Virus genome (UHGV): UHGV-0311442
Source of the DNA: a virus
DNA: 64,000 nt
Reading direction: 5' to 3' (one strand)
Shown here piece after piece: positions 1 through 64,000 of the stretch. The stretch's first letter is position 1, and each line of letters begins with the position of its first letter. The translations under genes and the position numbers were made by a program. The notes under the pieces were generated by a model, which made no database searches, was not told the origin of the DNA, and saw only the letters and a program-made list of their open reading frames with translations.

Positions 1-500
1 TCTTTTTCCCACAATCTGCTTTCGGCGTCGTAAATCGAAAACCAGAAACCGACGAGGTTCTTTGTCCGTTTAACGTTCATTAAGTCGTTATAAATGGGGA
101 AGAGTGCTTTATTGAAACTTTCTAACATCTCTGGAGAGAGTAGAAAGTTCACGTAGTATTCTAGCCATTGATAAACGGCTTCCCAGACATCTTCAGAAGA
201 GAAATGCTCGAATACGGCGTCATCACAATCGTAGTTATCGAAGACCCCTGAGAGATCTATTATGACGTCGCGAAGGTCAAAGTTTCGGTTGGTATTGACA
301 GCCTCAATAACTTCGGAGATAAGACGAGTAAAGACGTTTGTGCAGGCAGTCTGTGCGGTATAAAAGAATTCTCCTTGTGCGGTTGACCACTTCGGGTCCT
401 TCAAATGTTCATTGAAGTATTGTGGCCAAATTTTATAAAAGATTCCCTCGAACAACGAGGGATTGATACGTTGTAATTGAGGGACATAAACTTTTAGCAT
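1..500 (-). CDS. hypothetical protein, 3' end truncated by window edge
   Basis: ATG at 500-498 (minus) preceded by GGAG; frame checked open down to position 1; absent from ORF track because its stop lies outside the window. Confidence 0.4.
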   Translation of the reverse strand, partial: MLKVYVPQLQRINPSLFEGIFYKIWPQYFNEHLKDPKWSTAQGEFFYTAQTACTNVFTRLISEVIEAVNTNRNFDLRDVIIDLSGVFDNYDCDDAVFEHFSSEDVWEAVYQWLEYYVNFLLSPEMLESFNKALFPIYNDLMNVKRTKNLVGFWFSIYDAESRLWEK

Positions 501-536
501 TTTAATAACTCCAATGGTGTTACACCTGGATAATAT

Positions 537-1205
537 CTATCTAAGAATATTTTTAGCGAAAAAAGGATCGACTGTAAACTCCTTCACCTGTGAGTCATAA
601 CCCGAATGTATTTGATCGCTACTGAGCAAATACTGGTCTAAATCGTGCGGAAGAATCCAAGAATCGCCTTGCTTAAAAATACCATAATCTGCTGTTCCTG
701 CGGAAAAAATGATTTCCTCTGGAAACGAATAGATGTGGCGTAAGGCAAGATCGGATGGCTTTAACACGATTAATCGAACGGGATGTTGACTGACTGCCTC
801 TTTAATAAACTGTTCACGATTAAACCAAATTATTTTTTCGGGGTAAGTTTCGAATTCAGCCCATGTCCGCGTGATAACTAATTTGGAAATCTTTCTCAAT
901 TCTTCAGAATGCTCTGCGTAGCCAATACACTCCTTGCGTACTTCATGATTTTCTACCGATGCTGTGAATTTTTGGAATAGGTGTTGTTGGAAAAAGCCGT
1001 TCTCCGGGATATCACAACCCGCGTTGTATAGTGCAATGATCTCCCACAACAACGAAAGAGAAAACACAAATGCTAACTTTTCCACCACTTCCCAATCTTC
1101 GGAGTAAGGGGCTTTAAAGCCCCAATACTGCCGTGCGTTATACATAAAGTGAGTTTGTAAAAACCGGGGGGCTTTTGACAAGACCTCACTATAAACGATC
1201 AGCAT
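537..1205 (-). CDS. hypothetical protein (222 aa)
   Basis: ORF track; ATG with AAGGAG upstream; 7-nt overlap with upstream gene suggests coupling. Confidence 0.55.
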   Translation of the reverse strand: MLIVYSEVLSKAPRFLQTHFMYNARQYWGFKAPYSEDWEVVEKLAFVFSLSLLWEIIALYNAGCDIPENGFFQQHLFQKFTASVENHEVRKECIGYAEHSEELRKISKLVITRTWAEFETYPEKIIWFNREQFIKEAVSQHPVRLIVLKPSDLALRHIYSFPEEIIFSAGTADYGIFKQGDSWILPHDLDQYLLSSDQIHSGYDSQVKEFTVDPFFAKNILR

Positions 1206-2719
1206 TCAAGCTCCTTATCCGTCAGTATTCGTTTGTTTGAATAATAGCCGCACCACAACCCATGATATTTTTCCCCGATATAAACCAACGCATATTCGAT
1301 ATACTGCCGTTCTGGACGCCGTACCGCCACGTAGAAACGCCCTTCTGGTTCTTTCATACGGTTGATTTCCGTACGCGTCGGTATGTCGATACCACGAGTA
1401 AGGATAGTTTTAACCTTGTTTTTGCTACCAGGGATATGGATAGTTACGTCAAAACCTTTATCTACATTACGATAAAAGTCTTTCTTCGGCTTACCCTTCT
1501 CATCGTAAAGCAGGTCAGTAATGTCGTTCATTACGACTGAGTTTTTCCCCTCCATGGCATCGCGTAACCAACCTGCAAGCTCATCACGAATCGTAATGCA
1601 GCGATAAGACAATAACGCGGGACGAAGAATTCGTGTAATCGAAAGATCTTCAAACATCCATAGGTTTTTGTCTTCGCTAAAATGCATCCGATCGACAGGA
1701 ATACCGTTAGCTGCGGCTTCTGCGAACTTCTTACGTTTTACGAATAAGTTAAAAACAACGGCGATGGGATCAAACTGACGTAAACGGGGCACCCCTTCCC
1801 ATGCTTTCGCAGAGTGGGTATTTACCAACTCGTATACGTTGTTCCATGGTTCTTTGGTAAACATTACGCAGAATTGTGCGTCTGGAATGTACTTACCAAC
1901 GAAGACGATATCGTCCTTCTGTTTTGCATGGTTCCCACCGAACATGTAATAAAGTTTATTACCGTTAACTGTAACCGTGGGATGCGGTTCGTTCACCATC
2001 GGGTAACAGAACTTCGTAACACAGATATCGGGAAAAGCAGACAAATTGACACCTTCACCAACAACTTCTGGTTGCTGTTCTTCCTCAGGCATCTCGTCTT
2101 TTGACCAATACGGTGTATAGTCTAGCCCCTCACCTCGAGCCGAGATACTTGAACCTTTCCGTGCTAACTCGTCGGCACGCTCGTTTCCATAACGCCCTGA
2201 GTGACCTTTAATTTTAAGGACACGAACGCCTTTCCCTTCTTTCTTTAACCGCTGTTTAACCTCCCACATCCGTTGGATTAATTCCAAATTCGCAATGGGT
2301 GTGCCGTCCGCACGACGCCAGCCGCGTGCTGCCCAACCATCAATCCAATCGTTATACGTGTTGACAACGTAAGATGCGTCGATATAGATAACATAGTTTT
2401 TGGCAACGAAAGGGGCGTGTTCGAAGACGGTCAGGAAAGCCACGAGTTCTGCAACGTCGGAGTGTGACATTTTTGGTACAGGCACAACACCGTCAATAAA
2501 CTCCACGGTTTCTGGTAAAGGTGGAAGTTTTTCATCCTTGTTTATCTGGCGGTATCCTGACGTCGTAATCCCCTCGGGAATAGAGGGATGGCGGTAAACC
2601 CGACCATCCTCAATCGTTTCACGATTAAATAAGTATCCATGAATCCCCGCTCCTGTACCGAGCGGGGAGGTCAAATGGCTACCATCCGTGTAAATTACTG
2701 CAACATCAACGTTCTTCAT
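1199..2719 (-). CDS. RNase H-like domain protein with ~300 aa C-terminal extension of unknown function
   Basis: N-terminal DGS... and KIKGHSGRYGNERADELARKG match the RNase HI active-site pattern (GHxGxxxNExAD). Confidence 0.6.
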   Translation of the reverse strand: MKNVDVAVIYTDGSHLTSPLGTGAGIHGYLFNRETIEDGRVYRHPSIPEGITTSGYRQINKDEKLPPLPETVEFIDGVVPVPKMSHSDVAELVAFLTVFEHAPFVAKNYVIYIDASYVVNTYNDWIDGWAARGWRRADGTPIANLELIQRMWEVKQRLKKEGKGVRVLKIKGHSGRYGNERADELARKGSSISARGEGLDYTPYWSKDEMPEEEQQPEVVGEGVNLSAFPDICVTKFCYPMVNEPHPTVTVNGNKLYYMFGGNHAKQKDDIVFVGKYIPDAQFCVMFTKEPWNNVYELVNTHSAKAWEGVPRLRQFDPIAVVFNLFVKRKKFAEAAANGIPVDRMHFSEDKNLWMFEDLSITRILRPALLSYRCITIRDELAGWLRDAMEGKNSVVMNDITDLLYDEKGKPKKDFYRNVDKGFDVTIHIPGSKNKVKTILTRGIDIPTRTEINRMKEPEGRFYVAVRRPERQYIEYALVYIGEKYHGLWCGYYSNKRILTDKELEC

Positions 2720-2721
2720 TC

Positions 2722-3456
2722 TTAATCCCTGGTTAATTGATCACGAATCTGCGGCGCAACATACTCGCCAGTTTTCAGTTCTTCGTGACAGGCTTTGGCG
2801 CGTTCAAACCCGTATTGGCGGGTGACCAAAGCGAGGTGATAAATACGTGCCGTAGTGTAGGCTTCTTTTGCTGCATCCCACATTGCGTGGTGCTCAAAAG
2901 CGGGCTTACCGCGCGTCCAATAAACTTGCTCTACCGTTAAGTCGGGTTCGAAACCAAACGCAAAAGCTAAACGCTCTGCGGTACGATCGCTATCTAACGC
3001 GCTAAATTTACGGAACTTCCCTGGCGGGATATCGCATTGTGCGAATGCGTTCATGAAAACCGGCGCATCGAAGTCGGGACCGCGCATGGTAATAACAAAC
3101 TCATGCTTTGCGGTGATCTCTCCGAGCCATTTTTGCATCGCCCACAGCGCGTCTGGCAATGCTGTTGTTCCACCCCAGGCTTCTTCATACGCTTCACGAG
3201 ATGGTGCGTATTCGGGTTCACCTTTACCTTCCCACCAACCAACGGTTTGTGGGTCTTCGTGGAAAATGGCTTTTGCTTTAGGATCGTTAGGATCAATACG
3301 GATGTATGAAGAACCGACCATTTTCAAGGTAGGGACGTCAAAAGCCACTAAACCTGCACTCAACAGATAAGCATCAGGACGTAACGATTTGGTTTCTGCA
3401 TCAGCACCAATAACCAGTGTCGGTGTGTACGGGGTGACAATTTTTGGGTAGGTCAT
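2722..3456 (-). CDS. DEDDh-type 3'-5' exonuclease (DexA/DnaQ-like)
   Basis: LVIGADAETKSL (D-x-E), PDFDAPVF, HHAMWDAAKEAY (H-x4-D) arrangement; AGGAG RBS. Confidence 0.5.
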   Translation of the reverse strand: MTYPKIVTPYTPTLVIGADAETKSLRPDAYLLSAGLVAFDVPTLKMVGSSYIRIDPNDPKAKAIFHEDPQTVGWWEGKGEPEYAPSREAYEEAWGGTTALPDALWAMQKWLGEITAKHEFVITMRGPDFDAPVFMNAFAQCDIPPGKFRKFSALDSDRTAERLAFAFGFEPDLTVEQVYWTRGKPAFEHHAMWDAAKEAYTTARIYHLALVTRQYGFERAKACHEELKTGEYVAPQIRDQLTRD

Positions 3457-3546
3457 GTTGAATTCTCCTGTTAGTCTACATTAAAATAGTCGTAAACGTT
3501 AAAAAGAAAGACCCTCCTGTACCACGAAAGGGTACAGGAGGGAGTG

Positions 3547-4002
3547 TCAGTACAAACACGATGTCAAGTATTGGTTATACGAATCGAGCAGTGTCTGACG
3601 GTCGGAACGGTAATTCCACAACAAATTATTGAGTTTACGCGATAAATCACGGCTAATCTCTTGGGGCGTTAAAGAACTTTCATCAAGAGATAAGCGTTCA
3701 GGTACAACATGTAACTTCGGTAACTCATAACGTTCACAAAGTGGAGCCAGCATTGGTGGGCTCCAGCCACGTTTAACGGCTTGTTGGTTTAAATTTCGGG
3801 TGTAGACATAAACGTAGTAAGCATAGGTGTTGACATCCGCAACATACTCACGCATTGCATTATTGTCAATTTTCCAATTCACCATTATTGGCGGTGTAGG
3901 AGGAAGTTCCAGTGGCCTATAAGCTGGACGTTTAACTTCGTCGCCGTAGCTATTACTCACCAACCCCACGAACACCATCATGATGAATAACAGCATTTTC
4001 AT
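3547..4002 (-). CDS. secreted protein (signal peptide), unknown function
   Basis: N-terminus MKMLLFIMMVFVGLVSNSYG; AAGGAG 6 nt upstream of ATG at 4002 (track start 4005 is TTG). Confidence 0.5.
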   Translation of the reverse strand: MKMLLFIMMVFVGLVSNSYGDEVKRPAYRPLELPPTPPIMVNWKIDNNAMREYVADVNTYAYYVYVYTRNLNQQAVKRGWSPPMLAPLCERYELPKLHVVPERLSLDESSLTPQEISRDLSRKLNNLLWNYRSDRQTLLDSYNQYLTSCLY

Positions 4003-4005
4003 CAA

Positions 4006-4509
4006 TCACTCCTTAGAAGACGTTAGCGTCTTTATGATCTCCTGTCGAAAACTGTTCGCATTTAAATTGCCAACAGGTCTCGCCGAAGCCTCTTTACGTT
4101 GTTCTGGTGTTGAAGCTGGATTAACAGGAGTTTCTGGTTTTGTCGAAGACAGATCCTTCGCCGTACCGCTCGCTTTCGATGAATTAAACGTGCTTTCATA
4201 TGGCGGTTTCTGGCCGAGGCAAACGAAGAGCCTGTCGTATAACTTCCCATTATCTTCTTTTAGTTTATCTCGATCTTGTTTCATCTCTTGGTAAGACTGC
4301 GACATATAAGTGTCATGAGACTGCACTGCAACGAGCGCGTGAAACTGTTGTACATAGGCGTAGGAGACGAAGCCAGAATACGACAACAAGATCGTGATGA
4401 TTAAAGTCATTATCTTGCTTGCTCTTGATACGTTTTCTCCTTCTCCTGGTTTAAATGCTTCCATTAACATCTGAAGGAAGAACGGAAGCACTTTAAAAAA
4501 TGAACCCAT
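4006..4509 (-). CDS. bitopic membrane protein with periplasmic coiled coil (i-spanin-like architecture)
   Basis: single hydrophobic helix IMTLIITILLSYSGFVSYAYV followed by charged coiled-coil-like segment; GAGGTGA RBS; stop overlaps RBS of next gene. Confidence 0.5.
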   Translation of the reverse strand: MGSFFKVLPFFLQMLMEAFKPGEGENVSRASKIMTLIITILLSYSGFVSYAYVQQFHALVAVQSHDTYMSQSYQEMKQDRDKLKEDNGKLYDRLFVCLGQKPPYESTFNSSKASGTAKDLSSTKPETPVNPASTPEQRKEASARPVGNLNANSFRQEIIKTLTSSKE

Positions 4510-4534
4510 TGCTCACCTCGGAGTATTTTTAATT

Positions 4535-5908
4535 ATGTTAGACTTACAAGGTTTTATTCAGATACCGGCACTGTTTGACAATCAGGACGGCGTCACCGCT
4601 CCGGTGGGCGAGCTGTCGGATTTGACACTCTCGTACGCGAAGAGTAAACAGACGTTTACTAAAACCAATTTGCAAGTTCAATTGGTGACTTTTACGTCTA
4701 AACGAGAAAAACAGACGGTTGTTGTGCCAGCCGAGTTTTCTGATCATATTCTAACCGTTTCTCAATGGATTTACCAGCAAGCCATCTTGGGGAATCTGAG
4801 AAATGACGAACTCGAATTCCAGCGCCTGTTATTAGGCCAATTCCAATCAACCATTTCTGGTGTTCAGTCTGGTGCGATGATACAGACGAACAGTAACTGG
4901 TTCCCACGTTGGGTGAGCTGGAAATATGAAGTAACGGCAGATCAAGTACAAGATGACACTGATGTAGATAATCAGATCATTGTTTGGTTCTCGGATGAAG
5001 ACTTCGATCAAGATTACACAGGGTTCGAAATCGAAGTACAGATGCCGATTTCACCAATCGACACATTTTTGTCGACCAAGTCAGTCGTTGAAAAGGCGAT
5101 GGAAGGGTTTAACCTTACCGAACACCATAAGAAAATCAATGAGTTAATGGCAGGGTTTCCTTACACCGCTATCCAAACCAACTACTATACTTGGCACGAT
5201 CAAGAAAACTACGAGTCCACCCTAGTTGTCCCAATGTCGGTTATTATTTACGGACGTGCGGGGAAAAACCCAACGAAAATAAAGCAGGCGTTGCGAGAAC
5301 ATATTCTCGCTAATTCCAGCTTTACTGTCCCTGTCGGGGTAAAAGTATTTCCCGAGATTTTCACTACCACGAAATTTACAATTGTTCCCGGATGGAAAAT
5401 TCGTGGAATACCCAATGAGGAAGATGTGGCGGCGCTTTATTCCCCCATCCTTCCATATGATTTCTGGGTCAAAGCTATCAGTCGGTTTGGAGAATGGGCA
5501 GACCTGACGGTAGCAGAAAGAAATACTAAAACGATCAGTAAACCTACAACAGACGTAACTGACTTACCAACAGTTTATAAATCATTAAACTGTGTTGTAA
5601 TCAGTGGGCCGGAAAACGATACACGGAAAGCGACCTTACACGAAACTATCCCGGATTATGCGTTAATTGCGACGACTAACCCTGATATTGCGCGTATGTC
5701 GAAAACAACGACCGAATGGTTGGCGTTATTCTTCCAGGCACTTATTGCTGCGGAAGAATACCACCCGTATCAAACCAGCTTAGATGTTGTAAAACTGGTC
5801 GATGAGGCCGACCCTGATAACTACTTCTGGGTGTTTGAATACGACAACGTAGAATATCGTATCCTGTCTCGGAAAGCGAAATGGTACACCGAGTTAGACG
5901 AGGAGTAA
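4535..5908 (+). CDS. hypothetical protein (457 aa)
   Basis: long ORF, GGAG upstream, followed 4 nt later by next gene. Confidence 0.5.
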   Translation: MLDLQGFIQIPALFDNQDGVTAPVGELSDLTLSYAKSKQTFTKTNLQVQLVTFTSKREKQTVVVPAEFSDHILTVSQWIYQQAILGNLRNDELEFQRLLLGQFQSTISGVQSGAMIQTNSNWFPRWVSWKYEVTADQVQDDTDVDNQIIVWFSDEDFDQDYTGFEIEVQMPISPIDTFLSTKSVVEKAMEGFNLTEHHKKINELMAGFPYTAIQTNYYTWHDQENYESTLVVPMSVIIYGRAGKNPTKIKQALREHILANSSFTVPVGVKVFPEIFTTTKFTIVPGWKIRGIPNEEDVAALYSPILPYDFWVKAISRFGEWADLTVAERNTKTISKPTTDVTDLPTVYKSLNCVVISGPENDTRKATLHETIPDYALIATTNPDIARMSKTTTEWLALFFQALIAAEEYHPYQTSLDVVKLVDEADPDNYFWVFEYDNVEYRILSRKAKWYTELDEE

Positions 5909-5911
5909 TGA

Positions 5912-6535
5912 ATGGCTACGCGTTTACCACTCCAGGTACCGGTCAACACCACGGGACTGTTCAAAGTAAAAACACCATTTACTTTGGCCGAGACGGTCAT
6001 TTATACGGTAGAAGCGTCACGTACCTTCCCAGATTTAGTACGTCAGAATATTGACGTTTATAACTCGTATTACCAGCCAGTAGGGCTAGGACGTGAAGAA
6101 TATTTAGCAGATGCGAATGTTAGTGCGTCGATTCTGACATTTAAATCTCGGGACGGTCAAGTTGTATATATACCTGACACCTACCTGGAATCATACCCAG
6201 GTTTATCCGGGATCACGTATCAACGAAATGTGTTAGTGGTAGATTTGGCACTGGTACCGGATTACGTGAAAGTGTCGTCTATAACAAAAGACGTTTCAGA
6301 TATTCTCACGCATACACTAGGGATTGAGCCGAAAGTTGAAATTACAACACTCGAGTATGAGGGGAAGGTAACGGAGGAACAACACTTGCAGATGGAAGCG
6401 GCACGAAAAAATAAAATTCGTGAATCTATTCCATTAGGTGAGAAAGTTGCTGCGTTGACAGAAGAGAACAAAAAATTAAAAGAGTTAAACAACCAAATGT
6501 TAGAGATTCTTAAAGCTAACGGGTTAGTTAATTAA
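5912..6535 (+). CDS. hypothetical protein with C-terminal coiled coil (207 aa)
   Basis: GAGGAG RBS; C-terminus KVAALTEENKKLKELNNQMLEILK; followed by terminator. Confidence 0.55.
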   Translation: MATRLPLQVPVNTTGLFKVKTPFTLAETVIYTVEASRTFPDLVRQNIDVYNSYYQPVGLGREEYLADANVSASILTFKSRDGQVVYIPDTYLESYPGLSGITYQRNVLVVDLALVPDYVKVSSITKDVSDILTHTLGIEPKVEITTLEYEGKVTEEQHLQMEAARKNKIRESIPLGEKVAALTEENKKLKELNNQMLEILKANGLVN

Positions 6536-6542
6536 AAAAGAT

Positions 6543-6577
6543 TACCCTACTCCTTCGGGAGTAGGGTAGCTTTTATT
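6543..6577. terminator. bidirectional rho-independent terminator
   Basis: hairpin TACCCTACTCC-ttcg-GGAGTAGGGTA flanked by A-run and T-run between convergent genes. Confidence 0.6.
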
Positions 6578-7129
6578 TTAAATGTCGACTTCTAGTTTAC
6601 GGTAATCGATGACGCCTTGAGCAATCATAGCAGCAACATCGTTCCAAGTACGAAAAATGAAGTAAACGGTATCCCCGTTTAAATAGATATTGGATTCTTT
6701 ATCCGGGAAATCATCTTCACTGAGGTAGTAGTAGGGTTTGTCGAATGGGAAGTCACGTTCATCAGAGGAACCAAGTACCGCATAACGATTGCCACAATCA
6801 AACAGAATCTTCCAACCAGACATTTCACTATTAGCGTCAATACGATCGTCGATTTCAACGGTAATAGGAGAATGATCAAGAAAGCTGATTGTAACCTCCC
6901 CGTTATGTTGTCGTTTGAATCGATGAATATCTGTAGGCACAATTTCAGATGCTGCTATAAGGGAATAAAGTTGCGTTACGGTGATCTTTTTGTAAACACT
7001 ATCGCCATCCCACAAACGATCAAATAAGAAATTAGCCAGGAAATTTATATCCTTTAAACGTGAACGGAAAACAGAGCCACGACGAATACCGTAAGCCAGA
7101 TGAGTTAAATATTCAGACGATGGAAACAT
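6578..7129 (-). CDS. hypothetical protein (183 aa)
   Basis: ORF track; AGGAG 8 nt upstream of ATG. Confidence 0.55.
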   Translation of the reverse strand: MFPSSEYLTHLAYGIRRGSVFRSRLKDINFLANFLFDRLWDGDSVYKKITVTQLYSLIAASEIVPTDIHRFKRQHNGEVTISFLDHSPITVEIDDRIDANSEMSGWKILFDCGNRYAVLGSSDERDFPFDKPYYYLSEDDFPDKESNIYLNGDTVYFIFRTWNDVAAMIAQGVIDYRKLEVDI

Positions 7130-7148
7130 TTTAATACTCCTAAGGTGG

Positions 7149-7184
7149 AAAAAAGAATTAACCCTACTCCCGGAGGAGTAGGGG
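7149..7184 (-). terminator. rho-independent terminator
   Basis: hairpin CCCTACTCC-cgga-GGAGTAGGG with T-run on minus strand, just downstream of 7192..8124. Confidence 0.55.
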
Positions 7185-7191
7185 ATTTAAA

Positions 7192-8124
7192 TTACTTTTT
7201 GGTTTGACCCAGGTTTTCAAGAACCAGCTCACGAATGTACTTCTGAGTACGTTTCTTCGGTGGTAAAGCCATAAGGGTGTCAACGATTCCCTGGCCGCCG
7301 ATAACCTTGCTGACGAGTTGTTGAACTTGGAAGAGTTCTGCTTCTTCGTCGCTAATTTCGTTAGCTTGGTCTTTCTGACACAATGCTTCTACCAGGTCAG
7401 CTACGGATATTTCATTTTCGTCACCAGGGAAATCCAGGTTTAACGATTCGAAAACATCACGCTTAACGAGCACAGATTTCAGATCATCGTAGTTTTCACA
7501 AACGGCGACTTCTGTGCCAGGTACCGTTTCTTCTTCGTCTTGATCTTCATTCTCAGCGGAGAGGTAACTTACTTCTGTTGCGTGGAATGTTGCGTCAGCT
7601 TTTCTCAGGACGTAGCTCACATGCGACCAATTGCTCAGGATGAAGTAGACAACACCCCCATTTAATCCGATATTGCCCTGGCGAAGTTCGAGAGCAATTT
7701 CCAGGCGGCGTGAAATCTGCCCCAAGTCAAAGAAAGACTCGTCGCGTGCCGCAACAACTTCGTACTGATTCACCCCTTGTTCTACAACAACGAACCAGTT
7801 ATCCGGGAGAGGATACGGGTTGCGCATGAAAGAAAGTTCGTTCCCTACGCCTGGGTCAACAGTAACGGATGTATGGCGCATTCCCATGGAGAAGTTGAAC
7901 GTATCCCCATTTAGAACCGCAATTGCACCGTCAATCGGAAGAATTTTGGTGGTACGATCAATAGAGAAAATCTCTTTCTGCGCAATTGAAGGCTGATTAC
8001 TGCCTAGGAAATGGTTACGCAGAAAAGCAGCGGTTGGGCCTAAGCTGGCTTGCAGTATATGGTAGTTATAACGACGACGCAGCGTGTTAGCCAGTTCGTA
8101 AATTACTTCAGATGGAAAAGTCAT
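7192..8124 (-). CDS. hypothetical protein (310 aa)
   Basis: ORF track; SD-like sequence upstream. Confidence 0.55.
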   Translation of the reverse strand: MTFPSEVIYELANTLRRRYNYHILQASLGPTAAFLRNHFLGSNQPSIAQKEIFSIDRTTKILPIDGAIAVLNGDTFNFSMGMRHTSVTVDPGVGNELSFMRNPYPLPDNWFVVVEQGVNQYEVVAARDESFFDLGQISRRLEIALELRQGNIGLNGGVVYFILSNWSHVSYVLRKADATFHATEVSYLSAENEDQDEEETVPGTEVAVCENYDDLKSVLVKRDVFESLNLDFPGDENEISVADLVEALCQKDQANEISDEEAELFQVQQLVSKVIGGQGIVDTLMALPPKKRTQKYIRELVLENLGQTKK

Positions 8125-8177
8125 TTTAATAGTCCTCTTTTAGGTTTGTTCAAATCAACTAAGGGTTATGTAAAAAG

Positions 8178-8657
8178 TTAAAATAATGGCAAGTTACGCC
8201 ATTGCCCTACCGAGTAAAAAGCTTTTGGATGTTTACGGATATACGCTTTCGCTTCTTCTGGCAACCAACGATCGCCTACCAGTTTTTGTTGTGCAACAAT
8301 TACCGCCATCAACAAATACGGATTTTTCGCACCGGGGAACTTTGCATTGGTTTCTAGCGCAATATCCAACATTGACGACCAGCCCAATAATTTATGTTGC
8401 GCCGGTAAACGTTCTTCAATATACATCAGCCATTTCATGATTTGTTTAGGCTTATACGGACAGGTATAATTCGCCCAACAGACCATGACGAACTTAATAG
8501 CCTTCGCAATCACCCATACAGGGACAGTCACGAAAAGGCAGAAAATGGCCAACTGCGAGGCGGGCGCTTCGACAAAAGTAATCGCCACAAGGACCATAAA
8601 CAATTCAAGTACCACAAACCAAAAACGCGTTGGATAACGCCAAATGAATTTTATCAT
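8178..8657 (-). CDS. integral membrane protein (2 predicted TM helices)
   Basis: hydrophobic segments FWFVVLELFMVLVAITFV and LAIFCLFVTVPVWVIAKAIKFV. Confidence 0.5.
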   Translation of the reverse strand: MIKFIWRYPTRFWFVVLELFMVLVAITFVEAPASQLAIFCLFVTVPVWVIAKAIKFVMVCWANYTCPYKPKQIMKWLMYIEERLPAQHKLLGWSSMLDIALETNAKFPGAKNPYLLMAVIVAQQKLVGDRWLPEEAKAYIRKHPKAFYSVGQWRNLPLF

Positions 8658-8679
8658 AACTCTGTTCCTTTAGGGAATG

Positions 8680-8717
8680 AAAATAAAAGTACCCCTTACT
8701 CCGTATAGGGTAAGGGG
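8680..8717 (-). terminator. rho-independent terminator
   Basis: hairpin CCCCTTAC...GTAAGGGG with T-run on minus strand. Confidence 0.45.
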
Positions 8718-8723
8718 TAGAGG

Positions 8724-9233
8724 TTAGAAGAACGGCTGGTTTGGAATGACAGCGTACTCTAAAATGAACATGTGTTCTGGGGCGTCTTCTTTACGCCAGA
8801 CTTTGTGCGTCGTCACAAGTTTTTCCAGAATCGTTAAAAAACTACGCTGGCAGTATGTGTTTTCACCAAGCAGTAGATTTTGAAGTTCTACAGTAGCGTC
8901 CATATACGCCTGTTTAAAGACTAAACTACGATTATACTGTCCGGTAAAATTCCAAAGCAAGACTTTCCCTTCTTCGGTTTCTTTTACCGTTGGCCGTAAA
9001 CCACAAATCCACAACAAGGCAAGGTTGACGTTCCAGTCAAACTCTAAACCTTCTTCTTCGTCATCACCGAATGCTGTGGGTAAAGCATCGTAAAATTCGT
9101 GTTTCTCTGCGAATTCTTCATCTGACTTAATCTCGTCTTCGATGCTGCTTCGGACGATACTGTAAACGTCTTTCGCGGTCAATTGTGCGGCTTTTGTAAT
9201 GCCTTTATACCAATCGGTTACTACGATGCTCAA
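8724..9233 (-). CDS. hypothetical protein (169 aa), probable TTG start
   Basis: no ATG near N-terminus; TTG at 9233 preceded by GAGGAG at ideal spacing; overlaps stop of upstream gene. Confidence 0.45.
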   Translation of the reverse strand: MSIVVTDWYKGITKAAQLTAKDVYSIVRSSIEDEIKSDEEFAEKHEFYDALPTAFGDDEEEGLEFDWNVNLALLWICGLRPTVKETEEGKVLLWNFTGQYNRSLVFKQAYMDATVELQNLLLGENTYCQRSFLTILEKLVTTHKVWRKEDAPEHMFILEYAVIPNQPFF

Positions 9234-9928
9234 AGGGTAACTCCTCTATTGATTGGAAAACTCGTGTTTATCGTATCCCAAATTTTACTAACTTCCGCCA
9301 ATTGAATCTGACGTGGTGTTTTCTTCGCAAACGCAAGCTGACGTGGGGCCGAGCCCACAACAACAGGCACATCGATTTTCGCGCTATAGAACGCGGCGTC
9401 TTTCATAAAGCCTGCCATTTCTCGTTGTGCTGCTCGAGATTTGCTTTTGATTCGCGTGTGAGCGCCACTTTCACCCCAGTGGTAAGCTAACGCAACTTCA
9501 GCCATGGTGGGCTTGCGTTTGAGTCGTTTGGTTAACCCCTTTTCAAGATGTTTAACATACGCGGCAGCCAGCAAAACAGCATTACGCGGATTATACAAAT
9601 CGGCGTTCTGACTAAGACCTAATTCTTTTCCATAAAGCCTTAGCAGATTACGCTTGGTACTTGGAAGCATCTGTACCAGGCTGTGTGCTCGTGAGCTTTT
9701 GTTGTAAGCCTTGGGATCAAAACGCGATTCACGATAAATCAGCGTAATCATCAGCTTAGGATCAACGCCTTGCTTTCGAGAGATTTCCACAATTAACGGG
9801 CTGACTTTTTCGAACCGATGTTGGATTTGTGTAAACTCACGCTGATGCTTAGATTGCGGCGTTGATGTTGACGCCTGTGCGTTAAACGCGAAAAGTGTTA
9901 CCAGTAAAAGAAAGAAGATACGAAACAT
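9230..9928 (-). CDS. secreted soluble lytic transglycosylase (SLT domain)
   Basis: signal peptide MFRIFFLLLVTLFAFNAQAS; SLT motifs ITLIYRESRFDP and SLVQMLPST; GGAG RBS before the second ATG (9928). Confidence 0.6.
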   Translation of the reverse strand: MFRIFFLLLVTLFAFNAQASTSTPQSKHQREFTQIQHRFEKVSPLIVEISRKQGVDPKLMITLIYRESRFDPKAYNKSSRAHSLVQMLPSTKRNLLRLYGKELGLSQNADLYNPRNAVLLAAAYVKHLEKGLTKRLKRKPTMAEVALAYHWGESGAHTRIKSKSRAAQREMAGFMKDAAFYSAKIDVPVVVGSAPRQLAFAKKTPRQIQLAEVSKIWDTINTSFPINRGVTL

Positions 9929-10028
9929 TTTGTTTCTCCAGTTGGATTTATACATTTCCGTATTCCGTAAGACGAAATGACGGCGCGGACAGCTAATACT
10001 CCTTTGTTGTGTGCCCTAATGATAATAT

Positions 10029-10526
10029 CTATTTAAAAGAGTTTGGAATTAATGACTCTGCTTCTCGGTACAGCTTATCGGGTAAGTATAACGTGTAGTG
10101 TTGTCTCCTCGGTTCAAGTTTTTTGTAAAGCCACAAAAAGATTTCTTGTCTTTCCCAGGAATCTAACCACCCATTTGCCATCCCCAGTGGAGGGATAGCA
10201 ACGCTGGTATCCAGTTCCTCAACACAATCTGCTAATGCGGTAATGCCCGCAGTAACATAAGAAACCTGGGACTTTAAACGCCAATGTGTTTTCGTTGGGA
10301 GCAAGATGCACTTTTCATCAGGGTAAACGTAAACGCTTCCAATCTTAATTTCGTCTTCGCGACACCGCTTACGGTAATCTTGATAAAGGTTGGGGTAGCG
10401 TTCACGGCACGCCAGTGCAATACCGCGACCCATCGCTCCTACGCAGTTAATGGTAACGACTTTATAGTCTTCGGGCGCATTAAAAAGATCGTTACCAATT
10501 TCAGATTCTTTACGTACCGTTAACAT
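10029..10526 (-). CDS. macro-domain-like protein (possible ADP-ribose-binding/processing)
   Basis: VVTINCVGAMGRGIALA and VAIPPLGMANGW resemble the macro-domain Gly-rich loop and second motif; start set to first ATG (track start is TTG); weak RBS. Confidence 0.4.
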   Translation of the reverse strand: MLTVRKESEIGNDLFNAPEDYKVVTINCVGAMGRGIALACRERYPNLYQDYRKRCREDEIKIGSVYVYPDEKCILLPTKTHWRLKSQVSYVTAGITALADCVEELDTSVAIPPLGMANGWLDSWERQEIFLWLYKKLEPRRQHYTLYLPDKLYREAESLIPNSFK

Positions 10527-10613
10527 AACGAAACGCCCGGAGTTGATGTGTAGTATTAAAACGTGTACCGCCGATTGATAACTCGACAAGTATAGCGATA
10601 TATGTTTTACCCA

Positions 10614-10982
10614 TTAGCGATTTTTCGTAATCCATTGTTTGACCGCCGCTTCTAAACCTTCGTGTTGTAAGCCCAGGCGTTGCATAGTCAGCGCCAAGTT
10701 GAGCGTGTGCACAACCTGTTCACGGAACTGATGATCGTTCATGCGGTCCCAGACCTTCTCTACCGAAATATTGTGTTTCCAGAGCAAATAAGCTTCGCGA
10801 CACGATGCGCGACGAACCAAGCTGGGTTTAACAAAAGGCAACTCGATTTCAGGCAAGTAACCTAAAAGCTTAACTAGCGGCGTTACCTGCGTCTTACCGA
10901 AGTCACCGCACTGATAACAAATTTGTAGAATATCAATTTCATTCAACGGTATACCGTAAATTGATGGGTTCTCTGTGAACAT
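10614..10982 (-). CDS. hypothetical protein (122 aa)
   Basis: strong GAGGAG RBS. Confidence 0.5.
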   Translation of the reverse strand: MFTENPSIYGIPLNEIDILQICYQCGDFGKTQVTPLVKLLGYLPEIELPFVKPSLVRRASCREAYLLWKHNISVEKVWDRMNDHQFREQVVHTLNLALTMQRLGLQHEGLEAAVKQWITKNR

Positions 10983-11184
10983 TCATATTCTCCTCAGGCT
11001 CGAAATGTGTTTCGGGTGGCAACGTCCCTAAAGCCCCTTGGATACAAGCTGTCAGCGTAGGTTTGCCGAAACAGACCTTACCTATTGTCCCCACATTGGG
11101 ATGCTGTAAGAACGCTTTTGCACGTTCGTATTCCTTCCAACAAATACTCGTATCCAAACCACCCACTCCGTACGATTTTAACAT
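10939..11184 (-). CDS. hypothetical protein (81 aa)
   Basis: ORF track; weak RBS; 44-nt overlap with next gene. Confidence 0.3.
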   Translation of the reverse strand: MLKSYGVGGLDTSICWKEYERAKAFLQHPNVGTIGKVCFGKPTLTACIQGALGTLPPETHFEPEENMNVHREPINLRYTVE

Positions 11185-11187
11185 AAT

Positions 11188-11250
11188 TAGCTCTCTTGAC
11201 GTAAATTTCTCACACTCATAGTGAGGTACGTCAAGAGAGCTTGATTGTTT
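11188..11250 (+). other. 15-bp perfect inverted repeat (AGCTCTCTTGACGTA / TACGTCAAGAGAGCT) with nested inner repeat, followed by T-run on plus strand
   Basis: read directly from sequence; terminator-like in plus orientation inside a minus-strand gene block. Confidence 0.5.
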
Positions 11251-11694
11251 TTAGAATGTTTTGCTAAAATCGACCCACTCACGATCGTGCGAGTAAACCG
11301 CCTGATAGCCGCGTCGGATGAAATACTCTTTTGCTTCTTTACATTTCGCATACATGCCAGTAACAATCTCGCCGAAAACTTCATCAGCTGCAATTGCTTT
11401 GAAAATCTCTTTCATTACACCCCGTTGACGGTAGTCTGGGAGCACGTATACTGAACGTATCTTAAGTGAACCGTTACGATTCCGATAACTACAGTATCCT
11501 ACCGCGACGTCATCCTGATACACCAGAACTATGCAGTTACCTTCGATCAGTTGCCGAGCTTTTAATTTCGGTACCGACGTTTTGATTTTCAGTAACGTGG
11601 CCTGGTGGTCTAAGTAACGGTAGTGCAGTTTGAGTAAATCGGCAGCTTGTCGCTCACCGACTTTAGAAGATGCGTTCAACAAATAAATTTCCAT
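11251..11694 (-). CDS. GNAT family N-acetyltransferase
   Basis: acetyl-CoA binding motif YRQRGVMKEIFKAI (R/Q-x-x-G-x-G/A pattern); start re-set to ATG at 11694. Confidence 0.6.
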   Translation of the reverse strand: MEIYLLNASSKVGERQAADLLKLHYRYLDHQATLLKIKTSVPKLKARQLIEGNCIVLVYQDDVAVGYCSYRNRNGSLKIRSVYVLPDYRQRGVMKEIFKAIAADEVFGEIVTGMYAKCKEAKEYFIRRGYQAVYSHDREWVDFSKTF

Positions 11695-11725
11695 TTGCAA
11701 ACCTTAGAGACGCAAAAAAGTAAAA

Positions 11726-11854
11726 TTAAAACCAACGCGCGATGACGAAAGCCGCAGCGGCTAATATGGCTGTGGTGATTATTAACCCACCCCATGAAAG
11801 TTCCGCGTCGTATAGTGCGGATATCGCTACATTCGTAGCGTTTATCGTGGTCAT
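11726..11854 (-). CDS. possible small membrane protein (42 aa)
   Basis: unlisted small ORF MTTINATNVAISALYDAELSWGGLIITTAILAAAAFVIARWF with GGAG RBS. Confidence 0.25.
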   Translation of the reverse strand: MTTINATNVAISALYDAELSWGGLIITTAILAAAAFVIARWF

Positions 11855-12020
11855 TTTCTGCTCCTATCAATACCCTCACACCGGAGGGTATCTTCTGGAT
11901 TATTTGGGTGGTTAATCTTCGAACGCCCAACGGTGTCGTTTAATCAGCCAGTTTAAACCTTTACCAATTAACCACAACGAGCCAAGTGTTAACAGAACCC
12001 CTACAACCATATTCCCTCTC

Positions 12021-12200
12021 CTAATTCCGCCATTCGCATTCGCGTTGACGCCAAATTGAACCCCACGATAGTTTAATCAGATAAGATGAAACTACCCATA
12101 AAATCATCACCACACAAAACATGACATAAAGAACCGCTAGAATGGACATGAAGCCAAACCCTGCCGCATCCACAATACGACGGAACCAATCAGTTTGCAT
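12021..12200 (-). CDS. possible small membrane protein (59 aa)
   Basis: hydrophobic core FGFMSILAVLYVMFCVVMILWVV; AAGGAG upstream; overlaps 3' end of ATPase gene. Confidence 0.35.
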   Translation of the reverse strand: MQTDWFRRIVDAAGFGFMSILAVLYVMFCVVMILWVVSSYLIKLSWGSIWRQRECEWRN

Positions 12201-14694
12201 AAACAATTTTTACTCCTTCGTTATACACCGCAGGCAATGTCACCCCTTCCGGTTCGATGACACAGTACGATGCTTCATTAAGTTTAGAATGAACCTCGGC
12301 TTCGTGGGAGACTACCAACAGTTGTGAAAATTCTCCTGAGTTTGCTAACGTTTTAATAAAGCCGACCAGGTTGTTACGGTGCTCCTCATCCATGCCCTCC
12401 GAAGGTTCATCCAAAAGCAACGGAAACTGATGCAACTTCAGCGCTTTGTACGCAGTCAGTCTGAACATCAGATTAAATATCGCACGCTGCGCCTTTGACC
12501 CTTTACGCACGTCAGGAACAGGCTCAGGATGCGTTTTTAGCTGGACAGGAAAAGTATAATCCAAATCGCCGTCAGTGAGATCACAAGGCATAACACGCAT
12601 GGGGTACGTCCAGACCTGTTCGATATAACGCGTCATTAACTCTGTGATTCTAACGATAGCGTTGTAAAAATACTTTCTAAGTACACCCTTTTCTGGCGAG
12701 AAGGCTTGAATCATCAGTTTGTTATTGAACTGCTGGGCTTGTAAGTCAGCAAGTTCGCGTTCCAAACTGTTGAGCTGGTTCAATTCATTTTCCATCTGAC
12801 GATAACGTTCGCGTGCGGTTGTAAAAGCATCCAGCTTCCCTTCTCGTGTACGTAAGAGTTCCTCGACGACCGTATTTGTCAACGTAACCTTAACGTCACT
12901 CTCTAACCGTTCGAATAACGCACTGAAATCATCTACAGCACGTTTAACATTCACTAGATAGGTAAGTGTCGTGTTAGCCAGTTCGTGCTCTCTACGACGC
13001 ATTGAGAGCATCTCTGTGGCTTTACCTAATCGCGACTGTTGGAAGGCGATCTTTTGTTGTAAAGCACCATCGACGTTACCAACGGCCGCTACGGCATCCT
13101 GCCATTCTTTTTCCGCCTTCACTAACCGTTGTCTGGTTTCATGGTACTCAATAGCAGAGTACAACTCACCGTCAAACGCTGCGCATAGACTCCCGAACTG
13201 CTCGCGAGACTCTGTGAAAACGTTACGTTCTTGCAAACGCTTAAAGAACATACTCAAAACAGGGTCCTTTGAATACGTCAGTACAATCTCACGAACCTGC
13301 CGCATATAAGTTACATCAGATTCTAATTCAACACGATCGCGTAATAAGGTCTCTAACTGCGTTTGCAGTTCCGTGCGCTGCTGTTGCTGTCCACGAATCG
13401 AAGACTCAAGTTCAGGCAAAGAACGCGTAACGCCTGGTCGAAACTTAAACCGACACTGCGGACAATCCACTTCCGCTGTTTCTAAGTAGTGGTTACGTTC
13501 GTGATTTAAATTCTGTAAAACGTTCTCCACTCGCTGGAGTCTATCCCGCAACCCGGCGGTTTTTTGATCCATCACCAGAAGCCGTTCTTCCAAAACATTG
13601 AGTTTTTCGGTCGAATGAATTGCGTCCAGCGTTGTTCCTAACCGTTGTCCCCAAACACGCGCGTCGGTAGCCGCACGAAGTTGGTCTAAATTGACGTTAT
13701 CGTTAAATAGACCCGGAAAGAGATGTTCAGTGTCCCATTTGGTAAGTAACTCACGTAAACGTGCCAGCGTATTCTTGAGACCTTCGTGATTCCGCATCAG
13801 GTAGTCCTGTCGTGTCGACTCATCCATCAATAACGACAAGTCTTTATTCAACATCGATACCTCTGTTTCAGTAGACACGACAGCTTCGCGGGCGGTCGCC
13901 TCGTTTTGTCGTGCGACCTGTATCTGTTCATCAGTAGGCAGACCACCACGATGTTGTAATATTGCGTCGATGGTTGGACCCAAGCTGTTTAATGACGCTT
14001 GGATTGTTTCGATGGTGACGCCGCGATTTAATCCTGGCAACTGTTCGATTTCTCGGTTCAGTTCACGTAAATCCGATTCCAAACCTTTTAATCTCGTCGC
14101 TAACTGCTGCCGTTCTTCCTCGTTCTCAATAACACGCGTCCGTAATTCGGCGATCTTACGGCTGGTGATTTCAATACCCCCATTTAAGGCAGTAAGGTTT
14201 TTACGTAAACGTTGATAAAACCCTAACGCGTAAGTGAGGTCAGAGGTGCTTAAACGGTAAAACCACTTGCGACGTAATTCGGTTCCCGCATCGGTTAACA
14301 AGACCTCACCATTTAATAGTTCTTTAATTTCTTTCGTAATACCCGTGATTTCTTCAACACGGGAGTTGTAGACTTTCGCATTACCTTGCTCGACGATCTT
14401 TGCCCCCGTGGTCAGGTTCTCAATATCACAAACCAAAGAGTTGCCTTTACGGGCAACTTTGAATCGATAGCGTTGATCGCCGACTAAACAGTAATTCGTG
14501 TAAGAACCGCCGTCCCTGAATTCAGTTTTAGCTGGTGCTAAGGGTAAGAACACAGACAGTAGACTGGTTTTCCCGCAGCCGTTCCCACCCAGGATAATTG
14601 TTGTTGGAGACTGGATAGTGAAATCGAAGGTTTCAATTTCATGTAACCCCATCCCCGTAAAACCTTTGAGTATAATGCGTTCAACTTTTAGCAT
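12190..14694 (-). CDS. Rad50/SbcC-like SMC-family ATPase with zinc hook
   Basis: Walker A ILGGNGCGKTSLL; long coiled-coil middle; CPQC hook motif mid-protein; Walker B/D-loop LLLDEPSEGMD; H-loop VSHE; start re-set to ATG at 14694 with GGAGGTG RBS. Confidence 0.7.
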   Translation of the reverse strand: MLKVERIILKGFTGMGLHEIETFDFTIQSPTTIILGGNGCGKTSLLSVFLPLAPAKTEFRDGGSYTNYCLVGDQRYRFKVARKGNSLVCDIENLTTGAKIVEQGNAKVYNSRVEEITGITKEIKELLNGEVLLTDAGTELRRKWFYRLSTSDLTYALGFYQRLRKNLTALNGGIEITSRKIAELRTRVIENEEERQQLATRLKGLESDLRELNREIEQLPGLNRGVTIETIQASLNSLGPTIDAILQHRGGLPTDEQIQVARQNEATAREAVVSTETEVSMLNKDLSLLMDESTRQDYLMRNHEGLKNTLARLRELLTKWDTEHLFPGLFNDNVNLDQLRAATDARVWGQRLGTTLDAIHSTEKLNVLEERLLVMDQKTAGLRDRLQRVENVLQNLNHERNHYLETAEVDCPQCRFKFRPGVTRSLPELESSIRGQQQQRTELQTQLETLLRDRVELESDVTYMRQVREIVLTYSKDPVLSMFFKRLQERNVFTESREQFGSLCAAFDGELYSAIEYHETRQRLVKAEKEWQDAVAAVGNVDGALQQKIAFQQSRLGKATEMLSMRRREHELANTTLTYLVNVKRAVDDFSALFERLESDVKVTLTNTVVEELLRTREGKLDAFTTARERYRQMENELNQLNSLERELADLQAQQFNNKLMIQAFSPEKGVLRKYFYNAIVRITELMTRYIEQVWTYPMRVMPCDLTDGDLDYTFPVQLKTHPEPVPDVRKGSKAQRAIFNLMFRLTAYKALKLHQFPLLLDEPSEGMDEEHRNNLVGFIKTLANSGEFSQLLVVSHEAEVHSKLNEASYCVIEPEGVTLPAVYNEGVKIVYAN

Positions 14695-14772
14695 ACCCAC
14701 CTCCATAAAGACGGAGTGTGGTGTAAAAAGAAAAAAATAAAGAAAGGGAGAACCCGAAGGTTCTCCCAAACG

Positions 14773-15381
14773 TTATTTGGTGTACAGGTGATAACCCATT
14801 GAAGTCCAATAATCGACGTTCTTCGTGTTTTCTACCCAAACCTGTCCCGCCTTTGTGGCTAAGACTTCCATTGTCAATGTACAGATCAGATTTGTTACCG
14901 GGATACAATTTCCAGGTGTAACATCATCCAGATAAACCGGATATAAAAACGGCGATTTAATGGATTGGTACGGGTAAGAATAGTGGCTACCGACCTTCCA
15001 CCCTTCTTCTACAGGACAGAGATTAAAAGTGCGTGTTTCAGGAACTGCGTTTTCAGAGATCCAGTTAACAACATCGGCTTTAATTCGATCGTGGTCGATA
15101 TAGTAGAACACAACACGTTGTGGGATACTTGTGGTACCAGCCGGGTCTAAAGCCTCCAACGCCTTAAAAGGCGACGTTAACAATGTTGTACTGTTCTCAA
15201 GCGCGTAAACCAACTTTTCGTAAGCAGTCGGTGTTTTACGTTTAAAATATTCCCGTAAGCGAGGGTATGCCAGGAAGCCCTCTACTTCTTCTTCCATTAA
15301 GTCAATGAATAAAGGCGTATGCGAAAAGCGTTCTGCATTTTGCATCGCTTCAAGAAAACGAACTAATGTAATTTCGTTCAT
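14773..15381 (-). CDS. hypothetical protein (202 aa)
   Basis: ORF track; AAGGAAAG RBS; no Mre11 phosphoesterase motifs. Confidence 0.55.
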   Translation of the reverse strand: MNEITLVRFLEAMQNAERFSHTPLFIDLMEEEVEGFLAYPRLREYFKRKTPTAYEKLVYALENSTTLLTSPFKALEALDPAGTTSIPQRVVFYYIDHDRIKADVVNWISENAVPETRTFNLCPVEEGWKVGSHYSYPYQSIKSPFLYPVYLDDVTPGNCIPVTNLICTLTMEVLATKAGQVWVENTKNVDYWTSMGYHLYTK

Positions 15382-15401
15382 CTGGTCTTTCCTTTTAGAT
15401 C

Positions 15402-15429
15402 AAAAAAAGAAGCCCCGAGTAAACGGGGC
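15402..15429 (-). terminator. rho-independent terminator
   Basis: hairpin GCCCCG-agtaaa-CGGGGC with T-run on minus strand. Confidence 0.5.
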
Positions 15430-15437
15430 CGGGCTAA

Positions 15438-15914
15438 TTACAGCCCTAAGTGCGTGAGTGATAAAATAGGTTGTGTTTCACCTTTAATCGTCGCGAAGGA
15501 ACGATACATTTCTGCGTTACTTGAAAAAACTTCGTTAGCAACGATACATTCACCCGTCTCTAAAGAAAGGAGATAAATGTAGTCGCTCCATACGCTTTGT
15601 ACCAACACCCACTCAAGTGCGGTATCATTTTCGCGTGTTGTTCGCAGGTGGTGAAAGTAAGGACGGATTGCATCAACTGCCGCATTAAAACGACGGTGAT
15701 AAATTCGGGTTAAATCAAAGGTCCAGATTGTTTCCAGGTCGACTGGATGTAGTGTGCGCACCGTTTCGATAATTGTCGACTGATCATTAAGGCGCGAGGC
15801 TTCGGCGATACGCAGCAGTTTCCAGGCCACCGTTAAGTTGTGGCGAATTTGTTCAGGTTTAGCCGACAGGTCATGATGAAATTGCGCAGCTTGGTAAACG
15901 TTAGATAATTGCAT
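15438..15914 (-). CDS. hypothetical protein (158 aa)
   Basis: ORF track; conserved TACCTAAAGGAGTATTAAA-ATG initiation context. Confidence 0.55.
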   Translation of the reverse strand: MQLSNVYQAAQFHHDLSAKPEQIRHNLTVAWKLLRIAEASRLNDQSTIIETVRTLHPVDLETIWTFDLTRIYHRRFNAAVDAIRPYFHHLRTTRENDTALEWVLVQSVWSDYIYLLSLETGECIVANEVFSSNAEMYRSFATIKGETQPILSLTHLGL

Positions 15915-15943
15915 TTTAATACTCCTTTAGGTAAACATGTCGT

Positions 15944-15969
15944 AAAAAGGACCCCGGACGTACCGGGGT
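15944..15969 (-). terminator. rho-independent terminator
   Basis: hairpin ACCCCGG-acgta-CCGGGGT with T-run on minus strand. Confidence 0.5.
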
Positions 15970-15980
15970 CAAGACTACAC

Positions 15981-16370
15981 TCAATGATCTAATTCAATAG
16001 CACCAGCCATCTTGCCCCGTTCTTCGATAACAATCAGATAACGGTCGCGAGATTTGCTTTTAGCGAGAGTTAAGACAACAGTAGGGTCGCATGTTTTCGT
16101 GGTGATAGGAAGAACCTCTCTTTCGACGGAATCGAGCAGAAAGTAATAACCTGCGGGACACATTGTGCCACCGTCAGCTTTTACCAGAATATAGCGCCCG
16201 TCTGCGCCGACTTCTTGGCAGATTGTTTCACCGACTTCGCAAACTTCAAACCCCGGAGGATTGTACTGATAATCGGTATTGTTGTTTGGGGTTAGCAGTA
16301 AATCGTTAACTTGAGTAGATGCTGCTACACTCAGGGAGAAGAAGAATGCTAAAACGCAGACGAGACGCAT
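15981..16370 (-). CDS. secreted protein 1 of 5 (signal peptide)
   Basis: MRLVCVLAFFFSLSVAAS; AAGGAG RBS. Confidence 0.55.
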   Translation of the reverse strand: MRLVCVLAFFFSLSVAASTQVNDLLLTPNNNTDYQYNPPGFEVCEVGETICQEVGADGRYILVKADGGTMCPAGYYFLLDSVEREVLPITTKTCDPTVVLTLAKSKSRDRYLIVIEERGKMAGAIELDH

Positions 16371-16380
16371 GAGTTACTCC

Positions 16381-16791
16381 TTAAATTTTAAGTTTATCCA
16401 TAGCTACAACGATAGGTTTTTCCGAAGTGTCTAATATCCCTACCATTGGCACACCATCTACGACTTCGAAGAATGGTTTGTTATTACCAGAGCATAGACG
16501 TTTGTCGTTGTATTCGAGACGTTGGGCCTTCCACGTTTCGAGGTTGAGTACAGACATTGGGCTGTCGTAGCACCAGGCACCACCTTGCTCAACGATGAAT
16601 ACGTATCTGCTACCTTTGTATTTAAACAGACTCTTCGCCTGACAGTACAACCCGTCAATTTCCGTACAATAGAAATCATCGGTGCTATTGACGTATTTAA
16701 TATTGTCTGGCAACTGAATCGTCTTTGCTGTAGCGTTGACAGAGAACAGAACAGCCATTGCAATGAGAAGAGTGTTGATGATAGTTTTCAT
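16381..16791 (-). CDS. secreted protein 2 of 5 (signal peptide)
   Basis: MKTIINTLLIAMAVLFSVNATA; AAGGA RBS. Confidence 0.55.
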   Translation of the reverse strand: MKTIINTLLIAMAVLFSVNATAKTIQLPDNIKYVNSTDDFYCTEIDGLYCQAKSLFKYKGSRYVFIVEQGGAWCYDSPMSVLNLETWKAQRLEYNDKRLCSGNNKPFFEVVDGVPMVGILDTSEKPIVVAMDKLKI

Positions 16792-16802
16792 GATAAAAGT
16801 CC

Positions 16803-17288
16803 TTAGTATTTAGATTGTTCTACGTATTTCTTAACCAGGTAAGCGAATTCAGCAACACCGATATCACCGAACCAAATCAGGTAACCGGGGTCGATGTTGT
16901 AGTAATAGCCGACGAGTTTCTTGGTGTGTGGGTTGTATAGCGTTACGATGTATTCCCAACCACAAGCGTTAGCTTTACAACCGCCGCTTTCAATCCAGAT
17001 TTTGTTGTTGATATTTACCGGATACATGTTACCGCCAGGGCCATCCATGTAACCTTTAGAGCCGAACATACCATCCAGTCCCACAGGGTCTAGTGTTTTA
17101 TCAACAACGGCTTTAAACGACTTATCGGTATCGTACAAGTCGTTGATGTTTGGGCACGCATTTGGCTGACCTTCCCAAGCGTTTCCATCGCAGGTAAGCA
17201 ATTCGTCTACGGAGGCCGCATCTACAGTTGGCGTGGCACCGATAAACAAGAAAACCAGAAAGAACATCAGTGTATGTAAACGTTTCAT
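16803..17288 (-). CDS. secreted Cys-containing protein 3 of 5 (signal peptide)
   Basis: MKRLHTLMFFLVFLFIGATPTVDAAS; AAGGAG RBS; several Cys in mature part. Confidence 0.55.
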   Translation of the reverse strand: MKRLHTLMFFLVFLFIGATPTVDAASVDELLTCDGNAWEGQPNACPNINDLYDTDKSFKAVVDKTLDPVGLDGMFGSKGYMDGPGGNMYPVNINNKIWIESGGCKANACGWEYIVTLYNPHTKKLVGYYYNIDPGYLIWFGDIGVAEFAYLVKKYVEQSKY

Positions 17289-17306
17289 TGTAACTACTCC
17301 TTTAGA

Positions 17307-17693
17307 TTATTCGGCAGGACGATTTAAGGTAACGCGTCCGATTAATTCGGCGTTGTGAAAGAAGTCCACAGCGGTATAATTACCAACGGATAATGGGTGA
17401 ATACTAACTGACATTACTTTCGGTTGTTCGCAAGCAATATCGGTTAGACGTTGGTAGACTTGCGCACGGGTGTCAGCAATGAGTAACCCCGTACACGCTT
17501 CACCACGCACTAAACGATAAACTTGCAGTTTACCGAAACTGCGCATTAACGTAGGCGTCTCATCCGGGTTGATAATCGGTGAGTCAGGAGCCGGTTCGTA
17601 ATAGCGGACATCCGAATCACCGAAAGCATAAGTGCCAGTAATTCCGACCGCACAGAAAATAATGATAGTATAAAGTATAGTTCTGATATTCAT
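17307..17693 (-). CDS. secreted protein 4 of 5 (signal peptide)
   Basis: MNIRTILYTIIIFCAVGITGTYAFG; start ambiguous (GTG 17699 or ATG 17693). Confidence 0.5.
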   Translation of the reverse strand: MNIRTILYTIIIFCAVGITGTYAFGDSDVRYYEPAPDSPIINPDETPTLMRSFGKLQVYRLVRGEACTGLLIADTRAQVYQRLTDIACEQPKVMSVSIHPLSVGNYTAVDFFHNAELIGRVTLNRPAE

Positions 17694-17721
17694 TTTCACG
17701 CACTCTAAAAAAGATTAATAG

Positions 17722-18183
17722 TTATTTGTTAGGACGGGTGTGCCCACAGTTTTGGAAGAAAGTTTCAGATAAACGATCGCCTTCTACGGTAAAGTTAGCG
17801 GCATCGTTACCATTGATACTCACACTGAAAGTTTTGGCATTACCGATAGCATTAACGAAAGCAACCCAAGCGTGTTCTGCCTTGTCACTACCGTCCACGG
17901 TAGGGATGTTATAGGTTTTGCCGTTTACGACAATATCCATCGTGTTATCTTCAGCGTTAGTTGCACCTACGGGTTCCCCGTAATACCAAACCATGCGACC
18001 GTAAAATTTGCGATTCGCAGTTTCAGTGTCACAGTTGATAGACAGTCCGTTTCCGGCGGTGTCTTCAATTTCGTAAACTGCCTGGCCAGGGTTTTGTATT
18101 TGTTCCCAGCTGTTGATAGCGGCGTGTGCAGTATTGAAACCGATTACGAAAAGGGCGATTAAAAAGGAAGTGAAGATTTTCAT
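17722..18183 (-). CDS. secreted protein 5 of 5 (signal peptide)
   Basis: MKIFTSFLIALFVIGFNTAHA; AAAGGAG RBS; first gene after promoter-like motif. Confidence 0.55.
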   Translation of the reverse strand: MKIFTSFLIALFVIGFNTAHAAINSWEQIQNPGQAVYEIEDTAGNGLSINCDTETANRKFYGRMVWYYGEPVGATNAEDNTMDIVVNGKTYNIPTVDGSDKAEHAWVAFVNAIGNAKTFSVSINGNDAANFTVEGDRLSETFFQNCGHTRPNK

Positions 18184-18230
18184 TGTTTTGCTCCTTTATG
18201 GCGTTAATGTATAAAGAGTTAATCGTAACT

Positions 18231-18267
18231 CTCACCTAAGTAATATATATCTGAAATTATTTTTAAT
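18231..18267 (-). promoter_or_regulatory. conserved promoter-like motif, copy 1
   Basis: minus-strand reading ATTTCAGATATATATTACTTAGGTGAG, then a 5'-UTR hairpin and RBS of 17722..18183. Confidence 0.45.
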
Positions 18268-18276
18268 ATTAACGAA

Positions 18277-18307
18277 CAAAAAATAAAAGGTGGGGGTAAA
18301 CCCCCAC
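18277..18307 (-). terminator. rho-independent terminator
   Basis: hairpin GTGGGGG-taaa-CCCCCAC with T-run on minus strand. Confidence 0.55.
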
Positions 18308-18312
18308 CGATG

Positions 18313-18891
18313 TTATACATCGAACCGGTACTGCCGGGAGTTAATGAGGAACTCGGTATTCAGCTCAATCCATTCGAGTAAATCACCCAACGGTAATCGG
18401 TTTGGGTTTTCTAACTCAATAGACGCTACCGGATAAGAGTTTACTAATTCCGTAATTGCCTCAATACCCTCTTGCGTTCCGTCGTCTTCTAAGGTGATTG
18501 TAAACGGCATATCGGTACGATCCGCATTAGGATTGTACAAACTGACTTTCGTTGCTTGGACAAACGCAGTCAGGTCGTCACGTATAATGCGTGTATCAGG
18601 CGCTAGAACTACCCAGAGATGTTGTCCTGGCTGGAGTTTACGTTTTGCGTAGTTTAAGAACGGGTTAGCCGGTAAGCTTTCCAAACCACTGCAAATGTTC
18701 CGTAAATGAATCCCTCGTGGGTCTTTATAGTCCACGCTGAAGATTCCTACCGGTTCCTTCGCTGCCTGTTTTATCAGAAAGACCAATACCGTGTCCGCTC
18801 TTTCTGGTAAGGAAAGCTCTATTCCCTCAAGCTCCCCATCGACGAGGTTTTCCAACCAAACGTCTTTTCGCATTTCTATTAATCGGTACAC
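18313..18891 (-). CDS. hypothetical protein (192 aa), GTG start
   Basis: GTG at 18891 preceded by GAGGTG at 5 nt. Confidence 0.5.
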   Translation of the reverse strand: MYRLIEMRKDVWLENLVDGELEGIELSLPERADTVLVFLIKQAAKEPVGIFSVDYKDPRGIHLRNICSGLESLPANPFLNYAKRKLQPGQHLWVVLAPDTRIIRDDLTAFVQATKVSLYNPNADRTDMPFTITLEDDGTQEGIEAITELVNSYPVASIELENPNRLPLGDLLEWIELNTEFLINSRQYRFDV

Positions 18892-18903
18892 GGTACCACC
18901 TCA

Positions 18904-19677
18904 CTATTGATTAAGTTTTACATCGGCAATAAACAGCAATTGTTTACCATGTTGCTGCACTTCTTTCCAACCTAGTTTCATAGCAGCGTCAACAACATCT
19001 AACATGCTGTAACGGGACATCAACGCGGTTGATTTTGTTCCTGACATTAAATAAAGCGGCTCATTAGGGCAACGGTCTCGAGCATCAGGAAGTTCTCGAA
19101 TAACCGCTGAGCCTTCGGGTGCGGTAACAACGTGAATCACGGTAAATGGTCTCTTATGCGTTAAATAGATACGAAATCCAACGTGTTCAGATTCATGAAA
19201 GATTTTCTTCACAACCACATCTTTTAGTGTTGTCTGAACATCATCCCCAGGTAATATCGTGGATTCACGAGAAACGAAACAACGACTATTTTCAATCGTG
19301 GAGAAATAATTACGTATCGGCAAACTGGCGTTATGATCGCGCAGTTTTTTGCTCAATAGATCGAAGTTCAGTTCTTTAACTTTTTCTAACCACTCTTTGG
19401 CTTGTTGAATGTAATAACTACCAACAGCGCGATAAGTTAATACCTTACCTGTGCTCACTTTCCAAAGCTTGATGCTTAGTGAATTTGGCTTATAGCGACG
19501 ATACTCACCCTGCGTATGGTTGATGCGCTCGTAACGCTCTACATCATCAACTGGTGCAGATTCGACCGATTGTAATTGCAGCGTACGATCTAATCTATCG
19601 GCAAATAGTAGTGATGATAGCGGGCCTTCGATCATATACGGTTCGGTTTTAAAGATATCGTCTAAATGGACTTTCAT
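18904..19677 (-). CDS. GW...QLLF-motif paralog family member (257 aa)
   Basis: C-terminus AMKLGWKEVQQHGKQLLFIADV shared with three neighbours. Confidence 0.55.
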   Translation of the reverse strand: MKVHLDDIFKTEPYMIEGPLSSLLFADRLDRTLQLQSVESAPVDDVERYERINHTQGEYRRYKPNSLSIKLWKVSTGKVLTYRAVGSYYIQQAKEWLEKVKELNFDLLSKKLRDHNASLPIRNYFSTIENSRCFVSRESTILPGDDVQTTLKDVVVKKIFHESEHVGFRIYLTHKRPFTVIHVVTAPEGSAVIRELPDARDRCPNEPLYLMSGTKSTALMSRYSMLDVVDAAMKLGWKEVQQHGKQLLFIADVKLNQ

Positions 19678-19744
19678 TTCTATTTCCTTCTTAACAAAAG
19701 CCGCGACTAAAGCGCGGCAGTTAGAGAAAGTGTAGTTTCACTTA

Positions 19745-20896
19745 TTAAAGGTCAGCAACAAACAGCAGCTGACTGCCGTACGGTTCGACAGATTTCCAAC
19801 CGTAATCTTTACCGATCGTCGTTAGATGGCCGGTATTTAACTTTTTGTCAACCATCCGCAGACGCATCATTAGCGTATTGGATTCTGCCGCATCGAGTAA
19901 CAACGCAGGTTCTTTTTCAGTGCGGTCATCCGCTTTCGGGAAGAAACTGTAATACTGACTTTTGGGCAGTTCGATTGTCAACGTATAGTTTTTCTTTGTA
20001 ATGAATAACGCCATCCCTTCGAAATTACAATCGAAACGATATTCCCAACCCGCCTCGGCTAAAACGTCTTTTAGCATTTCCATGACTTTAAGCTGGTTAA
20101 CGCTAGGCAGTCGGTAAGCTGCAAGGTTACTTGGAAATATGCGTATACCGTCGACGACACTATCGGTGGTTTCGTCAATAAGTTCAGGATAACGTTGCGA
20201 GAAAATATGATCGCTCTTGCTTTTCTCTTCGATGTCACGAATGAATTGGGCTATTTCGTCTCTTAAGCCAGACACTTGATTTTCTCCTTCGACTTCAATA
20301 ATCTGGTGGGGTTCGCCGCTAATTAAAATGTGGTAAACGATGTCGTCGGTAGAACGGTAAGTGAGTTTGATAGCTTTATCACTTAACATTTCGTAGCGGA
20401 AGAAACTTTCGTACCAAGTTGACCCGAAATCGTTTCGTGTAAGTTCCTGCTCAACTTTGATGGTTTTTGCTTCAAAACCAATTAACCCACTTAATAACGC
20501 GTGTTCTGGTTTAGTTAAAATGTTCGCACCGTGAAAGGGCACTTTCTCAAGCTGAAAACATAAATTACTGACTTTACCACTTGGGAAGACCTTAAACATA
20601 ATCTTCCGGCTGCTACTCTTTTCCCTAACAACGAGTTTACGGTAATTTAGTCCACAATTTGTGTAAACCGCGAACTTGTAACCTTCAATTTCTTCATCGT
20701 AAGTACAGACATCGACAGGTGCGATAATCTCATTGTATTCAGTAAGTACACAGCAGCCCAAGTTATAACCAAACAACTCACGTTGTAATGAAGATTCGAT
20801 GGTTAAGCTTGGTAGTGACCAAGTCCGATTATAGCATCTGTCCATCAGTTCTTTTAGGATCTTGGCATGTCCTGGCTTAGAAATAATATTTCGCAT
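19745..20896 (-). CDS. GW...QLLF-motif paralog family member (383 aa)
   Basis: C-terminus GKDYGWKSVEPYGSQLLFVADL. Confidence 0.55.
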   Translation of the reverse strand: MRNIISKPGHAKILKELMDRCYNRTWSLPSLTIESSLQRELFGYNLGCCVLTEYNEIIAPVDVCTYDEEIEGYKFAVYTNCGLNYRKLVVREKSSSRKIMFKVFPSGKVSNLCFQLEKVPFHGANILTKPEHALLSGLIGFEAKTIKVEQELTRNDFGSTWYESFFRYEMLSDKAIKLTYRSTDDIVYHILISGEPHQIIEVEGENQVSGLRDEIAQFIRDIEEKSKSDHIFSQRYPELIDETTDSVVDGIRIFPSNLAAYRLPSVNQLKVMEMLKDVLAEAGWEYRFDCNFEGMALFITKKNYTLTIELPKSQYYSFFPKADDRTEKEPALLLDAAESNTLMMRLRMVDKKLNTGHLTTIGKDYGWKSVEPYGSQLLFVADL

Positions 20897-20926
20897 TTTT
20901 ACTCTCCTTTAGGGTTTTTTTGTTAC

Positions 20927-21481
20927 TTAAGCAGGGTAAGCTAAAAACAACAACTGCTGGCCGAGTTTACGTACAGTATACCAACCGTGGGCTTTAGCGA
21001 CCGCGATCAACGTTTCCCAGTCATCAACATCACACTGCTCATTCCGAAGTCTTGTAAAGAGTGCCTCGGCTTCGCTTTGGTTTAATAACTTACCTGGGTT
21101 GTCTGGGGTGCAGTCAGTAGGGGTTGGAAAGAAAGTATACTGACGCGCTAGGAGAAAATCGACCAGATACTTGGTATTTTCTTTATAAACCAGCGTGGAA
21201 GACTTTCCTTCGTGGAAGAAGCTGCCTGTTTTCCAAGCGCTATCCCCCAGTAAGCTCTGAAGGTAATCTGTAAAGCCCGTTCTGAAAGGGATATGGTTTT
21301 TACGTGTGATGTTACGACGCAGCGGGGTTTCCTCTACAGCTTGTACACCCACCCCTACTATCATCGCACCTGGCTGAATAATGCTATTGGTCAGTACGGT
21401 ATAAGGACGGACAAAGAAATGTTCGCCTACGCCTTTTTCAAGGGTTTGGATAATTTCATTTTTCAGTTCAGTTTGAAACAT
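20927..21481 (-). CDS. GW...QLLF-motif paralog family member (184 aa)
   Basis: C-terminus AKAHGWYTVRKLGQQLLFLAYPA. Confidence 0.55.
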   Translation of the reverse strand: MFQTELKNEIIQTLEKGVGEHFFVRPYTVLTNSIIQPGAMIVGVGVQAVEETPLRRNITRKNHIPFRTGFTDYLQSLLGDSAWKTGSFFHEGKSSTLVYKENTKYLVDFLLARQYTFFPTPTDCTPDNPGKLLNQSEAEALFTRLRNEQCDVDDWETLIAVAKAHGWYTVRKLGQQLLFLAYPA

Positions 21482-21510
21482 GGTATATTCTCCTTTTTCG
21501 GTTTTCTTAA

Positions 21511-22248
21511 TTACGCGGTTTTAATTAACAGCAGATAGTCCTTCGTAATCTCAGCACAACCCCACCCTCTCATCGCGGCGATTTTACGAAGATCAATTTT
21601 CTCGTGATATCTCAATAAGGGATCGCCTGAGTTAATCTCAACCAGGTGTGTGGCTTTAGAAATCGTTTCTACATCAGGGATCTGTTTTGCTAAGTCGGAT
21701 GCAATTAACTCGATGATACGGTATCCCTCTAACACAGAAACATAGATGCGCAAACCATATAGCGTGCCTTCGTCTTCTAATGGACAAAGATCGATGCCGG
21801 GTCCAAGCAGTGATAACTCGACGTTATCGGGAAGGTTTTCTGCATTTCGGAGTAACCCTATCCCATTTCTAAACAGAGGGAAGTAAGAGAATAGTGGTGG
21901 TAAAGCCCAACCGTTCCCAATAAGCACATCAGCGATACTCGTAGGTGTGTTCGCAAGAAGACGAATGTGGTCAGCCACAACTTCAAGTTCGGCGTCACTG
22001 ATCAACTTATAGATTAACATGACACTGGTTTCGGTATTAATAACAAAGAAGACGCGGTTGGCGTAACTGCCTATCACGTATTCGTCAATCATACAGTCGA
22101 TAACGTCACTGTCTGGATAATCTTCAGGTTTAATTGTTCCAGCATCGATTAACTTAGCAGGTTGCGATTGTTTTATTAGTTCGTTAACCACCGTAGAAGA
22201 AAGTTCTAAACTGGTGTTGGTAAAGATATCGTCTAATAATTCTTTCAT
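21511..22248 (-). CDS. GW...LL-motif paralog family member, divergent (245 aa)
   Basis: C-terminus AAMRGWGCAEITKDYLLLIKTA. Confidence 0.5.
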   Translation of the reverse strand: MKELLDDIFTNTSLELSSTVVNELIKQSQPAKLIDAGTIKPEDYPDSDVIDCMIDEYVIGSYANRVFFVINTETSVMLIYKLISDAELEVVADHIRLLANTPTSIADVLIGNGWALPPLFSYFPLFRNGIGLLRNAENLPDNVELSLLGPGIDLCPLEDEGTLYGLRIYVSVLEGYRIIELIASDLAKQIPDVETISKATHLVEINSGDPLLRYHEKIDLRKIAAMRGWGCAEITKDYLLLIKTA

Positions 22249-22516
22249 GATTTACTCGCTAATCCCAATGAAGGGAAGGCTATTATTATGGATTGTAAAA
22301 GAGGTATAAGGAAGTCACTACGTTCCTCTGGGAAGAGTATGTCGGTATACTCCGTATACCTCCGCTATTTATATCCGTATACATAATGCCCCCTACCCCC
22401 TACCGGTATCCCGAGTAGCAGAATAAAGGGACATAATGTAATTTTTAGTAACCTTTAACGAAAGGTACTAAAAGGGTAACGTGTCCGTAGGGACTGAACT
22501 GGTACTTCAGTCCCTA

Positions 22517-22548
22517 TTCACTTAAGTAAAATATATCTGAAATCAATT
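22517..22548 (-). promoter_or_regulatory. conserved promoter-like motif, copy 2 (variant)
   Basis: minus-strand reading GATTTCAGATATATTTTACTTAAGTGAA followed by a hairpin; lies about 265 nt upstream of 21511..22248. Confidence 0.4.
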
Positions 22549-22568
22549 CCGATCTAAGGAACGTCCCG

Positions 22569-23534
22569 ATGGAGAAATCCAGTGTTGATTTTTTCTCAAT
22601 TGGTATCGTCGCGGAAGACAAACCCCGTGGTACAGATCGGGTAAAAGTGATACCAATTGAAACTAACTTTGCTAACCCTACCGTGGTGCAATCTGTTTCT
22701 TCAGCAACTGAAAAGACGCATGAAACGTCTGGTGCAACAGATAACCTAACCATTAAGACGGGTAACACGATAACAGCAAAGTGGTGGAAGTTTAACTCCA
22801 ACCGAATTAATTCCCCTGACGTTAAACGAGAAGACTACGTTATCTTGTTACGTTTGGGGAAAACCGATATTTATTTTTGGATTGATCTGAACTTCGCTAA
22901 CGTTAAGCGATTAGAAGATGCGGTTTATGCGTGGTCGGCTGACCCTGAAAACCAAATGGCGGATGACTTGTCCAATGCGTATGTGTTGAACGTTTCGACG
23001 ATTGACAAACATATCACGCTAAGAACAAGTATGGTGAATGGCGAGAAAGCGGCGTGGTTGTTTCAGTTTGATAATGCAAACGGTACGTGGCAGTGCGTTG
23101 ACCATAAAGGAAACAAGTATTACATTAACTCGGTTGAAGATGATCTCGGGTTTGAGAATGCGATGCTTTCAAAAGTGAACATCAACAAAGAAGATGCGTT
23201 CATTTATTCAAAGCGTTCTATTAACCTGGAAACGAAAACGATTAATGAAAAATGCGAAGTTCGCAATACAGAAGCAGCGAAATCCGTTACGTTTAAAACA
23301 CAAACCTGGTTAACGGAAGCGGGAAGTTCGACAACGTTTAAAACGCCGAACTTTAAACAAGAAGGGAAGGAAGCGATGTTCACCGGTAATTTGGAAATCG
23401 CTAAGAACTTCAAATACGGTGGTACGGGTGAAGGTGTGGGTGTCTTTACGGTTAAAGATGCTGTTATTTCCGGTATTACCTTTAGCGTTCACATTCACCA
23501 AGGTAAACATGGTCCGACATCACCTCCGCAATAA
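22569..23534 (+). CDS. hypothetical protein (321 aa), possibly virion-associated
   Basis: ORF track; AAGGA RBS; plus-strand gene isolated between minus-strand blocks. Confidence 0.5.
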   Translation: MEKSSVDFFSIGIVAEDKPRGTDRVKVIPIETNFANPTVVQSVSSATEKTHETSGATDNLTIKTGNTITAKWWKFNSNRINSPDVKREDYVILLRLGKTDIYFWIDLNFANVKRLEDAVYAWSADPENQMADDLSNAYVLNVSTIDKHITLRTSMVNGEKAAWLFQFDNANGTWQCVDHKGNKYYINSVEDDLGFENAMLSKVNINKEDAFIYSKRSINLETKTINEKCEVRNTEAAKSVTFKTQTWLTEAGSSTTFKTPNFKQEGKEAMFTGNLEIAKNFKYGGTGEGVGVFTVKDAVISGITFSVHIHQGKHGPTSPPQ

Positions 23535-23740
23535 TTCCCCTTTTTCTTACGTTGTTTTTATATATTGTGACCTGACGTTGGTAAAACTTTTTATCAACAC
23601 TTTTCTTAAACCCATCGTTTAGTTAAGCAGGCCACTTTTTTCGCGCACTCTACTCCTCCCTACGGGGAGGAGCTATCTTATGCTTCGGTTGTAACACACG
23701 TCGGTCTTAGACCACCTTCCTTTTGAAATGGAGAGCTGTT

Positions 23741-23950
23741 ATGTCTATTAAAGAGTTCTCTTCTGCTGAGCATATTCCAGAAGAGTTTAAGAAAATCGGT
23801 AACGTTAGCGCCTTCGGCGATACCGTTGATCATGTAACTGGTAAGCTGGCTGCTGAAGCCGAAAAAATTGGCGGCGACGCATTCAAAGTTATCGGTATTT
23901 CCGGCAACAACAAACTGCACGGTAACGCGATTGTCTACAAAAAAGACTAA
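23741..23950 (+). CDS. DUF1471 (BhsA/YhcN-family)-like small protein without signal peptide
   Basis: GDTVDHVTGKLAAEAEKIGGDAFKVIGISGNNKLHGNAIVYK matches the DUF1471 domain pattern; GGAG RBS; flanked by hairpins. Confidence 0.55.
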   Translation: MSIKEFSSAEHIPEEFKKIGNVSAFGDTVDHVTGKLAAEAEKIGGDAFKVIGISGNNKLHGNAIVYKKD

Positions 23951-23952
23951 GC

Positions 23953-24010
23953 GAAAAAAAAACGTGCTACTCCTACCCTCTAAGAGGGTAGGAGGTTACT
24001 TTATTTTTTT
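23953..24010. terminator. bidirectional rho-independent terminator
   Basis: hairpin CTCCTACCCTC-taag-AGGGTAGGAG flanked by A8 and T-run between convergent genes. Confidence 0.6.
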
Positions 24011-25263
24011 CGTGCTCTAAAGCGATGCATTTCTAAATACACTTTTTCCCAGGGACCGAATGGACCAACGATTGCTTGAGCATCGTTAATCTTCTTCTGA
24101 TTATACCACCGGGCTTCACGAAAGACGTAGTTTTGACTGTCGAATTCGGTGGTGTTAAATACCCACTCACCTTCCTCCCACGTAGGCCAATAACCTACCG
24201 TCTTACCAAATCGATTATTTAAGTACCCTAATGGTTTTTCAGAATCAGGATCGTTAGGGTCCTTGAGATAACAACGTCCCCAAACTGCGTTATGGGATAC
24301 ACCCACAACCTCTTCTTCTAAATACGGATTATCTACCGTAAAGATAAAAGAGGATTCGTGGAGTAAAAGTGCCTTTAATGTTTCGGGGTTGCGAATACGT
24401 TGGACATTAGTAGGTGTTGATAAATCCCCCACACCGATGGCGTCCCAGTCGTAATAGCGACGGGTTTCCAGAACGGTCCGTGCAAGATCAAAATTCGGTA
24501 AAGAAATCATGATAGCACGGTCGGAGAAATAACCGCCCGGGGGCAACCAACGTAACATCCCGCCTATGACGAAACCCACGGTTTTTCCCGTAATAGATTC
24601 GGGCAGCGATATCATTAACGTAGAGTAATAGTCGCGTGTAGTGTCGAGCTTGTTTAGGGTAAGGTTGGCAATGGGGTAAGTTTTAACATTCCCTAACTGA
24701 CCAAAAACCATACAACCAATATCTGGCGTACAGGCTCTCCGTACGATTTTACCGGCCCCGGGTAATCGCACACCTACGGTATCCGTCTGGTGTGGTACCC
24801 ACTGACCGTTGATGTTGTAGAGCACACTATTACGGTATTTGTCCTTCCACTTGTCCTCACAAACGACGACAACGTCATCAGCATCGTCTAAGCTGAAATC
24901 TTGACTGTGATGGTACCCCGGCGGACACAGATATGTCTCGACAGGCACATCGGCATTAATTGATTGGTAGTGTGCCCAACTGAATTCCAGTTTCGGCAAT
25001 CCGGCCTTTAGAGTGGGGATGACGTTTCCGGCTTTTTCATTTAACCAATCTTGTAAAGTGTCTGTTCGGTTTTGTAGTTCGGCAAGATGGTATTGACTGA
25101 CTAACGTATAGTCTTTACCAAGTGCACTTAAACCGATCTCAAAGGTGTGGTAGTCTGAACACAACGTATTTAAGGGTTGCGTGACATCGATGGCTCCCCA
25201 GGTACGGGACTCTCGAGAGAAGCCAAAAGCGCTGTCGGGCCGCACTTGATAAGCAGTAGTCAC
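24001..25263 (-). CDS. hypothetical protein (420 aa), GTG start
   Basis: GTG at 25263 with GAGGAA upstream; divergent from tail-fibre operon. Confidence 0.5.
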   Translation of the reverse strand: MTTAYQVRPDSAFGFSRESRTWGAIDVTQPLNTLCSDYHTFEIGLSALGKDYTLVSQYHLAELQNRTDTLQDWLNEKAGNVIPTLKAGLPKLEFSWAHYQSINADVPVETYLCPPGYHHSQDFSLDDADDVVVVCEDKWKDKYRNSVLYNINGQWVPHQTDTVGVRLPGAGKIVRRACTPDIGCMVFGQLGNVKTYPIANLTLNKLDTTRDYYSTLMISLPESITGKTVGFVIGGMLRWLPPGGYFSDRAIMISLPNFDLARTVLETRRYYDWDAIGVGDLSTPTNVQRIRNPETLKALLLHESSFIFTVDNPYLEEEVVGVSHNAVWGRCYLKDPNDPDSEKPLGYLNNRFGKTVGYWPTWEEGEWVFNTTEFDSQNYVFREARWYNQKKINDAQAIVGPFGPWEKVYLEMHRFRARKK

Positions 25264-25331
25264 AGCTCTTTTCCTCTATAGATTCAAGTCATAGTATGAA
25301 CTTCGACGCCCACGGACTATAGGAGTAGAGA

Positions 25332-28300
25332 ATGGCTGTCGTCCTAGACCCACACTTCAAAAAACCGGGGAATAAAATAACCGGTGAAGCGGTCGCCGTC
25401 TTTGGTACGAAATACCGAATGTTGGTACCTGCCCACGCCCCTTTTTTCACCACATCCCTGGTGGTCAAGAGCGGCGGCAAAACACTGACCATAGGCGACG
25501 ATTACGTTATTACGCACCCGTACGAGACCGGTATGTTGCGCACAGCCTATCTCATTCACGGGATGATTTGGATTGTTAATGACAAATACAAATCGAATTT
25601 TACGGTAGATTACCACGCCGTTGGTTGTGGTCAGGCTACCCAACAACAGATTACCGCAGAACGCGAACTCAATAAAGATAAATACCCGTCTGCGTGTCAG
25701 TGGGACACCGTCATCGGGGACGTTTACTTTCCACCGGTCGATATCCAGTTCGATTGGGAGAATTGGAAAGGTGAACTGGAATTAATGCAGGCTATTGCTG
25801 GATTAGGCGATTCGTTAGGGGAAGTCGTGAGTCGGCTTAACCCCATCGCACGCAATACCCTGGATTTAGAATACCGTGCTAATAGCAAGGTTATCACTTC
25901 CGAGCAGTATGCCGTATACGACAATAAAGGTGGCTTCACCTACAACACTGCCCGTCATCGTTATAGCTTGAGTTATAAAACTGCAACCTTTAACGACTAC
26001 GCCCTGTCAGTGAAACACAGAATTCCTGCTATTCTGCCAGACATGACGAAATTGAATCCAAACGAACAGATCGATTGGATGCTCTGTTATGCTAACGGCG
26101 GTGCAAGTATTCTACGGCTGCAGCTAAAACAGCGCAAAATCTCACTGGTCTTAACGGTCGCTATTGGTAGCGGTTCAACAAACTACGATTATACGTTAAT
26201 CAACGGCTTAACTGACGATGAGTTAAAAAACGATATCGATTTTAGTGTAACCCGACAACCCGGAAACGGTGTTTACGTCATCGTAGTAAAAACAAATAAA
26301 CAGACCATGGATTACACATTCAATGTCGATACGCCGCCTGATGAGTTCTCGGCAGGGTATTCGAAAACGGATGTTGCTAAATGGTTGAAGTTTAAAACGA
26401 ACATTAATTTAAACTGGTATGCGGCCGAAAACGATTATATTCAAATTCGTTCTTTACCCGGCGCACCAGAACCTGACATCGATAACGATGTTTACCAGTT
26501 AATAGTCAAATACCATCAGTTAGTTGAGCAGCTGTATCGTAACGCGCCTGCACACGAACACGTTACACGTAAGGACAACCCGCACACCGATACGTGGGGT
26601 CCGATCCGTGCGTTAGAGCTGAATGGTATTGCGACAGATGCCGCGTTAGCTTACGGGAAGACGAAACAGCAGTTAACGGATTATGTTAATGCTAAGTACC
26701 CAACACAAGCAACGTTAACCGCACAGAAAAAACTGCTTCGTGAATCGCCGAGCAAGAACGTTAACGGCACGATTACCACACTTCCGGGTTTTACTTCGTT
26801 CACGACGGAAGTTGATCCGGTCTCGATGTCGAAATACGTGAGTCCTTATTTTAGCGAAAGCTATGTTAGTAGTGGTCACAGATATCACGGCGCGCTTCGT
26901 TATACAGGAGCGAAAAGCGGTTTCAGTGCTAACTTTAATGCAGTGCCTGCCAACCTGCAAGATATTGACTTTATTGTTACTGGACGTAAAACAGCGTCTG
27001 GTAATGAAGCGGTCGGTAGGGTTGGTTTACGTTTCTACGAAAATCCTGGTAGTAACTCCGGTAAGTACGTAGAGATTACCGGTGAAGTCTGGTCCGGTAC
27101 TCTTACTATCGAACTGGCGTTGCACGGTTACGGTAGTCCGGTACCGGCAGTTCGGTATATTTCACAAGCTCCTAACCCGGCAATACCGGATGGGGATTTT
27201 ACGCTACGTTTTCAACTGAAGCGTACAGGGAATGTGTTTGACGTCGTTATTACCGTAAACAGTAAAACGTATAGCGGTAGGATTAACTTCAATAACATGG
27301 ACGCTGCGTTAGAAGCATTAGAGAATCAGCACCACTTTAAATCGCTGATCAATAATGTTGCCGACGCCGTTACCATTAGTTCGCAAAACAAAGGTAACAC
27401 GGTTACCATTAAGAAAGCACCGGATGTTGTTGACGAGACACGTTTAGGTGCCCAGTTTGTTGTTGATCCGAAATCCATCAAGTTTATTGGCCAAGGTTCA
27501 ACTGATGTTAACGTGGCTAACAACCCCGTAACGTTCCAAGCAGGTACTAACCAGCTTGTGCTATACCCCGATGACCGAGGATTGTTGTGGCGTGGTAAAA
27601 AACTCTTAGACCCCACCACCGTAGCCCCGTATCTGCCAGGCAATACCGCAGGTGGCACAGGTTTATTCTACGCAAGTTCGACAACAACGGTTACGATCAC
27701 CGGTAGCGGGATAAAAGCCTCGCCGTTCGTAGCGACCTTTATTCTTCCTACCGCGACCGATACAACAGCTCTGGCAGCTTGGCAGTTGACCGATGAGTTC
27801 GGTACCGCTGAAAACCTTGCAGCAACGCCAGCACTGATTGAAAAACTCGATGCGGAGTTCACCGGTAAGTTAGTTGCAGTTAAATCGTACATTAACGACA
27901 TGCAACTTACCAGCTCGGTTACTATCGATAAGATTACCTTTGGTTTAGGTAACGTTGCGAATACGCCTGATGTCGATTTACCGATTTCTACAGCACAACG
28001 TGCGGAGTTAGATAAATACTCGCCTAAAGTTCACCAACACCCGTTTACCGCTTTTGGTACAGGGAACGCAACCACAGCGCAACGTGGTCTGATTAAATTT
28101 GGTCTGGATGTGGATGATGCGACTTTAGCACTCGATGGGAGTGTGGTAATGGCGCAGACTTCCCAGATTGAAAAATTGGAGCGCGCTGTCAGCGGTGTTG
28201 ACTCGGAGGCACGTCTTGACATTATACGTTTTGGTGAGTCTGGTAACGACTTAATAGACGTTACGGTCAAAGACAAAATTCTGGTCACGCTTCCAGCTTC

Positions 28301-29654
28301 AACGTATTTTATCGGTGGTGAAACATACGACGTTCCGTTGATGACGATTAACGTCAGTGAACGTTTTCCGAAATTGAATACAGAAATCTACGCAGGGATT
28401 TTTGTTGATATTGTTGACAACAAAGCGAAGTATATTGTCCACGACAGCTACAGTCAGGCTGAAACGGATACCATGACGCGTGTAGGGTTGATTGGTGTTA
28501 ACGACATTTCTGAGGTGTTCGTTACGGAGATGCGTAATGTCACACGGTTGGGCGATTTCCGTGAACTGAAAGATCATAAAGCCGATGACAACGCACACAT
28601 TCAACGCTCCGCGTCACGTGCAGCGCTTGGGTTAGCTAACTTAACCGTAGGTGCGCCTTGCTGGGCTTCTGGACTCCAGGCAGTAGTACGCGGTGAAGCA
28701 GATTGGCGTTATGTTGTCGATGGGCAGTATAAAGCCTTAGACGGGGTGAAATACGACCAGCTCGCATCCAAGTGGATTTTTGACGCGAAAGGGGTAAGCG
28801 ATAACCTGCACGGGTTTATCCACAGCATGTTCCCAGCTTTTAAGAACGCAGGAATGCGGGTAAGTTGGGAAACAGAAAGTAACGCAAAAACCGGTACGGT
28901 GCTAGAAACTGTTTTAGGATGCTGGAAAAACACCGACGGCGAGTTTATGCGGTTGTCGTTACTTATCACTCGTGGTTATCGTTTAACTGACAGCAACGGT
29001 GAATATTGTTACGCAGGGTTCGGTTTGAACTTCGGTAGCGGGAAATCGGTAGTGTTAGGTTTCACACCAACGAAGCGTGTTACGCCTGCACCGTGGAATA
29101 CGTTACAACCTGACGTAACGTTTACCCACACCCGTGCTGCAAATAACGCAATAACGTTTAACGCAACATTGACCTTAGCGGGCACTACGTATACCATCGT
29201 GGTGTTTTTATCTGCGACTGATAAATACGTAAGTTGCACGGCAGCAGGGGGAGCTACGCAGAAAATCCCTCTAACTGACCGTTTAACTGGGTTCAATATC
29301 GCACCTATCGTTAACGATCCGTATACCCCTATTTACTACGGTTTAGGGGGACTTTATGAGGATGAAGTTCGTGCCAACATCCGTTCTACGGCAGATAGCG
29401 CAACCGCGAATAAAGTCTATGGTACGTTGTTAGACTATATTAGCAACTATTCCTCATTAAATCGTGTGCGCGTTATGGAATTGACCGGTGTCAGTTCAGA
29501 CCCCGAAACGCTTAATGCGTTAGTGGCAACTGAATTTAATAACAACCTGGCGGATTACGCTGCGTTACCGATACCTCCTTATCTTAACAAGGAGCGCGTA
29601 ATGTCGTTTATCGACACCAACAATAAAGTGCAGGCGGTAATCATTCGCGATTAA
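25332..29654 (+). CDS. tail fibre protein (1440 aa)
   Basis: AGGAG RBS; tail-fibre-type repeat motifs (GNVANTPDVDLPISTAQRAEL; GNATTAQRGLIKFG); N-terminal PFF module shared with the next three genes. Confidence 0.65.
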   Translation: MAVVLDPHFKKPGNKITGEAVAVFGTKYRMLVPAHAPFFTTSLVVKSGGKTLTIGDDYVITHPYETGMLRTAYLIHGMIWIVNDKYKSNFTVDYHAVGCGQATQQQITAERELNKDKYPSACQWDTVIGDVYFPPVDIQFDWENWKGELELMQAIAGLGDSLGEVVSRLNPIARNTLDLEYRANSKVITSEQYAVYDNKGGFTYNTARHRYSLSYKTATFNDYALSVKHRIPAILPDMTKLNPNEQIDWMLCYANGGASILRLQLKQRKISLVLTVAIGSGSTNYDYTLINGLTDDELKNDIDFSVTRQPGNGVYVIVVKTNKQTMDYTFNVDTPPDEFSAGYSKTDVAKWLKFKTNINLNWYAAENDYIQIRSLPGAPEPDIDNDVYQLIVKYHQLVEQLYRNAPAHEHVTRKDNPHTDTWGPIRALELNGIATDAALAYGKTKQQLTDYVNAKYPTQATLTAQKKLLRESPSKNVNGTITTLPGFTSFTTEVDPVSMSKYVSPYFSESYVSSGHRYHGALRYTGAKSGFSANFNAVPANLQDIDFIVTGRKTASGNEAVGRVGLRFYENPGSNSGKYVEITGEVWSGTLTIELALHGYGSPVPAVRYISQAPNPAIPDGDFTLRFQLKRTGNVFDVVITVNSKTYSGRINFNNMDAALEALENQHHFKSLINNVADAVTISSQNKGNTVTIKKAPDVVDETRLGAQFVVDPKSIKFIGQGSTDVNVANNPVTFQAGTNQLVLYPDDRGLLWRGKKLLDPTTVAPYLPGNTAGGTGLFYASSTTTVTITGSGIKASPFVATFILPTATDTTALAAWQLTDEFGTAENLAATPALIEKLDAEFTGKLVAVKSYINDMQLTSSVTIDKITFGLGNVANTPDVDLPISTAQRAELDKYSPKVHQHPFTAFGTGNATTAQRGLIKFGLDVDDATLALDGSVVMAQTSQIEKLERAVSGVDSEARLDIIRFGESGNDLIDVTVKDKILVTLPASTYFIGGETYDVPLMTINVSERFPKLNTEIYAGIFVDIVDNKAKYIVHDSYSQAETDTMTRVGLIGVNDISEVFVTEMRNVTRLGDFRELKDHKADDNAHIQRSASRAALGLANLTVGAPCWASGLQAVVRGEADWRYVVDGQYKALDGVKYDQLASKWIFDAKGVSDNLHGFIHSMFPAFKNAGMRVSWETESNAKTGTVLETVLGCWKNTDGEFMRLSLLITRGYRLTDSNGEYCYAGFGLNFGSGKSVVLGFTPTKRVTPAPWNTLQPDVTFTHTRAANNAITFNATLTLAGTTYTIVVFLSATDKYVSCTAAGGATQKIPLTDRLTGFNIAPIVNDPYTPIYYGLGGLYEDEVRANIRSTADSATANKVYGTLLDYISNYSSLNRVRVMELTGVSSDPETLNALVATEFNNNLADYAALPIPPYLNKERVMSFIDTNNKVQAVIIRD

Positions 29655-29667
29655 GGAGATTTTTTTG

Positions 29668-32600
29668 ATGAAAGCGTATCCTTACGATCCTCGGGGGACG
29701 AAAGCCGAGAATCACTTCTTAGAGGAGCGTATCATCGGGTCAGAAAATAACAACGATCGGGTGGTGATTTTAGACCATCGCCCGTTCTTTGAAGATTTAG
29801 TCGTCAGACAACCAGGTTCAACCACCCCACTGAGTCGTGGGGTGGACTACGAACTGCAATATCAGCTGACGGAACTGGATGACTCGGTAGCAGCCAACGT
29901 GTATTGTGGGGTACACCTTATCAACCCATCCATCAAAGGCATCGTAACCTTTGAAGGGCAAATGCTCGGCGGTACGTTCTACGACCCGTTTGTTGATATT
30001 CTCGATGAACTGGTGAAATATTTGAATAACCCAGTCAGTGCTGACTGGCTGTTATTAGACGGTAGACCATCGTTATATCCAGCGACGCCAGCAGCAACGT
30101 CCTGGGCGGATTTGCTGAACAAAAAATATTTAGCGTCGGCAGTTCACGATATTGAATTGAAAACCGACGACGCTAACCAGCTAATTAAAGACAAATTAGC
30201 TGAAGTTAAAGCGTTAGTGACTGCGTTGGGTAAAGAAATCGAAGCATTTAACTACCCGGCACATATCGCAGCGAAGAACCCGCACGAAACCACATCCGCG
30301 CAGATTAACGCGCATCCTGTTAACTTGAAAACACCCGACACCTTTATGGCGTACGGGTTAAAGTTGAAAGCACTGACGGATGAGCTGAAAGCGTTTCGTT
30401 TACCGCAGTCGGTTATCGATACGTATATCTCTCACTGGATTTCTTCGGAAGTGCGGGGCGTGTTTAACTGTACGGTGTCAGGAAACCGCGCACAGTTCCG
30501 TTCGAAAAACGGTGAGTCCGAAATCATTTTTGCCAACGATGGTTTTACGTTAAAATCCAACGGTTCTGTGGTGTTAGCGGTAGGGCATCTGGAAGGCACA
30601 GGTGCAGGACGCTATATCAACTGGCGTGCCGGTAAAAACACATTACGCATCGAGTCAACAGGCGATGCTTTAGGGATGAACAAACTCACCCTGAACGGTA
30701 ACCCGTTACTGACTACCACGGCGTTGATGGAATACCAACAAGATCCAGATGCGGGTTCTGGTGGCGGTGGCGACCCTGATGACTCGAAGGTGTACATTGA
30801 AGGTCGTAATGGGATTAGCTTTACCGGTAAAGGTTCTCGCGCCGACCCTATCGTGGGGACTATCGACCCAACAAAAGCGACAACCGCCGAAAAAGGCGTC
30901 GCTAAACTTAAAACAGGTAAAGGTACAGAAACGACTGGGGTTGCTGCAACACCGGCTTCGTTAGCACCATACTCGACCGACCTATCGGGGTATGTGGCTA
31001 AAACGACCATGATTAACGGTAAGCCGATGAACGACGGCTCCAGGACAATCACGAAAGCTGATCTGGGGTTAGGGCGAGCGGATAACACCGCAGACGTTGA
31101 CAAGCCGTTGTCTACCGAGTTAAATACGGCGCTTAGTGGTTTAGCGGATGCAGGTCACCACCACGATTGGTCGGAACTAGGCATTTATAAAGCCTCGCAA
31201 ACCGTTTACGGTATCGGTCGTTACGCAACTAACCAGAACGGTTTGGTTGAAAACCGTGCAGTGGTGCCGAACGTCTTAAAAGAACTTTCGGCGCGTTTAG
31301 ATGTGGTCGCCGCGGCGATTGCAAACGCGAAAGAAGGGTCGGTAACAGATTTCGCTGCGGTAAAAGGCGCAGACTGGCGCTTTAATAGCCAGGGTACGGC
31401 AATCTCCGTTCAAGATTTGAAATATTTCTATTTGCTGAACGGTGCGAAAGCTGATAGCGCCGTTACAGGTTCGATTGACCTGCAAACTACGCCGATGTTT
31501 AACTGGTTCTCACCGAACAACCAAATTGAGACGACCTGGCCTACGGGGAAAGTGAGTGCTGGTAAGGGCATTAGCTGGACAGGTATTGAAGAACCACCAC
31601 TAATGGGTTTCCAATCTGTTCCGGTAGGTAAAACTGCCTCACAGATGGGCGACCAGTCAGTTGTTACTGTGTTGGCCAAAACGCGGGTAAGAGCACGCCA
31701 GCCGAAGCTTTGGGTTTATGCCGCTGGAGGTGGCCCGGTTACAGTTTACATTAACGGTATCCAGGCAGCCACAGGCCAGTCTCCGCTCGTTGCAGTGTAC
31801 GAAACATCAGCGGACGTTGAAAACTACACCGTAGCGGTTAAAGCTGAGTGTAGCGACACGGCTAAATCCGCAGCGGTGCAATTCGAAATTTACGACGGTG
31901 ACTACCCCGTTTATTTCAGTGGCCCTGAAACGCACGTAGAGCTTCTCCAAGAGTTTGTTACAACACACGTAGGCATTCGTCATTATCTGTACGTTAACAT
32001 GCTCACAGGCTCTCTGTATTCGCGTACTGAGCCAATTCAGAGTATTGCAGTTGACCCTGAGCGCGGTTATATCGGCTACGTTGATATTGTTGCCGGTGAA
32101 TCTTACTCGAATAAAACCGTGAGTTTTGAAACCACGTTTGATTTCGGGAAAAGTACCGAGGTTAGTGAGCACATCGACGCTCGTAAAGCACACGGACTCA
32201 GTTCTGTAGACTGGACGTTAACGGATAACCCACGGTTGCCGTTATTAAATCGTGCGATTGCTGAACCGAGAACGTGTATTTTTAGAAAAGCGTTAACGGC
32301 CGGTACTGGTGATGTTTTTCATCTGGTAAGTCGTGGTCTTTATACCTACGCACACAACCAAAACGTGAAGTCCAGTCTTCAATACGTTGTGATACCTGAG
32401 GGTGCTACACCGTATTGCTGGTTTACACCGTTTAACCCGAAAGAAAACAACGCGCCGACGTTCGAAGGTTCGTTTGCGTTCGACGTTGACGATGTCGGTG
32501 GAACACAAGCACTCACGGCTGCACCGGATTTGGTGCTGTGTACGTCAACACAAGGTAGCAGCGTTAAACGTCGTTACGTACGTATTGACCTAACTGCCAA

Positions 32601-33849
32601 AGCGTGTAAGCTGGGGATTGGTTCTCGTTCAGATTCTGCTGTTACGGATATCCCGTTAGTGATGGAGGAATCTGGGGAAACGGCGGTGGTGGCAACGTTT
32701 AAGGATGTGTTGTTCAACGGCGAGGAAACCAACGCAGCGATACTCGACTTGATAGGCTGGGGTCCAAATAAAGACAAAATCTCTGCAAACCATGCGCCAC
32801 GTGGTATGATTCGTTATCGTTACAACGTAAACACTCGGGTATTACGTTTAGCACTCTCATTCTCACAGTTCGGAACGACAACAGTTAAGCAACGTCAGTT
32901 GGAAATTCAATTCCCGTTTGATTTAGTGGATTACTTCACCGGTGACGGTGTAGGGTTGTCGTTTAAAGAACTGTCTGCGAAATGCCGTGTAACGATTAGC
33001 CACGCACTGATTGATCCGGTCACGACTAAAATCGATATTGATAAGTACCATTACTTACGCTCGTTATTTGAGTCGTATTTGGACGCATCTGTTGGTTATT
33101 TGGCTGATACCAAAGACGTCGACTTTAGTCAGTCTGTGATTGACCCAGCGACTTATGAGATTAGTCAGAAATACCGCGTTACCGAAAGCATTGCGCTGCC
33201 GACCGGCCAGGGAAGTGTTGCTGTTTCCCATGACGGCCAGTTACCTGCGCAGTTCTTTGACCGTAAGCTTTCTCGTGGTGCTTTGATGGCCAAGAAAGGT
33301 GAACTTCATGCCTCCTGGAACAATGAGTGGAGTACATCCAAAGCTGCCGCAAACCGGTATCGGCATAAACTCATTCTACGCTTTGCGCAAGGTGCTGATA
33401 AACAGCAGTACCGTGTTGCAAAAGTGGCAGGAACGGTGAAGTGTAACTGGCCGGGTAAGGTGATTATCGGCGATGCTGGGAAGGACGCGTATGTATCAGC
33501 TATTGATAGCGTGCCGTTTGCGCTTTCGACCAGCGCGGACACAGGTAAAGCAGTTACCCTTACGCCAAAGGATCTACGTGTAGGGCAGGATATTTATATT
33601 GTCTTAGAACCACCGGGTAATAATCCTGAAGGCTACGAGCTTAACTTTACCTGTTCGTTAGATGTCACTGACGAGAACGGTGTTCGTCAAGACCAACTCA
33701 ATGCGCAGAGCTTCGAACTCCGTAGCGGCGAAAGTCAATTCTTAATGGAGAAACGCAATCCGTACCACATCACGAGTAAAGCGTGGAAGTGGATTTTGGC
33801 TGTACTGAAACGAGAACTTAACGGGAAGCAGTTAGGGAATCGTACTTAG
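29668..33849 (+). CDS. tail fibre protein (1393 aa)
   Basis: AAGGAGA RBS; classical fibre motifs KATTAEKGVAKLKTGKGTETTGVAATPASL and ADLGLGRADNTADVDKPLSTELNTALSG. Confidence 0.7.
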   Translation: MKAYPYDPRGTKAENHFLEERIIGSENNNDRVVILDHRPFFEDLVVRQPGSTTPLSRGVDYELQYQLTELDDSVAANVYCGVHLINPSIKGIVTFEGQMLGGTFYDPFVDILDELVKYLNNPVSADWLLLDGRPSLYPATPAATSWADLLNKKYLASAVHDIELKTDDANQLIKDKLAEVKALVTALGKEIEAFNYPAHIAAKNPHETTSAQINAHPVNLKTPDTFMAYGLKLKALTDELKAFRLPQSVIDTYISHWISSEVRGVFNCTVSGNRAQFRSKNGESEIIFANDGFTLKSNGSVVLAVGHLEGTGAGRYINWRAGKNTLRIESTGDALGMNKLTLNGNPLLTTTALMEYQQDPDAGSGGGGDPDDSKVYIEGRNGISFTGKGSRADPIVGTIDPTKATTAEKGVAKLKTGKGTETTGVAATPASLAPYSTDLSGYVAKTTMINGKPMNDGSRTITKADLGLGRADNTADVDKPLSTELNTALSGLADAGHHHDWSELGIYKASQTVYGIGRYATNQNGLVENRAVVPNVLKELSARLDVVAAAIANAKEGSVTDFAAVKGADWRFNSQGTAISVQDLKYFYLLNGAKADSAVTGSIDLQTTPMFNWFSPNNQIETTWPTGKVSAGKGISWTGIEEPPLMGFQSVPVGKTASQMGDQSVVTVLAKTRVRARQPKLWVYAAGGGPVTVYINGIQAATGQSPLVAVYETSADVENYTVAVKAECSDTAKSAAVQFEIYDGDYPVYFSGPETHVELLQEFVTTHVGIRHYLYVNMLTGSLYSRTEPIQSIAVDPERGYIGYVDIVAGESYSNKTVSFETTFDFGKSTEVSEHIDARKAHGLSSVDWTLTDNPRLPLLNRAIAEPRTCIFRKALTAGTGDVFHLVSRGLYTYAHNQNVKSSLQYVVIPEGATPYCWFTPFNPKENNAPTFEGSFAFDVDDVGGTQALTAAPDLVLCTSTQGSSVKRRYVRIDLTAKACKLGIGSRSDSAVTDIPLVMEESGETAVVATFKDVLFNGEETNAAILDLIGWGPNKDKISANHAPRGMIRYRYNVNTRVLRLALSFSQFGTTTVKQRQLEIQFPFDLVDYFTGDGVGLSFKELSAKCRVTISHALIDPVTTKIDIDKYHYLRSLFESYLDASVGYLADTKDVDFSQSVIDPATYEISQKYRVTESIALPTGQGSVAVSHDGQLPAQFFDRKLSRGALMAKKGELHASWNNEWSTSKAAANRYRHKLILRFAQGADKQQYRVAKVAGTVKCNWPGKVIIGDAGKDAYVSAIDSVPFALSTSADTGKAVTLTPKDLRVGQDIYIVLEPPGNNPEGYELNFTCSLDVTDENGVRQDQLNAQSFELRSGESQFLMEKRNPYHITSKAWKWILAVLKRELNGKQLGNRT

Positions 33850-33887
33850 GACAGGCTGCCTGCGGGCAGTTGTGTGTCCGTAGGTAA

Positions 33888-33924
33888 CCCCTCCCTGTAA
33901 TGGGGAGGGGTATCCATTTTATTT
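33888..33924 (+). terminator. rho-independent terminator
   Basis: hairpin CCCCTCCC-tgtaa-TGGGGAGGGG followed by TATCCATTTTATTT. Confidence 0.55.
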
Positions 33925-33943
33925 AAAAGTAGGAGTCTTTACG

Positions 33944-36900
33944 ATGCCGAGAGAAGACGCGGCGCAGTTTAACGGTACGCTAAGCACAGCGACGTACCCT
34001 AACCGATTTAACGTGGTCATTCCGCCTGAAGGACCTTTTTATCGTATCGGATTAAAACTCACAGTAGCCGACGATACCGCGCCTAACGGACGTCGTACTC
34101 TGATTGAGGGGTTGGACTACTATTTAGGCTATTACTTTAAAGAACTCGCAGAAGCTGAGCAAGATCAGATTTACGGCGGGTTCATGTTGCTGACCGCAAC
34201 AGAAATCGAATATGAGATTTTAGGGGTAGCACGCCAGTATCGTGTACCACAATCTGAAATCGGAAAGTTCTTAGTTCGTACTGACCTGAAAGACCCACGT
34301 AACGTGGACTGGTCAGAGTTAATGGCGTATGCGCCAGTTATTCAACCCATCGATCCTCCTGCTAACTTAGAAGAAGCTATTCTGAGGGATGAGGTTGTTA
34401 AAGCGTTAAACGATATCCGTAAGAAAATCGTTCAACGTTCAACAGAGTTAGATGCAGCGTTTACCGAAGTCACTAACCTGATTTACGAGAACGGTAAAAA
34501 GGTTTTCGACGAGGAGTTATACCAACACCACCTTAATCCTAACGCACACCAGTATACGACCACTGATGTTGGTGCCCTTCCGGTTTTGGGACGTGCTGTC
34601 GACGCTACAAAAGCGTTTGGACTGACGATTGACGAATTGGCTACGCTGATGGGTTCGGCGGGTATTGAGCAATCAGACGTTGATCAGTTAATGGGTGAAG
34701 CCCTTGGTACCGTTTACGGTCGTTGGGGTAGCACAAACGGTAACGAGCTGACGTTTAAAACCGCAGGCGGACACATCATCAGTATCCGTGGTGATAAGTG
34801 GTTAATTACCTCACCGCAACCGTTGGTGATTAAAGCAGACCAGGACAACAACGAATCGGGTTTGGCGGTTGAATTTAGTGCGGGACTGAATACGCTTTGG
34901 GTGCACTCTGGGACAGAACAGGATGTATTAGCGCCGGTTTACAACTCTGTGTATTTGGTTACACCAGAAATGGTGAACATGTACCTGACGTCTGTAACGT
35001 TACTTGAAGCAAATGCCTATTTCAAACCATCAGACAGCGTAAAACCATACGGTACAGCGAAGCAGTCTAATCCGCTAACGTTGAACGCGAATATTCCCAC
35101 AGCAACCGAGTCGGTTTATGGGGTGTTTTCGATTACGAATATCGCAACCTCCGTAGCACTAGGCACTGCTATTTCCCAAAAGGCGGTGACCGAATTAAAA
35201 GACCGGTTAGACTTGTACGTTGACGATGACTACACGGTTAACGGTAAAGGGTTTGTTAAGACAGGCGATAAAATGGTGTTAACCTTAACGAAAACCGATT
35301 TCGGTATCGATAAGATGGATAACACCATGCCGATCGCTAAACCGGTAACAAAAGCGTTAGCGAATGTGCTGAAAAATAAAAGTGTGAAGGAGCACACGCA
35401 CACTACCGCCGATTTGGATAATGTCCCGATTGGTAGTGCGACTGTAGATGGTATTTTACAGTTGTGGGATGCGATTGATGCCACGAATGATAAAGCCGTC
35501 ACGTCTCGTCAAGGGTGGTTGTTCGCAAAAGAGATCAAGAAGGTTTCCGATAAACTGAATACCATCTTACCTGCGTGGACTGTCGGTGGGGCGAAGTTCG
35601 GTAACAAAAACTTCTTACCCATTCCGGCACTCGGTAATTATTCAGGTTTTACAAAGAACCAGTCCTATCAGAAAGGCGTTGTAGGATATCAACAAGGTAA
35701 AGTTTATTCGTTACGTAATGCTTCTAATGGTGTACCTGGTACAGAGGCTATTTATTACGGTTATGCTGATATCAATACGTCGAATGCATTTGAGAACCCT
35801 CAGCAAACTTCGGTGAAATACCATCCTGCTGGGATGAGTAAATATCCTGGAGTGACCTTAAAAGCTATTTTGATCGGTGGTCAGGAAGCGATTATTTGTC
35901 TGGGTTCTGACAATAACCGTTATCTGGTCTTGTTCAATGGCTCGATGGACCACAGTAAGCACACAGTGGTGTGCCGTGTTACAATGCCGAATTATCGCGA
36001 TAATAGTCCCACTGGTTCAAACGAGATTCCGTGGAATCCTCGGCCAGAATCTGACGATGTTGTTCTGGTTGACGACCACGTTTACCTTCTTCGCTCCACG
36101 GTAAATAACGCTGCTTATGCCGTGGCGGCATGGCGTTTACGTAAAGCCGATTTGTCTACTAATGTTGCGTTAGAATTTGAACGTGTAACGTTAAATGGTG
36201 AAATGGGACAATTCGGAGATAACCTCTGCCTAAGAATTGGCCAGAAGACCGAAGAGTCGCAGACTGGTCAATTCTTCACGTATTACCCACCCGAGGCACG
36301 GGCTAAATGGACAATCGGTCACAACTTTGTCCATGGTCCAGAATGTAACCATGCTTGTGCGGTGCGTGACAGTGTGATTCGTGTGAATCATGTACCCACT
36401 GTGTGGTTTGCGGCTGCCGACGGTTCGACGATTAATTTCCGTCAATGGTCAACAAGTTTCACAATCGATACGTTAACGGGTAGAGTTACGTTGGAGGGTG
36501 CCGAACGTTTCCCCATTAAGGCTGATACTACCACACTGACGTTCGCGGATGGTTCAACTGTAGAAACCAGTCGTAAGTGGGGCGGTGGTCAAGCAAACAA
36601 TCGTTGTTTTGCAACGTATGCTAAACCTAACGGCACCGGAATGATGCTTTCCTGTTGGCAGGTTAACGATGCGGACCAGATGCCGAATGTTTCTATTAAA
36701 GGAACGCAAGGCAAAGAGTTTTTCGATTATTTGCGTTACGATAACCCGAACAATACCTCAGGCGAAGGAACGTTTACTTGGGATAAAGGCCGTGGTTCTA
36801 TCTATACCATCGGTCTTTCTCATCCTGTCGGTATCGGTGGTTCGAATAAGGTTTGGCTATCCAATCCACGCAACCGTTATACGATCGAAGTAGAAGTTGA

Positions 36901-39127
36901 CCCAAGTAAACCTTATGACGTTCCTGGATATAGCGGTTATGGCCCGAACAACAACCGTCGAGAAGTTGATGCAACCCTTTACGAACAGTTAAGCTGTATG
37001 GCTGCTTGCATGACTCCAGAGGAGCGTCACGGCCAGTTAAACGGTTGGTATTTGACGAAAGCGGAAACCTTCCCATATCGAAACATCTACGGTAACTTTG
37101 CCCTGTCATCAGAACGGCTGACGTTAGAGGAAGCGGATCGCCAGAAGATGATTAGGATGATTGTCGATGGTGCACCATCTGGTCAGGCAAACGGTTACGC
37201 GAACGAGCGCATCAGCGCAGCACACCAAAGCGGTAACGCGTTGTTTGCGCTCTGGTTGCTAGGCATTAACACTGTTTGTGAGTTCGACTTATTACAAGTC
37301 TCATGCATGAAAATCTTGAGTAACGGACGTCGAGTTCTCGACATCTATTATTTCATGGTGAGTCCGACTAAAGAAAACGGTTATCTACGTTTTAACTCGG
37401 CTACTTTCAAACTCGTTGATTGGTTCTTAGACCTTGATTACGGCTTAAGTTATCAGTCTCTGAGGGAAGAAGCGGGTAATAAAACGCGACGTGTAGGCCA
37501 GCCAATTTTTGCTTCTGCCGACGGTGTAAACTTCGGTCTATGGCTACCTTATACGCTGACAATACGGAATATCGGGGACCTAAATGCTTTGGGTTACGCT
37601 GCGAAGTATACCTTCGACCCTGGGTCGGGTTGGACTCGCGTTCCCGGTAAGTCACAATTGCGTCGGATGGCCCCTGCTCATAATCCCGAAACAGGCTGCT
37701 ACATGGGTGCGGGTAATTGGGACAAGATGGCACTAATTTTCTCTAAAGCAGATCGTGTCTTCTGTTCAGGTAACGCATATACAGCCGAAGAGTTCGTTAA
37801 TGACACCAGATTCACAACTGGGGGACAGGCGGTTATTATCGCTGGTGTGGAAACTGCCGAAGGTTGGATTCTATATTTGACGGAAGAGGTCAGGTTAGAT
37901 TTCGGTAGTAATAGCTATACATTACCGACGTGGTTGGTGGATTTAAGCAATGAATTCCCAGAAAACCATGCTAACCAGACGTTCTATGTTCATGCTGCTC
38001 TTGTAGGTTCGAAAGCTCAATATCAGATCGGTCTGGAAAAGCTGCCGGATACGAGTTCGCGATTATTTGTTGGTACAGTTACAACCGATAAAAAGCGCAT
38101 AGTTGCTATTAACATCGATAAAGTGAAACGGTTAGGCAGGGTTCGTGAATTAGAAGAACACGCTGCTGTTAGAGATCAGCACGACGTTGCAGCGGCGTAC
38201 GATCGAAAAACGGGTCCACTCCAAACCTTGGTTAACCAACCGCTGAAAGCCCCCACGGCATCTGCGGGCAAGGGTGCAGGGTATGCCGATGGTCAGAGAT
38301 GGAATGCGTTGACCGGGATCACAACACGTCCCAAACTGCCGATACAGGAAACCTACGCAGGTTATAAAAGTATCGGTAGAGTAGCGTATGAGAACTGCGC
38401 TGATCAGTTCTGGCAGAAAGCGGTCGCTGCAAACGTTGCAGCGGCTACTGCGTCTGAGAACAGTCAAGCGGCAGCCGCGAACATGAAGTGGTTGGGCGCG
38501 TATACGAAACCGACTACAGGTGCGAATGCATATCTGGCGCTGAGTCTGCGTGTTAAAGTGCCTGGTAATCCCGGCACCGCTAATCGTAGACTAAAAATCA
38601 GGCTTGCGGCTCCGACAGGTATAACCCAAGTTCGTTACGGGTTAAACCAGTCTGGTGGCACGATGACTGAACAGACAGTAACGTTAACTGCTAACAGTTA
38701 TCTGGAAAAAGAACACGCCGGATTTAAGCCAGCCGAAGAAGTCCGTGTACATGCTACGTTTGTCATTCCAAAAAATGAATACGATAGCTACCGTACGAAG
38801 TTCGGTGCTGTTCAGCTGATTGACGTTGAGTCGAACACTGTCATTAAACAGACAGATATCGACACACCGTTTATCGTGTATACCGACACGGAGTTAGCAG
38901 CGCAATCTGGTTTGGTGTATAAAGCGGTTAAGGGTCAGTTCCATCAACTCCCGTCTCAACCTGTCGTCATTGTAACTGATGGACAGACAGGGACTACGCC
39001 ACCGGTGAAAACCTCGTTTGCTGACGGGACATTAACGGTCTACGTGGCAACCACGTACGATGCGGTTAACCCAGCACAAACCCGCGATATCGATAAGCTC
39101 CAGTTCAATCTTATGTTTACATCTTAA
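33944..39127 (+). CDS. tail fibre / receptor-binding protein (1727 aa)
   Basis: shares N-terminal GPFY...DYxLxY module; largest ORF of the operon. Confidence 0.6.
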   Translation: MPREDAAQFNGTLSTATYPNRFNVVIPPEGPFYRIGLKLTVADDTAPNGRRTLIEGLDYYLGYYFKELAEAEQDQIYGGFMLLTATEIEYEILGVARQYRVPQSEIGKFLVRTDLKDPRNVDWSELMAYAPVIQPIDPPANLEEAILRDEVVKALNDIRKKIVQRSTELDAAFTEVTNLIYENGKKVFDEELYQHHLNPNAHQYTTTDVGALPVLGRAVDATKAFGLTIDELATLMGSAGIEQSDVDQLMGEALGTVYGRWGSTNGNELTFKTAGGHIISIRGDKWLITSPQPLVIKADQDNNESGLAVEFSAGLNTLWVHSGTEQDVLAPVYNSVYLVTPEMVNMYLTSVTLLEANAYFKPSDSVKPYGTAKQSNPLTLNANIPTATESVYGVFSITNIATSVALGTAISQKAVTELKDRLDLYVDDDYTVNGKGFVKTGDKMVLTLTKTDFGIDKMDNTMPIAKPVTKALANVLKNKSVKEHTHTTADLDNVPIGSATVDGILQLWDAIDATNDKAVTSRQGWLFAKEIKKVSDKLNTILPAWTVGGAKFGNKNFLPIPALGNYSGFTKNQSYQKGVVGYQQGKVYSLRNASNGVPGTEAIYYGYADINTSNAFENPQQTSVKYHPAGMSKYPGVTLKAILIGGQEAIICLGSDNNRYLVLFNGSMDHSKHTVVCRVTMPNYRDNSPTGSNEIPWNPRPESDDVVLVDDHVYLLRSTVNNAAYAVAAWRLRKADLSTNVALEFERVTLNGEMGQFGDNLCLRIGQKTEESQTGQFFTYYPPEARAKWTIGHNFVHGPECNHACAVRDSVIRVNHVPTVWFAAADGSTINFRQWSTSFTIDTLTGRVTLEGAERFPIKADTTTLTFADGSTVETSRKWGGGQANNRCFATYAKPNGTGMMLSCWQVNDADQMPNVSIKGTQGKEFFDYLRYDNPNNTSGEGTFTWDKGRGSIYTIGLSHPVGIGGSNKVWLSNPRNRYTIEVEVDPSKPYDVPGYSGYGPNNNRREVDATLYEQLSCMAACMTPEERHGQLNGWYLTKAETFPYRNIYGNFALSSERLTLEEADRQKMIRMIVDGAPSGQANGYANERISAAHQSGNALFALWLLGINTVCEFDLLQVSCMKILSNGRRVLDIYYFMVSPTKENGYLRFNSATFKLVDWFLDLDYGLSYQSLREEAGNKTRRVGQPIFASADGVNFGLWLPYTLTIRNIGDLNALGYAAKYTFDPGSGWTRVPGKSQLRRMAPAHNPETGCYMGAGNWDKMALIFSKADRVFCSGNAYTAEEFVNDTRFTTGGQAVIIAGVETAEGWILYLTEEVRLDFGSNSYTLPTWLVDLSNEFPENHANQTFYVHAALVGSKAQYQIGLEKLPDTSSRLFVGTVTTDKKRIVAINIDKVKRLGRVRELEEHAAVRDQHDVAAAYDRKTGPLQTLVNQPLKAPTASAGKGAGYADGQRWNALTGITTRPKLPIQETYAGYKSIGRVAYENCADQFWQKAVAANVAAATASENSQAAAANMKWLGAYTKPTTGANAYLALSLRVKVPGNPGTANRRLKIRLAAPTGITQVRYGLNQSGGTMTEQTVTLTANSYLEKEHAGFKPAEEVRVHATFVIPKNEYDSYRTKFGAVQLIDVESNTVIKQTDIDTPFIVYTDTELAAQSGLVYKAVKGQFHQLPSQPVVIVTDGQTGTTPPVKTSFADGTLTVYVATTYDAVNPAQTRDIDKLQFNLMFTS

Positions 39128-39167
39128 CGCCACGAGACAAGGACGTCTCGGATTAAGGAGAGTGGCC

Positions 39168-40367
39168 ATGGCCTCCATTGTATATCAGTACCCTTTAGAT
39201 TTAACGGGAACCCTAACCTCTAACGCCGTGGAGCGTCAGGTTACGTTAGGTACAGGTAAAGTTAACCGTGCGTTTGCTTTTCCTGACGGACCGTTTTATG
39301 CTGATACGTTCCGCTTGCGGGTTGCCAATCGACCCGACGCGACGTATGAACGCGGAACGGACTATGAGTTGATTTTTGCACACCCGGGTTACGAGAAATT
39401 GACGAAGAACCGGGAAGTGGTAATGGCGGTTGTTGTAACGAACACCGCGATTCCGACCGATATCACGGTATCGGCGCAAGTAGTCGGTGGTCCGCAGTCT
39501 GCAAACGTGACTGCGATAGAACAGGCGATTGCCGAGTTGAATCTCGATAATCGAACTGTTGGCTTTAAAGACTTGCGAAATGTGCCGGACACGTTTCCTT
39601 CGGCACCAACGTATAAAGACGTCGGCGATATTTACGGCTTCGAATATATCATTACAGTGCTCGCTGGCATCAAAGATGCGATAACGGCGGGTGATGCTGT
39701 ACAGCTTGAGAACATCAAAGCGATTCTCGAAAGCCTGAAAAACGATTTCCTGGACGCGCTGAACGCGCACATTAACGCCACGGGTAATGTCCACCATCTG
39801 GATATTCATCAGGTTAACGGGTTAACAGAAACGGAGATCCGTGCACTTATCCGTGACGTACAATCTGCCATCGATGCAACCATTACTGATATTAATGCGT
39901 TGAAGAAAGCAGACGAAGCGTTAGGAAAACGTATTGATGCTGTTGTCAAATCTTTGGAAGCGTGGAACGACCAACTTAACATCGTTGCCCAAAACTACCA
40001 GAAGATGGCATTGGCATTGGCGAACCTAAATTCGCTAGTGTTACAGTTACAGAAAAATATCAACGATCTGAACACCAAACTCAACCAAGCGATTCAGCGC
40101 ATTGCTGCGTTAGAACAACGGGGTAATGAGTCCGATCAGAAAATTGATAATCTGCAACAAAACCTGGATGCGCTTAAACAACAGGTTGCGAATAACACGA
40201 ACGCAATCAGTCAGGCGAATCAGAACCTACAAAACCATATTGCGGCGGATAACCCGCACACAGGTTATCTCCACAAGAAATACGGCGGTGTGGTTCAGGC
40301 TCCAGTGCACGTTAACGCTAACTTGACGTCCCGTGATGACGTTCAGGCAGAAGCGGGTACGAAATAA
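39168..40367 (+). CDS. tail fibre-associated protein with C-terminal coiled coil (400 aa)
   Basis: start re-set to ATG 39168 with AAGGAGAG RBS; N-terminal FPDGPFY...DYELIF module; heptad-like Q/N/L-rich C-terminus. Confidence 0.55.
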   Translation: MASIVYQYPLDLTGTLTSNAVERQVTLGTGKVNRAFAFPDGPFYADTFRLRVANRPDATYERGTDYELIFAHPGYEKLTKNREVVMAVVVTNTAIPTDITVSAQVVGGPQSANVTAIEQAIAELNLDNRTVGFKDLRNVPDTFPSAPTYKDVGDIYGFEYIITVLAGIKDAITAGDAVQLENIKAILESLKNDFLDALNAHINATGNVHHLDIHQVNGLTETEIRALIRDVQSAIDATITDINALKKADEALGKRIDAVVKSLEAWNDQLNIVAQNYQKMALALANLNSLVLQLQKNINDLNTKLNQAIQRIAALEQRGNESDQKIDNLQQNLDALKQQVANNTNAISQANQNLQNHIAADNPHTGYLHKKYGGVVQAPVHVNANLTSRDDVQAEAGTK

Positions 40368-40376
40368 CTTTATTAC

Positions 40377-40423
40377 AGGAGGAACTATGCTTATGGGCGT
40401 AGTCCTCCATTCTTTTTTATTTT
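40377..40423 (+). terminator. rho-independent terminator (likely partial)
   Basis: stem AGGAGG...CCTCC followed by ATTCTTTTTTATTTT. Confidence 0.5.
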
Positions 40424-40434
40424 AAGGATACGTG

Positions 40435-40830
40435 ATGGCGATCAGTGTTAAAAATGTACGTGACCGAATCACCAACGTAGAGAACCAAATGGCAACTGGC
40501 CCACGTGTTGATCCGCAAGTTGCGTCGAAAGCACATAATGCCGCCGACACTTTTTCGGGTTGGACGCCAAGTCGGTTAGACTGCGGGGGAAGCTGTAGCT
40601 GGACGTGCTCAAACGGTTGTACGCATGGCTGTACGAGTTGTTCGGGCACCTGTACGTCGGTGTGTGTAGGTAGCTGCTCCTCTGCGTGCGGTAACCAGTG
40701 TACTGGATGTAGTTCAACGTGTTCTGGTGGCTGTTCAGGTTGCAGTGGGACCTGTGGAGGTGCTTGCTCGGGCCGTTGTTCTACGGGTTGTTCTGGTGCT
40801 TGCTCCGGTGGCTGTTCTGGCCCAACCTAA
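40435..40830 (+). CDS. Cys-rich repeat peptide precursor A (leader + (C-x3)n core, ~21 Cys)
   Basis: AAGGA RBS; N-terminal ~50 aa ordinary sequence then DCGGSCSWTCSNGCTHGCTSCSGTC... of only C/S/G/T/N/A/V. Confidence 0.6.
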   Translation: MAISVKNVRDRITNVENQMATGPRVDPQVASKAHNAADTFSGWTPSRLDCGGSCSWTCSNGCTHGCTSCSGTCTSVCVGSCSSACGNQCTGCSSTCSGGCSGCSGTCGGACSGRCSTGCSGACSGGCSGPT

Positions 40831-40840
40831 GAGGTGAAAA

Positions 40841-41239
40841 ATGGCAATTGGATTACCTGCGCTACAAGCGCGGCTAAATAACATTGACAACACTGCATTG
40901 AAGAATACGGGTGCAGTACAAAACTATATTCGTGGGAAAGCGACGAACAACGCAGACCTATTCGGTGGGCAAGCTCGCAACCACTATGACTGCGGGGGAA
41001 GCTGTAGCTGGACCTGTTCGAGCTGTTCTGGTGGTTGTACAGGGAACGCATCAGGCGGCTGTGGCTCTTCCTGTTCTGCAAACTGTGTATCAGGTTGTAG
41101 CGCGGGCTGTAGTGGATGTTCGAATACCTGTTCTGGTGGCTGCTCAGGAAGCTGTACGGGGAGTTGTTCTAACTCGTGTGTAGGAAACTGTTCTGCAGGC
41201 TGCTCTGGTGCTTGCTCCGGTGGCTGTTCTGGGAGGTAA
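40841..41239 (+). CDS. Cys-rich repeat peptide precursor B
   Basis: AGAGGTGA RBS; leader shares NADLFGG and YDCGGSCSWTCS junction with A; CxxxC repeats. Confidence 0.6.
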   Translation: MAIGLPALQARLNNIDNTALKNTGAVQNYIRGKATNNADLFGGQARNHYDCGGSCSWTCSSCSGGCTGNASGGCGSSCSANCVSGCSAGCSGCSNTCSGGCSGSCTGSCSNSCVGNCSAGCSGACSGGCSGR

Positions 41240-41241
41240 TT

Positions 41242-41448
41242 GTGATTAGCCTTAAGAACCTTCGTGATCGGTTAGTAACAGCGGAAGGGTATATTACGAC
41301 CGCTAACGCAAACAACTATATTGCAAACCAGGGCACCGTGTCTTCAACCAATAACCTTGCCGGTTTACCTTTAAGCCATTATAACTGTAACGGCGGATGT
41401 AGCTGGTCGTGCAGTGGTAGCTGTAGTAAAGGTGCGGGGGGAAGGTAA
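41242..41448 (+). CDS. Cys-rich peptide precursor C (short core), GTG start
   Basis: GGGAGG 5 nt before GTG at 41242; ISLKNLRDRL leader resembling A; core YNCNGGCSWSCSGSCSKGAGGR. Confidence 0.5.
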   Translation: MISLKNLRDRLVTAEGYITTANANNYIANQGTVSSTNNLAGLPLSHYNCNGGCSWSCSGSCSKGAGGR

Positions 41449-41597
41449 CTAAGCCCTCCAGTGGTAGTATGTCTATTACGCAATAACCGAGTTAATCGTA
41501 CGGGTTTACTACTGAGTTTCAAGTTACCGGTAGGCAATGGTGCGGTGGTTTCTATACCCTGAATGTCCGTTTGACCGTGAAATAATTGGAGCAATCA

Positions 41598-42485
41598 ATG
41601 AAGAATGATTTACATTTAGCGTACAAAACAATTTTCAATCATCCACTTCACATTTCTTCCCCTGATTCCGTACGTGCACACTTAGCAGATGAAGTTCGTC
41701 TGTTGACTCAGTTGCCGGGCGAATGGCCTAAAGTGCGCGGACGTTTCTTTACCGATCGTAAAAACTATCGTGTGGAAAATACGTTTAAGATTCGTGATCT
41801 GACGGCAGAAAGTGTAGTGGTCTTTACCGGTGACTCCGAGTTGCGTGGTAAACTGGTTGCGGGTAAATATTTCTTTAGTGACGGGATTTTGAATAACTCC
41901 GTAGATATGGAATTGTTCTTTACCCCATTTGAAGAAATGGGCGCAAAACCAGTTGCCCGTCGTTGGTGGTCGCCGGATTACTTAGGCTCGTTCCCGTATT
42001 TCTTTACCCTGGTAACACCAGAAACGAAGAACTATTTCGATACGGAATCGTATATCGAAATTGAAGGGTACGAAGCGTTAGGGATTAATTGCTTAGCGGA
42101 TTTAATGGCGTATAGCTATAAGTTCGTGTGGGATCGTGAACGTTCCGTGTGGGTTGCCCTGACGGATGAACACGAAATTACAAAACGCATCCGTAAGCCT
42201 TGGATGCAGCATTTGATTCAAACGCGTATTGGCGAGCATCCGTCAACAGAAGCGGATCTGGCAAAACTCGTTAGTTTCTTAATGACGAAAGTCACGTTAA
42301 CTGACGAAGAGAAAGCAGCAGTGTCGGCGGTGTTGGACCGTAACGTAACGTTAGCGGATTTAGAACGTTTAAATGTCCGTTATAAAGACCTTAATCGTAT
42401 TTTGGAAGCGTATAACTCTCCATTCTTGTTAACCCCTGGTGCTAACGTAGACGACGATCCTTTGTTCGCCATTGATTATATTTAA
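41598..42485 (+). CDS. hypothetical protein (295 aa), cassette accessory
   Basis: GGAG RBS before ATG 41598; sits between precursor genes and radical SAM genes. Confidence 0.5.
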   Translation: MKNDLHLAYKTIFNHPLHISSPDSVRAHLADEVRLLTQLPGEWPKVRGRFFTDRKNYRVENTFKIRDLTAESVVVFTGDSELRGKLVAGKYFFSDGILNNSVDMELFFTPFEEMGAKPVARRWWSPDYLGSFPYFFTLVTPETKNYFDTESYIEIEGYEALGINCLADLMAYSYKFVWDRERSVWVALTDEHEITKRIRKPWMQHLIQTRIGEHPSTEADLAKLVSFLMTKVTLTDEEKAAVSAVLDRNVTLADLERLNVRYKDLNRILEAYNSPFLLTPGANVDDDPLFAIDYI

Positions 42486-42506
42486 AAACGACCGGAGTCA
42501 CCTGCA

Positions 42507-43430
42507 ATGACAACCAATGCAGAACCAAGGTTATCGAATCGTTTATACGATAAACCCACCGTATTGTCCGTAGTCGCTACGTCCAAGTGTAACCTGGATT
42601 GTAGCTTCTGCGGTGGAGCCTATTACATGAATCGTGAAGATTCTCCGCGAGAGTTTCAACGTGAGCGAATTTTGGAAGCGCTGGAAGCTAATCCAACCAT
42701 TACCGAAATTCAGTGGACGGGTGGTGAGCCATTACTGGCAACCCGTAAAATTGAGGCGTTTGTTGACGAATTAAAAGTGATTCGTCCAGAACTCAAACAC
42801 CAGTTGTATACCAATGGCTTAAAGATGCGTAAATCGCATCTCCCGTTGCTAAAACAGTTTGACAATGTCTACGTTAGCATCGATGGGTTTAAGTCGTCTG
42901 AGCGCCCGTTTATGCGCTTTATTGACGAAGGCTGTTACGAAGCACTGGAAACGATCTACGAGCTGGATAATGTCCAGACTTGGGGTGTCCTGACACGGGA
43001 CCGTTTAGGGGACAAACGCTGGCACGAAGATATTATTCAGCTGCACAGCGCGATTTACCATTACGGTTTCCGTGCAATGACGTTACTCTTAGATGCGAAA
43101 ATGCCAAAACCTTTATCGCCTGACCACGTCATGAACTTTATTTACGGCTACTATCAGGTTCAGGACAACATTGAACGTCTGAATGTAGTAAATGGACGTG
43201 AATGTGGCTTTACGGTAAGTAAAGTGTTTGAAGAAGGGTGTAACGTTTGCAGCGAAAGTCTTTGGATTAATGCAGACGGTGGTGAGCACCAACTCCAGAA
43301 TGCACCTAACGTTCTGGAATCGGGATGTAACCAACTGGCCTTCTCTATCGGTGTAGAGGCGTACGAATATATTCGTCGCGTAGTGATGGCAGGACGTAAT
43401 AGAGGGGCGGCAAATGAGCCAAGCAAATGA
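42507..43430 (+). CDS. radical SAM enzyme (307 aa)
   Basis: CNLDCSFCGG (CxxxCxxC) and GGEPLL SAM-binding motif; extra C-terminal Cys (CNVCSE...GCNQ). Confidence 0.7.
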   Translation: MTTNAEPRLSNRLYDKPTVLSVVATSKCNLDCSFCGGAYYMNREDSPREFQRERILEALEANPTITEIQWTGGEPLLATRKIEAFVDELKVIRPELKHQLYTNGLKMRKSHLPLLKQFDNVYVSIDGFKSSERPFMRFIDEGCYEALETIYELDNVQTWGVLTRDRLGDKRWHEDIIQLHSAIYHYGFRAMTLLLDAKMPKPLSPDHVMNFIYGYYQVQDNIERLNVVNGRECGFTVSKVFEEGCNVCSESLWINADGGEHQLQNAPNVLESGCNQLAFSIGVEAYEYIRRVVMAGRNRGAANEPSK

Positions 43431-44736
43431 ATTCCCTAAGCAGTTAACGTATCAGATCGTAACCAACCTTTCGTGTAACCTGGACTGCGAATATTGTTAC
43501 GAACGTAAGTACCCGCGTAACAACAAAGCGGCCGACATTGTTGATTTCTTACACGCCTGTTTTGAACGTGATAAAAACGAACCGAATGTTGAAGTTATTA
43601 TCGACATTATCGGCGGTGAACCGTTCATGCAGCCTAAGTTGCTGCTGGCAGCGTTTGAAACCGCAGAGCAGTTGTGTAAAGAACACAACCGTCCGTTTAT
43701 GTTTAGTATCTCCACGAACGGGACCTTGTTAGATCGTCCGTTGAACCGTGAGATTGTAGAACGTTGGAAAGACAAACTTTCGGTTGGGGTTTCGATTGAT
43801 GGCTTGCCTGAGTCCCATGACCGTTATCGTATCTTCACAACAACGCGCCAGGGTTCTTACGAAGCCGCAGTACGTGGCTATAATTACTTAAAAGAGGTTG
43901 GCATTGCAGAACTCGGCGTAAAAGCGACCTTTACGTTAGAAACACTGCCGTTCTATGCTGCAGGGATGAAGTCATTAATTGACATTACTGGCGGTGGGAC
44001 AATTTCTGGGAACGTAACCTTCGAAGACGTTATGCCACGTAGCATGGCGACGTCAATCGCTTTACAGATGATGGATGTGATAGATTATTGGGTTGAGAAA
44101 GGATTACACACCAACCCACGTAATATCTTATCGCACATCATTCCAGAAGGGTTGGATTTCGATACGATTTGGGAACCGAACTGGCGTGACCAGTTACTGT
44201 ATAATGACACCGTACGGTTGAACCCAGAACGTTTACGTCCGTTCTGTGGGACGTTAACGCACATGACGTGCTTAGGATTTGACCGTAAGATCTTTGGCTG
44301 TAACCGCTTTATGTCAACGGTAACGTCGCGTTCTGCGGTGTTTGAGTTGGTAGGTCGGGAATTCGTCAGTCTGGACAACGGTAAATTGTTAGAAGAGATT
44401 CAAACGCAATATACCAACTACCCAGAGACCTGTTTAGGTTGTCCGATGAAACACGCTTGTGGTAGCTGTGCGGCGGCTTCTTACGAGAACGGGGAAGGAA
44501 CGTTAGAAGACCGTAAAGCGTATCACGCTGAACGTCGTCAGTGTGGCTGGACGACAGCGAAACTGATGGTGGCGGAATACTGGAAACAGAAGATGGGTAC
44601 GACGTCAGCAAAAGCGTTCCACGACACGAGCATGTGTTATTGCCCACGCTGTGTTCGTGAACGTGCCCAAAAGGAAAAATTATTAAGAGAAGCCAAAGAT
44701 GAAACCAATTCTGATCAACAATATTACGAAGCGTAG
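43414..44736 (+). CDS. radical SAM enzyme with SPASM-like C-terminal domain (440 aa)
   Basis: CNLDCEYCYE and GGEPF motifs; C-terminal CLGCPMKHACGSC cluster typical of SPASM/twitch auxiliary Fe-S domains; 17-nt overlap with upstream gene. Confidence 0.7.
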   Translation: MSQANEFPKQLTYQIVTNLSCNLDCEYCYERKYPRNNKAADIVDFLHACFERDKNEPNVEVIIDIIGGEPFMQPKLLLAAFETAEQLCKEHNRPFMFSISTNGTLLDRPLNREIVERWKDKLSVGVSIDGLPESHDRYRIFTTTRQGSYEAAVRGYNYLKEVGIAELGVKATFTLETLPFYAAGMKSLIDITGGGTISGNVTFEDVMPRSMATSIALQMMDVIDYWVEKGLHTNPRNILSHIIPEGLDFDTIWEPNWRDQLLYNDTVRLNPERLRPFCGTLTHMTCLGFDRKIFGCNRFMSTVTSRSAVFELVGREFVSLDNGKLLEEIQTQYTNYPETCLGCPMKHACGSCAAASYENGEGTLEDRKAYHAERRQCGWTTAKLMVAEYWKQKMGTTSAKAFHDTSMCYCPRCVRERAQKEKLLREAKDETNSDQQYYEA

Positions 44737-45271
44737 AATTCGACTTCTGGATAAGTTTCTGGAAAACAGTAAGCTATTCGGTTGTTATGTGGTGATTAAC
44801 GGTGAAGATTTTACCGATGACGTAAAACGCTTACTGATTCGTCACGGTGTGACTGTAATCATCCCAATGTACTGCACCGAACTTACTGACCTGTCGGTCG
44901 CGGAAATTGAAAAACGTAACCCAGGGTTTGAAGAACGGGTATTGGATTTCCCACGTCACAAAATTGCGTTTCTACGCCGCTCTTTAAGCGAACCCAGCGC
45001 AGAATCTATCACTGTGTTGGCATTGTCCTTCCCCGGCATTACTATCTTCGCAACACGTAACCCGAACTCACCGATTGATGGGTTTTACGATGAGCGAGAG
45101 AAATTTAATACCGTGATTTTTCCTGAGCTAACGCCAGAAGAATGCCAGGGTATCCGTATCGATTGGGAATCGGACTTCGACACAAGATTCCGTCATATCG
45201 ATTTTGAACTGTTAATCGAATTAGGGTTGATTAAAGGAGACGATGAATGTCTGCTACTGGTGAAGGCTTAA
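44699..45271 (+). CDS. hypothetical protein (190 aa), cassette accessory
   Basis: ORF track; overlaps preceding gene by 38 nt. Confidence 0.45.
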   Translation: MKPILINNITKRRIRLLDKFLENSKLFGCYVVINGEDFTDDVKRLLIRHGVTVIIPMYCTELTDLSVAEIEKRNPGFEERVLDFPRHKIAFLRRSLSEPSAESITVLALSFPGITIFATRNPNSPIDGFYDEREKFNTVIFPELTPEECQGIRIDWESDFDTRFRHIDFELLIELGLIKGDDECLLLVKA

Positions 45272-45918
45272 CGAAAGAAGAAATCCGTCGCCGTTATTTT
45301 GCGCACGATTTACCGATTGACCGTCATGGTAACTACATGGAGAAAATCGGTAGTGAAGATCACGGCCGTACAGGGTTTTGTGCGTTACTGCACTATAAGT
45401 TGATTGATGGGATGTCTGATCGCGAAGCATTGGAACAAATGCGTAACTACGACATGTCTGAAATCGAAGCACGGTTTACGCTACAGAAAGCGAAAGACTT
45501 TGTTAACGACACGTTGGGGATTGACCTGGAAGAAATTCGTGCAGGTTTACGTTCCACGGTGCGGTACATCTTTACCGATGTTCAGAAAATTCTAAGCGCT
45601 CTGGAATTCCGTTATCAGGATGCGCGCTATGCTGAGATTCAGGTAGGTGATTTCACTTTCCAGGCAGATGAGAAGTCACAGGTAGCACTGAGTCGTTATA
45701 TCCAGTCAGAAACTGCGCCAGCGTATTGGTTAACGGCTAACAACACCCGTATCGAACCGTTTACGTTAGAACAGTGCAAGACGTTGCTGGCAGCAATCGT
45801 TGAGCGCGATCAAAGACTACACCACGCAATGTCTGAGCAGAAAAGAGAAGTCAGAGCTTGGGCTGAAGCACGTGATTACGATTCAATTAAAGCGTTTGCG
45901 TTAGAGCAAGGGCTGTAA
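45247..45918 (+). CDS. hypothetical protein (223 aa), cassette accessory
   Basis: GGAG RBS; last gene before bidirectional terminator. Confidence 0.5.
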   Translation: MSATGEGLTKEEIRRRYFAHDLPIDRHGNYMEKIGSEDHGRTGFCALLHYKLIDGMSDREALEQMRNYDMSEIEARFTLQKAKDFVNDTLGIDLEEIRAGLRSTVRYIFTDVQKILSALEFRYQDARYAEIQVGDFTFQADEKSQVALSRYIQSETAPAYWLTANNTRIEPFTLEQCKTLLAAIVERDQRLHHAMSEQKREVRAWAEARDYDSIKAFALEQGL

Positions 45919-45926
45919 TCGACAGC

Positions 45927-45982
45927 GAAAAAAAATAGTATACCTACCTCCTATTACGGGAGGTAGGTATTTTTATTTTTTC
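45927..45982. terminator. bidirectional rho-independent terminator
   Basis: hairpin TACCTACCTCC-tattacg-GGAGGTAGGTA flanked by A8 and TTTTTATTTTTT. Confidence 0.65.
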
Positions 45983-46513
45983 TTAGGACGTAAAACCGTC
46001 CAGCTCACCGTTGGTGGTGGCCAGGTCAATACGATTATCAACAACTTTCGGCGTAATTACGAAAGTTGCCATTACACCTGGTTTATAACGGAGGTTCTTT
46101 TCAGTAACGGTGCACGTTACCGTACGCAGAGTGACGTTTTCATGTTCGTCTTTCTGGTCTTCGGTGTTGTACACAACGTCGCCTGGTGCGATAGCATCGT
46201 TCGGTTTAACTTTATTGATGTAATATTGTAACCAAGCGCGCAGTTCATTTTCTTGAACCCAGCGAGACAGATCGTCAGTTAGTTCAATACGGCCTACAAC
46301 ACCCGGTTCCAGACGATCGTAATGCAGTTCGATTGCACCTTTGAAATTCTCAGAACCTGGTAGTGCAGTCATGGTAACTTTGGTATTCTTACCTTCGCCT
46401 TCCAGCGCAGTAGGGAGACCAAAGGACACTTCTTTATCAGTTACCTGATGTGGTAGCTCAGTGTTAGCAGCATTATAAAGCGCGACCAACATCATCTGGT
46501 TAGTAGCGGCCAT
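45983..46513 (-). CDS. five-member paralog family protein (176 aa)
   Basis: shares N-terminal pattern and ENFKG...HYxRL core with 46579..47109; similar to 49774, 50264, 61107. Confidence 0.55.
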   Translation of the reverse strand: MAATNQMMLVALYNAANTELPHQVTDKEVSFGLPTALEGEGKNTKVTMTALPGSENFKGAIELHYDRLEPGVVGRIELTDDLSRWVQENELRAWLQYYINKVKPNDAIAPGDVVYNTEDQKDEHENVTLRTVTCTVTEKNLRYKPGVMATFVITPKVVDNRIDLATTNGELDGFTS

Positions 46514-46561
46514 TATCTTAAATCCTCAATAGTACGAGTTAAAGAAATATCGGGGAGGTTA

Positions 46562-46571
46562 CCCCCCCCCC
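46562..46571. repeat. C10/G10 homopolymer tract in intergenic hairpin
   Basis: ten consecutive C on plus strand. Confidence 0.8.
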
Positions 46572-46578
46572 GATTTAA

Positions 46579-47109
46579 TTATTCTTTAGGAGACGGTGCG
46601 GTGAAGCCATCCAGTTCACCTTCCAAACCGCTCAGTGCTACTTTCTCAGGAGCCGGAGGAGTAACTTTATACGTCGCGACAGTACCAGGCAGGAACTTCA
46701 AGTGGCCAGCCACAACCGTTACCACGTAAATGGTTTTGCCTTCTTCTTCACGAGAAATAGTTTGCAGGTCGTTTTCACCGAACTCGTCATCGGTGTACCC
46801 TTTCTCAGCCATGGCTGCGTTAACTTTCGCCAGGATCTTCGTTGGTGAATCGAAATCGGTAGTAGGTGCAGTTACTTCAACTTCACCAACGATGTCGCAG
46901 GAAAGACGAGTATAGTGGAATTCTTTCTCGCCTTTGAAGTTCTGGCTTTCTGCCTTGGCGGTCAGAGTAATTTTAGTGTTGCGGCCAGCTTCTCCGGTGA
47001 ACTCAGCGACAGCACTAAAATTAACATCATTTACAGTCAACTTAGAAGCAGTTTGGTTGTTTTTAGCAATTACAATCTCGATAAGCTGCTGTTGAAAAGT
47101 TTTAGCCAT
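46579..47109 (-). CDS. five-member paralog family protein (176 aa)
   Basis: TKITLTAKAESQNFKGEKEFHYTRL aligns with TKVTMTALPGSENFKGAIELHYDRL in neighbour. Confidence 0.55.
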   Translation of the reverse strand: MAKTFQQQLIEIVIAKNNQTASKLTVNDVNFSAVAEFTGEAGRNTKITLTAKAESQNFKGEKEFHYTRLSCDIVGEVEVTAPTTDFDSPTKILAKVNAAMAEKGYTDDEFGENDLQTISREEEGKTIYVVTVVAGHLKFLPGTVATYKVTPPAPEKVALSGLEGELDGFTAPSPKE

Positions 47110-47248
47110 TGTTTTACCTCGTAAGTAGTATGGGTGGTTTGCATAGTATTGTTCGGATTATAGAAGTGTTGTTAATAGTTATGACAGACAGCAGTAAGGG
47201 TTGTCTGTAAAATTATTATTTTTTAACTTTTTATAGAAGGGTGAAAAC

Positions 47249-47728
47249 ATGCTAAAACGTTTTCTACTTGTTGTAACTGCAGCACTTTCGTTGGCAAGCT
47301 GTGCCCTACAACCCACCGCTAACGGTCAATTCTCGACTGTACCCGTAGAGCCACACGACATGGTTATTTACACCTGTATGGGTGTTGAGCAAGATTTTGC
47401 AAATTACAAACCTGTCGTCAGTTCGACTAACCTAATGTTAGGTTCAGTAACTGTAGTCGATACTGGTGCTAACTGGGTAGCCACTTGGCCAAACGGTAAG
47501 ATTGAATCACCACAACTTTATAAAGATCTATTAGGTAAAGTTAATGGGAATATCGATCCTATCACGGGACAACGTTACTACCGTGTAAATGGACTACTTT
47601 CAAAAACGCCAACATTTGCGTATTCTACTTTAGAATATAAAACGGGCGATGGTAAAGGCATTACTTTCTTCCACTGTAAGGAAGGTGTAGCTCCTGACAG
47701 TGGAACAATGCTCCATCCTGCGGAATAA
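47249..47728 (+). CDS. lipoprotein (159 aa)
   Basis: signal peptide with lipobox LASC (MLKRFLLVVTAALSLASC); own terminator; opposite strand to neighbours. Confidence 0.6.
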   Translation: MLKRFLLVVTAALSLASCALQPTANGQFSTVPVEPHDMVIYTCMGVEQDFANYKPVVSSTNLMLGSVTVVDTGANWVATWPNGKIESPQLYKDLLGKVNGNIDPITGQRYYRVNGLLSKTPTFAYSTLEYKTGDGKGITFFHCKEGVAPDSGTMLHPAE

Positions 47729-47735
47729 TAAAAAC

Positions 47736-47773
47736 TACCCTACTCCCGATAAGGAGTAGGGTATATTGATTTT
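47736..47773 (+). terminator. rho-independent terminator
   Basis: hairpin TACCCTACTCC-cgataa-GGAGTAGGGTA followed by TATTGATTTT. Confidence 0.6.
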
Positions 47774-47846
47774 AACCGTCAAATCGTGCGTAAAACGCAT
47801 TCTAAGCGTCTTTATACAAAATAAGGTATAAACGCCTTAGAAATAG

Positions 47847-48362
47847 TTAAATCTCGACTAAAGCGCTCCAATCGATTGGTTTTTGCTTAACCACTTTCAC
47901 AGTACCACGATTTGGTGACCAGAAAGTAATGTTAGGTTGATTACGAACGTCGATGTGTAACCAGCTGATGTCACATTCAATAAAGTGAATGAACGGAAAC
48001 TCATCAGGGTTAGCAGCGATATAGTCGTGAACCTGTTTTACGGTGCTATCCAACAACGTTGCATCAATTGCGTTACCGAATTTGTGTTGACTTCCTGAAT
48101 CGGCGTAAAGCTGTAACGCACGTTGTTTATAACTACCGCCCTTAGGCTTTTCTTGATTAATAAAGAAATCTAAAGTTCTTAGTCCGCGTTGTTGCGCAGC
48201 GGTTGAGTTAATCACCATTCTACCGAAACGGTTACGAATCTGTTGCAGTGAAATCATTAGCAACGGGTTCATAAACCGGATTGCAGAATCGCCGTATTTG
48301 GCAATATAAGACTGTGGTACTAACTCTCTGAGTTTAAAATTACTCGGATTTGGATGAAACAT
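47847..48362 (-). CDS. peptidase M15-family cell-wall peptidase
   Basis: SGSQHKFGNAIDA and WLHIDVR motifs (zinc ligands of M15 D,D-/L,D-peptidases); GGGAGGGAAG RBS. Confidence 0.6.
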   Translation of the reverse strand: MFHPNPSNFKLRELVPQSYIAKYGDSAIRFMNPLLMISLQQIRNRFGRMVINSTAAQQRGLRTLDFFINQEKPKGGSYKQRALQLYADSGSQHKFGNAIDATLLDSTVKQVHDYIAANPDEFPFIHFIECDISWLHIDVRNQPNITFWSPNRGTVKVVKQKPIDWSALVEI

Positions 48363-49005
48363 CTTCCCTCCCAGACAGAAAAGCGCGTTTGATGTTCAGG
48401 TATTTGACATTAACGGGCTGATCTGTGGTGATATCAATACGTTCGTGGTCAGGGATTGCAGGTTCCTTAAACTCGCGAACGAATAAATAGTTTCGATTAT
48501 AATCTAACGTACGAAACGCGTTAGTGTTGTAGGATGGCTTTGCATTAGGATCTACGTAGGAATCCCAGCCGAATTCAACGACGGCCTTATAAAATGTTTG
48601 GCAGATATAAGGTGAGATTTCCAACGACTGCATAATACGCAGGAACGTTAAATCAGAGAACTCTTTATCGATAATACGCGAAACGTTACCACCCGGTGTC
48701 ATGGGATAGCTACGCTCCGTGTTACATTTTTGATAGAGTAGGTCGTGAATGCAGGCCGCAGGTGCCCACGGTCCGTCAGGATGGAAAATTCCCTGGAGGT
48801 GTTCAGGAATTGACGCTAAATCGGTAACGAACCCTTTCGGTGCTGTTAACCACAGTTGCGTGTCAGGCAATACACCCGTTAAATAAACCGCACGGTCTAA
48901 GTGTACGTGGTCGTGATAAATCTCACGTAACGTAAACGGATAATGGTAATCCTCCGTTAATACAAACCACTTATTGTCTAAACGTTTATATTGAAACTTC
49001 TCCAT
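48340..49005 (-). CDS. DUF1353-like protein
   Basis: TDLASIPEHLQGIFHPDGPWAPAACIHDLLY resembles the DUF1353 D-x-AS-x-P...HD pattern; start re-set to ATG 49005. Confidence 0.4.
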   Translation of the reverse strand: MEKFQYKRLDNKWFVLTEDYHYPFTLREIYHDHVHLDRAVYLTGVLPDTQLWLTAPKGFVTDLASIPEHLQGIFHPDGPWAPAACIHDLLYQKCNTERSYPMTPGGNVSRIIDKEFSDLTFLRIMQSLEISPYICQTFYKAVVEFGWDSYVDPNAKPSYNTNAFRTLDYNRNYLFVREFKEPAIPDHERIDITTDQPVNVKYLNIKRAFLSGREDVSSKSE

Positions 49006-49121
49006 TACCCACACCTTCCCTTATAGAAACCAGAAAAATTCGCATCCACGCTTTTCGTCTTTACGTTTTCGTCCAGACGTTAACGCTTTCCACAATAGTG
49101 CTAAGAGTTTAGCAAACCAGT

Positions 49122-49712
49122 TCATTTTACTAACCCCGCCTTCACTACATAATCCGGCATTTCCCTGAACACACGTGCGTACCAGCCGTAAGCGAATTTT
49201 TCATTCTTCTTACGCTTTTCGGAGATTTCTGTGTAGTAGGTTACCTGGTGTGAGATTAACGCAAAGATTAAGATGCCTAACCCCTCGTCTTTACGGTAAT
49301 TCAGATAAGCATTCAGGGCACCTAGCGTTTTAGGTCCCATACCGCCGTCGGTGTCAATATCTGCGTAAAGTTTCCCTTCGTTATTTAAAACGTTCAGAAT
49401 ACGTTGTAACGATTTCACACAGTTAACGCGGCCAGAGTTAATAGCAAAATCAAACATCCGGTCTGCGAGTAAGGGTGAAATAGCTAAAATCTCATCGAGT
49501 TTAAGTTTCTTCCACCAACCGCGATCGTAAATATCAAACGCCTGCGCACGGGTCAGATCCTTCATTTTTCCTTTATACCCGTATTCGCGTGCAGTTGTTA
49601 GTGTTACACCGTGACAGGTTTCCCCACCTTTATCGTCAGGGTCGTTTACGTACCCGCCTTCTAAATCTGTTTTCGAAGCAATAATACCTTCTTTAGTCCA
49701 ACGTTCGGCCAT
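49122..49712 (-). CDS. GH108-type muramidase with peptidoglycan-binding domain (endolysin candidate)
   Basis: N-terminal DLEGGYVNDPDDKGGETCHGVT (EGGY catalytic motif of GH108) plus C-terminal PG-binding-like region; GAGGAG RBS. Confidence 0.7.
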   Translation of the reverse strand: MAERWTKEGIIASKTDLEGGYVNDPDDKGGETCHGVTLTTAREYGYKGKMKDLTRAQAFDIYDRGWWKKLKLDEILAISPLLADRMFDFAINSGRVNCVKSLQRILNVLNNEGKLYADIDTDGGMGPKTLGALNAYLNYRKDEGLGILIFALISHQVTYYTEISEKRKKNEKFAYGWYARVFREMPDYVVKAGLVK

Positions 49713-49734
49713 TTTGTTTAACTCCTCTTTTACA

Positions 49735-49769
49735 CAAAAAAAGAAAAGAGGGTGGGATTACCCCACCCT
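49735..49769 (-). terminator. rho-independent terminator
   Basis: hairpin AGGGTGGG-atta-CCCACCCT with T-run on minus strand. Confidence 0.55.
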
Positions 49770-49773
49770 GTCG

Positions 49774-50250
49774 TTATTTCTTCTTAGCGCGTGATGGCTT
49801 AGCTGGCGGTGTTTCAACAGTCGGTTTACGCGCAACGCGCACTGTAAAACCACCGACCCAGGTTAGGCACTCAGGACGGAAGAAAATGCCGTGCTCGATT
49901 GCACTGCCGCCCAGCGGTAACTCACCAACCTGCTCTACCCATACGTCGTCTTCAGTAAGGGTTAAGCCATACTGTTCGTTAATTACAGGCAACAGGTCCG
50001 CAGTCGTGGTGGCTGTTTCAACTAACAGTTTCGGCAATACGTTGAGGAAATACAAACCGGCATCGATGCGGTTATACTGGAACGTTTGCTTATTAGCATA
50101 ACCGAGATTCTTAACCGCCACAACCGTAATTTCGGTATTGTACGCACCGGTACTTACGACGGGCTCACCCAATGTAACTTTGGCGGTGTCGAACTCAGCG
50201 TCTGGGTTAGCCTTTTTAATAAGGTCGAAGATAGTTTCTTGACTGGTCAT
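49774..50250 (-). CDS. five-member paralog family protein (158 aa)
   Basis: N-terminal pattern and DLLPVINEQYGLTLTEDDV shared with 50264 and 61107. Confidence 0.55.
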   Translation of the reverse strand: MTSQETIFDLIKKANPDAEFDTAKVTLGEPVVSTGAYNTEITVVAVKNLGYANKQTFQYNRIDAGLYFLNVLPKLLVETATTTADLLPVINEQYGLTLTEDDVWVEQVGELPLGGSAIEHGIFFRPECLTWVGGFTVRVARKPTVETPPAKPSRAKKK

Positions 50251-50263
50251 TACTGTAATCCTC

Positions 50264-51112
50264 TTAATCTAAGAATCCCGGTAAGACCGAATTAGTTTTA
50301 GCTAATTCAATCTTCGACTTCGGACGATCGGTACCGTTAAAGTGGATTAACAGATTACCGGTCAGGTTAGCACACAGTCCACTGAGTGCGAGTACCAGCA
50401 CACGTGTGTACTTTGTGTTTGCGCCTTCGTAACCTGCGGTAGGCCCATCGTAGATAACCTTAGCACCGTAGAGGTTATTAGCAGCGTTCTTAGGTACGCT
50501 TACCCATATCTCATCAACGACGTTAGTCAGTTTAGTGGCTAACTCAGCCAGGTCGACGGTGTCGTTAATGGTAATCGGATCAAGGTAATCTTTTTCTGCT
50601 GTGAAATCAATTGGATAAGAATAAACCGCAGCGTTACCTTTCTTAGTGGACGGATACTCTACCAGGTTTTCTAATTGAGTAACAGGTAACAGTTTAGCCA
50701 GATCAATAGGATCGCGTAGCGTAAGTGTTACTTCGCCACACCACTCGTAGGATTTCTCGTTAGCGGTAAGCTGATGGGTTTCACCTTCAACTTTCGCATC
50801 AACGATATCCGACGGCAGAATATTTAAATCGTATTTTGCATTGATTGCATTAAGCAAATCTGCAGCGGTTACAACACCGTCGTTACCAAACACCAACTCA
50901 CCTGTTAGGTATTCGGGCAAATTACGACGATGGTAAGTCACAGTTAAAGTAGTAGACTCATCGCCTTTGAGTTTAGAAGTCAGAACCACCTGGGTATCAA
51001 CCCCAGTACCAGTAGGTTCGCCGATATCAACATCACTGAAGGTCAATGGCGGAACAATATTGTTTTCAGTGTTGATGAGTTTTAGCAGTTTCTGTTTTGA
51101 CGTAAGAGACAT
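50264..51112 (-). CDS. five-member paralog family protein, extended (282 aa)
   Basis: N-terminal KLINTENN...TFSDVDIG...LTVTYHRR and DLLNAINAKYDL. Confidence 0.55.
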   Translation of the reverse strand: MSLTSKQKLLKLINTENNIVPPLTFSDVDIGEPTGTGVDTQVVLTSKLKGDESTTLTVTYHRRNLPEYLTGELVFGNDGVVTAADLLNAINAKYDLNILPSDIVDAKVEGETHQLTANEKSYEWCGEVTLTLRDPIDLAKLLPVTQLENLVEYPSTKKGNAAVYSYPIDFTAEKDYLDPITINDTVDLAELATKLTNVVDEIWVSVPKNAANNLYGAKVIYDGPTAGYEGANTKYTRVLVLALSGLCANLTGNLLIHFNGTDRPKSKIELAKTNSVLPGFLD

Positions 51113-51234
51113 CGCGTTAACTCACAATAAGTAAAAAGGTTTAAGAGGTCGTTTTACATCCCTCAGCCAGCATAGGAATAGTCGAGTAGAGGGTAAGCAA
51201 AGTAGTGTCGAAATAACAAAAAAGAAAAGGGAAA

Positions 51235-51271
51235 GAAAATTAATTCCGCTATAGACCGAAGCCTATAGCGG
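51235..51271 (-). terminator. possible terminator hairpin
   Basis: CCGCTATAG-accgaagc-CTATAGCGG downstream of 51279..51710. Confidence 0.35.
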
Positions 51272-51278
51272 AGAGAGG

Positions 51279-51710
51279 TTAGCGAACGTTATGTGCTAAG
51301 TACATCAGAGAACGAGTGTCGGTGTCACGATAAGTTTGTGACATCTGGCTCAGTAACTTGTTGGCGGTAGGATCGCTATAAAGACGTTTTAACCATTCGT
51401 CAACCATTTCTGGTACAGTGTCGACCAGCAGTGGATAGTTAAGATTTTCCAGTGTGTATTCAACGAATTCGTGCATCAGATTCTGGTCACGATGCATGGT
51501 GTCACCTAACTCACCTGCGGGATACTCTTCACGAGGACGTTTACCCCAGCTGCAAATCTCCATATAGGCCGTGTTTACAATCTCTTTGTATTCCTCTAAC
51601 TTAAGTAAATCGAAGCCAGCATTCGGGCGGCAGAAACCTACTAAAACGCTCAGAGCAATAGGGTTGTTACGAACGTAGTTACGGATTTCATCATTTAATA
51701 CGAAAAACAT
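51279..51710 (-). CDS. hypothetical protein (143 aa), paralog of 52914..53342
   Basis: aligned N-termini (NDEIRNYVRNNPIALSVL vs NSDLRDYIRQYPASIPVL) and shared W-x-R-L...DP motif. Confidence 0.55.
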   Translation of the reverse strand: MFFVLNDEIRNYVRNNPIALSVLVGFCRPNAGFDLLKLEEYKEIVNTAYMEICSWGKRPREEYPAGELGDTMHRDQNLMHEFVEYTLENLNYPLLVDTVPEMVDEWLKRLYSDPTANKLLSQMSQTYRDTDTRSLMYLAHNVR

Positions 51711-51742
51711 TTTAATACTCCTTTAGGTAAATACAATAATGG

Positions 51743-51762
51743 AGGGGTGGTTTACCACCCCT
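51743..51762 (-). terminator. possible terminator hairpin
   Basis: GGGGTGG-ttta-CCACCCC after stop of 51780..52892; weak T-run. Confidence 0.35.
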
Positions 51763-51779
51763 TGTACGATTTTAGTTAA

Positions 51780-52892
51780 TTAACGAAATTTTTGACAAGC
51801 AGGGCAATCGCAGCCTATGCCAGATGATATTTCTCTAAAGATCGCGTCGATCGAGTGCTCATTATTCTTAAGAAAACGAGCTCCCGCCAAGTCACGCAGA
51901 TGAGTTTTTAACTTTCCGATAATACCGGGTTCATAGTTGAGTAGAATGGTAAGTGTATTGTCTGTGTAAGTCCACTGACGGACTTTCTCAGGAAACCAAC
52001 GAGCGATATCACGCATAAACTTATCGGCATCTTCTTTCCCAATAGTAGTGATTGTCAGAAGACGTAGACGATTGTCAACAATCTCATTAATGAGGTTGCT
52101 AATTTCTTCGTCAAGAGCAGCGTCCCACCATTTCCATTTAATGATGAGTTTTTCGCCCTCGAGTTTAGTCTCTACTTTGGTAGGATAGAAAGCTGTCAAG
52201 GTATCATTAATCGCTTCGGCCTCTGGGCCAGTGTAAGTAAAGGAATACGGTTCTTCGAACCATTTAATAACGTCAGGATCATTATCAACAAGCACGGTTA
52301 GCGTGCCGTCGACATAATTAGACCCACGAATTTTCTCCTTGTATTCGTGAACAGCACTACGCATGAGTTCATCAGCGGTATCTTTTCCGATACCATGAAT
52401 CGAAATAAGTCGAACGGCATCGTTATCGATCAGCTCAGCGATAGAACTAATTTCTTCCATGAGATTACGATCGTCTTTCTTCAATCGAACGACGATCTTA
52501 TCGTTATCCGAATAAATGCCTAAATCGTCGGGATAGAGGGTCTCTAACGCTTCTTTAATTTCCTTAATCTTCTTACCTTCGTACCAGAGGACGTGTGGTT
52601 CGTCTTTCTGCTGTTCTTCTACTTTCGGTTGTTCAGTCTCGGTCGTTTCCACCCGAGTGTTCGTGGTACCTTCTGCTGGGTTGAGTAACTCACCGATTTC
52701 TTTCGCGATAGTGTCGCAAAGATAATCGTTGCAGTGAGTCCAGTAGAATACGATGCTTTCATCGTTGACCTGCTCTACACGGAAATGTACACCTTTATCC
52801 AGGAATATGCGATAAAGTTGATCAAGTAACTGTGCTTCAGGAACCGGACGGATTTCAGTTTTAACGAGCGGGGTAATTTCGATATTAAACAT
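51780..52892 (-). CDS. hypothetical protein with internal duplication and C-terminal Cys cluster (370 aa)
   Basis: two ~65-aa repeats; C-terminal CDCPACQKF. Confidence 0.55.
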   Translation of the reverse strand: MFNIEITPLVKTEIRPVPEAQLLDQLYRIFLDKGVHFRVEQVNDESIVFYWTHCNDYLCDTIAKEIGELLNPAEGTTNTRVETTETEQPKVEEQQKDEPHVLWYEGKKIKEIKEALETLYPDDLGIYSDNDKIVVRLKKDDRNLMEEISSIAELIDNDAVRLISIHGIGKDTADELMRSAVHEYKEKIRGSNYVDGTLTVLVDNDPDVIKWFEEPYSFTYTGPEAEAINDTLTAFYPTKVETKLEGEKLIIKWKWWDAALDEEISNLINEIVDNRLRLLTITTIGKEDADKFMRDIARWFPEKVRQWTYTDNTLTILLNYEPGIIGKLKTHLRDLAGARFLKNNEHSIDAIFREISSGIGCDCPACQKFR

Positions 52893-52913
52893 GTCATTTT
52901 TCCTTTTGGTAAA

Positions 52914-53342
52914 TTAGCTGTAATTGTGCTTAAAGAACTCTAAAGCACGCTGGTCGTTTGTAATCGCCGTTGTGGACATTCGTTTTAACGCCTGGCGGCA
53001 GTAAGGGTCGTTCAGAATACGTTGCTGCCAAGCGTTGACTATTTCCGTCACTGTTTCCCCTTCTACAGCAGTGTTAAGTTTATCGAGGCAGTGCCGTCCT
53101 AACAGAAACGCAACTGCGTAATCGGTAAACATCTCGGTGCCGAAATCCCCGTCGGGATAATCGCAACGTTTACGTACCGACGTTGCGGTAATGGAGTTAT
53201 AAGCGGTTTTTATTATCTCGTGGAACTGTTCCACCGTTAAGATGTTAACGTCAGTACCTGAAAGCGTAAGCGATGCCAGTACAGGAATACTGGCTGGGTA
53301 CTGACGGATGTAATCACGCAAATCTGAATTGAGCGTTTTCAT
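52914..53342 (-). CDS. hypothetical protein (142 aa), paralog of 51279..51710
   Basis: see 51279..51710. Confidence 0.55.
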   Translation of the reverse strand: MKTLNSDLRDYIRQYPASIPVLASLTLSGTDVNILTVEQFHEIIKTAYNSITATSVRKRCDYPDGDFGTEMFTDYAVAFLLGRHCLDKLNTAVEGETVTEIVNAWQQRILNDPYCRQALKRMSTTAITNDQRALEFFKHNYS

Positions 53343-54090
53343 TCATGAACCCTTTTGTTTTTATCCAATATAAGCAATTTGCACCAACCTGAACTGGCTC
53401 GATCCTATCAAGTTCTTCCATCAGAGCCAGATAAGTTTGCCAAACGGTTTGACGTTCGAAGAAAAATGATGTTGTGCCATTAGACCTAAGACATGCACGT
53501 ACTAAGTGCTCGGTTTGTGAAAACTGTATATTAACGTTGTTCAGGACACGTTGTATAGTATCAGAGTCGTAATGCGCGAAACGATCTTTGTGTACCAGAA
53601 CCATCTCTATAGGCGAGGAATCGTCATTGACTGAAAAAGGTTCGTCAATGCGAATAAGGTTATTCCGGTGAGGTACCCCATCGTAACCGAGCGTATAGAC
53701 ATCCATACCTTCCCCCGGGTTACAGTCGAAATACTCCAGAATTTTATCAGCGTTTTTCTCCGCCGAACGTTTAAAGTAAACAATATAAACGGTATGACTA
53801 ATCTTCTCAACTTCGTATACTTTTTCGGAGAACGATCTGAAAATTGCCATGACGTTTAATCTTCCTTTGTCTTTAGCAACGTAACTTGCAACTAAACACG
53901 TTGCTTCACCACGAAGAACATCGTCAATGAACTCTTTTGCTCGTTTTAATTCATCCTCGTTAAAACCACCGATAGTGAGCTCATTCCCATAAATCTGATA
54001 AGCAAGATGTGGAGTAACGTTTTTCAGGAAACTCGTAATGATGTGCGTGTATGCCCAAAGACTACTATTCTTAAACTCGATAGTTTTCAT
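53314..54090 (-). CDS. hypothetical protein (258 aa)
   Basis: ORF track. Confidence 0.5.
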   Translation of the reverse strand: MKTIEFKNSSLWAYTHIITSFLKNVTPHLAYQIYGNELTIGGFNEDELKRAKEFIDDVLRGEATCLVASYVAKDKGRLNVMAIFRSFSEKVYEVEKISHTVYIVYFKRSAEKNADKILEYFDCNPGEGMDVYTLGYDGVPHRNNLIRIDEPFSVNDDSSPIEMVLVHKDRFAHYDSDTIQRVLNNVNIQFSQTEHLVRACLRSNGTTSFFFERQTVWQTYLALMEELDRIEPVQVGANCLYWIKTKGFMNENAQFRFA

Positions 54091-54134
54091 TTTATTTTCC
54101 TTTTGGTTTTACAAGCTGAAACGTTAATTTACGC

Positions 54135-54629
54135 TTAGAGGTGTTTTCCGATAACTTCCGAAACTAATTCGTAAAGGTCATCGTCACTGCACACGTCTAC
54201 GCTAATTCCGATATCGATACTACGACTGCGGAACCCTACTTTGAGCGTTTTACCGAATTCGGTTTGTAGGGCTTTATAGAGTCTATTCTTATCTTCTTTA
54301 AAGAGAGGAACAGGTAGTCTAACAGTGAACTTGTAATGTTCTTTCGAAACAAGTTCGTTAGAATAATTAAAACGTTTAGCCACACGGGTTCCGACAATCT
54401 GTGTTATCAGCTTAAACATTTCTTCGTCACTATACGGAGTTGCGCCATAACCGATATCAATAGAATTTCTACGGAATCCTGCGCAGAATAATGCACCGAA
54501 TTGCTCACGGAATTCTTTGTATAGAACATCTTTTTCTACATCCCACAGCCCGTAACCCAAGTCAACAGTGAATTTGTATTTTTCTTTGTCAACTAATTCG
54601 TTAGTGTAATCAAGTCTAGTGAAGTTCAT
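54135..54629 (-). CDS. tandem-duplicated ~80-aa domain protein (164 aa)
   Basis: two repeats sharing NELV-KE-YKFTV...LYK...FG...GFR-SIDIG...CSD..L. Confidence 0.55.
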   Translation of the reverse strand: MNFTRLDYTNELVDKEKYKFTVDLGYGLWDVEKDVLYKEFREQFGALFCAGFRRNSIDIGYGATPYSDEEMFKLITQIVGTRVAKRFNYSNELVSKEHYKFTVRLPVPLFKEDKNRLYKALQTEFGKTLKVGFRSRSIDIGISVDVCSDDDLYELVSEVIGKHL

Positions 54630-54676
54630 GGTATATTCTCCTAAAATGGTTTTCGTTAAGTGAGAGCTTTTGTACT

Positions 54677-54710
54677 CTCACCTAAGTAATATATATCTGA
54701 AATTATTTTT
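54677..54710 (-). promoter_or_regulatory. conserved promoter-like motif, copy 3
   Basis: minus-strand reading AATAATTTCAGATATATATTACTTAGGTGAGAG, then hairpin and RBS of 54135..54629. Confidence 0.45.
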
Positions 54711-54711
54711 A

Positions 54712-54993
54712 TTAAAAACCCGCAATAAAACTGCCTAGCGAGACACGTTGCAAGTATTTTGGTTTGCGTGCCAGGTAACAGTTCTTAGGATTACCTATTG
54801 CCATCTGTGCAACTGCACGTTCTAAACGCGGCGCTTCTAAGATGGCACGATAGTTCCCTTCGTAGTGCATCAACCACGCACACTCTTCAACAAAACGTTT
54901 TGCTTCTCGGTATTCTAACGTACGAATTAACTTCTTGCCCCGGTATTGTTTTACATCACCGTTTTGACAAAATACAATAGTTTCACGCTTCAT
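54712..54993 (-). CDS. hypothetical protein (93 aa)
   Basis: ORF track. Confidence 0.45.
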   Translation of the reverse strand: MKRETIVFCQNGDVKQYRGKKLIRTLEYREAKRFVEECAWLMHYEGNYRAILEAPRLERAVAQMAIGNPKNCYLARKPKYLQRVSLGSFIAGF

Positions 54994-55294
54994 TGATAAT
55001 CTCCCAGTTCGCTCTTATAATCTCACGTTTACAGTCTTCAATATCTTTACGGTAAAACGTCGTTTTTTCTTTTAATAGCTTTAATATCTCCTCTTTAGGC
55101 AATTTCCCCTCACAACCCAATTCAGCAATAGCACAAACGAGAACAGTCAAATATTCTACTGAACCGGTTTTCGCACGATATTCAGAGATAAGTTCTTGTT
55201 GTGTTTCAACGGTTTCTTCTAATAACTTGATATATTCTTCGTGCTTTGCGCACGCTTTGCATTTTCCGAAACCTAGCAATTTAAAAACCACTAT
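54983..55294 (-). CDS. hypothetical protein with CxxC (103 aa), GTG start
   Basis: AAGGAGG 5 nt before GTG at 55294; the track ATG at 55330 lacks an RBS. Confidence 0.45.
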   Translation of the reverse strand: MVVFKLLGFGKCKACAKHEEYIKLLEETVETQQELISEYRAKTGSVEYLTVLVCAIAELGCEGKLPKEEILKLLKEKTTFYRKDIEDCKREIIRANWEIINEA

Positions 55295-55592
55295 TACCTC
55301 CTTTGGCAATCCAGGTCGCCACACGCACATGAGCGTCTTGAAAAGACGATATGAGCAAGATCACACCGCCTAACGTACGAGGGACGCGTAAGGCTTCGTA
55401 ACGACGGCAGTAAGAACGTACGCAATACTCGGAACCTAAGATAACGATTTCGCAGTATTCTGAACGAATAGGTAGTAGTTGAGAAACGAGTTTATCGCAC
55501 GTTTCTTTATTGTCTTCTAACAACCCACCACGGAGAATATAGTTGACAATGTTCTCAGGTACCGATGTGTTTGTGATTTTACTTTCCATCAT
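55281..55592 (-). CDS. hypothetical Cys-containing protein (103 aa)
   Basis: AGGAG RBS. Confidence 0.5.
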   Translation of the reverse strand: MMESKITNTSVPENIVNYILRGGLLEDNKETCDKLVSQLLPIRSEYCEIVILGSEYCVRSYCRRYEALRVPRTLGGVILLISSFQDAHVRVATWIAKGGNSGF

Positions 55593-55978
55593 TAAACTCC
55601 TATAGTGATCTCCGTAATGTGCATTCTTCGCATCTCACGGGTCATTCTGTCTATTGCTCGTTGACACTCGAATAAATTGTCGTAGTATTTCTGGGCGGTA
55701 ACGTTGAATATAATCCGACCTTCTTTCAATTGTTTAGCAACGACTTTTGTAGTTTCCGATTCAAACAGCAAACCACCTTCCCTGCCGATCTTAACTAAAA
55801 CGTCACGAATGATAACGTTTATAAGCTCACCATTTGGGGAAACCACGATTTCCGTATACCAATCGCCCTCGCTAACGATACGTTGTACCCTTTCACCGCA
55901 TAGCCAGTTTTTAACTTTCCCGTTAACATACAGTTGGGCTTTCAGTAACAAACGTCTTTTAATGTAAGATAAACGCAT
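55592..55978 (-). CDS. hypothetical protein (128 aa), paralog of 55982..56356
   Basis: shared GDWYTEI...IGREGG...F...TAQ core. Confidence 0.55.
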   Translation of the reverse strand: MRLSYIKRRLLLKAQLYVNGKVKNWLCGERVQRIVSEGDWYTEIVVSPNGELINVIIRDVLVKIGREGGLLFESETTKVVAKQLKEGRIIFNVTAQKYYDNLFECQRAIDRMTREMRRMHITEITIGV

Positions 55979-55981
55979 CTT

Positions 55982-56356
55982 TTAAACCTCCACCGTAGTT
56001 CGTTCAGTTTCTTTAATAAACTTACTAAGCGATTCATTTAAACGTTTTACTCTTTCACCAAACTTAACTACTGTATCGTAAAGGCATTGTGCTGTACCGT
56101 TAAATAAAATCGGACCGTTTTTTAACTCCAGGGCAGAAACTTGATAGTATTCAGAGTTGAAGATTGCTCCTCCCTCGCGTCCTATTCTAACAACTACGTT
56201 ACGAACTTGTATGTTTTGTAACCCACCGTTTGCTAACGTAATAATCTCTGTATACCAGTCACCCGATTTAACTACCGTTGTGACATTCTTGCCGCAAGCC
56301 CAGGTTTTAAACGAAGTGTCTAGCCAACATCTGAATTTGTATAACAGTAATGACAT
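55982..56356 (-). CDS. hypothetical protein (124 aa), paralog of 55592..55978
   Basis: GGAGGAG RBS; see above. Confidence 0.55.
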   Translation of the reverse strand: MSLLLYKFRCWLDTSFKTWACGKNVTTVVKSGDWYTEIITLANGGLQNIQVRNVVVRIGREGGAIFNSEYYQVSALELKNGPILFNGTAQCLYDTVVKFGERVKRLNESLSKFIKETERTTVEV

Positions 56357-56398
56357 ATCGTTACTCCTCCCTCTCAGGATTTCCTGAGAGGGGTTATA

Positions 56399-56680
56399 TC
56401 ACAGTTTCTCTTCTATTGTATCTAATCGAACTAACGCATCGTGACTGACTTTCCGTGCGTGTCCGATTGTCCCACCGAGGGCTTTTGTTGTTGGGTCTAA
56501 GGTATTCAGACGGTGATACTGATAATCGATATCACGTATACAACGCGCCTGTTGTTTTACCATCCGAATTAATAGTCGTTTGGTTTGACGATTGTTACTA
56601 AGCTCCTGCCGTAATCGCGTGTTTTCTTTATAAAGCTCCTGTTGACGTGAGTTAATTAAACCCAACAACCAATCTAACAT
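56399..56680 (-). CDS. hypothetical coiled-coil protein (93 aa)
   Basis: ORF track. Confidence 0.45.
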   Translation of the reverse strand: MLDWLLGLINSRQQELYKENTRLRQELSNNRQTKRLLIRMVKQQARCIRDIDYQYHRLNTLDPTTKALGGTIGHARKVSHDALVRLDTIEEKL

Positions 56681-56682
56681 TT

Positions 56683-57198
56683 TTACCCCCGGTGCAAGAA
56701 AATACGGTTAGTGTTTTCGAATTTCGGTTCTGTCCACTCTAGTTCCCAGTAAGCCTGGTTAATATCGCGAGACGTGAGTTTCAAATTCGAAACACCGGGG
56801 ATATCGATCTGCTGCAGTAAATTAATAATCGTCACCAGCTCTTTACGAGGACGGTTCCAGATAACTTCAAGATACTCTTTCAGACGCTCCGGATAAGCGA
56901 CAGGTCGAATATAAACTAGTCCAGCGGGATACTCAATTGCTGAGGGTGTTCTAGGCACTAACCAAACCCAGTCTTTTAATAACGGTCCTGGGTGATAGTT
57001 AGAGAGTTGAGTAAGCGCGTTTGCGACCGAACAACAACGGAAGTAGGTGATATCCCAATCGTGTTCATGGCAATTTCGCGCAACGATAACTTTTAAACGG
57101 TCAATAGGTTTACCGTCGATGGTCGTAACACCAGGTTGATTCGCCAGAATCTGACGTTCACGTTTAGTGTAAAGATTCATGTTAATATTTACTGACAT
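56683..57198 (-). CDS. hypothetical protein (171 aa)
   Basis: ORF track; conserved initiation context. Confidence 0.5.
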   Translation of the reverse strand: MSVNINMNLYTKRERQILANQPGVTTIDGKPIDRLKVIVARNCHEHDWDITYFRCCSVANALTQLSNYHPGPLLKDWVWLVPRTPSAIEYPAGLVYIRPVAYPERLKEYLEVIWNRPRKELVTIINLLQQIDIPGVSNLKLTSRDINQAYWELEWTEPKFENTNRIFLHRG

Positions 57199-57244
57199 TT
57201 AATGCTCCTTTAGGTAAATGGTGGGGTAATTAAGCTACGGTTCC

Positions 57245-57688
57245 TTAAATCATGCCTGGGAATTCGAAATCGATTTTATCTAAAAGTTTGTAGTCGTCTT
57301 TTAGCTGAAGCATTAGCGTATTCTTAAACAGTTCAAGCGAACCGATAAAGTAAGCCGTATAGCAGCTACCACGAACAGAAGAGGAAAGACCCAAGTCTCT
57401 TAAACACTGTTTCAAGATTTCATGTTCTTCAGCGGTACCGAAAAGTTGGAAATTGATAACGGTAATCTGTTTATTAATGATTGCCGATAACCATTCTTTA
57501 ATTCTTCTCGTGGTTATTCTTTCTTTGAAATCACTAGCTTCTGGCAGCCAGGTAATGTGAACAAACGGTGCATCGTAATCCACGAGAACTTTCTGCTGCC
57601 AACGTACTTGCATCAAACCACGAATACGGTTTGCTAACGTTTCAGAATCACAAAGTAGCATAATGCCGTTGGTAGTATTTGGTTTCAT
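57245..57688 (-). CDS. hypothetical protein (147 aa)
   Basis: AAGGAAGGG RBS. Confidence 0.5.
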   Translation of the reverse strand: MKPNTTNGIMLLCDSETLANRIRGLMQVRWQQKVLVDYDAPFVHITWLPEASDFKERITTRRIKEWLSAIINKQITVINFQLFGTAEEHEILKQCLRDLGLSSSVRGSCYTAYFIGSLELFKNTLMLQLKDDYKLLDKIDFEFPGMI

Positions 57689-58536
57689 AATTGCCCTTCC
57701 TTCTTAATGTAATCTTCAACCAACTTATCAAACACGATTTTTATCTTCTCGCGTTCTTCTTCGCCCAATTCACCGGAACAGGTTAGTCCGTTTATCTTTC
57801 CGTACCGTAATTCCAACACATACTTCAACCGATGACGTAAGGCTTGTTCAAAATGCGTTGGAATATAAATTGGTTCGAAGTTGTGCAATAAAATAAAATC
57901 GTCTTCGGTGTGTTTAGGAGGTTCGAATTTTACTCTATCTAAGATAGTAAGCCAGCGTTGTCTGTCGACTAGCCGATCGTCCCAATAAACAGGTTTTGTC
58001 TTAGAGGGGGTAAGTGTATTGTAGTCACTGGAATCGGAGATACGGAAATTTGCTGTGACGTAAGTCTTCGAGAGTAACGAGAGAAGACAAATCGTGCCTT
58101 CTTTAGGGTAGCTTAAAAGCTCTCCGAGTACGTCTTTAGCTTTCTTGAAGTAGTCTCTAATATAGTCTTCAGCAATTGGTTGAATTTCTACTTCCATACA
58201 GCTAATTTGGGGCCCGTCTATCCGTAAAGGAATTTTTAGTTCAGCAATATACTGCCTATCAGATGTATAAGCTCGCGTAATAATAGGGTACGTAACAGGC
58301 TTGGCCAAATGACGATATTCATCATTTCTAATGACTGAGTAACGTCCAAACCCGCCTTTATTCGATTTTGAAAAAGCGTAAAGGTCTTTTAGATACTCTA
58401 GATACTGGTCATCGGTCATTTCGTCGGTATTAAATTCACGAATGTAAAGTCGTTCAACAAATCCCTTTGTTTGTTCGTAGTAATAACTGGGGTCCCTATT
58501 TGCTAGAATGTGCGGGAGATAATACGGGTGTGACAT
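57685..58536 (-). CDS. hypothetical protein (283 aa)
   Basis: AAAGGAGGA RBS; first gene after promoter-like motif. Confidence 0.55.
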   Translation of the reverse strand: MSHPYYLPHILANRDPSYYYEQTKGFVERLYIREFNTDEMTDDQYLEYLKDLYAFSKSNKGGFGRYSVIRNDEYRHLAKPVTYPIITRAYTSDRQYIAELKIPLRIDGPQISCMEVEIQPIAEDYIRDYFKKAKDVLGELLSYPKEGTICLLSLLSKTYVTANFRISDSSDYNTLTPSKTKPVYWDDRLVDRQRWLTILDRVKFEPPKHTEDDFILLHNFEPIYIPTHFEQALRHRLKYVLELRYGKINGLTCSGELGEEEREKIKIVFDKLVEDYIKKEGQL

Positions 58537-58584
58537 CTAATCCTCCTTTCGGCTATAACTAATGGAGTGAACGTAAATTTCACT

Positions 58585-58616
58585 CTCCCCTAGGTAATAT
58601 ATATCTGAGAAAAAAT
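58585..58616 (-). promoter_or_regulatory. conserved promoter-like motif, copy 4
   Basis: minus-strand reading TTCTCAGATATATATTACCTAGGGGAGAG then hairpin GAGTGAA...TTCACTC and RBS. Confidence 0.45.
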
Positions 58617-58653
58617 ATAAAAACCGTAGGATGGACTTAGTCCATCCTACGGT
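58617..58653 (-). terminator. rho-independent terminator
   Basis: hairpin CCGTAGGATGGAC-tta-GTCCATCCTACGG flanked by A/T runs. Confidence 0.6.
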
Positions 58654-58658
58654 TTAAA

Positions 58659-60785
58659 TTAAATAACTACCCAGCTTTTACCATCGGAGCCAACTTGCAT
58701 TAGCGTAATACTTTCAGTGGTCTCAATGGGTTTGGCAAGACCTTCCGTCCCACCCTTTGGAGTGATGAGAACGTTCGAATTTTGCGGTTTAACGGTGATC
58801 GAACCAGCCTTATTTGCCACGATCTGTATATTTCTACCCACGCTATATTCTAGATCAGGAATAGTAAGTTGGCCGCCACGGTTGGTGGCTGGGAAATACA
58901 CATAAGACGATACATCTTCCTCAGATAACACTATACTACCAGAATCACGATTGACCGAGATCTCAAACTTAGAAATATCGATATCGTAGGCAGTAACTTT
59001 CGTAATATCTGTCAGAACCAATTCGTTCAAATTGGTCTTAGCTGTACTGTTCGCCAGATCAAATGGAGTGCCATTCTTGCCGTCAAGCACAGGCGTGACT
59101 TTGATTTTATTGTCACCCGGATAAATGATTTCAAACGTATGCCAGTTATTATCGTACGCACCAAAAGTTCCTAATTGCACATTCTGCTTTTTATGATGCA
59201 TCAGATAAAGATTCGTACCGTCGGTCTGTAAGAAAAAAGACATTAAGTACGGGTTCGTATCAGCCACACCAGCGTCAGCAAGTGTAGTACCAGAAGGTAG
59301 GTCGGACGCGGAAATACGCCAATAAAGTCCTAATCCGAAACGATCTGCTGCTAAATCACCTTTTAGTCTAAAAGTAACGGTCAGACGTCCACCGTAACGT
59401 ATCATGTCCGCAGCAGATGTCATTGACTTAGTTACATTCCAAGGTTTCATCGTTACAGCCTTTCTTAATTCGACGAAATGCCCGTTTCCATCCTCAGAAT
59501 CTTGCACGGTTACGTTACAATCAACGATATTGTTCCAACCCTGCCCTTTCAGGGAACCATCTCCACGACGTCCGTTATAACCCACAGACTCTACTAATGG
59601 GGTATAGCTTCTTACCACATTCATATTGTCTTTGAGCTCTTTAGTGTCGTTCTTCGTCAGGAGCATTGCACCATTCGCTGTTCTTGATAATATCTCAGCA
59701 GCTATTCTCTCTGAGATAATACCGCGTCGTGCCCAAGAACTGAAATGGCTATTCCTTGTTTCAGACGTCCAGTTTTTATTACTACGGGTGGCAGCACCGT
59801 AGTAGGCAGCACCAGCGATATCAGGATCGTCAGTGGGATCATTAGTCGGTACACGTTGGCCATTATCGTCGTACATGAATGGAACAAAAAAGATATTTTT
59901 TTGTTCATTGTTACGATAATTACCGTATATGGTTTCATATTGAACAGGATATTTTTCCTTCCAATAGTAGGTAGTGTCCCCGCAGATCCATGGTACTTCG
60001 GCGGTGTCGTACTCGGGCATCTGAGAGAGATGGTCAGAGAGATCAGTTCGGAAACGCTCTACCATTGCCATAAATAACGCTGGTTGTTGTGCGTAACCTA
60101 CTTTAGTCAGATCATACTCCCCCTGCATCCACACTACAGCCAAGAGTTTATTTTTAGGATTAACGTCCAGAGCTTTTTTGGTCCGGCTAACTAAATCTTT
60201 ATAAAGAGGTTTTTCCACCCCCCATACCGATGACGTCGCAGAGGCTCCTGTGGCTTCATCGAAGGTACCTTCTGCACCACCCGTGAAAGCAGAACCGCCG
60301 CGTGCGCAGGGTACTAGTAAGATACCAGCGTTGCTAGGAATATACGGGAGAAGACGCTTCGCGATGTGTAGACCTTGACCCACACATCCGTATTCACCTT
60401 TGTCCAAATTGGCTTTGGGGTGCGAGAATACGGACATATCTTGCACGTCGTGCAGACAGTGATCCGCTGGAATGACGTCGTTATACTTACAATCAGCACC
60501 ATTAGGCGTTACCTTCGCACGGCGCGCCATTTGTTTAATCCGCGGATCGGGAGCGTCCAACGTCGCTGGTAAAGGCAATCCTTCACCATAACTCATCGCA
60601 TTAGATTGCCCGGCTATAGGGATCACGAAGTAATAATCCGGTTCCGTCACCCCCCCCCCTTGAAGTTCTGCAATATCAATTTTATATTCTTTTTCTTCCT
60701 TAGAAAGGAGAACTACCGCACCTTTGAGATCGCCAGAGAAATTGTCGAGTTCATGGATACGTTTCTTTCCAATTGGTTGAACCAT
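58659..60785 (-). CDS. tail-associated SASA/SGNH-type carbohydrate O-acetylesterase with C-terminal beta-rich domain (708 aa)
   Basis: N-terminal FVIPIAGQSNAMSYGEG (GQSN motif); GGAGGT RBS before ATG 60785; adjacent to fibre genes. Confidence 0.6.
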   Translation of the reverse strand: MVQPIGKKRIHELDNFSGDLKGAVVLLSKEEKEYKIDIAELQGGGVTEPDYYFVIPIAGQSNAMSYGEGLPLPATLDAPDPRIKQMARRAKVTPNGADCKYNDVIPADHCLHDVQDMSVFSHPKANLDKGEYGCVGQGLHIAKRLLPYIPSNAGILLVPCARGGSAFTGGAEGTFDEATGASATSSVWGVEKPLYKDLVSRTKKALDVNPKNKLLAVVWMQGEYDLTKVGYAQQPALFMAMVERFRTDLSDHLSQMPEYDTAEVPWICGDTTYYWKEKYPVQYETIYGNYRNNEQKNIFFVPFMYDDNGQRVPTNDPTDDPDIAGAAYYGAATRSNKNWTSETRNSHFSSWARRGIISERIAAEILSRTANGAMLLTKNDTKELKDNMNVVRSYTPLVESVGYNGRRGDGSLKGQGWNNIVDCNVTVQDSEDGNGHFVELRKAVTMKPWNVTKSMTSAADMIRYGGRLTVTFRLKGDLAADRFGLGLYWRISASDLPSGTTLADAGVADTNPYLMSFFLQTDGTNLYLMHHKKQNVQLGTFGAYDNNWHTFEIIYPGDNKIKVTPVLDGKNGTPFDLANSTAKTNLNELVLTDITKVTAYDIDISKFEISVNRDSGSIVLSEEDVSSYVYFPATNRGGQLTIPDLEYSVGRNIQIVANKAGSITVKPQNSNVLITPKGGTEGLAKPIETTESITLMQVGSDGKSWVVI
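60650..60659 (-). repeat. G10 homopolymer tract inside the esterase coding sequence (codons for GGGV)
   Basis: ten consecutive C on plus strand; in frame as given. Confidence 0.85.
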
Positions 60786-61106
60786 TGTAACCTCCAATTT
60801 TTAAACCAATACTCTTCCGGTTAGCGCGACATGCCGTTCTGTGATAAGGCAGTACTAACGATAAGTTTAACCGGGGTTTGTTCTTCCGTAATAGGGATTT
60901 CATCGAGATTGTTGATATCAATAGTAACATCATGGACTTTAGGCATTGTTACCAAGATAGTCAACATTACCACCGATGCTTTTGTGGAAGTATCCGCAAC
61001 GTAATATTTAACGTCCAGTAATTCGTTACTTTCAGATAAGTAGAGTATTTGCGGATAGATTGTTATCAATGTAAAAAAAATACCAACGCCATTTAAGTTT
61101 TAGCCA

Positions 61107-61622
61107 TTAATGATCTCCGAAGGTTAATGCACAATTATCTGCGGTAACGATTAAATCGTCGTCTTTTGTTACTGCGGCTTCTTCACTGTTACCGAAAACC
61201 AGAACAGAGAATTGACCTTTATAACCTAATGAATTAGGTGATACCTGTAACGTTACCGCGTCTTTTCCTACAGTGAAAGAATCATCTGTTAGATCTTCAG
61301 CTTGTAAGTTACTGCCACAAGCTGCGTTAATCGCTTCGATTAAATCGTGTGTGGTAAACCCTTCCCCGGCTACTTTTACCAGAATAGGTTGCTGGTTTAA
61401 CCACCGCTCTGCGGTTAAACGGTTGTAATAGATCTGCAACGTTCTGTTTCCAGGACGCTTAATCTTTACAACGGCAGTGGTATCACGATTCATTTCTTCA
61501 GTAGGATTTACGTTGCTGAACTCAACCTCGTTTTCTTGCAGATCGAGCTGAAGGTCGTAGTTGATCAGCGATATAACCATGTTAGTTGAAGTTAATGATA
61601 AATCTGGTGTGAATTGCCCCAT
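61107..61622 (-). CDS. five-member paralog family protein (171 aa)
   Basis: start re-set to ATG 61622 with GGAGGT RBS; LINYDL...HDLIEAINAACG pattern. Confidence 0.5.
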   Translation of the reverse strand: MGQFTPDLSLTSTNMVISLINYDLQLDLQENEVEFSNVNPTEEMNRDTTAVVKIKRPGNRTLQIYYNRLTAERWLNQQPILVKVAGEGFTTHDLIEAINAACGSNLQAEDLTDDSFTVGKDAVTLQVSPNSLGYKGQFSVLVFGNSEEAAVTKDDDLIVTADNCALTFGDH

Positions 61623-61720
61623 AAAGTTTACCTCCAACGGTTAGGGGAGTCATAAAATGTTGGCTAAAACATTTCACCCCTCCCCCGATTATGTTTTCAG
61701 GCACTATGACTTGAAAATAA

Positions 61721-62224
61721 TTAACTAATTCTCAAATCACGTAGTGCGCCTGTTGACTTCATCACGTTTTGGAACGCAGCGCTGATGTTATTAGTCCAGT
61801 AGTAATGCTGTCCGTTAATAACCTGCTGATAGGCCAGCGCGCAGGTGTTGCCACCTAAATTTACGGTAATGTTAGAGGCTCTGCCTCCTTGTAAGTAAAC
61901 CGCTAAAGTAGGCTTTGCGTTGGTAAATATCGTCGTTAGCATTAACTCGATACCTATTAAAGTCCCCACCCCGCAGTTACCCGCGTTTTGAATGGTCCCC
62001 TGATTTTTCTGGTTTAACGGCCAGCTTGGTCCTACTGCGCCCCATTTATTACCTAAAGAATCGCTATATGCAGCGGTTGCAATTTTACAGCCCATAGATC
62101 GTCCCACCATTTGACTCATCATAAAAGGTCTACCCAATCCTAATTTACTACCCGCAGCGCTCATCCATTGTTGGCCAGTTTCATTCTTAGCTGAAGATCC
62201 GTCCCATCCTGACGCTACCCCCAT
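61721..62224 (-). CDS. Gly-rich putative tail fibre accessory protein (167 aa)
   Basis: AAGGAGGG RBS; N-terminal GWDGSSAKNETGQQWMSAAG shared with 62241..63032. Confidence 0.5.
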   Translation of the reverse strand: MGVASGWDGSSAKNETGQQWMSAAGSKLGLGRPFMMSQMVGRSMGCKIATAAYSDSLGNKWGAVGPSWPLNQKNQGTIQNAGNCGVGTLIGIELMLTTIFTNAKPTLAVYLQGGRASNITVNLGGNTCALAYQQVINGQHYYWTNNISAAFQNVMKSTGALRDLRIS

Positions 62225-62240
62225 CTACCCTCCTTTTTAA

Positions 62241-63032
62241 TTAAACACGTGAACCGTATATTGCACCTACTGCGTCCCATCTTGGCGCATTACCAGTAAC
62301 AGCTGCACCAGCTGCTCCGCCGTTATATTCTGTACCGTTACCTTGAGTATTACATCTTCCTCCACCAGCACCGACATTACCACCCGAACCGCCTGTATAT
62401 GCACTAAGAGACCCCTCACCAACAGATCCTCTACCAGGAGCGGAAATAGTACCAGCAGCCGCACCGGAACTCATATGAGAGGAAGACCCACCAGCACCGA
62501 ATGGGCGACCACCGCCACCACCAAATATTAGTCTACCCCTGTTACCGCCGCCACCGCCGCCACCGCCTCCGGCAATAGCGCCACGGTTGGTTATACGCAG
62601 TCTGTTTCCTATTCCGTTCTGTACTGCGGTTCCACCTGCACCGCCTGGCGAGTTAGAACCACCGTTGCCTCCTCTGCCGTATACTGTAACCCCAGGATTG
62701 ATGATGAGTGTAATATACGAATTTGGAAGATTGCTAGGGAATTCTAAACAAGGAACCCCGCTACTATAAGACACTAAATCCCCTGTAATGGTCACAACGA
62801 CAGCAGTAGAGCCTAAAGAACGTAAATAGTTAATAAGCGTATCTTTATTGTAATTGTGATTAGCTCCGATCGAATACTGAACCTCTTTTGATTTTCCCGC
62901 CAATTGCGACATCCAGCCTGGAACCGGCACACCGAGTGTGCGCATCGCGCCAGACATCCAACCATTACCAGCTTCAGCTTTTGCTGAAGAACCAATCCAT
63001 CCGGGAGTCGCTGATACAGACAAAATAACCAC
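62241..63032 (-). CDS. Gly-rich protein with poly-Gly tracts (263 aa), start uncertain
   Basis: GGGGGGGGGNRG tract; N-terminal GWIGSSAKAEAGNGWMSGA; GTG start without clear RBS, preceded by a perfect hairpin. Confidence 0.45.
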   Translation of the reverse strand: MVILSVSATPGWIGSSAKAEAGNGWMSGAMRTLGVPVPGWMSQLAGKSKEVQYSIGANHNYNKDTLINYLRSLGSTAVVVTITGDLVSYSSGVPCLEFPSNLPNSYITLIINPGVTVYGRGGNGGSNSPGGAGGTAVQNGIGNRLRITNRGAIAGGGGGGGGGNRGRLIFGGGGGRPFGAGGSSSHMSSGAAAGTISAPGRGSVGEGSLSAYTGGSGGNVGAGGGRCNTQGNGTEYNGGAAGAAVTGNAPRWDAVGAIYGSRV

Positions 63033-63078
63033 CTTATAACGTACTTGTGAGTCAGTGAGGGGAACCCCTCACTGATAA

Positions 63079-64000
63079 TTATAACTTGTTCTCGATTATC
63101 TCCGCCAACTCCTTTATTGCCTCAATAAGTAGAGCTATTTGGGCAGAGTTAGAGACCGTTAAAACGTCCTCACCATTAGCGTCTTTATAAGTAGAAACTG
63201 CTTCAGGTAACACTTTTTGTAAGGTCTGTGCTACAACGCCAGCCTCACGATGAACATTAGTGGATTTAAAGTTCTCCTTTTTGTCGTATATTAAACCTGA
63301 CAATTCCTTTACCTTCTCCAATGCATTAGTTATTGGAGAGAAATTACTTTTCAGCCGGGCGTCAGATCGTATATAAACGTCGTTAAAGTTACCGTTCCCA
63401 CCACAAACCCAAGTACCGTCGTTTTGCAAATAAGCATTGGCATCGGTGCCATTATCAGTACGTGAGTTGTTTATCATGTAAAAGCCGAATTGATAGTTAC
63501 CTAAACCACCAACAAAAAATTTCCTATCAGCATGGTCTTGTCTTAACAATGCCTGAGCAGAACTGGTTCCTACCGGATTAAGACCAAAAATAACGTTATG
63601 GTCTCTCATGCTAATCCAAGAACCTGAGTTGCTGTTAATAGAATATCTATTTGCATAAACCCAAGTATTGGTTCTTATATCTCCGGTAACGTTGAGAGGT
63701 TTATTGCTTTGAACAGCCCCACTCGTAAAGCGTAAAACATGAGCATTATTGGCGTAAACATCTAGAACGCCATCCCCGTTCTGCTTAAAGCCGGTGTCAT
63801 TATCCCCTAAAACTATGGAGTTCCCACCTAAAGCATTGGCGGTTCCAATACCCAATGCTCCATTCAATTGACCGCCAGATAATGGCAACGCCCCAACGTC
63901 GGCAGCAGTTGGCTTGTTTCTCGTATTGTACACGCGACGCCAACCTGGTGAGTAAGTATCGCCGTTAAATACGTAGATAAACTCCGCATTAGTGAGTGCG
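63079..64000 (-). CDS. tail fibre protein C-terminal portion with S74-type intramolecular chaperone domain (5' part beyond window)
   Basis: PTAADVGALPLSGGQLNG fibre motif; SDARLK autoprocessing motif followed by coiled coil; ORF runs off window end. Confidence 0.65.
   Translation of the reverse strand, partial: ALTNAEFIYVFNGDTYSPGWRRVYNTRNKPTAADVGALPLSGGQLNGALGIGTANALGGNSIVLGDNDTGFKQNGDGVLDVYANNAHVLRFTSGAVQSNKPLNVTGDIRTNTWVYANRYSINSNSGSWISMRDHNVIFGLNPVGTSSAQALLRQDHADRKFFVGGLGNYQFGFYMINNSRTDNGTDANAYLQNDGTWVCGGNGNFNDVYIRSDARLKSNFSPITNALEKVKELSGLIYDKKENFKSTNVHREAGVVAQTLQKVLPEAVSTYKDANGEDVLTVSNSAQIALLIEAIKELAEIIENKL

Follow-up and report, generated by a model that had tools for sequence, protein, structure and literature searches.

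What is the function of four adjacent genes whose products differ in body and share an ending? The question is raised by genes A-D of a giant enterobacterial phage (~225 kb), which were analysed in a window, a 64,000-nt stretch of the virus genome UHGV-0311442. The initial annotation described four neighbouring minus-strand genes of 184-383 aa at 18904-22248, with a shared C-terminal motif that is degenerate in the fourth. Both observations were borne out, the first by the ORF list, which gives the same coordinates (Table 1), and the second by a MAFFT alignment of A-D, in which the motif is in register, and by an external profile that finds A, B, and C. The encoded proteins are soluble and multi-domain, and have neither a signal peptide nor a membrane segment. 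Judged by sequence, A-D appear to be paralogs in tandem, belonging to an uncharacterized family of proteins that is specific to phiKZ-related jumbo phages.

Table 1. Features of the A-D locus and its transcription unit (window positions).
Feature	Position	Strand	Description
Gene A, 257 aa	18904-19677	-	ORF; N-terminal region, core domain, and best-preserved module
Gene A module, residues ~195-257	18907-19095	-	LPDARDRCPNEPLYLMS...GWKEVQQHGKQLLFIA
Gene B, 383 aa	19745-20896	-	ORF; three parts
Gene B N-terminal region, residues 1-~205			Orphan region
Gene B core domain, residues ~210-310			
Gene B module, residues ~318-383	19748-19945		
Gene C, 184 aa	20927-21481	-	ORF; minimal paralog
Gene C core domain, residues 1-113			Alpha/beta
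Gene C module, residues ~117-184	20930-21133		
Gene D, 245 aa	21511-22248	-	ORF; divergent paralog, nearest to A
Gene D module, residues ~189-245	21514-21684		Degenerate
Gene E, 192 aa	18313-18891	-	phrog_20879 match, E 3e-33
Promoter-like motif ATTTCAGATATATTTTACTTAAGTGA, 26 nt	22518-22543	-	AT-rich; putative early promoter (virion RNA polymerase) for transcription of D-C-B-A-E
Stem-loop, 9-bp stem GGGACTGAA/TTCAGTCCC	22490-22514	-	Directly after the promoter-like motif, starts the 270-nt leader; read from sequence
GC-rich hairpin and T-run between B and A	19700-19718	-	Terminator-like consensus match; may act as an internal terminator or attenuator
Strong intrinsic terminator, 8-bp stem (7 GC pairs) and T-run	18289-18308	-	Closes the D-C-B-A-E unit
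Next promoter-like motif copy	18232-18257		Follows the terminator of the D-C-B-A-E unit

Proteins A, B, and C terminate in GW..V...G.QLLF.A (A, GWKEVQQHGKQLLFIA; B, GWKSVEPYGSQLLFVA; C, GWYTVRKLGQQLLFLA), and D carries a degenerate version (GWGCAEITKDYLLLIK). These 16 residues form just the closing beta-hairpin of a module of ~60-75 aa, [IL]PDxxDR[ST]xNEPxYLMS ... GW..V...G.QLLF. An HMM of the module, trained exclusively on family members from outside the window, was searched against the 602 six-frame ORFs of the window. It recovered A (E 3.5e-18), B (E 1.3e-16), and C (E 2.9e-16), and no other of these ORFs fell under E 0.9. The similarity of the three modules is far beyond chance. Their conserved residues are encoded by differing codons in A, B, and C, which points to an old duplication with purifying selection; recent gene conversion was rejected as the source of the motif identity on these codon differences.

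The initial annotation further saw a conserved tail on divergent bodies. The divergence is real: across 12 cluster representatives of the CR5-like group, the median identity is 18% for the N-termini vs 81% for the module. The tail was drawn too short, as similarity reaches past it. A and B align by blastp over 117 aa (E 2e-10), and residues 211-381 of B align with C along its full length (184 aa; E 9e-12).

The AF2 model of C (pLDDT 84, pTM 0.70) has in its module a strand at residues 130-133, helices at 135-147 and 155-164, and a hairpin at 169-173/176-180. The module is predicted to be a small autonomous alpha/beta fold made up of the YLMS strand, two helices, and the GW..V / QLLF hairpin. 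The model of B (pLDDT 75.8) contains a low-confidence linker at 200-208. Searches of Pfam, NCBIfam, and PADLOC with the window proteins and the stand-alone modules described below returned no meaningful match; the sole PADLOC match, DpdF (E 0.005, 13 bits), is not meaningful. A PDB sequence-profile search gave no match, no confident structural match was found for the module fold, and a BFVD search returned only uncharacterized jumbo-phage relatives. No enzyme or toxin domain or fold is recognizable in the variable regions of A-D.

HicA-type proteins contain a helix-hairpin motif, GF...R..GSH..f, and its spacing superficially resembles the G-aromatic ... G-x-polar and hydrophobic positions of A-D. 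A HicA-like toxin was rejected. There is no Pfam HicA_toxin match, Q stands in place of the catalytic His in A, B, C, and their relatives, and the topology differs, with the protein stopping after the second strand.

Modules of the family are near neutral or acidic, with a median pI of 6.3 and a net charge of 0. This charge and the absence of an enzyme fold favour a protein-binding module over a DNA-binding or enzymatic one. The same charge bears on the proposal that A-D are one-component-type regulators, in which the module would be a truncated winged-helix nucleic-acid-binding domain, and the N-terminal alpha/beta (PAS-like) domains would be sensors. Transcription of the phage or the host would then be adjusted by the paralogs in the early stage of infection. 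The winged-helix fold, canonically helix1-strand1-helix2-helix3-strand2-strand3, is among the nearest known comparisons. Such a role is unlikely; the charge gives no sign of a basic nucleic-acid-binding surface, and Pfam and NCBIfam give no HTH family match.

Alternatively, the module may mainly be a self-association domain. The paralogs would then be a co-expressed set giving mixed oligomers that display varied N-termini. Terminal beta-hairpins often serve in edge-strand pairing, one transcription unit supplies three to four module-bearing proteins, and the nearest weak structural neighbours of the module include the O-methyltransferase N-terminal domain, a dimerization domain. Most relatives have a single copy, however, which excludes hetero-oligomers as the original function. 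This arrangement is rather improbable as the main function, and it overlaps the docking explanation developed below instead of excluding it.

The module is rare, with 58 matches among 1.84 billion representative proteins in an exhaustive search. It is found at the extreme C-terminus of proteins of 129-534 aa with unrelated N-termini and also alone, in proteins of 72-125 aa. Every occurrence with readable context is in a phiKZ-related jumbo phage. The motif is kept in relatives as well as in the alignment: the same C-terminal module is conserved in SPN3US gp175 (SPN3US_0175, 412 aa), where it reads ...EPAYLMSAK...GWKEVTKYGRQLLFVADLRLL, in phiEaH2 gp097 (223 aa), and in homologs from CR5, Derbicus, Phobos, and Machina. 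With A as the tblastn query, only the last ~65 aa match proteins of SPN3US, CR5, Phobos, and Derbicus. The N-terminal regions of the gp175-like proteins are unrelated to those of A-D by BLAST, and the core domain common to A-D is not detectable in gp175. Both A and B match the C-terminal ends of PHROG models (A: phrog_26772, 33648, 24489, and 18480); PHROGs 33648, 24489, 26772, 18480, and 21313 have the same module and are all annotated "unknown function". Gene B has only 17 homologs in 5.8 billion proteins, every one an ortholog, and a megablast of the A-D locus against the phage collection gave no match. In the literature, no functional mention of SPN3US gp175 was found, and nothing relevant on hypervariable early genes of chimalliviruses.

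Stand-alone versions, e.g., P0150, P0155, and P0178, are found in OBP/N1M2/pEt-SU-like jumbo phages, where the module is the whole protein and has no N-terminal domain. They retain the invariant P-D..DR[ST].N.P ... GW..V...G.Q, with QLLL or QxLLIA instead of QLLF. Their neighbours are glutaredoxin and thymidylate kinase genes, unlike the window locus, and one such protein used as a query on viral contigs found no related loci. Because the module also exists alone, it is a self-sufficient domain and more than a targeting tail. The earlier proposal of a shared interaction or targeting module accordingly survives as to a genuine shared C-terminal module and lacks support as to a mere targeting tail.

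These distributions also bear on a localization role, in which the module would send its carriers to a phage-built compartment, e.g., the shell or importer of the phage nucleus, or the vesicle formed early. Sorting domains are expected to have this build, one shared fold attached to unrelated cargo, and the family is confined to phiKZ-related jumbo phages wherever context is readable. [quoted passage not shown] Sorting as the role of the module is doubtful.

The locus adjoins a baseplate gene (phrog_3216, E 9e-114) and genes for large tail proteins. Genes A-D lie beside this baseplate gene, in divergent orientation, and upstream of gene E. Homologs of the gp175 type have the same arrangement, beside a divergent baseplate gene and followed by a phrog_20879 gene, and orthologs of gene E are close to the module gene in SPN3US and phiEaH2. 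SPN3US (gp175), phiEaH2, and CR5 have one copy at this locus, compared with the tandem array of four in the window, where the lineage has three recognizable copies and D.

This neighbourhood, together with hypervariability and mosaicism typical of receptor-binding genes, raises the possibility of virion or tail-associated host-range proteins. In the SPN3US virion MS (Table S4, PMC5105663), gp167-171, gp173, and then gp193 are listed. The neighbours gp167-171 and gp173 are thus detected in purified virions, and gp175 is absent; the tail or virion assignment was rejected for this reason. Further points against it are that A-D lie on the other strand with an early-type promoter motif ahead of them, and that their polarity is opposite to that of tail fibres, this family having a conserved C-terminus and a variable N-terminus. 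The AF2 models are globular alpha/beta, with no fibre-like, beta-helix, or trimeric features, and the stand-alone modules of OBP-like phages sit among nucleotide-metabolism genes. A virion role is very improbable.

The promoter-like motif indicates when the genes may be expressed. Its ATTTCAGATATATNTTACTTANGTGA sequence has three exact matches in the window vs 0 expected, and a fourth match is partial. All four copies lie upstream of minus-strand non-structural gene blocks, and the layout of motif, 5' hairpin, and RBS is identical at each. Related contigs keep the motif in the equivalent position, and phiEaH2 has it too. Conserved AT-rich motifs of this type mark early promoters of the vRNAP (review PMC7598289), and the motif is putatively assigned to the early class on that basis. 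The injected virion RNA polymerase would transcribe D-C-B-A-E as a single early unit, and A-D are probably made early in infection. A sigma-70 promoter scan of the locus was not above chance, and CATTATGT, considered as a late-type TATG element in the leader, is not enriched. Gene E is the conserved final gene of the unit, without paralogy to A-D; its candidacy as a fifth paralog was rejected, as hhalign against the A-D family was not significant.

Selection acts differently on the two parts of these proteins. For A-D, omega is 0.11-0.35 vs 0.02-0.09 for the flanks, and the amino acid sequences change 3-10 times faster than those of the flanking structural genes. D is 48-66% identical to its orthologs, while flanking genes are 91-98% identical. 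When C is compared with its counterparts in the relatives L010 and L014, identity is 15-50% over the N-terminal two thirds and 95-100% over the last 40 residues. Mosaic alleles of B switch at about residue 200, at the linker of B, and the mosaic blocks have saturated dS. The module is under strong purifying selection, and the regions preceding it diverge quickly and recombine at domain boundaries. Gene-wide, omega does not exceed 1 in any of A-D, and the fast change could stem from relaxed constraint and recombination instead of an arms race.

On this evidence, the explanation tentatively preferred is that A-D are early cytoplasmic accessory proteins combining a shared protein-docking domain with variable specificity domains. 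The module would be a protein-protein docking or oligomerization domain that binds one conserved partner, phage or host, and it would make contact through the GW...GxQ hairpin and the invariant PDxxDR[ST]xNxP loop. Differing binding specificities would come from the variable N-terminal domains, directed at fast-changing targets such as competing phages, host factors, or host defence. With one docking function and differing N-termini, three or four paralogs would broaden the range of targets. The stand-alone modules show that the module can act without a variable domain, so the variable parts may instead be regulators of the module and not target binders. An anti-defence or host take-over role is plausible, and the putative timing and the evolution of A-D would fit a host-interaction role, as seen in the early-promoter-like motif, the fast mosaic change, and the variation in copy number.

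Similar designs are known. T4 internal proteins, with their capsid-targeting sequence, and polymorphic toxins join a conserved trafficking or docking part to a variable payload. A-D are like both in having conserved and highly variable parts, multiple paralogs, and recombination at the junction. They differ in that the conserved part is C-terminal, the reverse polarity, and that the SPN3US homolog is unpackaged. In contrast to polymorphic toxins, A-D have no recognizable toxin or enzyme domain and no evident immunity gene.

A more specific and more speculative version, for which the chance is small, is that the module is dedicated to docking in phiKZ-related jumbo phages and couples swappable "bait" domains to a single conserved machine of phage or host origin. 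Examples of such a machine would be the shell or importer of the nucleus, the vesicle of early infection, and a protease or the ribosome of the host. The shuffled adaptors would neutralize or relocate diverse host defence proteins, and the array of four genes would be an enlarged repertoire.

Jumbo phages related to phiKZ and SPN3US have early genes without an assigned function by the hundred, and some of these decide success against host immunity. The domain defined by this locus is compact and undescribed. Pfam has no entry for it, and no structure of it has been solved or confidently matched. The parts joined to it change very fast, and the lineage in which it is amplified is frequent in enterobacterial sequencing data. 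The 65-residue module is usable as bait for the conserved partner, and the variable domains are a natural library for host-specific effects. Should the module prove to dock anti-defence adaptors, it would help to locate genes of this kind in further jumbo phages; otherwise A-D are one more lineage-specific accessory family.

Gene D has lost the module signature, so all four genes need not work alike. It is missing from the relative L010 and is missed by the external module HMM (E 8.8). Profile comparisons of D with C and with B are not significant, and its link to A is seen by blastp (E 0.005) and by hhalign of ortholog profiles (E 1.4e-4, 118 columns, probability 52%). D is a weak family member, tied in solely via A. 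The 5' ends of A and D are also alike in DNA, with 82% identity over 28 nt coding for MK..LDDIF.

Genes A, B, C, and D are four adjacent minus-strand ORFs at exactly the positions reported in the initial annotation (table below). The terminal sequence is GW..V...G.QLLF.A in A, B, and C and GWGCAEITKDYLLLIK in D, and the C-termini of all four fall in register in a MAFFT alignment. A profile HMM of the shared C-terminal module (60-75 aa), trained solely on family members from outside the window, was applied to all 602 six-frame window ORFs. A, B, and C score E-values of 3.5e-18, 1.3e-16, and 2.9e-16, beyond these three no window ORF falls under E 0.9, and D reaches E 8.8. The motif is thus real and non-random in three genes, and D is a marginal family member. 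Its link to the others runs through A: blastp (E 0.005 across 133 aa), hhalign of ortholog profiles (E 1.4e-4, 118 columns), and a common 28-nt 5' end coding for MK..LDDIF. The likeness, first described as a conserved tail, is broader: all of C (184 aa) aligns to B 211-381 (E 9e-12), and B 271-383 aligns to A 147-253 (E 2e-10).

Positions of the paralog genes, promoter-like motifs, and neighboring features in the window
Feature	Coordinates	Strand	Description
A	18904-19677	-	257 aa ORF
B	19745-20896	-	383 aa ORF
C	20927-21481	-	184 aa ORF
D	21511-22248	-	245 aa ORF
E	18313-18891		last gene of unit, not a paralog
Motif ATTTCAGATATATWTTACTTARGTGA	22518-22543	-	exact copy
Motif ATTTCAGATATATWTTACTTARGTGA	18232-18257	-	exact copy
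Motif ATTTCAGATATATWTTACTTARGTGA	54678-54703	-	exact copy
Motif ATTTCAGATATATWTTACTTARGTGA	58591-58605		fourth, near-copy
Terminator	18289-18308		strong
Leader	22249-22517	-	between motif and D
Baseplate protein	22569-23534
Three small ORFs	16803-18183	-	161, 130, 153 aa
DUF1471/BhsA-like gene	23723-23950	+	69-75 aa

In the AF2 model of C (pLDDT 84, pTM 0.70), the N-terminal residues 1-113 fold into an alpha/beta core with two helices and five strands. The module follows as a strand (130-133), two helices (135-147 and 155-164), and a hairpin (169-173/176-180) that corresponds to the motif originally noticed. At the module onset lies a second element, [IL]PDxxDR[ST]xN[DE]PxYLMS[AS], conserved even more than the hairpin. 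B carries an extra orphan N-terminal region of ~205 residues whose homologs number only 17, orthologs without exception; its model (pLDDT 75.8) has a disordered linker at 200-208. No signal peptides or membrane segments are found in A, B, C, or D.

Searched exhaustively with HMMER, 1.84 billion cluster representatives yield only 58 module proteins. In all of these the module either sits at the very C-terminal end (proteins of 129-534 aa) or makes up the whole protein (72-125 aa). It is therefore a self-sufficient domain and not a mere tag. The interpretation in the initial annotation is partly supported: the architecture is modular, related phages conserve the module, and the genes are probably early and non-structural, whereas the proposed effector and anti-defence roles are hypothetical. 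SPN3US-clade isolates, including SPN3US (gp175), phiEaH2 (gp097), CR5, Derbicus, Phobos, Machina, and ChrisDB, have one copy each at the identical locus. A CoreGenes table lists gp175 as held in common with phiEaH2 and CR5, not with phiKZ. Stand-alone modules that can be placed belong to OBP/N1M2-like jumbo phages and adjoin glutaredoxin and thymidylate-kinase genes. Structural neighbours in BFVD are uncharacterized jumbo-phage proteins only. Neither database nor fold searches point to a function; Pfam, NCBIfam, PADLOC, and PDB sequence profiles return no matches. A-D are new, expanded members of an existing uncharacterized jumbo-phage family. In the phiEaH2 cluster, the tails of two further small proteins, gp101 and gp098 (L002 4385-4957 and 6135-6716), a helix followed by G-F-x-x and hydrophobic residues (…QLGFKRTATAFVI, …QHGFQQHRAIYIP), vaguely resemble the module hairpin; these could be very divergent relatives.

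The window was compared with five related contigs. In the flanking structural genes identity is 90-99% and omega 0.02-0.09; omega for A-D is 0.11-0.35, with dS saturated in swapped blocks. D is 99% identical in L004, the closest contig, and 48-66% in the three divergent contigs having it; C is 95% identical in L004 and 46-74% across four divergent contigs. B is mosaic. Residues 1-200 are ~99% identical in L004 and residues 200-360 just 30-75%; in L013, residues 1-200 are 15-50% and residues 220-383 are 85-100%. The recombination breakpoint separating its allelic N- and C-terminal halves, at about codon 200-210, matches the predicted inter-domain linker, and B domains are swapped as cassettes between co-circulating phages. 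A conserved C-terminus on a variable front, as originally described, is also seen in C of L010 and L014 (final 40 residues 95-100% identical, front falling to 15-50%) and in 12 cluster representatives of the CR5-like group (median identity 18% for N-termini vs 81% for the 60-aa module). A, B, and C use differing codons for the conserved motif residues; the module is therefore maintained by selection at the protein level. The 245-184-383-257 array is retained across the lineage, and copy number is polymorphic, since L010 (5649-7001, vs window 21511-22568) lacks D and has three copies instead of four.

The module is near neutral (median pI 6.3), and its invariant residues are in the loop and hairpin, not the helices. 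For these reasons docking onto a protein partner, or oligomerization, is tentatively favored, at somewhat less than even confidence; the variable domains in front would set specificity in a fast-evolving interaction. A role mainly in self-association is rather unlikely. The fold of C recurrently gives weak matches to winged-helix and PAS-like domains, a resemblance and not an assignment, and a winged-helix-type regulator is unlikely. A localization domain is also unlikely, being disfavored because phage-nucleus cargo is reportedly recognized via surface residues, not terminal signals (PMC12908238).

The AT-rich 26-nt motif occurs three times in the window (0 expected by chance), is conserved in related contigs, and is also found in phiEaH2. 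A 5' hairpin comes after every copy, and an RBS and ATG after three; terminators precede two. Together with the strong terminator, this layout predicts one transcription unit, D-C-B-A-E. In a review of jumbo-phage RNA polymerases, conserved AT-rich motifs of this kind, detectable by bioinformatics, are described as marking early virion-RNAP promoters (PMC7598289). The motif is probably the early (virion RNA polymerase) promoter class of this phage, and early timing of the unit is inferred from that description. The SPN3US virion mass-spectrometry table lists gp167-171, gp173, and next gp193, with gp175 missing (PMC5105663 supplement). A-D are probably early and non-structural; a virion or host-range protein is very improbable. 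L010 retains the motif and a ~340-nt leader despite missing D. The window leader is untranslated, unusually long (~270 nt), and has two hairpins. In SPN3US and phiEaH2 its position is occupied by a 105-aa gene (gp174/gp096), and it may be a remnant of such a gene or a regulatory RNA.

The jumbo phage from which the window comes is a relative of Salmonella phage SPN3US and Erwinia phage phiEaH2. Its baseplate protein is 73% identical to the phiEaH2 and Stratton counterparts and matches phrog_3216 (E 9e-114). Megablast of the paralog locus against 50,697 phage records gives no match. Many close relatives are contigs of ~220-226 kb, from metagenomes or from assemblies of Shigella, Salmonella, and E. 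coli. In complete enterobacterial genomes the lineage is also recorded under the label of circular 'plasmids', e.g., E. coli 98232 (NZ_CP173450.1, 221,873 bp) and Enterobacter ludwigii (NZ_CP134650.1, 222,441 bp), and it occurs in many isolate assemblies. At the DNA level it has no counterpart among isolate phage records. Such records could stem from phage in a carrier state or pseudolysogeny, or from contaminated cultures. The three small ORFs just downstream of the paralog unit have signal-peptide-like N-termini, and one is YfjT-like (PF27224 in relatives). With the DUF1471/BhsA-like gene, located between the baseplate gene and a 420-aa gene, they make up a group of envelope or periplasmic proteins that the phage encodes.

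What the first reader, a model, noticed from the sequence alone, without database searches (positions are those of the whole stretch)
22249..22513. 265-bp non-coding region with inverted and direct repeats
Between promoter-like copy 2 and the start of 21511..22248 there is an unusually long ORF-free stretch containing a perfect inverted repeat GGTATAC-TCC-GTATACC (22344-22360), a tandem CCCCCTAC-CCCCTAC repeat (22389-22403), and a stable stem-loop right after the motif. Only short, RBS-less ORFs are present. Candidates: long structured 5' UTR, small RNA, or a protein-binding or origin-like element.
Basis: seen in the sequence. Interest (0 to 1): 0.5.

Follow-up and report, generated by a model that had tools for sequence, protein, structure and literature searches.

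The report
Conserved non-coding module upstream of baseplate gene
The ORF-free stretch is the control region between two back-to-back genes of a giant (SPN3US-like) phage, and its core is a roughly 150-base non-coding element with an evolutionarily maintained hairpin that is shared by at least seven related phage groups and matches no described RNA family.

Summary
The spacer 22249-22568 (320 bp) lies between a leftward gene (21511-22248) and the baseplate gene (22569-23534) of an SPN3US/Erskinevirus-like jumbo phage. It has three layers.

1. A minus-strand early-promoter motif (22526-22539, one of 4 copies in the window) followed by an 11-bp stem-loop.
2. The scar of a 25-aa small gene that close relatives still carry.
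3. A conserved non-coding module (about 22296-22448).

The module sits upstream of the baseplate gene in the window clade, Erskine-, Seoul-, Machina-, Wellington- and Derbicusvirus and one IMG/VR lineage. It is absent from phiKZ. Within the window clade it is 98.5% identical, more than either flanking gene. The hairpin changes sequence between genera but always pairs (6 of 7 pairs compensatory). There is no conserved ORF, tRNA or Rfam match.

Best reading: a cis-acting RNA-level leader module. It is probably transcribed leftward from a conserved TAC-N15-TNTG site. In this lineage it also carries a TAC-N16-TATG late-type start at 22341 for the baseplate mRNA. The strand and the mechanism are inferred, not shown.

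The parts
22526..22539 (-). Early (virion RNA polymerase type) promoter-like motif CAGATATATTTTAC, reading leftward
   Evidence: One of 4 minus-strand copies in the window (18240, 22526, 54686, 58594). The other three lie about 53 nt upstream of minus-strand ATGs. The same motif stands upstream of minus-strand genes in Stratton, SNUABM_4, Phobos and Derbicus. It fits the AT-rich roughly 10-nt early motif described for RNAP-encoding jumbo phages (PMC7598289).
22488..22516 (.). 11-bp perfect stem-loop just downstream of the early promoter (5' stem-loop of the leftward early transcript)
   Evidence: I3. All four promoter copies are followed by a hairpin. The stem covaries within the clade: GGGACTGAA, GGAGCTGAA, GGGGTTGAA and GGGGCTGAA, each with a matching 3' arm. 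Two intermediates (L081, L083) are G.T on the plus strand.
22443..22473 (.). Imperfect 13-bp hairpin; remnant of the 3' end and hairpin of a 25-aa small ORF that was deleted in this genome
   Evidence: I4. Relatives L009/10/11/82/83/87/L101 carry the sORF with a Shine-Dalgarno sequence. L018 and L081 show the same hairpin overlapping its stop codon. The window, L008, L079 and L084 lack about 100 bp.
22419..22446 (-). Block D': W-rich TTAC (22446-22438), 15 nt, then TCTG (22422-22419). A promoter-like site reading leftward, with the predicted start near 22419.
   Evidence: The same geometry, (W-rich)TAC-N15(+/-1)-TNTG, is present in most of the 19 representatives of all genera, with a one-base shift in some and TATA in Derbicusvirus. 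The distance from the C-run is fixed at 35-37 nt. The analogous TAC-N15/16-TATG stands upstream of the bhsA-like gene in all genera and is enriched in intergenic DNA of the window. Function is inferred.
22389..22400 (.). Block C: CCCCC-TA-CCCCC (G5-UA-G5 on the minus strand), preceded by the semi-conserved ACATAATG
   Evidence: Unique in the window. Conserved as C5-N2-3-C5 in all lineages.
22344..22360 (.).
   Evidence: Every lineage has a hairpin here with a different stem (GGTGAC, GGTATCC, GGTACTC, GGTACCC, GGTAGC, GGAT, GTCT, GGAG), always between GTC and TCCG. Six of 7 pairs change on both sides. There are 25 double-change cells against 8.9 in shuffles (0 of 500). Covariation is 0.427 against at most 0.07 for the slid controls.
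22333..22343 (.). Block A (GAGTATGTC; AAGGAWGTC in other genera), with block B CCTCCG at 22359-22364 on the other side of the hairpin
   Evidence: GTCG and CTCCG are invariant in alignment A2. The outer GGA/UCC pairing is kept in 13-15 of 15 sequences but does not covary, and it is broken in the window.
22319..22341 (+). TAC-N16-TATG late-type promoter-like site on the plus strand, with a predicted start at G22341 for the baseplate mRNA (228-nt leader with hairpin 1 at nt 4-20)
   Evidence: 22341 is the only plus-strand TATG between itself and the ATG at 22569; the other TATG in the spacer is at 22290, in the unconserved part. The proximal GTAGTATGA site that lies 14-22 nt before the ATG in other genera is missing here. 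The T-3ATG+1 rule for phiKZ late promoters comes from PMC7598289. The plus-strand fold puts hairpin 1 at the 5' end. Inferred.
22309..22327 (.). Second small hairpin AGGAAGTCACTACGTTCCT, carrying a duplicate of block A (ATAAGGAAGTC)
   Evidence: Shared only with Erskinevirus, which has two AATAAGGATGTC copies. On the minus strand it is followed by the U-rich UUAUACCUCUUUUAC.
22328..22404 (+). Extent of the covariance-model match to the module core (blocks A to C)
   Evidence: Model R1 gives 66.8 bits, E 1.7e-15, and this is the only hit in the 64-kb window. There is one hit in each related locus. The Derbicusvirus loci, which were not in the training set, score 27-31 bits. There is no hit in the phiKZ, Vibrio or L091 loci.

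Best explanation
The 320-bp spacer is the compound control region between two divergently transcribed gene blocks of an SPN3US-like jumbo phage that encodes its own RNA polymerases. Its core, about 22296-22448, is a conserved non-coding module that acts in cis at the RNA level.

Most likely reading:
1. The module is transcribed leftward (minus strand) as the leader of whichever gene heads the leftward block. Transcription starts at the conserved TAC-N15-TNTG site near 22419. In this genome it also starts at the early promoter at 22526-22539.
2. The leader carries a G5-N2-3-G5 tract and then a GGAGG-hairpin-CCGACAUCC segment followed by a pyrimidine/U-rich tail. The hairpin is kept by compensatory changes.
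3. I take the hairpin and tail to be a leader hairpin that sets read-through, stability or protein binding of that transcript. This makes it an attenuator-like or stabiliser-like element.
4. In the window's lineage the proximal late promoter of the baseplate gene was displaced by the insertion of an early promoter and a small gene. The module acquired a perfect TAC-N16-TATG site, so the baseplate mRNA probably starts at G22341 with the hairpin at its 5' end and a 228-nt leader.

Shown: non-coding status, conservation, covariation of the hairpin, fixed spacing, copy number and linkage.
Inferred: both start sites, the functional strand and the mechanism.
For: Identity and context:
- The baseplate protein is 73% identical to that of Stratton and phiEaH2.
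- Module blocks are shared with Stratton and Asesino, SPN3US, SPAsTU, SNUABM_29, SNUABM_4 and ChrisDB, IMG/VR and metagenome relatives, and Kwan, Phobos and Derbicus.
- phiKZ and a Vibrio phage have only 67-75-bp spacers without the module.

Constraint:
- 22330-22409 is 98.5% identical within the clade. The baseplate CDS is 84-97%, the leftward CDS 68-86%, and 22250-22289 is 42%.
- The hairpin covaries.
- The covariance model finds one copy per locus.
- There is no tRNA and no Rfam match. The short frames differ between genera.

Leftward reading:
- The TAC-N15-TNTG geometry is kept in nearly all lineages, with fixed spacing to the C-run.
- It is kept even in the window clade, where the overlapping plus-strand promoter is gone.
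- Seoul-, Erskine- and Wellingtonvirus have no other promoter-like site for the leftward gene in the spacer.
- A U-rich tail follows the hairpin on the minus strand in most genera.
- The minus strand folds better relative to shuffles in 11 of 13 representatives (mean z -1.41 against -0.54).

Plus-strand start in the window.
Against: - No transcript data exist for any of these phages, so both start sites are guesses from motif geometry. TNTG is not the strict TATG that phiKZ nvRNAP needs in vitro.
- The hairpin is Watson-Crick in every lineage, so it gives no strand information.
- Three G.U-type cases (L081 and L083 in the promoter-proximal hairpin, and the L071 outer pair) fit the plus strand, not the minus.
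- No canonical intrinsic terminator is called in the window or in SPN3US. Seven bases separate the stem from the U-tract, and the window itself lacks the U-tract next to hairpin 1.
- In Derbicusvirus the early promoter lies between the module and the leftward gene, so the module is not part of the early transcript there.
- The only gene constantly linked to the module is the baseplate gene, which would equally fit a plus-strand or DNA-level role.
- G-run:tail pairing shows no advantage for cognate pairs.
Confidence: 0.42

Rival explanations
1. The ancestral function is on the plus strand. The module is an upstream leader or regulatory RNA of the baseplate gene in all lineages. A distal start lies near block A, so that hairpin 1 is a 5'-terminal stabilising stem-loop, and the C-rich tract is a protein- or ribosome-contact site.
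For: - The baseplate gene is the only constant neighbour, and orientation relative to it is fixed.
- The window clade has a perfect TAC-N16-TATG that starts at the base of the hairpin.
- Asesino has TAC-N15-GATG at the same place.
- The G.U-type intermediates fit the plus strand.
- The plus-strand leader folds with z -4.0 and puts the hairpin at nt 4-20.
Against: - Outside the window clade block A reads GATG, GAAG, GGTG or GAGG rather than TATG.
- A proximal TATGA promoter 14-22 nt before the ATG would exclude the module from the main baseplate mRNA.
- The plus strand of the core is no more structured than shuffles (mean z -0.54).
- The TTAC site is retained in the window clade after the proximal promoter was lost, which this reading leaves unexplained.
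Confidence: 0.2
2. The module is a stand-alone small RNA of roughly 90-125 nt on the minus strand. It has its own promoter (block D'), a G-rich single-stranded seed (G5-N3-G5 and GGAGG) and a hairpin with a U-rich tail as its 3' end. It acts in trans on phage or host RNAs or on ribosomes.
For: - The order promoter-like site, variable 5' part, conserved G-tract, hairpin and U-rich tail is that of a typical bacterial sRNA gene.
- In Machinavirus a separate TAC-N15-TATG site follows the tail, and in Derbicusvirus an early promoter does. In those phages the module looks like its own unit.
Against: - There is no canonical terminator.
- In Seoul-, Erskine- and Wellingtonvirus the next gene starts 30-50 nt after the tail with no other promoter, which fits a leader better.
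- The window lacks the U-tract next to hairpin 1.
- No target can be named.
Confidence: 0.13
3. The module works as double-stranded DNA. It would be an array of binding sites for a phage transcription or nucleoid-type protein that organises the two divergent promoters. The sites would be the AGGTCA/ATGTCG/AAGTCA repeats, the palindrome and the C5-N3-C5 tract. The palindrome might act as a cruciform.
For: - Spacing between block C and block D is fixed despite variable sequence between them.
- There are two or three A[AGT]GTC[AG] repeats per module.
- The module lies between divergent promoters.
- Strong primary-sequence conservation of the blocks is typical of protein sites.
Against: - The palindrome arms change freely between genera as long as they stay complementary, and stem and loop lengths vary (4-7 bp, 3-11 nt). 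That is the signature of a folded single strand, not of a conserved protein's half-sites.
- No DNA-binding protein is linked to the locus; Pfam finds nothing in the neighbours.
Confidence: 0.15
4. The module is a replication origin or a packaging site.
For: - It lies at a switch of gene orientation and at the minimum of cumulative GC skew.
- It has repeats and a hairpin, and it is single copy per genome.
Against: - GC skew here simply follows the coding strand, so it is not independent evidence.
- There is no AT-rich unwinding region or iteron array.
- The module is absent from phiKZ and other relatives that must also have origins.
Confidence: 0.03

Closest known systems
Early promoters of phiKZ-like jumbo phages (virion RNA polymerase) and their transcripts
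   Same: An AT-rich motif of about 10 nt, highly conserved, occurs in several copies in gene orientation upstream of presumed early operons (PMC7598289; PMC8244752). The window has four copies, including 22526-22539.
   Different: Typical phiKZ leaders are 31-40 nt. Here the distance to the ATG is 274 nt, and the transcript would cross a conserved module and the scar of a lost small gene.
phiKZ late promoters (5'-TATG-3' with the start at G) and middle promoters (TAC(T) about 22 nt upstream of the start)
   Same: - The proximal site GTAGTATGA lies 14-22 nt before the baseplate ATG in relatives.
- TAC-N15/16-TATG sites occur in intergenic DNA.
- TAC-N16-TATG lies at 22319-22341.
   Different: The leftward site in block D' has TNTG (TCTG, TTTG or TGTG), not TATG. 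Combining TAC at about -19 with TATG is my inference from these genomes and is not a published consensus. No polymerase assay exists for this phage group.
Leader RNA elements with a conserved linear motif plus a hairpin of free sequence (lambda nut boxA/boxB, transcription attenuators, 5' stabiliser hairpins such as that of ompA)
   Same: Conserved single-stranded blocks flank a hairpin whose stem covaries. The element sits in a leader between a promoter and the first gene, and a U-rich tract follows the hairpin on one strand.
   Different: No antitermination factor, terminator/antiterminator alternative or RNase dependence can be shown. The resemblance is architectural and recalled from general knowledge, not tested.
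CsrA/RsmA binding sites (SELEX consensus RUACARGGAUGU)
   Same: Block A on the plus strand reads A(A/U)AAGGAUGU in several genera, which matches ARGGAUGU. Erskinevirus has two copies.
   Different: - The ACA reported as invariant is absent.
- GGA becomes GGG in the L071/SNUABM_6 type and GUA in the window's proximal copy.
- The GGA is not in a hairpin loop.
This is a lead only.

Membership tests
Any Rfam 15 RNA family | Covariance-model score at or near the family's gathering threshold | tested here: not met
   permissive E-value mode on 21000-24000. The best overlap is U5 snRNA at 23 bits against a gathering score of 40 (E = 2), which is noise.
tRNA / tmRNA | Cloverleaf detected by ARAGORN | tested here: not met
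   no gene in the whole window.
Jumbo-phage early (vRNAP) promoter | Highly conserved AT-rich motif of about 10 nt, repeated in the genome, in gene orientation upstream of operons | tested here: met
   There are four minus-strand copies, with 0 of 100 shuffles reaching 4. Three lie 53 nt before an ATG. The same motif occurs in other genera.
Jumbo-phage early (vRNAP) promoter | Transcription start about 10 nt downstream, early in infection and independent of protein synthesis | not testable with these tools
   Needs 5' end mapping or in vitro transcription.
phiKZ-type late promoter | 5'-TATG-3' overlapping the start site, upstream of a late (structural) gene | tested here: met
   TATG at 22338-22341 is the only conserved plus-strand TATG upstream of the baseplate gene. 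It is preceded by TAC at N16, as at other intergenic sites. This meets the sequence criterion only.
phiKZ-type late promoter | Recognition by the non-virion RNA polymerase | not testable with these tools
   No assay is available.
Intrinsic (Rho-independent) terminator / attenuator | G+C-rich stem of at least 5 bp, loop of 3-8 nt, and a U-tract starting 0-2 nt after the stem | tested here: not met
   No site is called on either strand in window 22100-22700 or in the SPN3US spacer. The U-rich tail starts 7 nt after hairpin 1 unless a 3-bp outer helix forms. The window lacks the tail at that position.
Structured RNA element (generic) | Base pairs maintained by compensatory substitutions across lineages | tested here: met
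   In hairpin 1, 6 of 7 pairs change on both sides. Zero of 500 shuffles reach the observed covariation, and the slid controls are 6- to 14-fold lower. No other helix of the module is supported.
Protein-coding small gene | An ORF conserved in frame and length across relatives | tested here: not met
   Plus-strand frames from the ATG in block A run 9 to 39 codons or are absent. Minus-strand frames run 1 to 32 codons. A real 25-aa ORF exists in relatives, but in the segment that is deleted here.
CsrA binding site | Invariant ACA and GGA, with GGA in a hairpin loop | tested here: not met
   ACA is absent. GGA is replaced in two lineages and is not in a loop.
Replication origin | AT-rich unwinding region with iterons or initiator boxes, and a skew switch independent of the coding strand | tested here: inconclusive
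   The skew minimum at about 22 kb coincides with the coding-strand switch. There is no iteron array.

The most novel reading that the evidence does not exclude
The module encodes a previously undescribed jumbo-phage RNA family. This would be a leftward RNA of about 100-130 nt whose G5-N3-G5 and GGAGG tracts are Shine-Dalgarno-like and capable of forming a G-quadruplex. It could act beyond its own leader in two ways. It could titrate 30S subunits or a host RNA-binding protein. Alternatively, it could pair with the fully complementary 5' leader of the late baseplate mRNA, which overlaps it over 22341-22419 in this genome, and so couple the early-to-late switch to an antisense interaction.
Probability: 0.1. 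Interest if true: 0.75.

Novelty: new variant of a known kind. Interest (0 to 1): 0.45.

Why it matters
Phages of this group transcribe their genomes with their own multisubunit RNA polymerases. It is still unclear what makes their middle and late promoters specific, beyond a four-base TATG. No non-coding RNA has been confirmed for them; the one sRNA predicted for phiKZ was not detected on northern blots (PMC8244752).

This locus offers a concrete, testable object:
- a non-coding module kept for the whole divergence of the SPN3US-like genera;
- a hairpin preserved by compensatory change;
- promoter-like sites at fixed spacing on both strands.

It also gives a natural experiment, because promoter order, a small gene and the proximal late promoter have been reshuffled between lineages. 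If the element controls timing or read-through of the flanking genes, it would be a first example of leader-RNA regulation in this phage group. If it does not, it still marks where to look for promoter determinants.

Tried and rejected
- Near-identity DNA search in GenBank phages found nothing. A distant search with the spacer plus flanks hit only the baseplate CDS. A search with the module alone gave only marginal hits to Asesino and SNUABM_29.
- The leftward 245-aa protein has no tblastn hit in phages and no Pfam or PHROG family. The neighbours therefore give no functional clue.
- A pattern scan of IMG/VR for the module skeleton returned 44 loci, but 40 were unrelated GC-rich sequence, mostly one recurring coding region.
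- RNAalifold on either strand supports only hairpin 1.
- I examined a second helix between blocks B and C by eye. It is compensatory in three lineages but cannot be aligned in the rest, so I do not claim it.
- Pairing of the G-run with the pyrimidine tail is strong on the minus strand (mean -13.2 kcal/mol against -6.6 on the plus strand). Non-cognate pairs do equally well, so there is no covariation.
- Pairing of ACGTTCCT (22320-22327) with the baseplate Shine-Dalgarno region AGGAACGT (22557-22564) is 8 bp (I6). It is about what chance gives in 320 bp, and Erskinevirus has no counterpart.
- Neither a conserved anti-Shine-Dalgarno occlusion of the baseplate ribosome-binding site nor a CsrA site held across lineages.
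- TTTTTAC as a general promoter word is confounded, because many copies are simply terminator U-tracts.
- Literature searches found no transcriptome of an SPN3US-like phage and no description of this element.

Full report
**1. What the window is**

The baseplate-type protein encoded at 22569-23534 matches PHROG 3216. It is 73% identical to the homologue of Erwinia phages Stratton and phiEaH2 and 62% identical to that of Salmonella phage SPN3US. The neighbouring large virion proteins match the same group. The window therefore comes from an SPN3US-like jumbo phage of the phiKZ type, which encodes its own RNA polymerases.

Nearly identical contigs exist in metagenomes and IMG/VR. A 221,873-bp circular 'plasmid' of a urinary E. 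coli isolate carries the same locus, which suggests E. coli as a host.

**2. Checking the observation**

The finding lies in the spacer between the leftward gene 21511-22248 and the rightward baseplate gene. The spacer is 320 bp (22249-22568), not 265 bp.

- the inverted repeat at 22344-22360;
- the C-repeat at 22389-22403;
- an 11-bp perfect stem-loop at 22488-22516;
- a further imperfect hairpin at 22443-22473.

The C5-N2-4-C5 pattern is unique in the 64 kb. The only ORFs are two 32-codon frames. There is no tRNA and no Rfam family, even at a permissive threshold.

**3. The promoter-like motif**

CAGATATAT(A/T)TTAC occurs four times, always on the minus strand. Three copies sit about 53 nt upstream of a minus-strand start codon. 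All four are followed by a stem-loop.

The same motif stands upstream of minus-strand genes in Stratton, SNUABM_4, Phobos and Derbicus. This is what the literature describes for early promoters of such phages: a highly conserved AT-rich motif of about 10 nt, findable by bioinformatics upstream of early operons (PMC7598289).

Copy 2 is 274 nt from the next ATG. phiKZ leaders are typically 31-40 nt (PMC8244752).

**4. Part of the length is a scar**

Close relatives (93-99% baseplate identity) have about 100 extra bases between the promoter stem-loop and the rest of the spacer. These bases encode a 25-aa protein on the minus strand with a good ribosome-binding site. Its two forms are MSTEKKSGLDEVIELFKRYNPAIPR and MFAEQKDGIEEVVRLFRHYSPYLPR.

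The window and three other contigs have lost this gene. The hairpin at 22443-22473 is what remains of its 3' end.

**5. The core is a conserved non-coding module**

The stretch from about 22296 to 22448 aligns with the spacer upstream of the baseplate gene in these groups:
- Erskinevirus;
- Seoulvirus and Machinavirus;
- Wellingtonvirus and Derbicusvirus;
- a further IMG/VR lineage.

Read on the plus strand, the module has this order:
1. Block A, AATAAAGGAWGTCGG.
2. A hairpin of free sequence.
3. Block B, CCTCCG.
4. 13-30 variable bases.
5. Block C, ACACAGAT-CCCCC-N2-3-CCCCC.
6. About 36 bases.
7. Block D, CGTAAAAAAG. In most genera this is followed by GTAGTATGA and the baseplate ribosome-binding site.

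phiKZ, a Vibrio phage and a 54%-identical metagenomic relative lack the module.

Within the window clade the module core is 98.5% identical on average. That is more than the baseplate gene (84-97%) or the leftward gene (68-86%). The leftmost part of the spacer is only 42% identical.

A covariance model built from 15 sequences finds exactly one copy in the window (22328-22404, 66.8 bits) and one in each related locus. This includes the Derbicusviruses, which were not used to build it. The skeleton pattern is also single copy in the four complete genomes held in IMG/VR.

**6. The inverted repeat is a real hairpin**

Every lineage has a different stem between GTC and TCCG:

| Lineage | Hairpin |
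|---|---|
| Window | GGTATAC / GTATACC |
| Erskinevirus | GGTGAC / GTCACC |
| SPN3US | GGTATCC / GGATACC |
| SPAsTU | GGTACTC / GAGTACC |
| SNUABM_29 | GGTACCC / GGGTACC |
| L071 | GGTAGC / GCTACC |
| L078 | GGAT / ATCC |
| Kwan | GTCT / AGAC |
| Machinavirus | GGAG / CTCC |

On alignment A2, six of the seven pairs change on both sides. There are 25 double-change cells against 8.9 in shuffles (0 of 500). The covariation score is 0.427, against 0.008-0.069 when the partner columns are slid.

Arms that change freely but stay complementary, with stems of 4-7 bp and loops of 3-11 nt, indicate a folded single strand rather than a conserved protein's palindromic site. No other helix is supported. 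RNAalifold predicts only this one. The G-run:tail pairing that many minus-strand folds show has no cognate advantage.

**7. Which strand?**

The hairpin is Watson-Crick everywhere, so it is silent on this.

Evidence for the minus strand:
- Block D read leftward is a W-rich TTAC, then 15 (+/-1) bases, then T-N-T-G in most of the 19 representatives, with a one-base shift in some and TATA in Derbicusvirus.
- The same geometry with TATG stands upstream of the bhsA-like gene in every genus. It is enriched in intergenic DNA of the window: 4 of 10 occurrences lie in roughly 8% of the sequence.
- The TTAC site is retained in the window clade even though the overlapping plus-strand promoter has gone.
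- Seoul-, Erskine- and Wellingtonvirus have no other candidate promoter for the leftward gene.
- A pyrimidine/U-rich tail follows the hairpin on this strand in most genera.
- The minus strand is more structured relative to shuffles in 11 of 13 representatives.

Evidence for the plus strand:
- The baseplate gene is the only constant neighbour. The leftward gene is a different protein in almost every genus.
- In Derbicusvirus the early promoter lies between the module and the leftward gene.
- The few G.U-type intermediates are plus-strand compatible.

I therefore rank the leftward leader reading first, but with only moderate confidence.

**8. A lineage-specific twist**

In other genera a TATGA site lies 14-22 nt before the baseplate ATG. 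This fits the phiKZ late promoter rule T-3ATG+1. The window has no such site. TAGTATGA occurs only at 25292, and the only plus-strand TATGs in the spacer are at 22290 (in the unconserved part) and 22341.

In the whole window clade block A reads GAGTATGTC instead of AAGGATGTC, and a TAC lies exactly 16 nt upstream. By elimination, the late baseplate mRNA of this phage most likely starts at G22341. That gives a 228-nt leader with the hairpin at nt 4-20. If so, early leftward and late rightward transcripts overlap in antisense over at least 22341-22419.

**9. What it is not**

- It is not a canonical terminator or a sigma-70 promoter.
- It is not coding.
- It is not a CsrA site in the strict sense.
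- An origin reading has no independent support, because the skew minimum follows the coding strand.
- I found no paper that describes the element or a transcriptome of this phage group.

**10. Verdict**

The stretch contains a new, well-conserved non-coding module of the SPN3US-like jumbo phages. It has one covarying hairpin and promoter-like sites on both strands. The mechanism remains inferred: a leader RNA element is most likely, and a small RNA or a DNA site is possible.

Noticed in passing
L101 (NZ_CP173450.1 5709-10851); module at L101:2501-2643: A 221,873-bp circular 'plasmid' (p98232-contig_4) of a human urinary E. coli isolate carries this locus. The module is 95% identical and the gene order is the same. 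It is evidently a jumbo phage genome of the window's clade deposited as a plasmid, which points to E. coli as a host.
   Followed up: partly
Relatives L009, L010, L011, L082, L083, L087 and L101, in the segment that corresponds to a deletion between window 22473 and 22480: A 25-aa minus-strand small gene with a good ribosome-binding site is present in two forms about 50% identical. It is frameshifted in a poly-A run in L018 and L081, and deleted in the window, L008, L079 and L084. PGAP did not annotate it in the E. coli record.
   Followed up: partly
window 23535-23741 (spacer between the baseplate gene and the bhsA/DUF1471-like gene): This is a second long non-coding stretch. It has a block YYACTTTTTTCGC conserved in all genera examined, a G+C-rich hairpin, and a TAC-N15-TATG promoter-like site with its G at 23682.
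   Followed up: partly
window 25289-25299, and the same spacer in L001, L003, L005 and L006: The near-palindrome TCATAGTATGA lies between two divergent virion-protein genes. It gives back-to-back TATG sites, one per strand, and is conserved in every genus. It is a likely bidirectional late promoter.
   Followed up: no
window 18904-21481 (three leftward genes), with Stratton gp194, SPN3US gp091, SNUABM_4 gp201, Phobos gp176 and Kwan gp195: These proteins share a C-terminal segment of about 65 residues (blastp E 1e-5 to 1e-13). They form a paralogous, fast-changing family next to the module. The gene directly beside the module (245 aa here) has no detectable relative in GenBank phages.
   Followed up: partly
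window 22345-22350, 22354-22359 and 22377-22382: There are three copies of the self-complementary hexamer GTATAC, so alternative pairings to hairpin 1 are possible in this clade. The minus-strand minimum-energy fold in fact prefers 22301-22312 paired with 22351-22362. This is not seen in other genera.
   Followed up: no
L006/L007/L097-L100 (Machinavirus spacers, about 100 bp to the left of the module): An extra covarying hairpin (for example GTATGGC-TCAT-CGCCATA(G/C)) lies downstream of a leftward TAC-N15-TATG site. These phages therefore have a separate proximal promoter for the leftward gene.
   Followed up: no

Follow-up and report, generated by a model that had tools for sequence, protein, structure and literature searches.

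The 64,000-nucleotide stretch of viral DNA analysed here (genome UHGV-0311442, hereafter the window) comes from an SPN3US-like jumbo phage and carries, in its tail module, the gene of a 69-aa DUF1471 protein without the export feature found in all characterised members of that family. We tentatively propose that the product is an abundant late cytoplasmic protein that may reach the bacterial envelope by a phage route and not by Sec, the likeliest means being a loose association with the tail or spike. The elements of the region on which this reading is built are the following.

22569–23534, plus strand: central cell-puncturing tail spike, 321 aa, with a phiKZ gp164-like body and a Mu gp45-type HxH apex (PHROG 3216, PDB phmmer)
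23547–23642, plus strand: conserved non-coding block (TTAC-N15-TGTGAC ... GCCACTTTTTTC) between the spike stop codon and the hairpin (alignment)
23653–23672, plus strand: GC-rich terminator-like hairpin between the spike gene and the putative promoter of the DUF1471 gene (−18.1 kcal/mol, z −2.6)
23679–23683, plus strand: TATGC, candidate phage-RNAP (phiKZ middle/late type) promoter or start site (conservation)
23730–23733, plus strand: Shine-Dalgarno GGAG, 7 nt before the ATG (sequence)
23741–23950, plus strand: 69-aa coding sequence, leaderless single DUF1471 (BhsA-like) domain, orthologue of SPN3US gp172 (ORF, Pfam, PHROG, AF2 fold, dN/dS)
23954–24009, unstranded: intrinsic terminator working in both directions, for the DUF1471 gene and for the convergent 420-aa gene (A-run, stem of 11 bp at 23970–23994, T-run)
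24001–25263, minus strand: convergent 420-aa tail/baseplate protein, homologue of SPN3US gp171 and phiKZ gp130 (PHROG 3337, PDB match)

The reading frame runs on the plus strand from an ATG at 23741 to a TAA at 23948–23950, and its 69-aa product is MSIKEFSSAEHIPEEFKKIGNVSAFGDTVDHVTGKLAAEAEKIGGDAFKVIGISGNNKLHGNAIVYKKD. Because pairwise dN/dS lies between 0.03 and 0.13 (phage pairs with unsaturated synonymous sites), which indicates purifying selection, we take 23741–23950 to be a real functional protein-coding gene and not a chance ORF. The plus-frame dN/dS and the domain match ruled out the chance reading, and the same dN/dS together with the PF07338 match ruled out an antisense ORF at 23678–23920. 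An earlier note, made from the DNA letters, had assigned the product to the DUF1471 domain, and the profile HMM check of this assignment was significant: PF07338 (DUF1471, YdgH/BhsA/McbA-like) was matched with 38.2 bits (E 1.4e-9, profile positions 2–55 of 55), the gathering cut-off being 27 bits. The NCBIfam models BhsA (NF047859), YbiJ, YahO, McbA and YhcN aligned only from about profile position 30, that is, over the mature part, and all their scores were far under the equivalog cut-offs. The best of them, BhsA, reached 46.8 bits (profile positions 30–85 of 85) versus a cut-off of 90 bits, and we therefore rejected the name 'BhsA' for the 69-aa protein.

The AlphaFold2 model, for which 61 aligned sequences were used (mean pLDDT 87.4), has a beta-beta-alpha-beta-beta topology, with strands at residues 4–6, 16–26, 47–54 and 59–68 and a helix at 29–42. 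The best Foldseek matches of this model in the PDB were solved DUF1471 domains, namely the C-terminal (4evu) and N-terminal (2m2j) domains of YdgH, SrfN (2ma8 and 2jna) and YahO (2noc); RcsF (2y1b) was matched too, and a PDB search with the sequence of the protein found YahO (2ma4, 2noc). RcsF 2y1b gave the best global superposition (TM-score 0.85, normalised to the query); however, it shares only 12% sequence identity with the window protein, which has neither the lipobox nor the disulfide cysteines of RcsF and is not a member of that family. The family positions G20, L36, A40, G44, G55, N57, G61, A63 and Y66 are kept in the phage protein. By sequence and predicted fold, then, we regard it as a member of DUF1471. 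With the enterobacterial proteins of this group (BhsA/YcfR, YbiJ, McbA, YahO, YhcN, SrfN and the YdgH domains) it has the domain, the predicted fold and the conserved positions in common, but it differs from them in having no signal peptide and in falling below every NCBIfam equivalog cut-off, and its gene differs in being phage-encoded, in lying in a tail module and in having a putative phage-type promoter.

The absence of a signal peptide had also been remarked on in the earlier note, and it is borne out here. Even the longest ORF in this frame reaches no more than 75 aa (from a TTG at 23723), so that no signal peptide can be encoded upstream of the ATG at 23741; neither a Sec, a Tat nor a lipoprotein signal was found in the 69-aa protein, and there is no coding room for one. 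A usable upstream N-terminal extension was found in none of the 12 related phages, whose in-frame upstream stretch spans 0–36 codons. This stretch is short and non-hydrophobic in 11 of the 12, the exception being Machina, with 36 codons that are hydrophobic and hold no Met. The maximum Kyte-Doolittle hydropathy (10-residue windows, first 30 residues) was at most 1.3 in all phage-type sequences and about 2 or more in full-length bacterial homologues, which carry classical MK...A-x-A leaders. The leaderless state is common to the 12 related phages and to 4 metagenome clusters.

The cultured-phage DNA nearest to the window is only about 73% identical to it. The identical 69-aa protein is found on many metagenome contigs of 222–228 kb, with the same gene order. 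By tblastn the gene was present in 60 phage records (55 covering at least 80% of the query), all of them from 220–250 kb phages of Erwinia, Salmonella, E. coli, Cronobacter or Proteus, a host range that fits the enterobacterial host predicted in the earlier note. The match to PHROG 8068 ('unknown function') is full-length (E 4.5e-32, residues 1–69 on profile positions 1–70 of 70), and at the sequence level the protein is clearly an orthologue, within the PHROG 8068 family, of Salmonella phage SPN3US gp172 (SPN3US_0172). The RefSeq name of gp172 (YP_009153466) is 'DUF1471 domain-containing protein', and several Erwinia-phage records name the orthologue 'putative multiple stress resistance protein BhsA'; the domain annotation itself is thus already in public records for related phages. 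Like the window protein, gp172 has 69 aa, no leader and the same domain, and its gene lies between the spike gene gp173 upstream and the convergent gp171 downstream, with the same Shine-Dalgarno and terminator layout. The two proteins are, however, only about 45% identical, the window protein being closer (72–80%) to the forms found in SPAsTU/STsAS, Erskinevirus and ChrisDB. The gene order is conserved in Seoul-, Machina-, Erskine-, Wellington- and Derbicusvirus: 'baseplate assembly protein' (+), DUF1471 gene (+), convergent virion protein of about 420 aa (−), large fibre-like proteins (+). Wellingtonvirus phages carry two DUF1471 genes in tandem, the additional one being likewise leaderless and extended by a long acidic tail.

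When 1.84 billion cluster representatives were searched exhaustively with a profile, only 91 matched. The best 4 of the 91 were leaderless phage-type proteins of 68–78 aa and the remainder were bacterial proteins of 80–90 aa with leaders. The named bacterial homologues belong to Enterobacterales (Serratia, Xenorhabdus, Yersinia, Pantoea, Erwinia etc.), with Martelella alba (P0209) as the single named exception, and most of them are named BhsA. The closest bacterial protein (P0012) is about 46% identical over the domain and scores best against the BhsA model. With BhsA-like, leader-bearing homologues that are enterobacterial bar one, the host-derived origin that the earlier note had put forward is plausible. 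That note had also pointed to a phylogeny relative to host homologues; the NJ tree that we built on 58 alignable columns did not resolve phage monophyly, which it recovered in only 34 of 500 bootstraps. It is because the position and the loss of the leader are shared, and not from the tree, that we infer a single ancient event: most likely the gene was captured once from an enterobacterial host by an ancestor of the SPN3US-like jumbo phages and fixed just 3' of the spike gene. The capture is old and not that of a recent moron, the gene being syntenic in five genera and the nearest bacterial protein only about 46% identical. In Vibrio phage pVa-21, the nearest non-enterobacterial relative found, the gp171-like protein is 27% identical and the slot is an empty gap of 318 bp.

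We then considered the signals around the gene, which the earlier note had described as a stand-alone plus-strand gene between hairpins. Hairpins were indeed found on both sides, at 23653–23672 and 23970–23994. The relatives have an equivalent upstream hairpin, followed by a T-run. Folding of the downstream terminator gave z values of −5.7 on the plus strand and −6.5 on the minus strand, and this strong bidirectional terminator is kept in 10 of the 12 relatives; in the two others, which are Wellingtonvirus phages, the second DUF1471 gene comes after a plus-strand hairpin. A GGAG or GAGG stands at an equal distance from the start codon in all 12 relatives. When the upstream regions (200–270 nt) of eight phages were aligned, the TATGC located about 60 nt 5' of the ATG, just 3' of the terminator-like hairpin, was invariant despite otherwise diverged flanks. 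Late promoters of phiKZ have the consensus TATG, in which the G is +1, and its middle promoters have AAanTTACc centred at about −24, sometimes together with TATG (PMC4666361). In the relatives a TTTAC lies 15–16 nt 5' of the TATGC, and the window has CCTAC there. A bipartite promoter, TTAC-N15/16-TATG (or TGTG), was rejected for want of enrichment in the window (3 and 4 matches versus 4.9 and 5.4 expected); the evidence used for the promoter is the invariant TATGC, to the exclusion of the bipartite pattern. No sigma-70 promoter was found upstream of the DUF1471 gene. Conservation and the analogy with phiKZ suggest that TATGC may be the promoter of this gene.

The gene can thus be described, in part from what is observed, as a separate transcription unit with an upstream terminator, a putative TATGC promoter, a strong Shine-Dalgarno sequence and a bidirectional terminator. 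Set beside a moron, it has clear terminators and a putative promoter read only from the invariant TATGC; typical morons are sporadic, whereas the DUF1471 gene is fixed across five genera. As for the conserved non-coding block at 23547–23642, it had no match in Rfam and gave no consensus structure with RNAalifold, and a structured RNA was rejected there, its U-run-abutting stems being individually no better than shuffles.

The neighbours of the gene belong to the host-contact machinery. The spike protein matched phiKZ164 (6orj, 9xph) in a phmmer search of the PDB (E 2.3e-21), and its residues 267–320, about the last 55, matched the apex of Mu gp45 (3vtn, 3vto, 9ki1), with the HxH motif VHIHQGKHG versus KHIHRGDSG in Mu gp45. 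On these matches, the upstream 'baseplate assembly protein' is the central cell-puncturing spike; its SPN3US counterpart, gp173, has been scored as a tail protein. The convergent 420-aa protein matched 9xqd PHIKZ130 (E 9e-9). SPN3US gp171 is an essential tail protein (PMC5105663), and phiKZ gp130 connects the star lobes of the baseplate and has the fibres attached beneath it (PMC13250141). According to the phiKZ structural atlas the spike gp164 bears a monomeric tip, gp163.1 (PMC13250141). In Phikzvirus SL2, an 88-aa gene located 10 nt 3' of the spike gene encodes a PAAR-motif protein that is 100% identical to PHIKZ163.1, and this SL2/phiKZ gp163.1 scores 28.7 bits against PAAR (PF05488). Judged by gene order, the place of this small plus-strand gene, with the spike gene (+) before it and the convergent gene (−) after it, is that of the PAAR tip in phiKZ-type phages. 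The likeness to gp163.1 lies in a small protein gene directly 3' of the spike gene, on the same strand and followed by a convergent gene. The window protein shares only this position with PAAR tips, since gp163.1 has a PAAR motif and an unrelated fold, whereas the 69-aa protein has the DUF1471 fold and no PAAR match at E up to 1. The gaps differ as well: 206 nt, with terminator-like hairpins and a promoter-like motif, separate the spike gene from the small gene in the window versus 10 nt in the phiKZ-type SL2. No gp163.1-type PAAR homologue was detectable in any Salmonella or Erwinia jumbo phage.

Published proteomic data exist for SPN3US gp172. In CsCl-step virions it was detected with 4 unique peptides, 6 spectra and 81% coverage, and at 7 kDa it was the smallest SPN3US virion protein; it was not found in mutant 47(am1), and the authors indicated that the low-mass gel region may at times have been missed (Ali et al. 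2017, PMC5694885). Its PSM per kDa (0.86) is similar to that of bona fide tail proteins (PMC5694885, PMC7411985 Table S2), and its ratio to the major capsid protein is similar in two CsCl-step preparations (PMC5694885, PMC7411985). The counts were 6 PSM for the wild type and 3 for the am59-supD CsCl step (Reilly et al. 2020, PMC7411985 Table S2). The same table gives 0 PSM in tailed particles after step and buoyant-density gradients, 2 in tailless DNA-full heads and most, 13, in a crude differential-centrifugation pellet. For gp172 the count was again 0 PSM in the four other am59/am66 sup0 preparations, of which one was a CsCl-step band and three were prohead/tail preparations taken through step and buoyant-density gradients; in those three, gp171 had 23–39 PSM and gp173 had 3–27 (PMC7411985 Table S2). 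The 'Tail' label of gp172 comes only from its absence from a tailless mutant (PMC7411985). The authors' remark on gp172 reads 'Unusually high abundance in cell'. In the triplicate virion tables of 2023, gp167 to gp171 and gp173 are listed as Tail and gp172 is not listed. SPN3US gp172 is therefore expressed, abundant and at most loosely associated with particles. A cytoplasmic location of the leaderless protein agrees with the published remark, the orthologue being abundant in the cell and co-purifying only loosely.

Since the loss of the leader is conserved, the protein would have to accumulate in the cytoplasm, and three uses are compatible with this: loading onto particles, release at lysis and a new cytoplasmic role. 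The explanation that we tentatively prefer starts from the loss of the leader, which would let the domain accumulate in the cytoplasm, the site of virion assembly. The likeliest route would then be that the protein attaches loosely to progeny particles, somewhere about the tail, baseplate or spike, and in this way meets the envelope of the next host from outside; release at cell lysis would be an alternative route to the envelope. Its target there would be some outer-membrane or periplasmic component, as is presumed for the host relatives, and by binding it the protein would aid adsorption or penetration. We favour an envelope-directed role because characterised DUF1471 proteins act in the envelope and leaderless YdgH is inactive, because the gene sits within the host-contact machinery and because the orthologue recurs in CsCl-step virions. 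In the host, the site of action of DUF1471 proteins is the periplasm or outer membrane, and YdgH does not work without its leader (PMC11705850); sulfated polysaccharides are bound by SrfN, and the outer-membrane sensor RcsF has a fold similar to that of DUF1471 (PMC4092069). Against this proposal, gp172 had 0 PSM in the tailed particles and tail-containing preparations from buoyant-density gradients, samples in which its neighbours gp171 and gp173 were well detected; moreover, no DUF1471 protein has a known binding partner (PMC11705850), the proteomic pattern of gp172 also fits an abundant soluble contaminant, and a spike-bound protein present in 1–3 copies would presumably need neither a separate strong promoter nor a high abundance.

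The data on gp172 can also be explained by a purely intracellular, non-structural role, in which the protein would for example help as a chaperone to assemble the spike, baseplate or fibres, or would be a small factor that binds a ligand or another protein, the virion signal being mere carry-over. We consider this somewhat doubtful, though it accounts for the 'Unusually high abundance in cell', for the peak of PSM in the crude pellet with none in the most stringently purified particles and tails, and for the absence from the 2023 virion tables. The fold cousins YbjQ/DUF74, dodecin and the Se-binding protein are cytoplasmic oligomeric ligand binders, and tail genes, among which this gene lies, are a frequent site of phage chaperone genes. 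However, the PSM ratio to the major capsid protein was reproducible in two independent CsCl-step preparations, with 81% coverage, a cytoplasmic action is not known for any DUF1471 protein, YdgH is inactive once leaderless, and chaperones seldom rank among the most abundant proteins. High abundance and the late-type putative promoter would suit, instead, an envelope factor acting at lysis, one that builds up in the cytoplasm like an endolysin and reaches the periplasm and outer membrane once the holin opens the inner membrane, where it would help to disrupt the outer membrane or coat debris and receptors and so limit the loss of progeny by re-adsorption. The lack of a leader in a protein with a periplasm-type domain would fit, and host DUF1471 proteins affect outer-membrane properties and susceptibility to detergents or beta-lactams (PMC11705850); nevertheless we hold it to be unlikely, as the gene lies in a spike/tail module with no recognisable lysis genes adjoining and there is no precedent for DUF1471 in lysis.

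The exact coincidence of the slot with that of the PAAR protein gp163.1 in phiKZ and SL2, together with the lack of a detectable gp163.1-type PAAR in Salmonella and Erwinia jumbo phages, raises the question of a stoichiometric spike-associated component, either a functional replacement of the PAAR tip or a cargo of the spike delivered into the periplasm at puncture. The SPN3US authors labelled gp172 as 'Tail' (PMC7411985), and the combination of a periplasmic-type domain with a missing leader is what one would expect of a delivered cargo. Even so, this explanation seems improbable to us: the 69-aa protein has neither the PAAR motif nor the fold, the SPN3US-type spike has a self-sufficient apex of the Mu gp45 HxH type, the terminators and the putative promoter insulate the gene from the spike gene, the abundance is far above the need of a part present in 1–3 copies, and gp172 had 0 PSM in purified tail preparations versus 26–27 for the spike gp173 (PMC7411985). 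We give a similarly small chance to the more specific idea that the spike at the tail tip carries the leaderless DUF1471 protein, as cargo or accessory, and delivers it into the host periplasm during penetration, as a counterpart of the T6SS effectors encoded downstream of vgrG; if true, a periplasmic host-type domain would be 'exported' by injection from outside. Finally, some GenBank names imply a moron that benefits the host by conferring stress resistance like bacterial BhsA. BhsA is the best NCBIfam model and the nearest bacterial homologues are BhsA-like, but the score of 46.8 bits stays well short of the equivalog cut-off of 90, the workplace of BhsA cannot be reached without a signal peptide, the relatives are strictly lytic jumbo phages, and the gene has a late-type putative phage promoter and no sigma-70-like one, all of which makes this explanation very improbable.

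None of the papers that we searched discusses a phage DUF1471 protein. Nor did we find it discussed in them that the leaderless state is conserved, that the gene lies beside the spike gene in the PAAR slot, that it has a transcription unit of its own with a late-type putative promoter, or what pattern the scattered proteomic data form. For annotation, the analysis corrects the misleading name 'multiple stress resistance protein BhsA' and re-reads the upstream 'baseplate assembly protein' as the spike. In enterobacteria, DUF1471 proteins are found in the envelope, where they are abundant and induced by stress, and none of them has a known molecular function or binding partner. The finding is a testable lead on this enigmatic family and no surprise in itself: a leaderless copy kept for long beside a membrane-puncturing spike, and whose orthologue is made abundantly, offers an independent handle on what DUF1471 binds. 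The finding is relevant, too, to the way in which SPN3US-like jumbo phages, including candidates for therapy and biocontrol against Salmonella and Erwinia, handle the enterobacterial envelope.

The gene upstream of the DUF1471 gene and the DNA that separates it from the terminator hairpin comprise two features:

22569-23534 (+), central cell-puncturing spike, with a phiKZ gp164-like body and a Mu gp45/P2 gpV-type apex
23547-23642 (+), conserved non-coding block between the stop codon of the spike gene and the terminator hairpin

The counterparts of the first are named 'baseplate assembly protein' in the records of relatives. Its product is the central spike, in which a phiKZ gp164-like body is joined to an apex that carries an HxH motif. 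No PAAR tip of the phiKZ gp163.1 type was detectable in the Salmonella or Erwinia jumbo phages.

The non-coding block, present as a single copy within the window, is composed of three elements, (A/T)TTAC-N15-T(G/A)TGAC, AACCC..TCG(C/T)TTG and the invariant G(C/T)CACTTTTTTC. Four genera retain these elements despite saturated synonymous sites in the adjoining genes; neither Derbicusvirus nor Vibrio phage pVa-21 has a counterpart. An Rfam search with the block gave no match and no robust consensus structure was found for it. Possible roles for the block are those of an additional terminator, of a small RNA or of a regulatory leader.

Two further reading frames were considered, one opposite the DUF1471 gene and one in tandem with its Wellingtonvirus counterpart:

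23678-23920 (-), antisense ORF of 80 aa with a GTG start
L006 4287-4847 and L013 1805-2371 (Wellingtonvirus phage loci), second leaderless DUF1471 gene

The antisense ORF is most likely spurious, since both the domain match and the selection lie in the plus frame. The tandem gene, present in phages Wellington and pEa_SNUABM_11, encodes a protein of 186-188 aa, with its DUF1471 domain at the N terminus and, after that, ~120 aa of acidic low-complexity tail.

Looking at the intergenic regions of the window, we found two kinds of motif:

near 18230, 22530, 54690 and 58590 (-), TCAGATATAT(A/T)TTACTTA(G/A)G
25264-25331, 40368-40431, 47110-47248 and 51113-51278, examples of TATG-containing motifs in front of several structural genes

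The first is repeated upstream of minus-strand genes and in three cases is directly preceded by a terminator hairpin. The motif is similar to the phiKZ-type early promoter, which has the form TATATTAC.

Three consecutive very large ORFs were also identified:

25332-29654 (+), 1440 aa
29665-33849 (+), 1394 aa
33944-39127 (+), 1727 aa

The first two have PHROG families in common and are the counterparts of the paralogues SPN3US gp170 and gp169, which are phiKZ gp131-like fibre/baseplate proteins; the third is presumably the counterpart of gp168.

The closest cultured phage shares only ~73% DNA identity with the window. The exact 69-aa DUF1471 protein was found in 876 indexed blocks of a public assembly collection and is encoded by near-complete metagenome contigs of ~225 kb (222-228 kb for L017-L020), among the contigs carrying it being ENA ERZ28566275, ERZ17808125 and ERZ28648651 and NCBI GCA_948296085.1. 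The uncultured jumbo phage represented by the window is therefore widespread.
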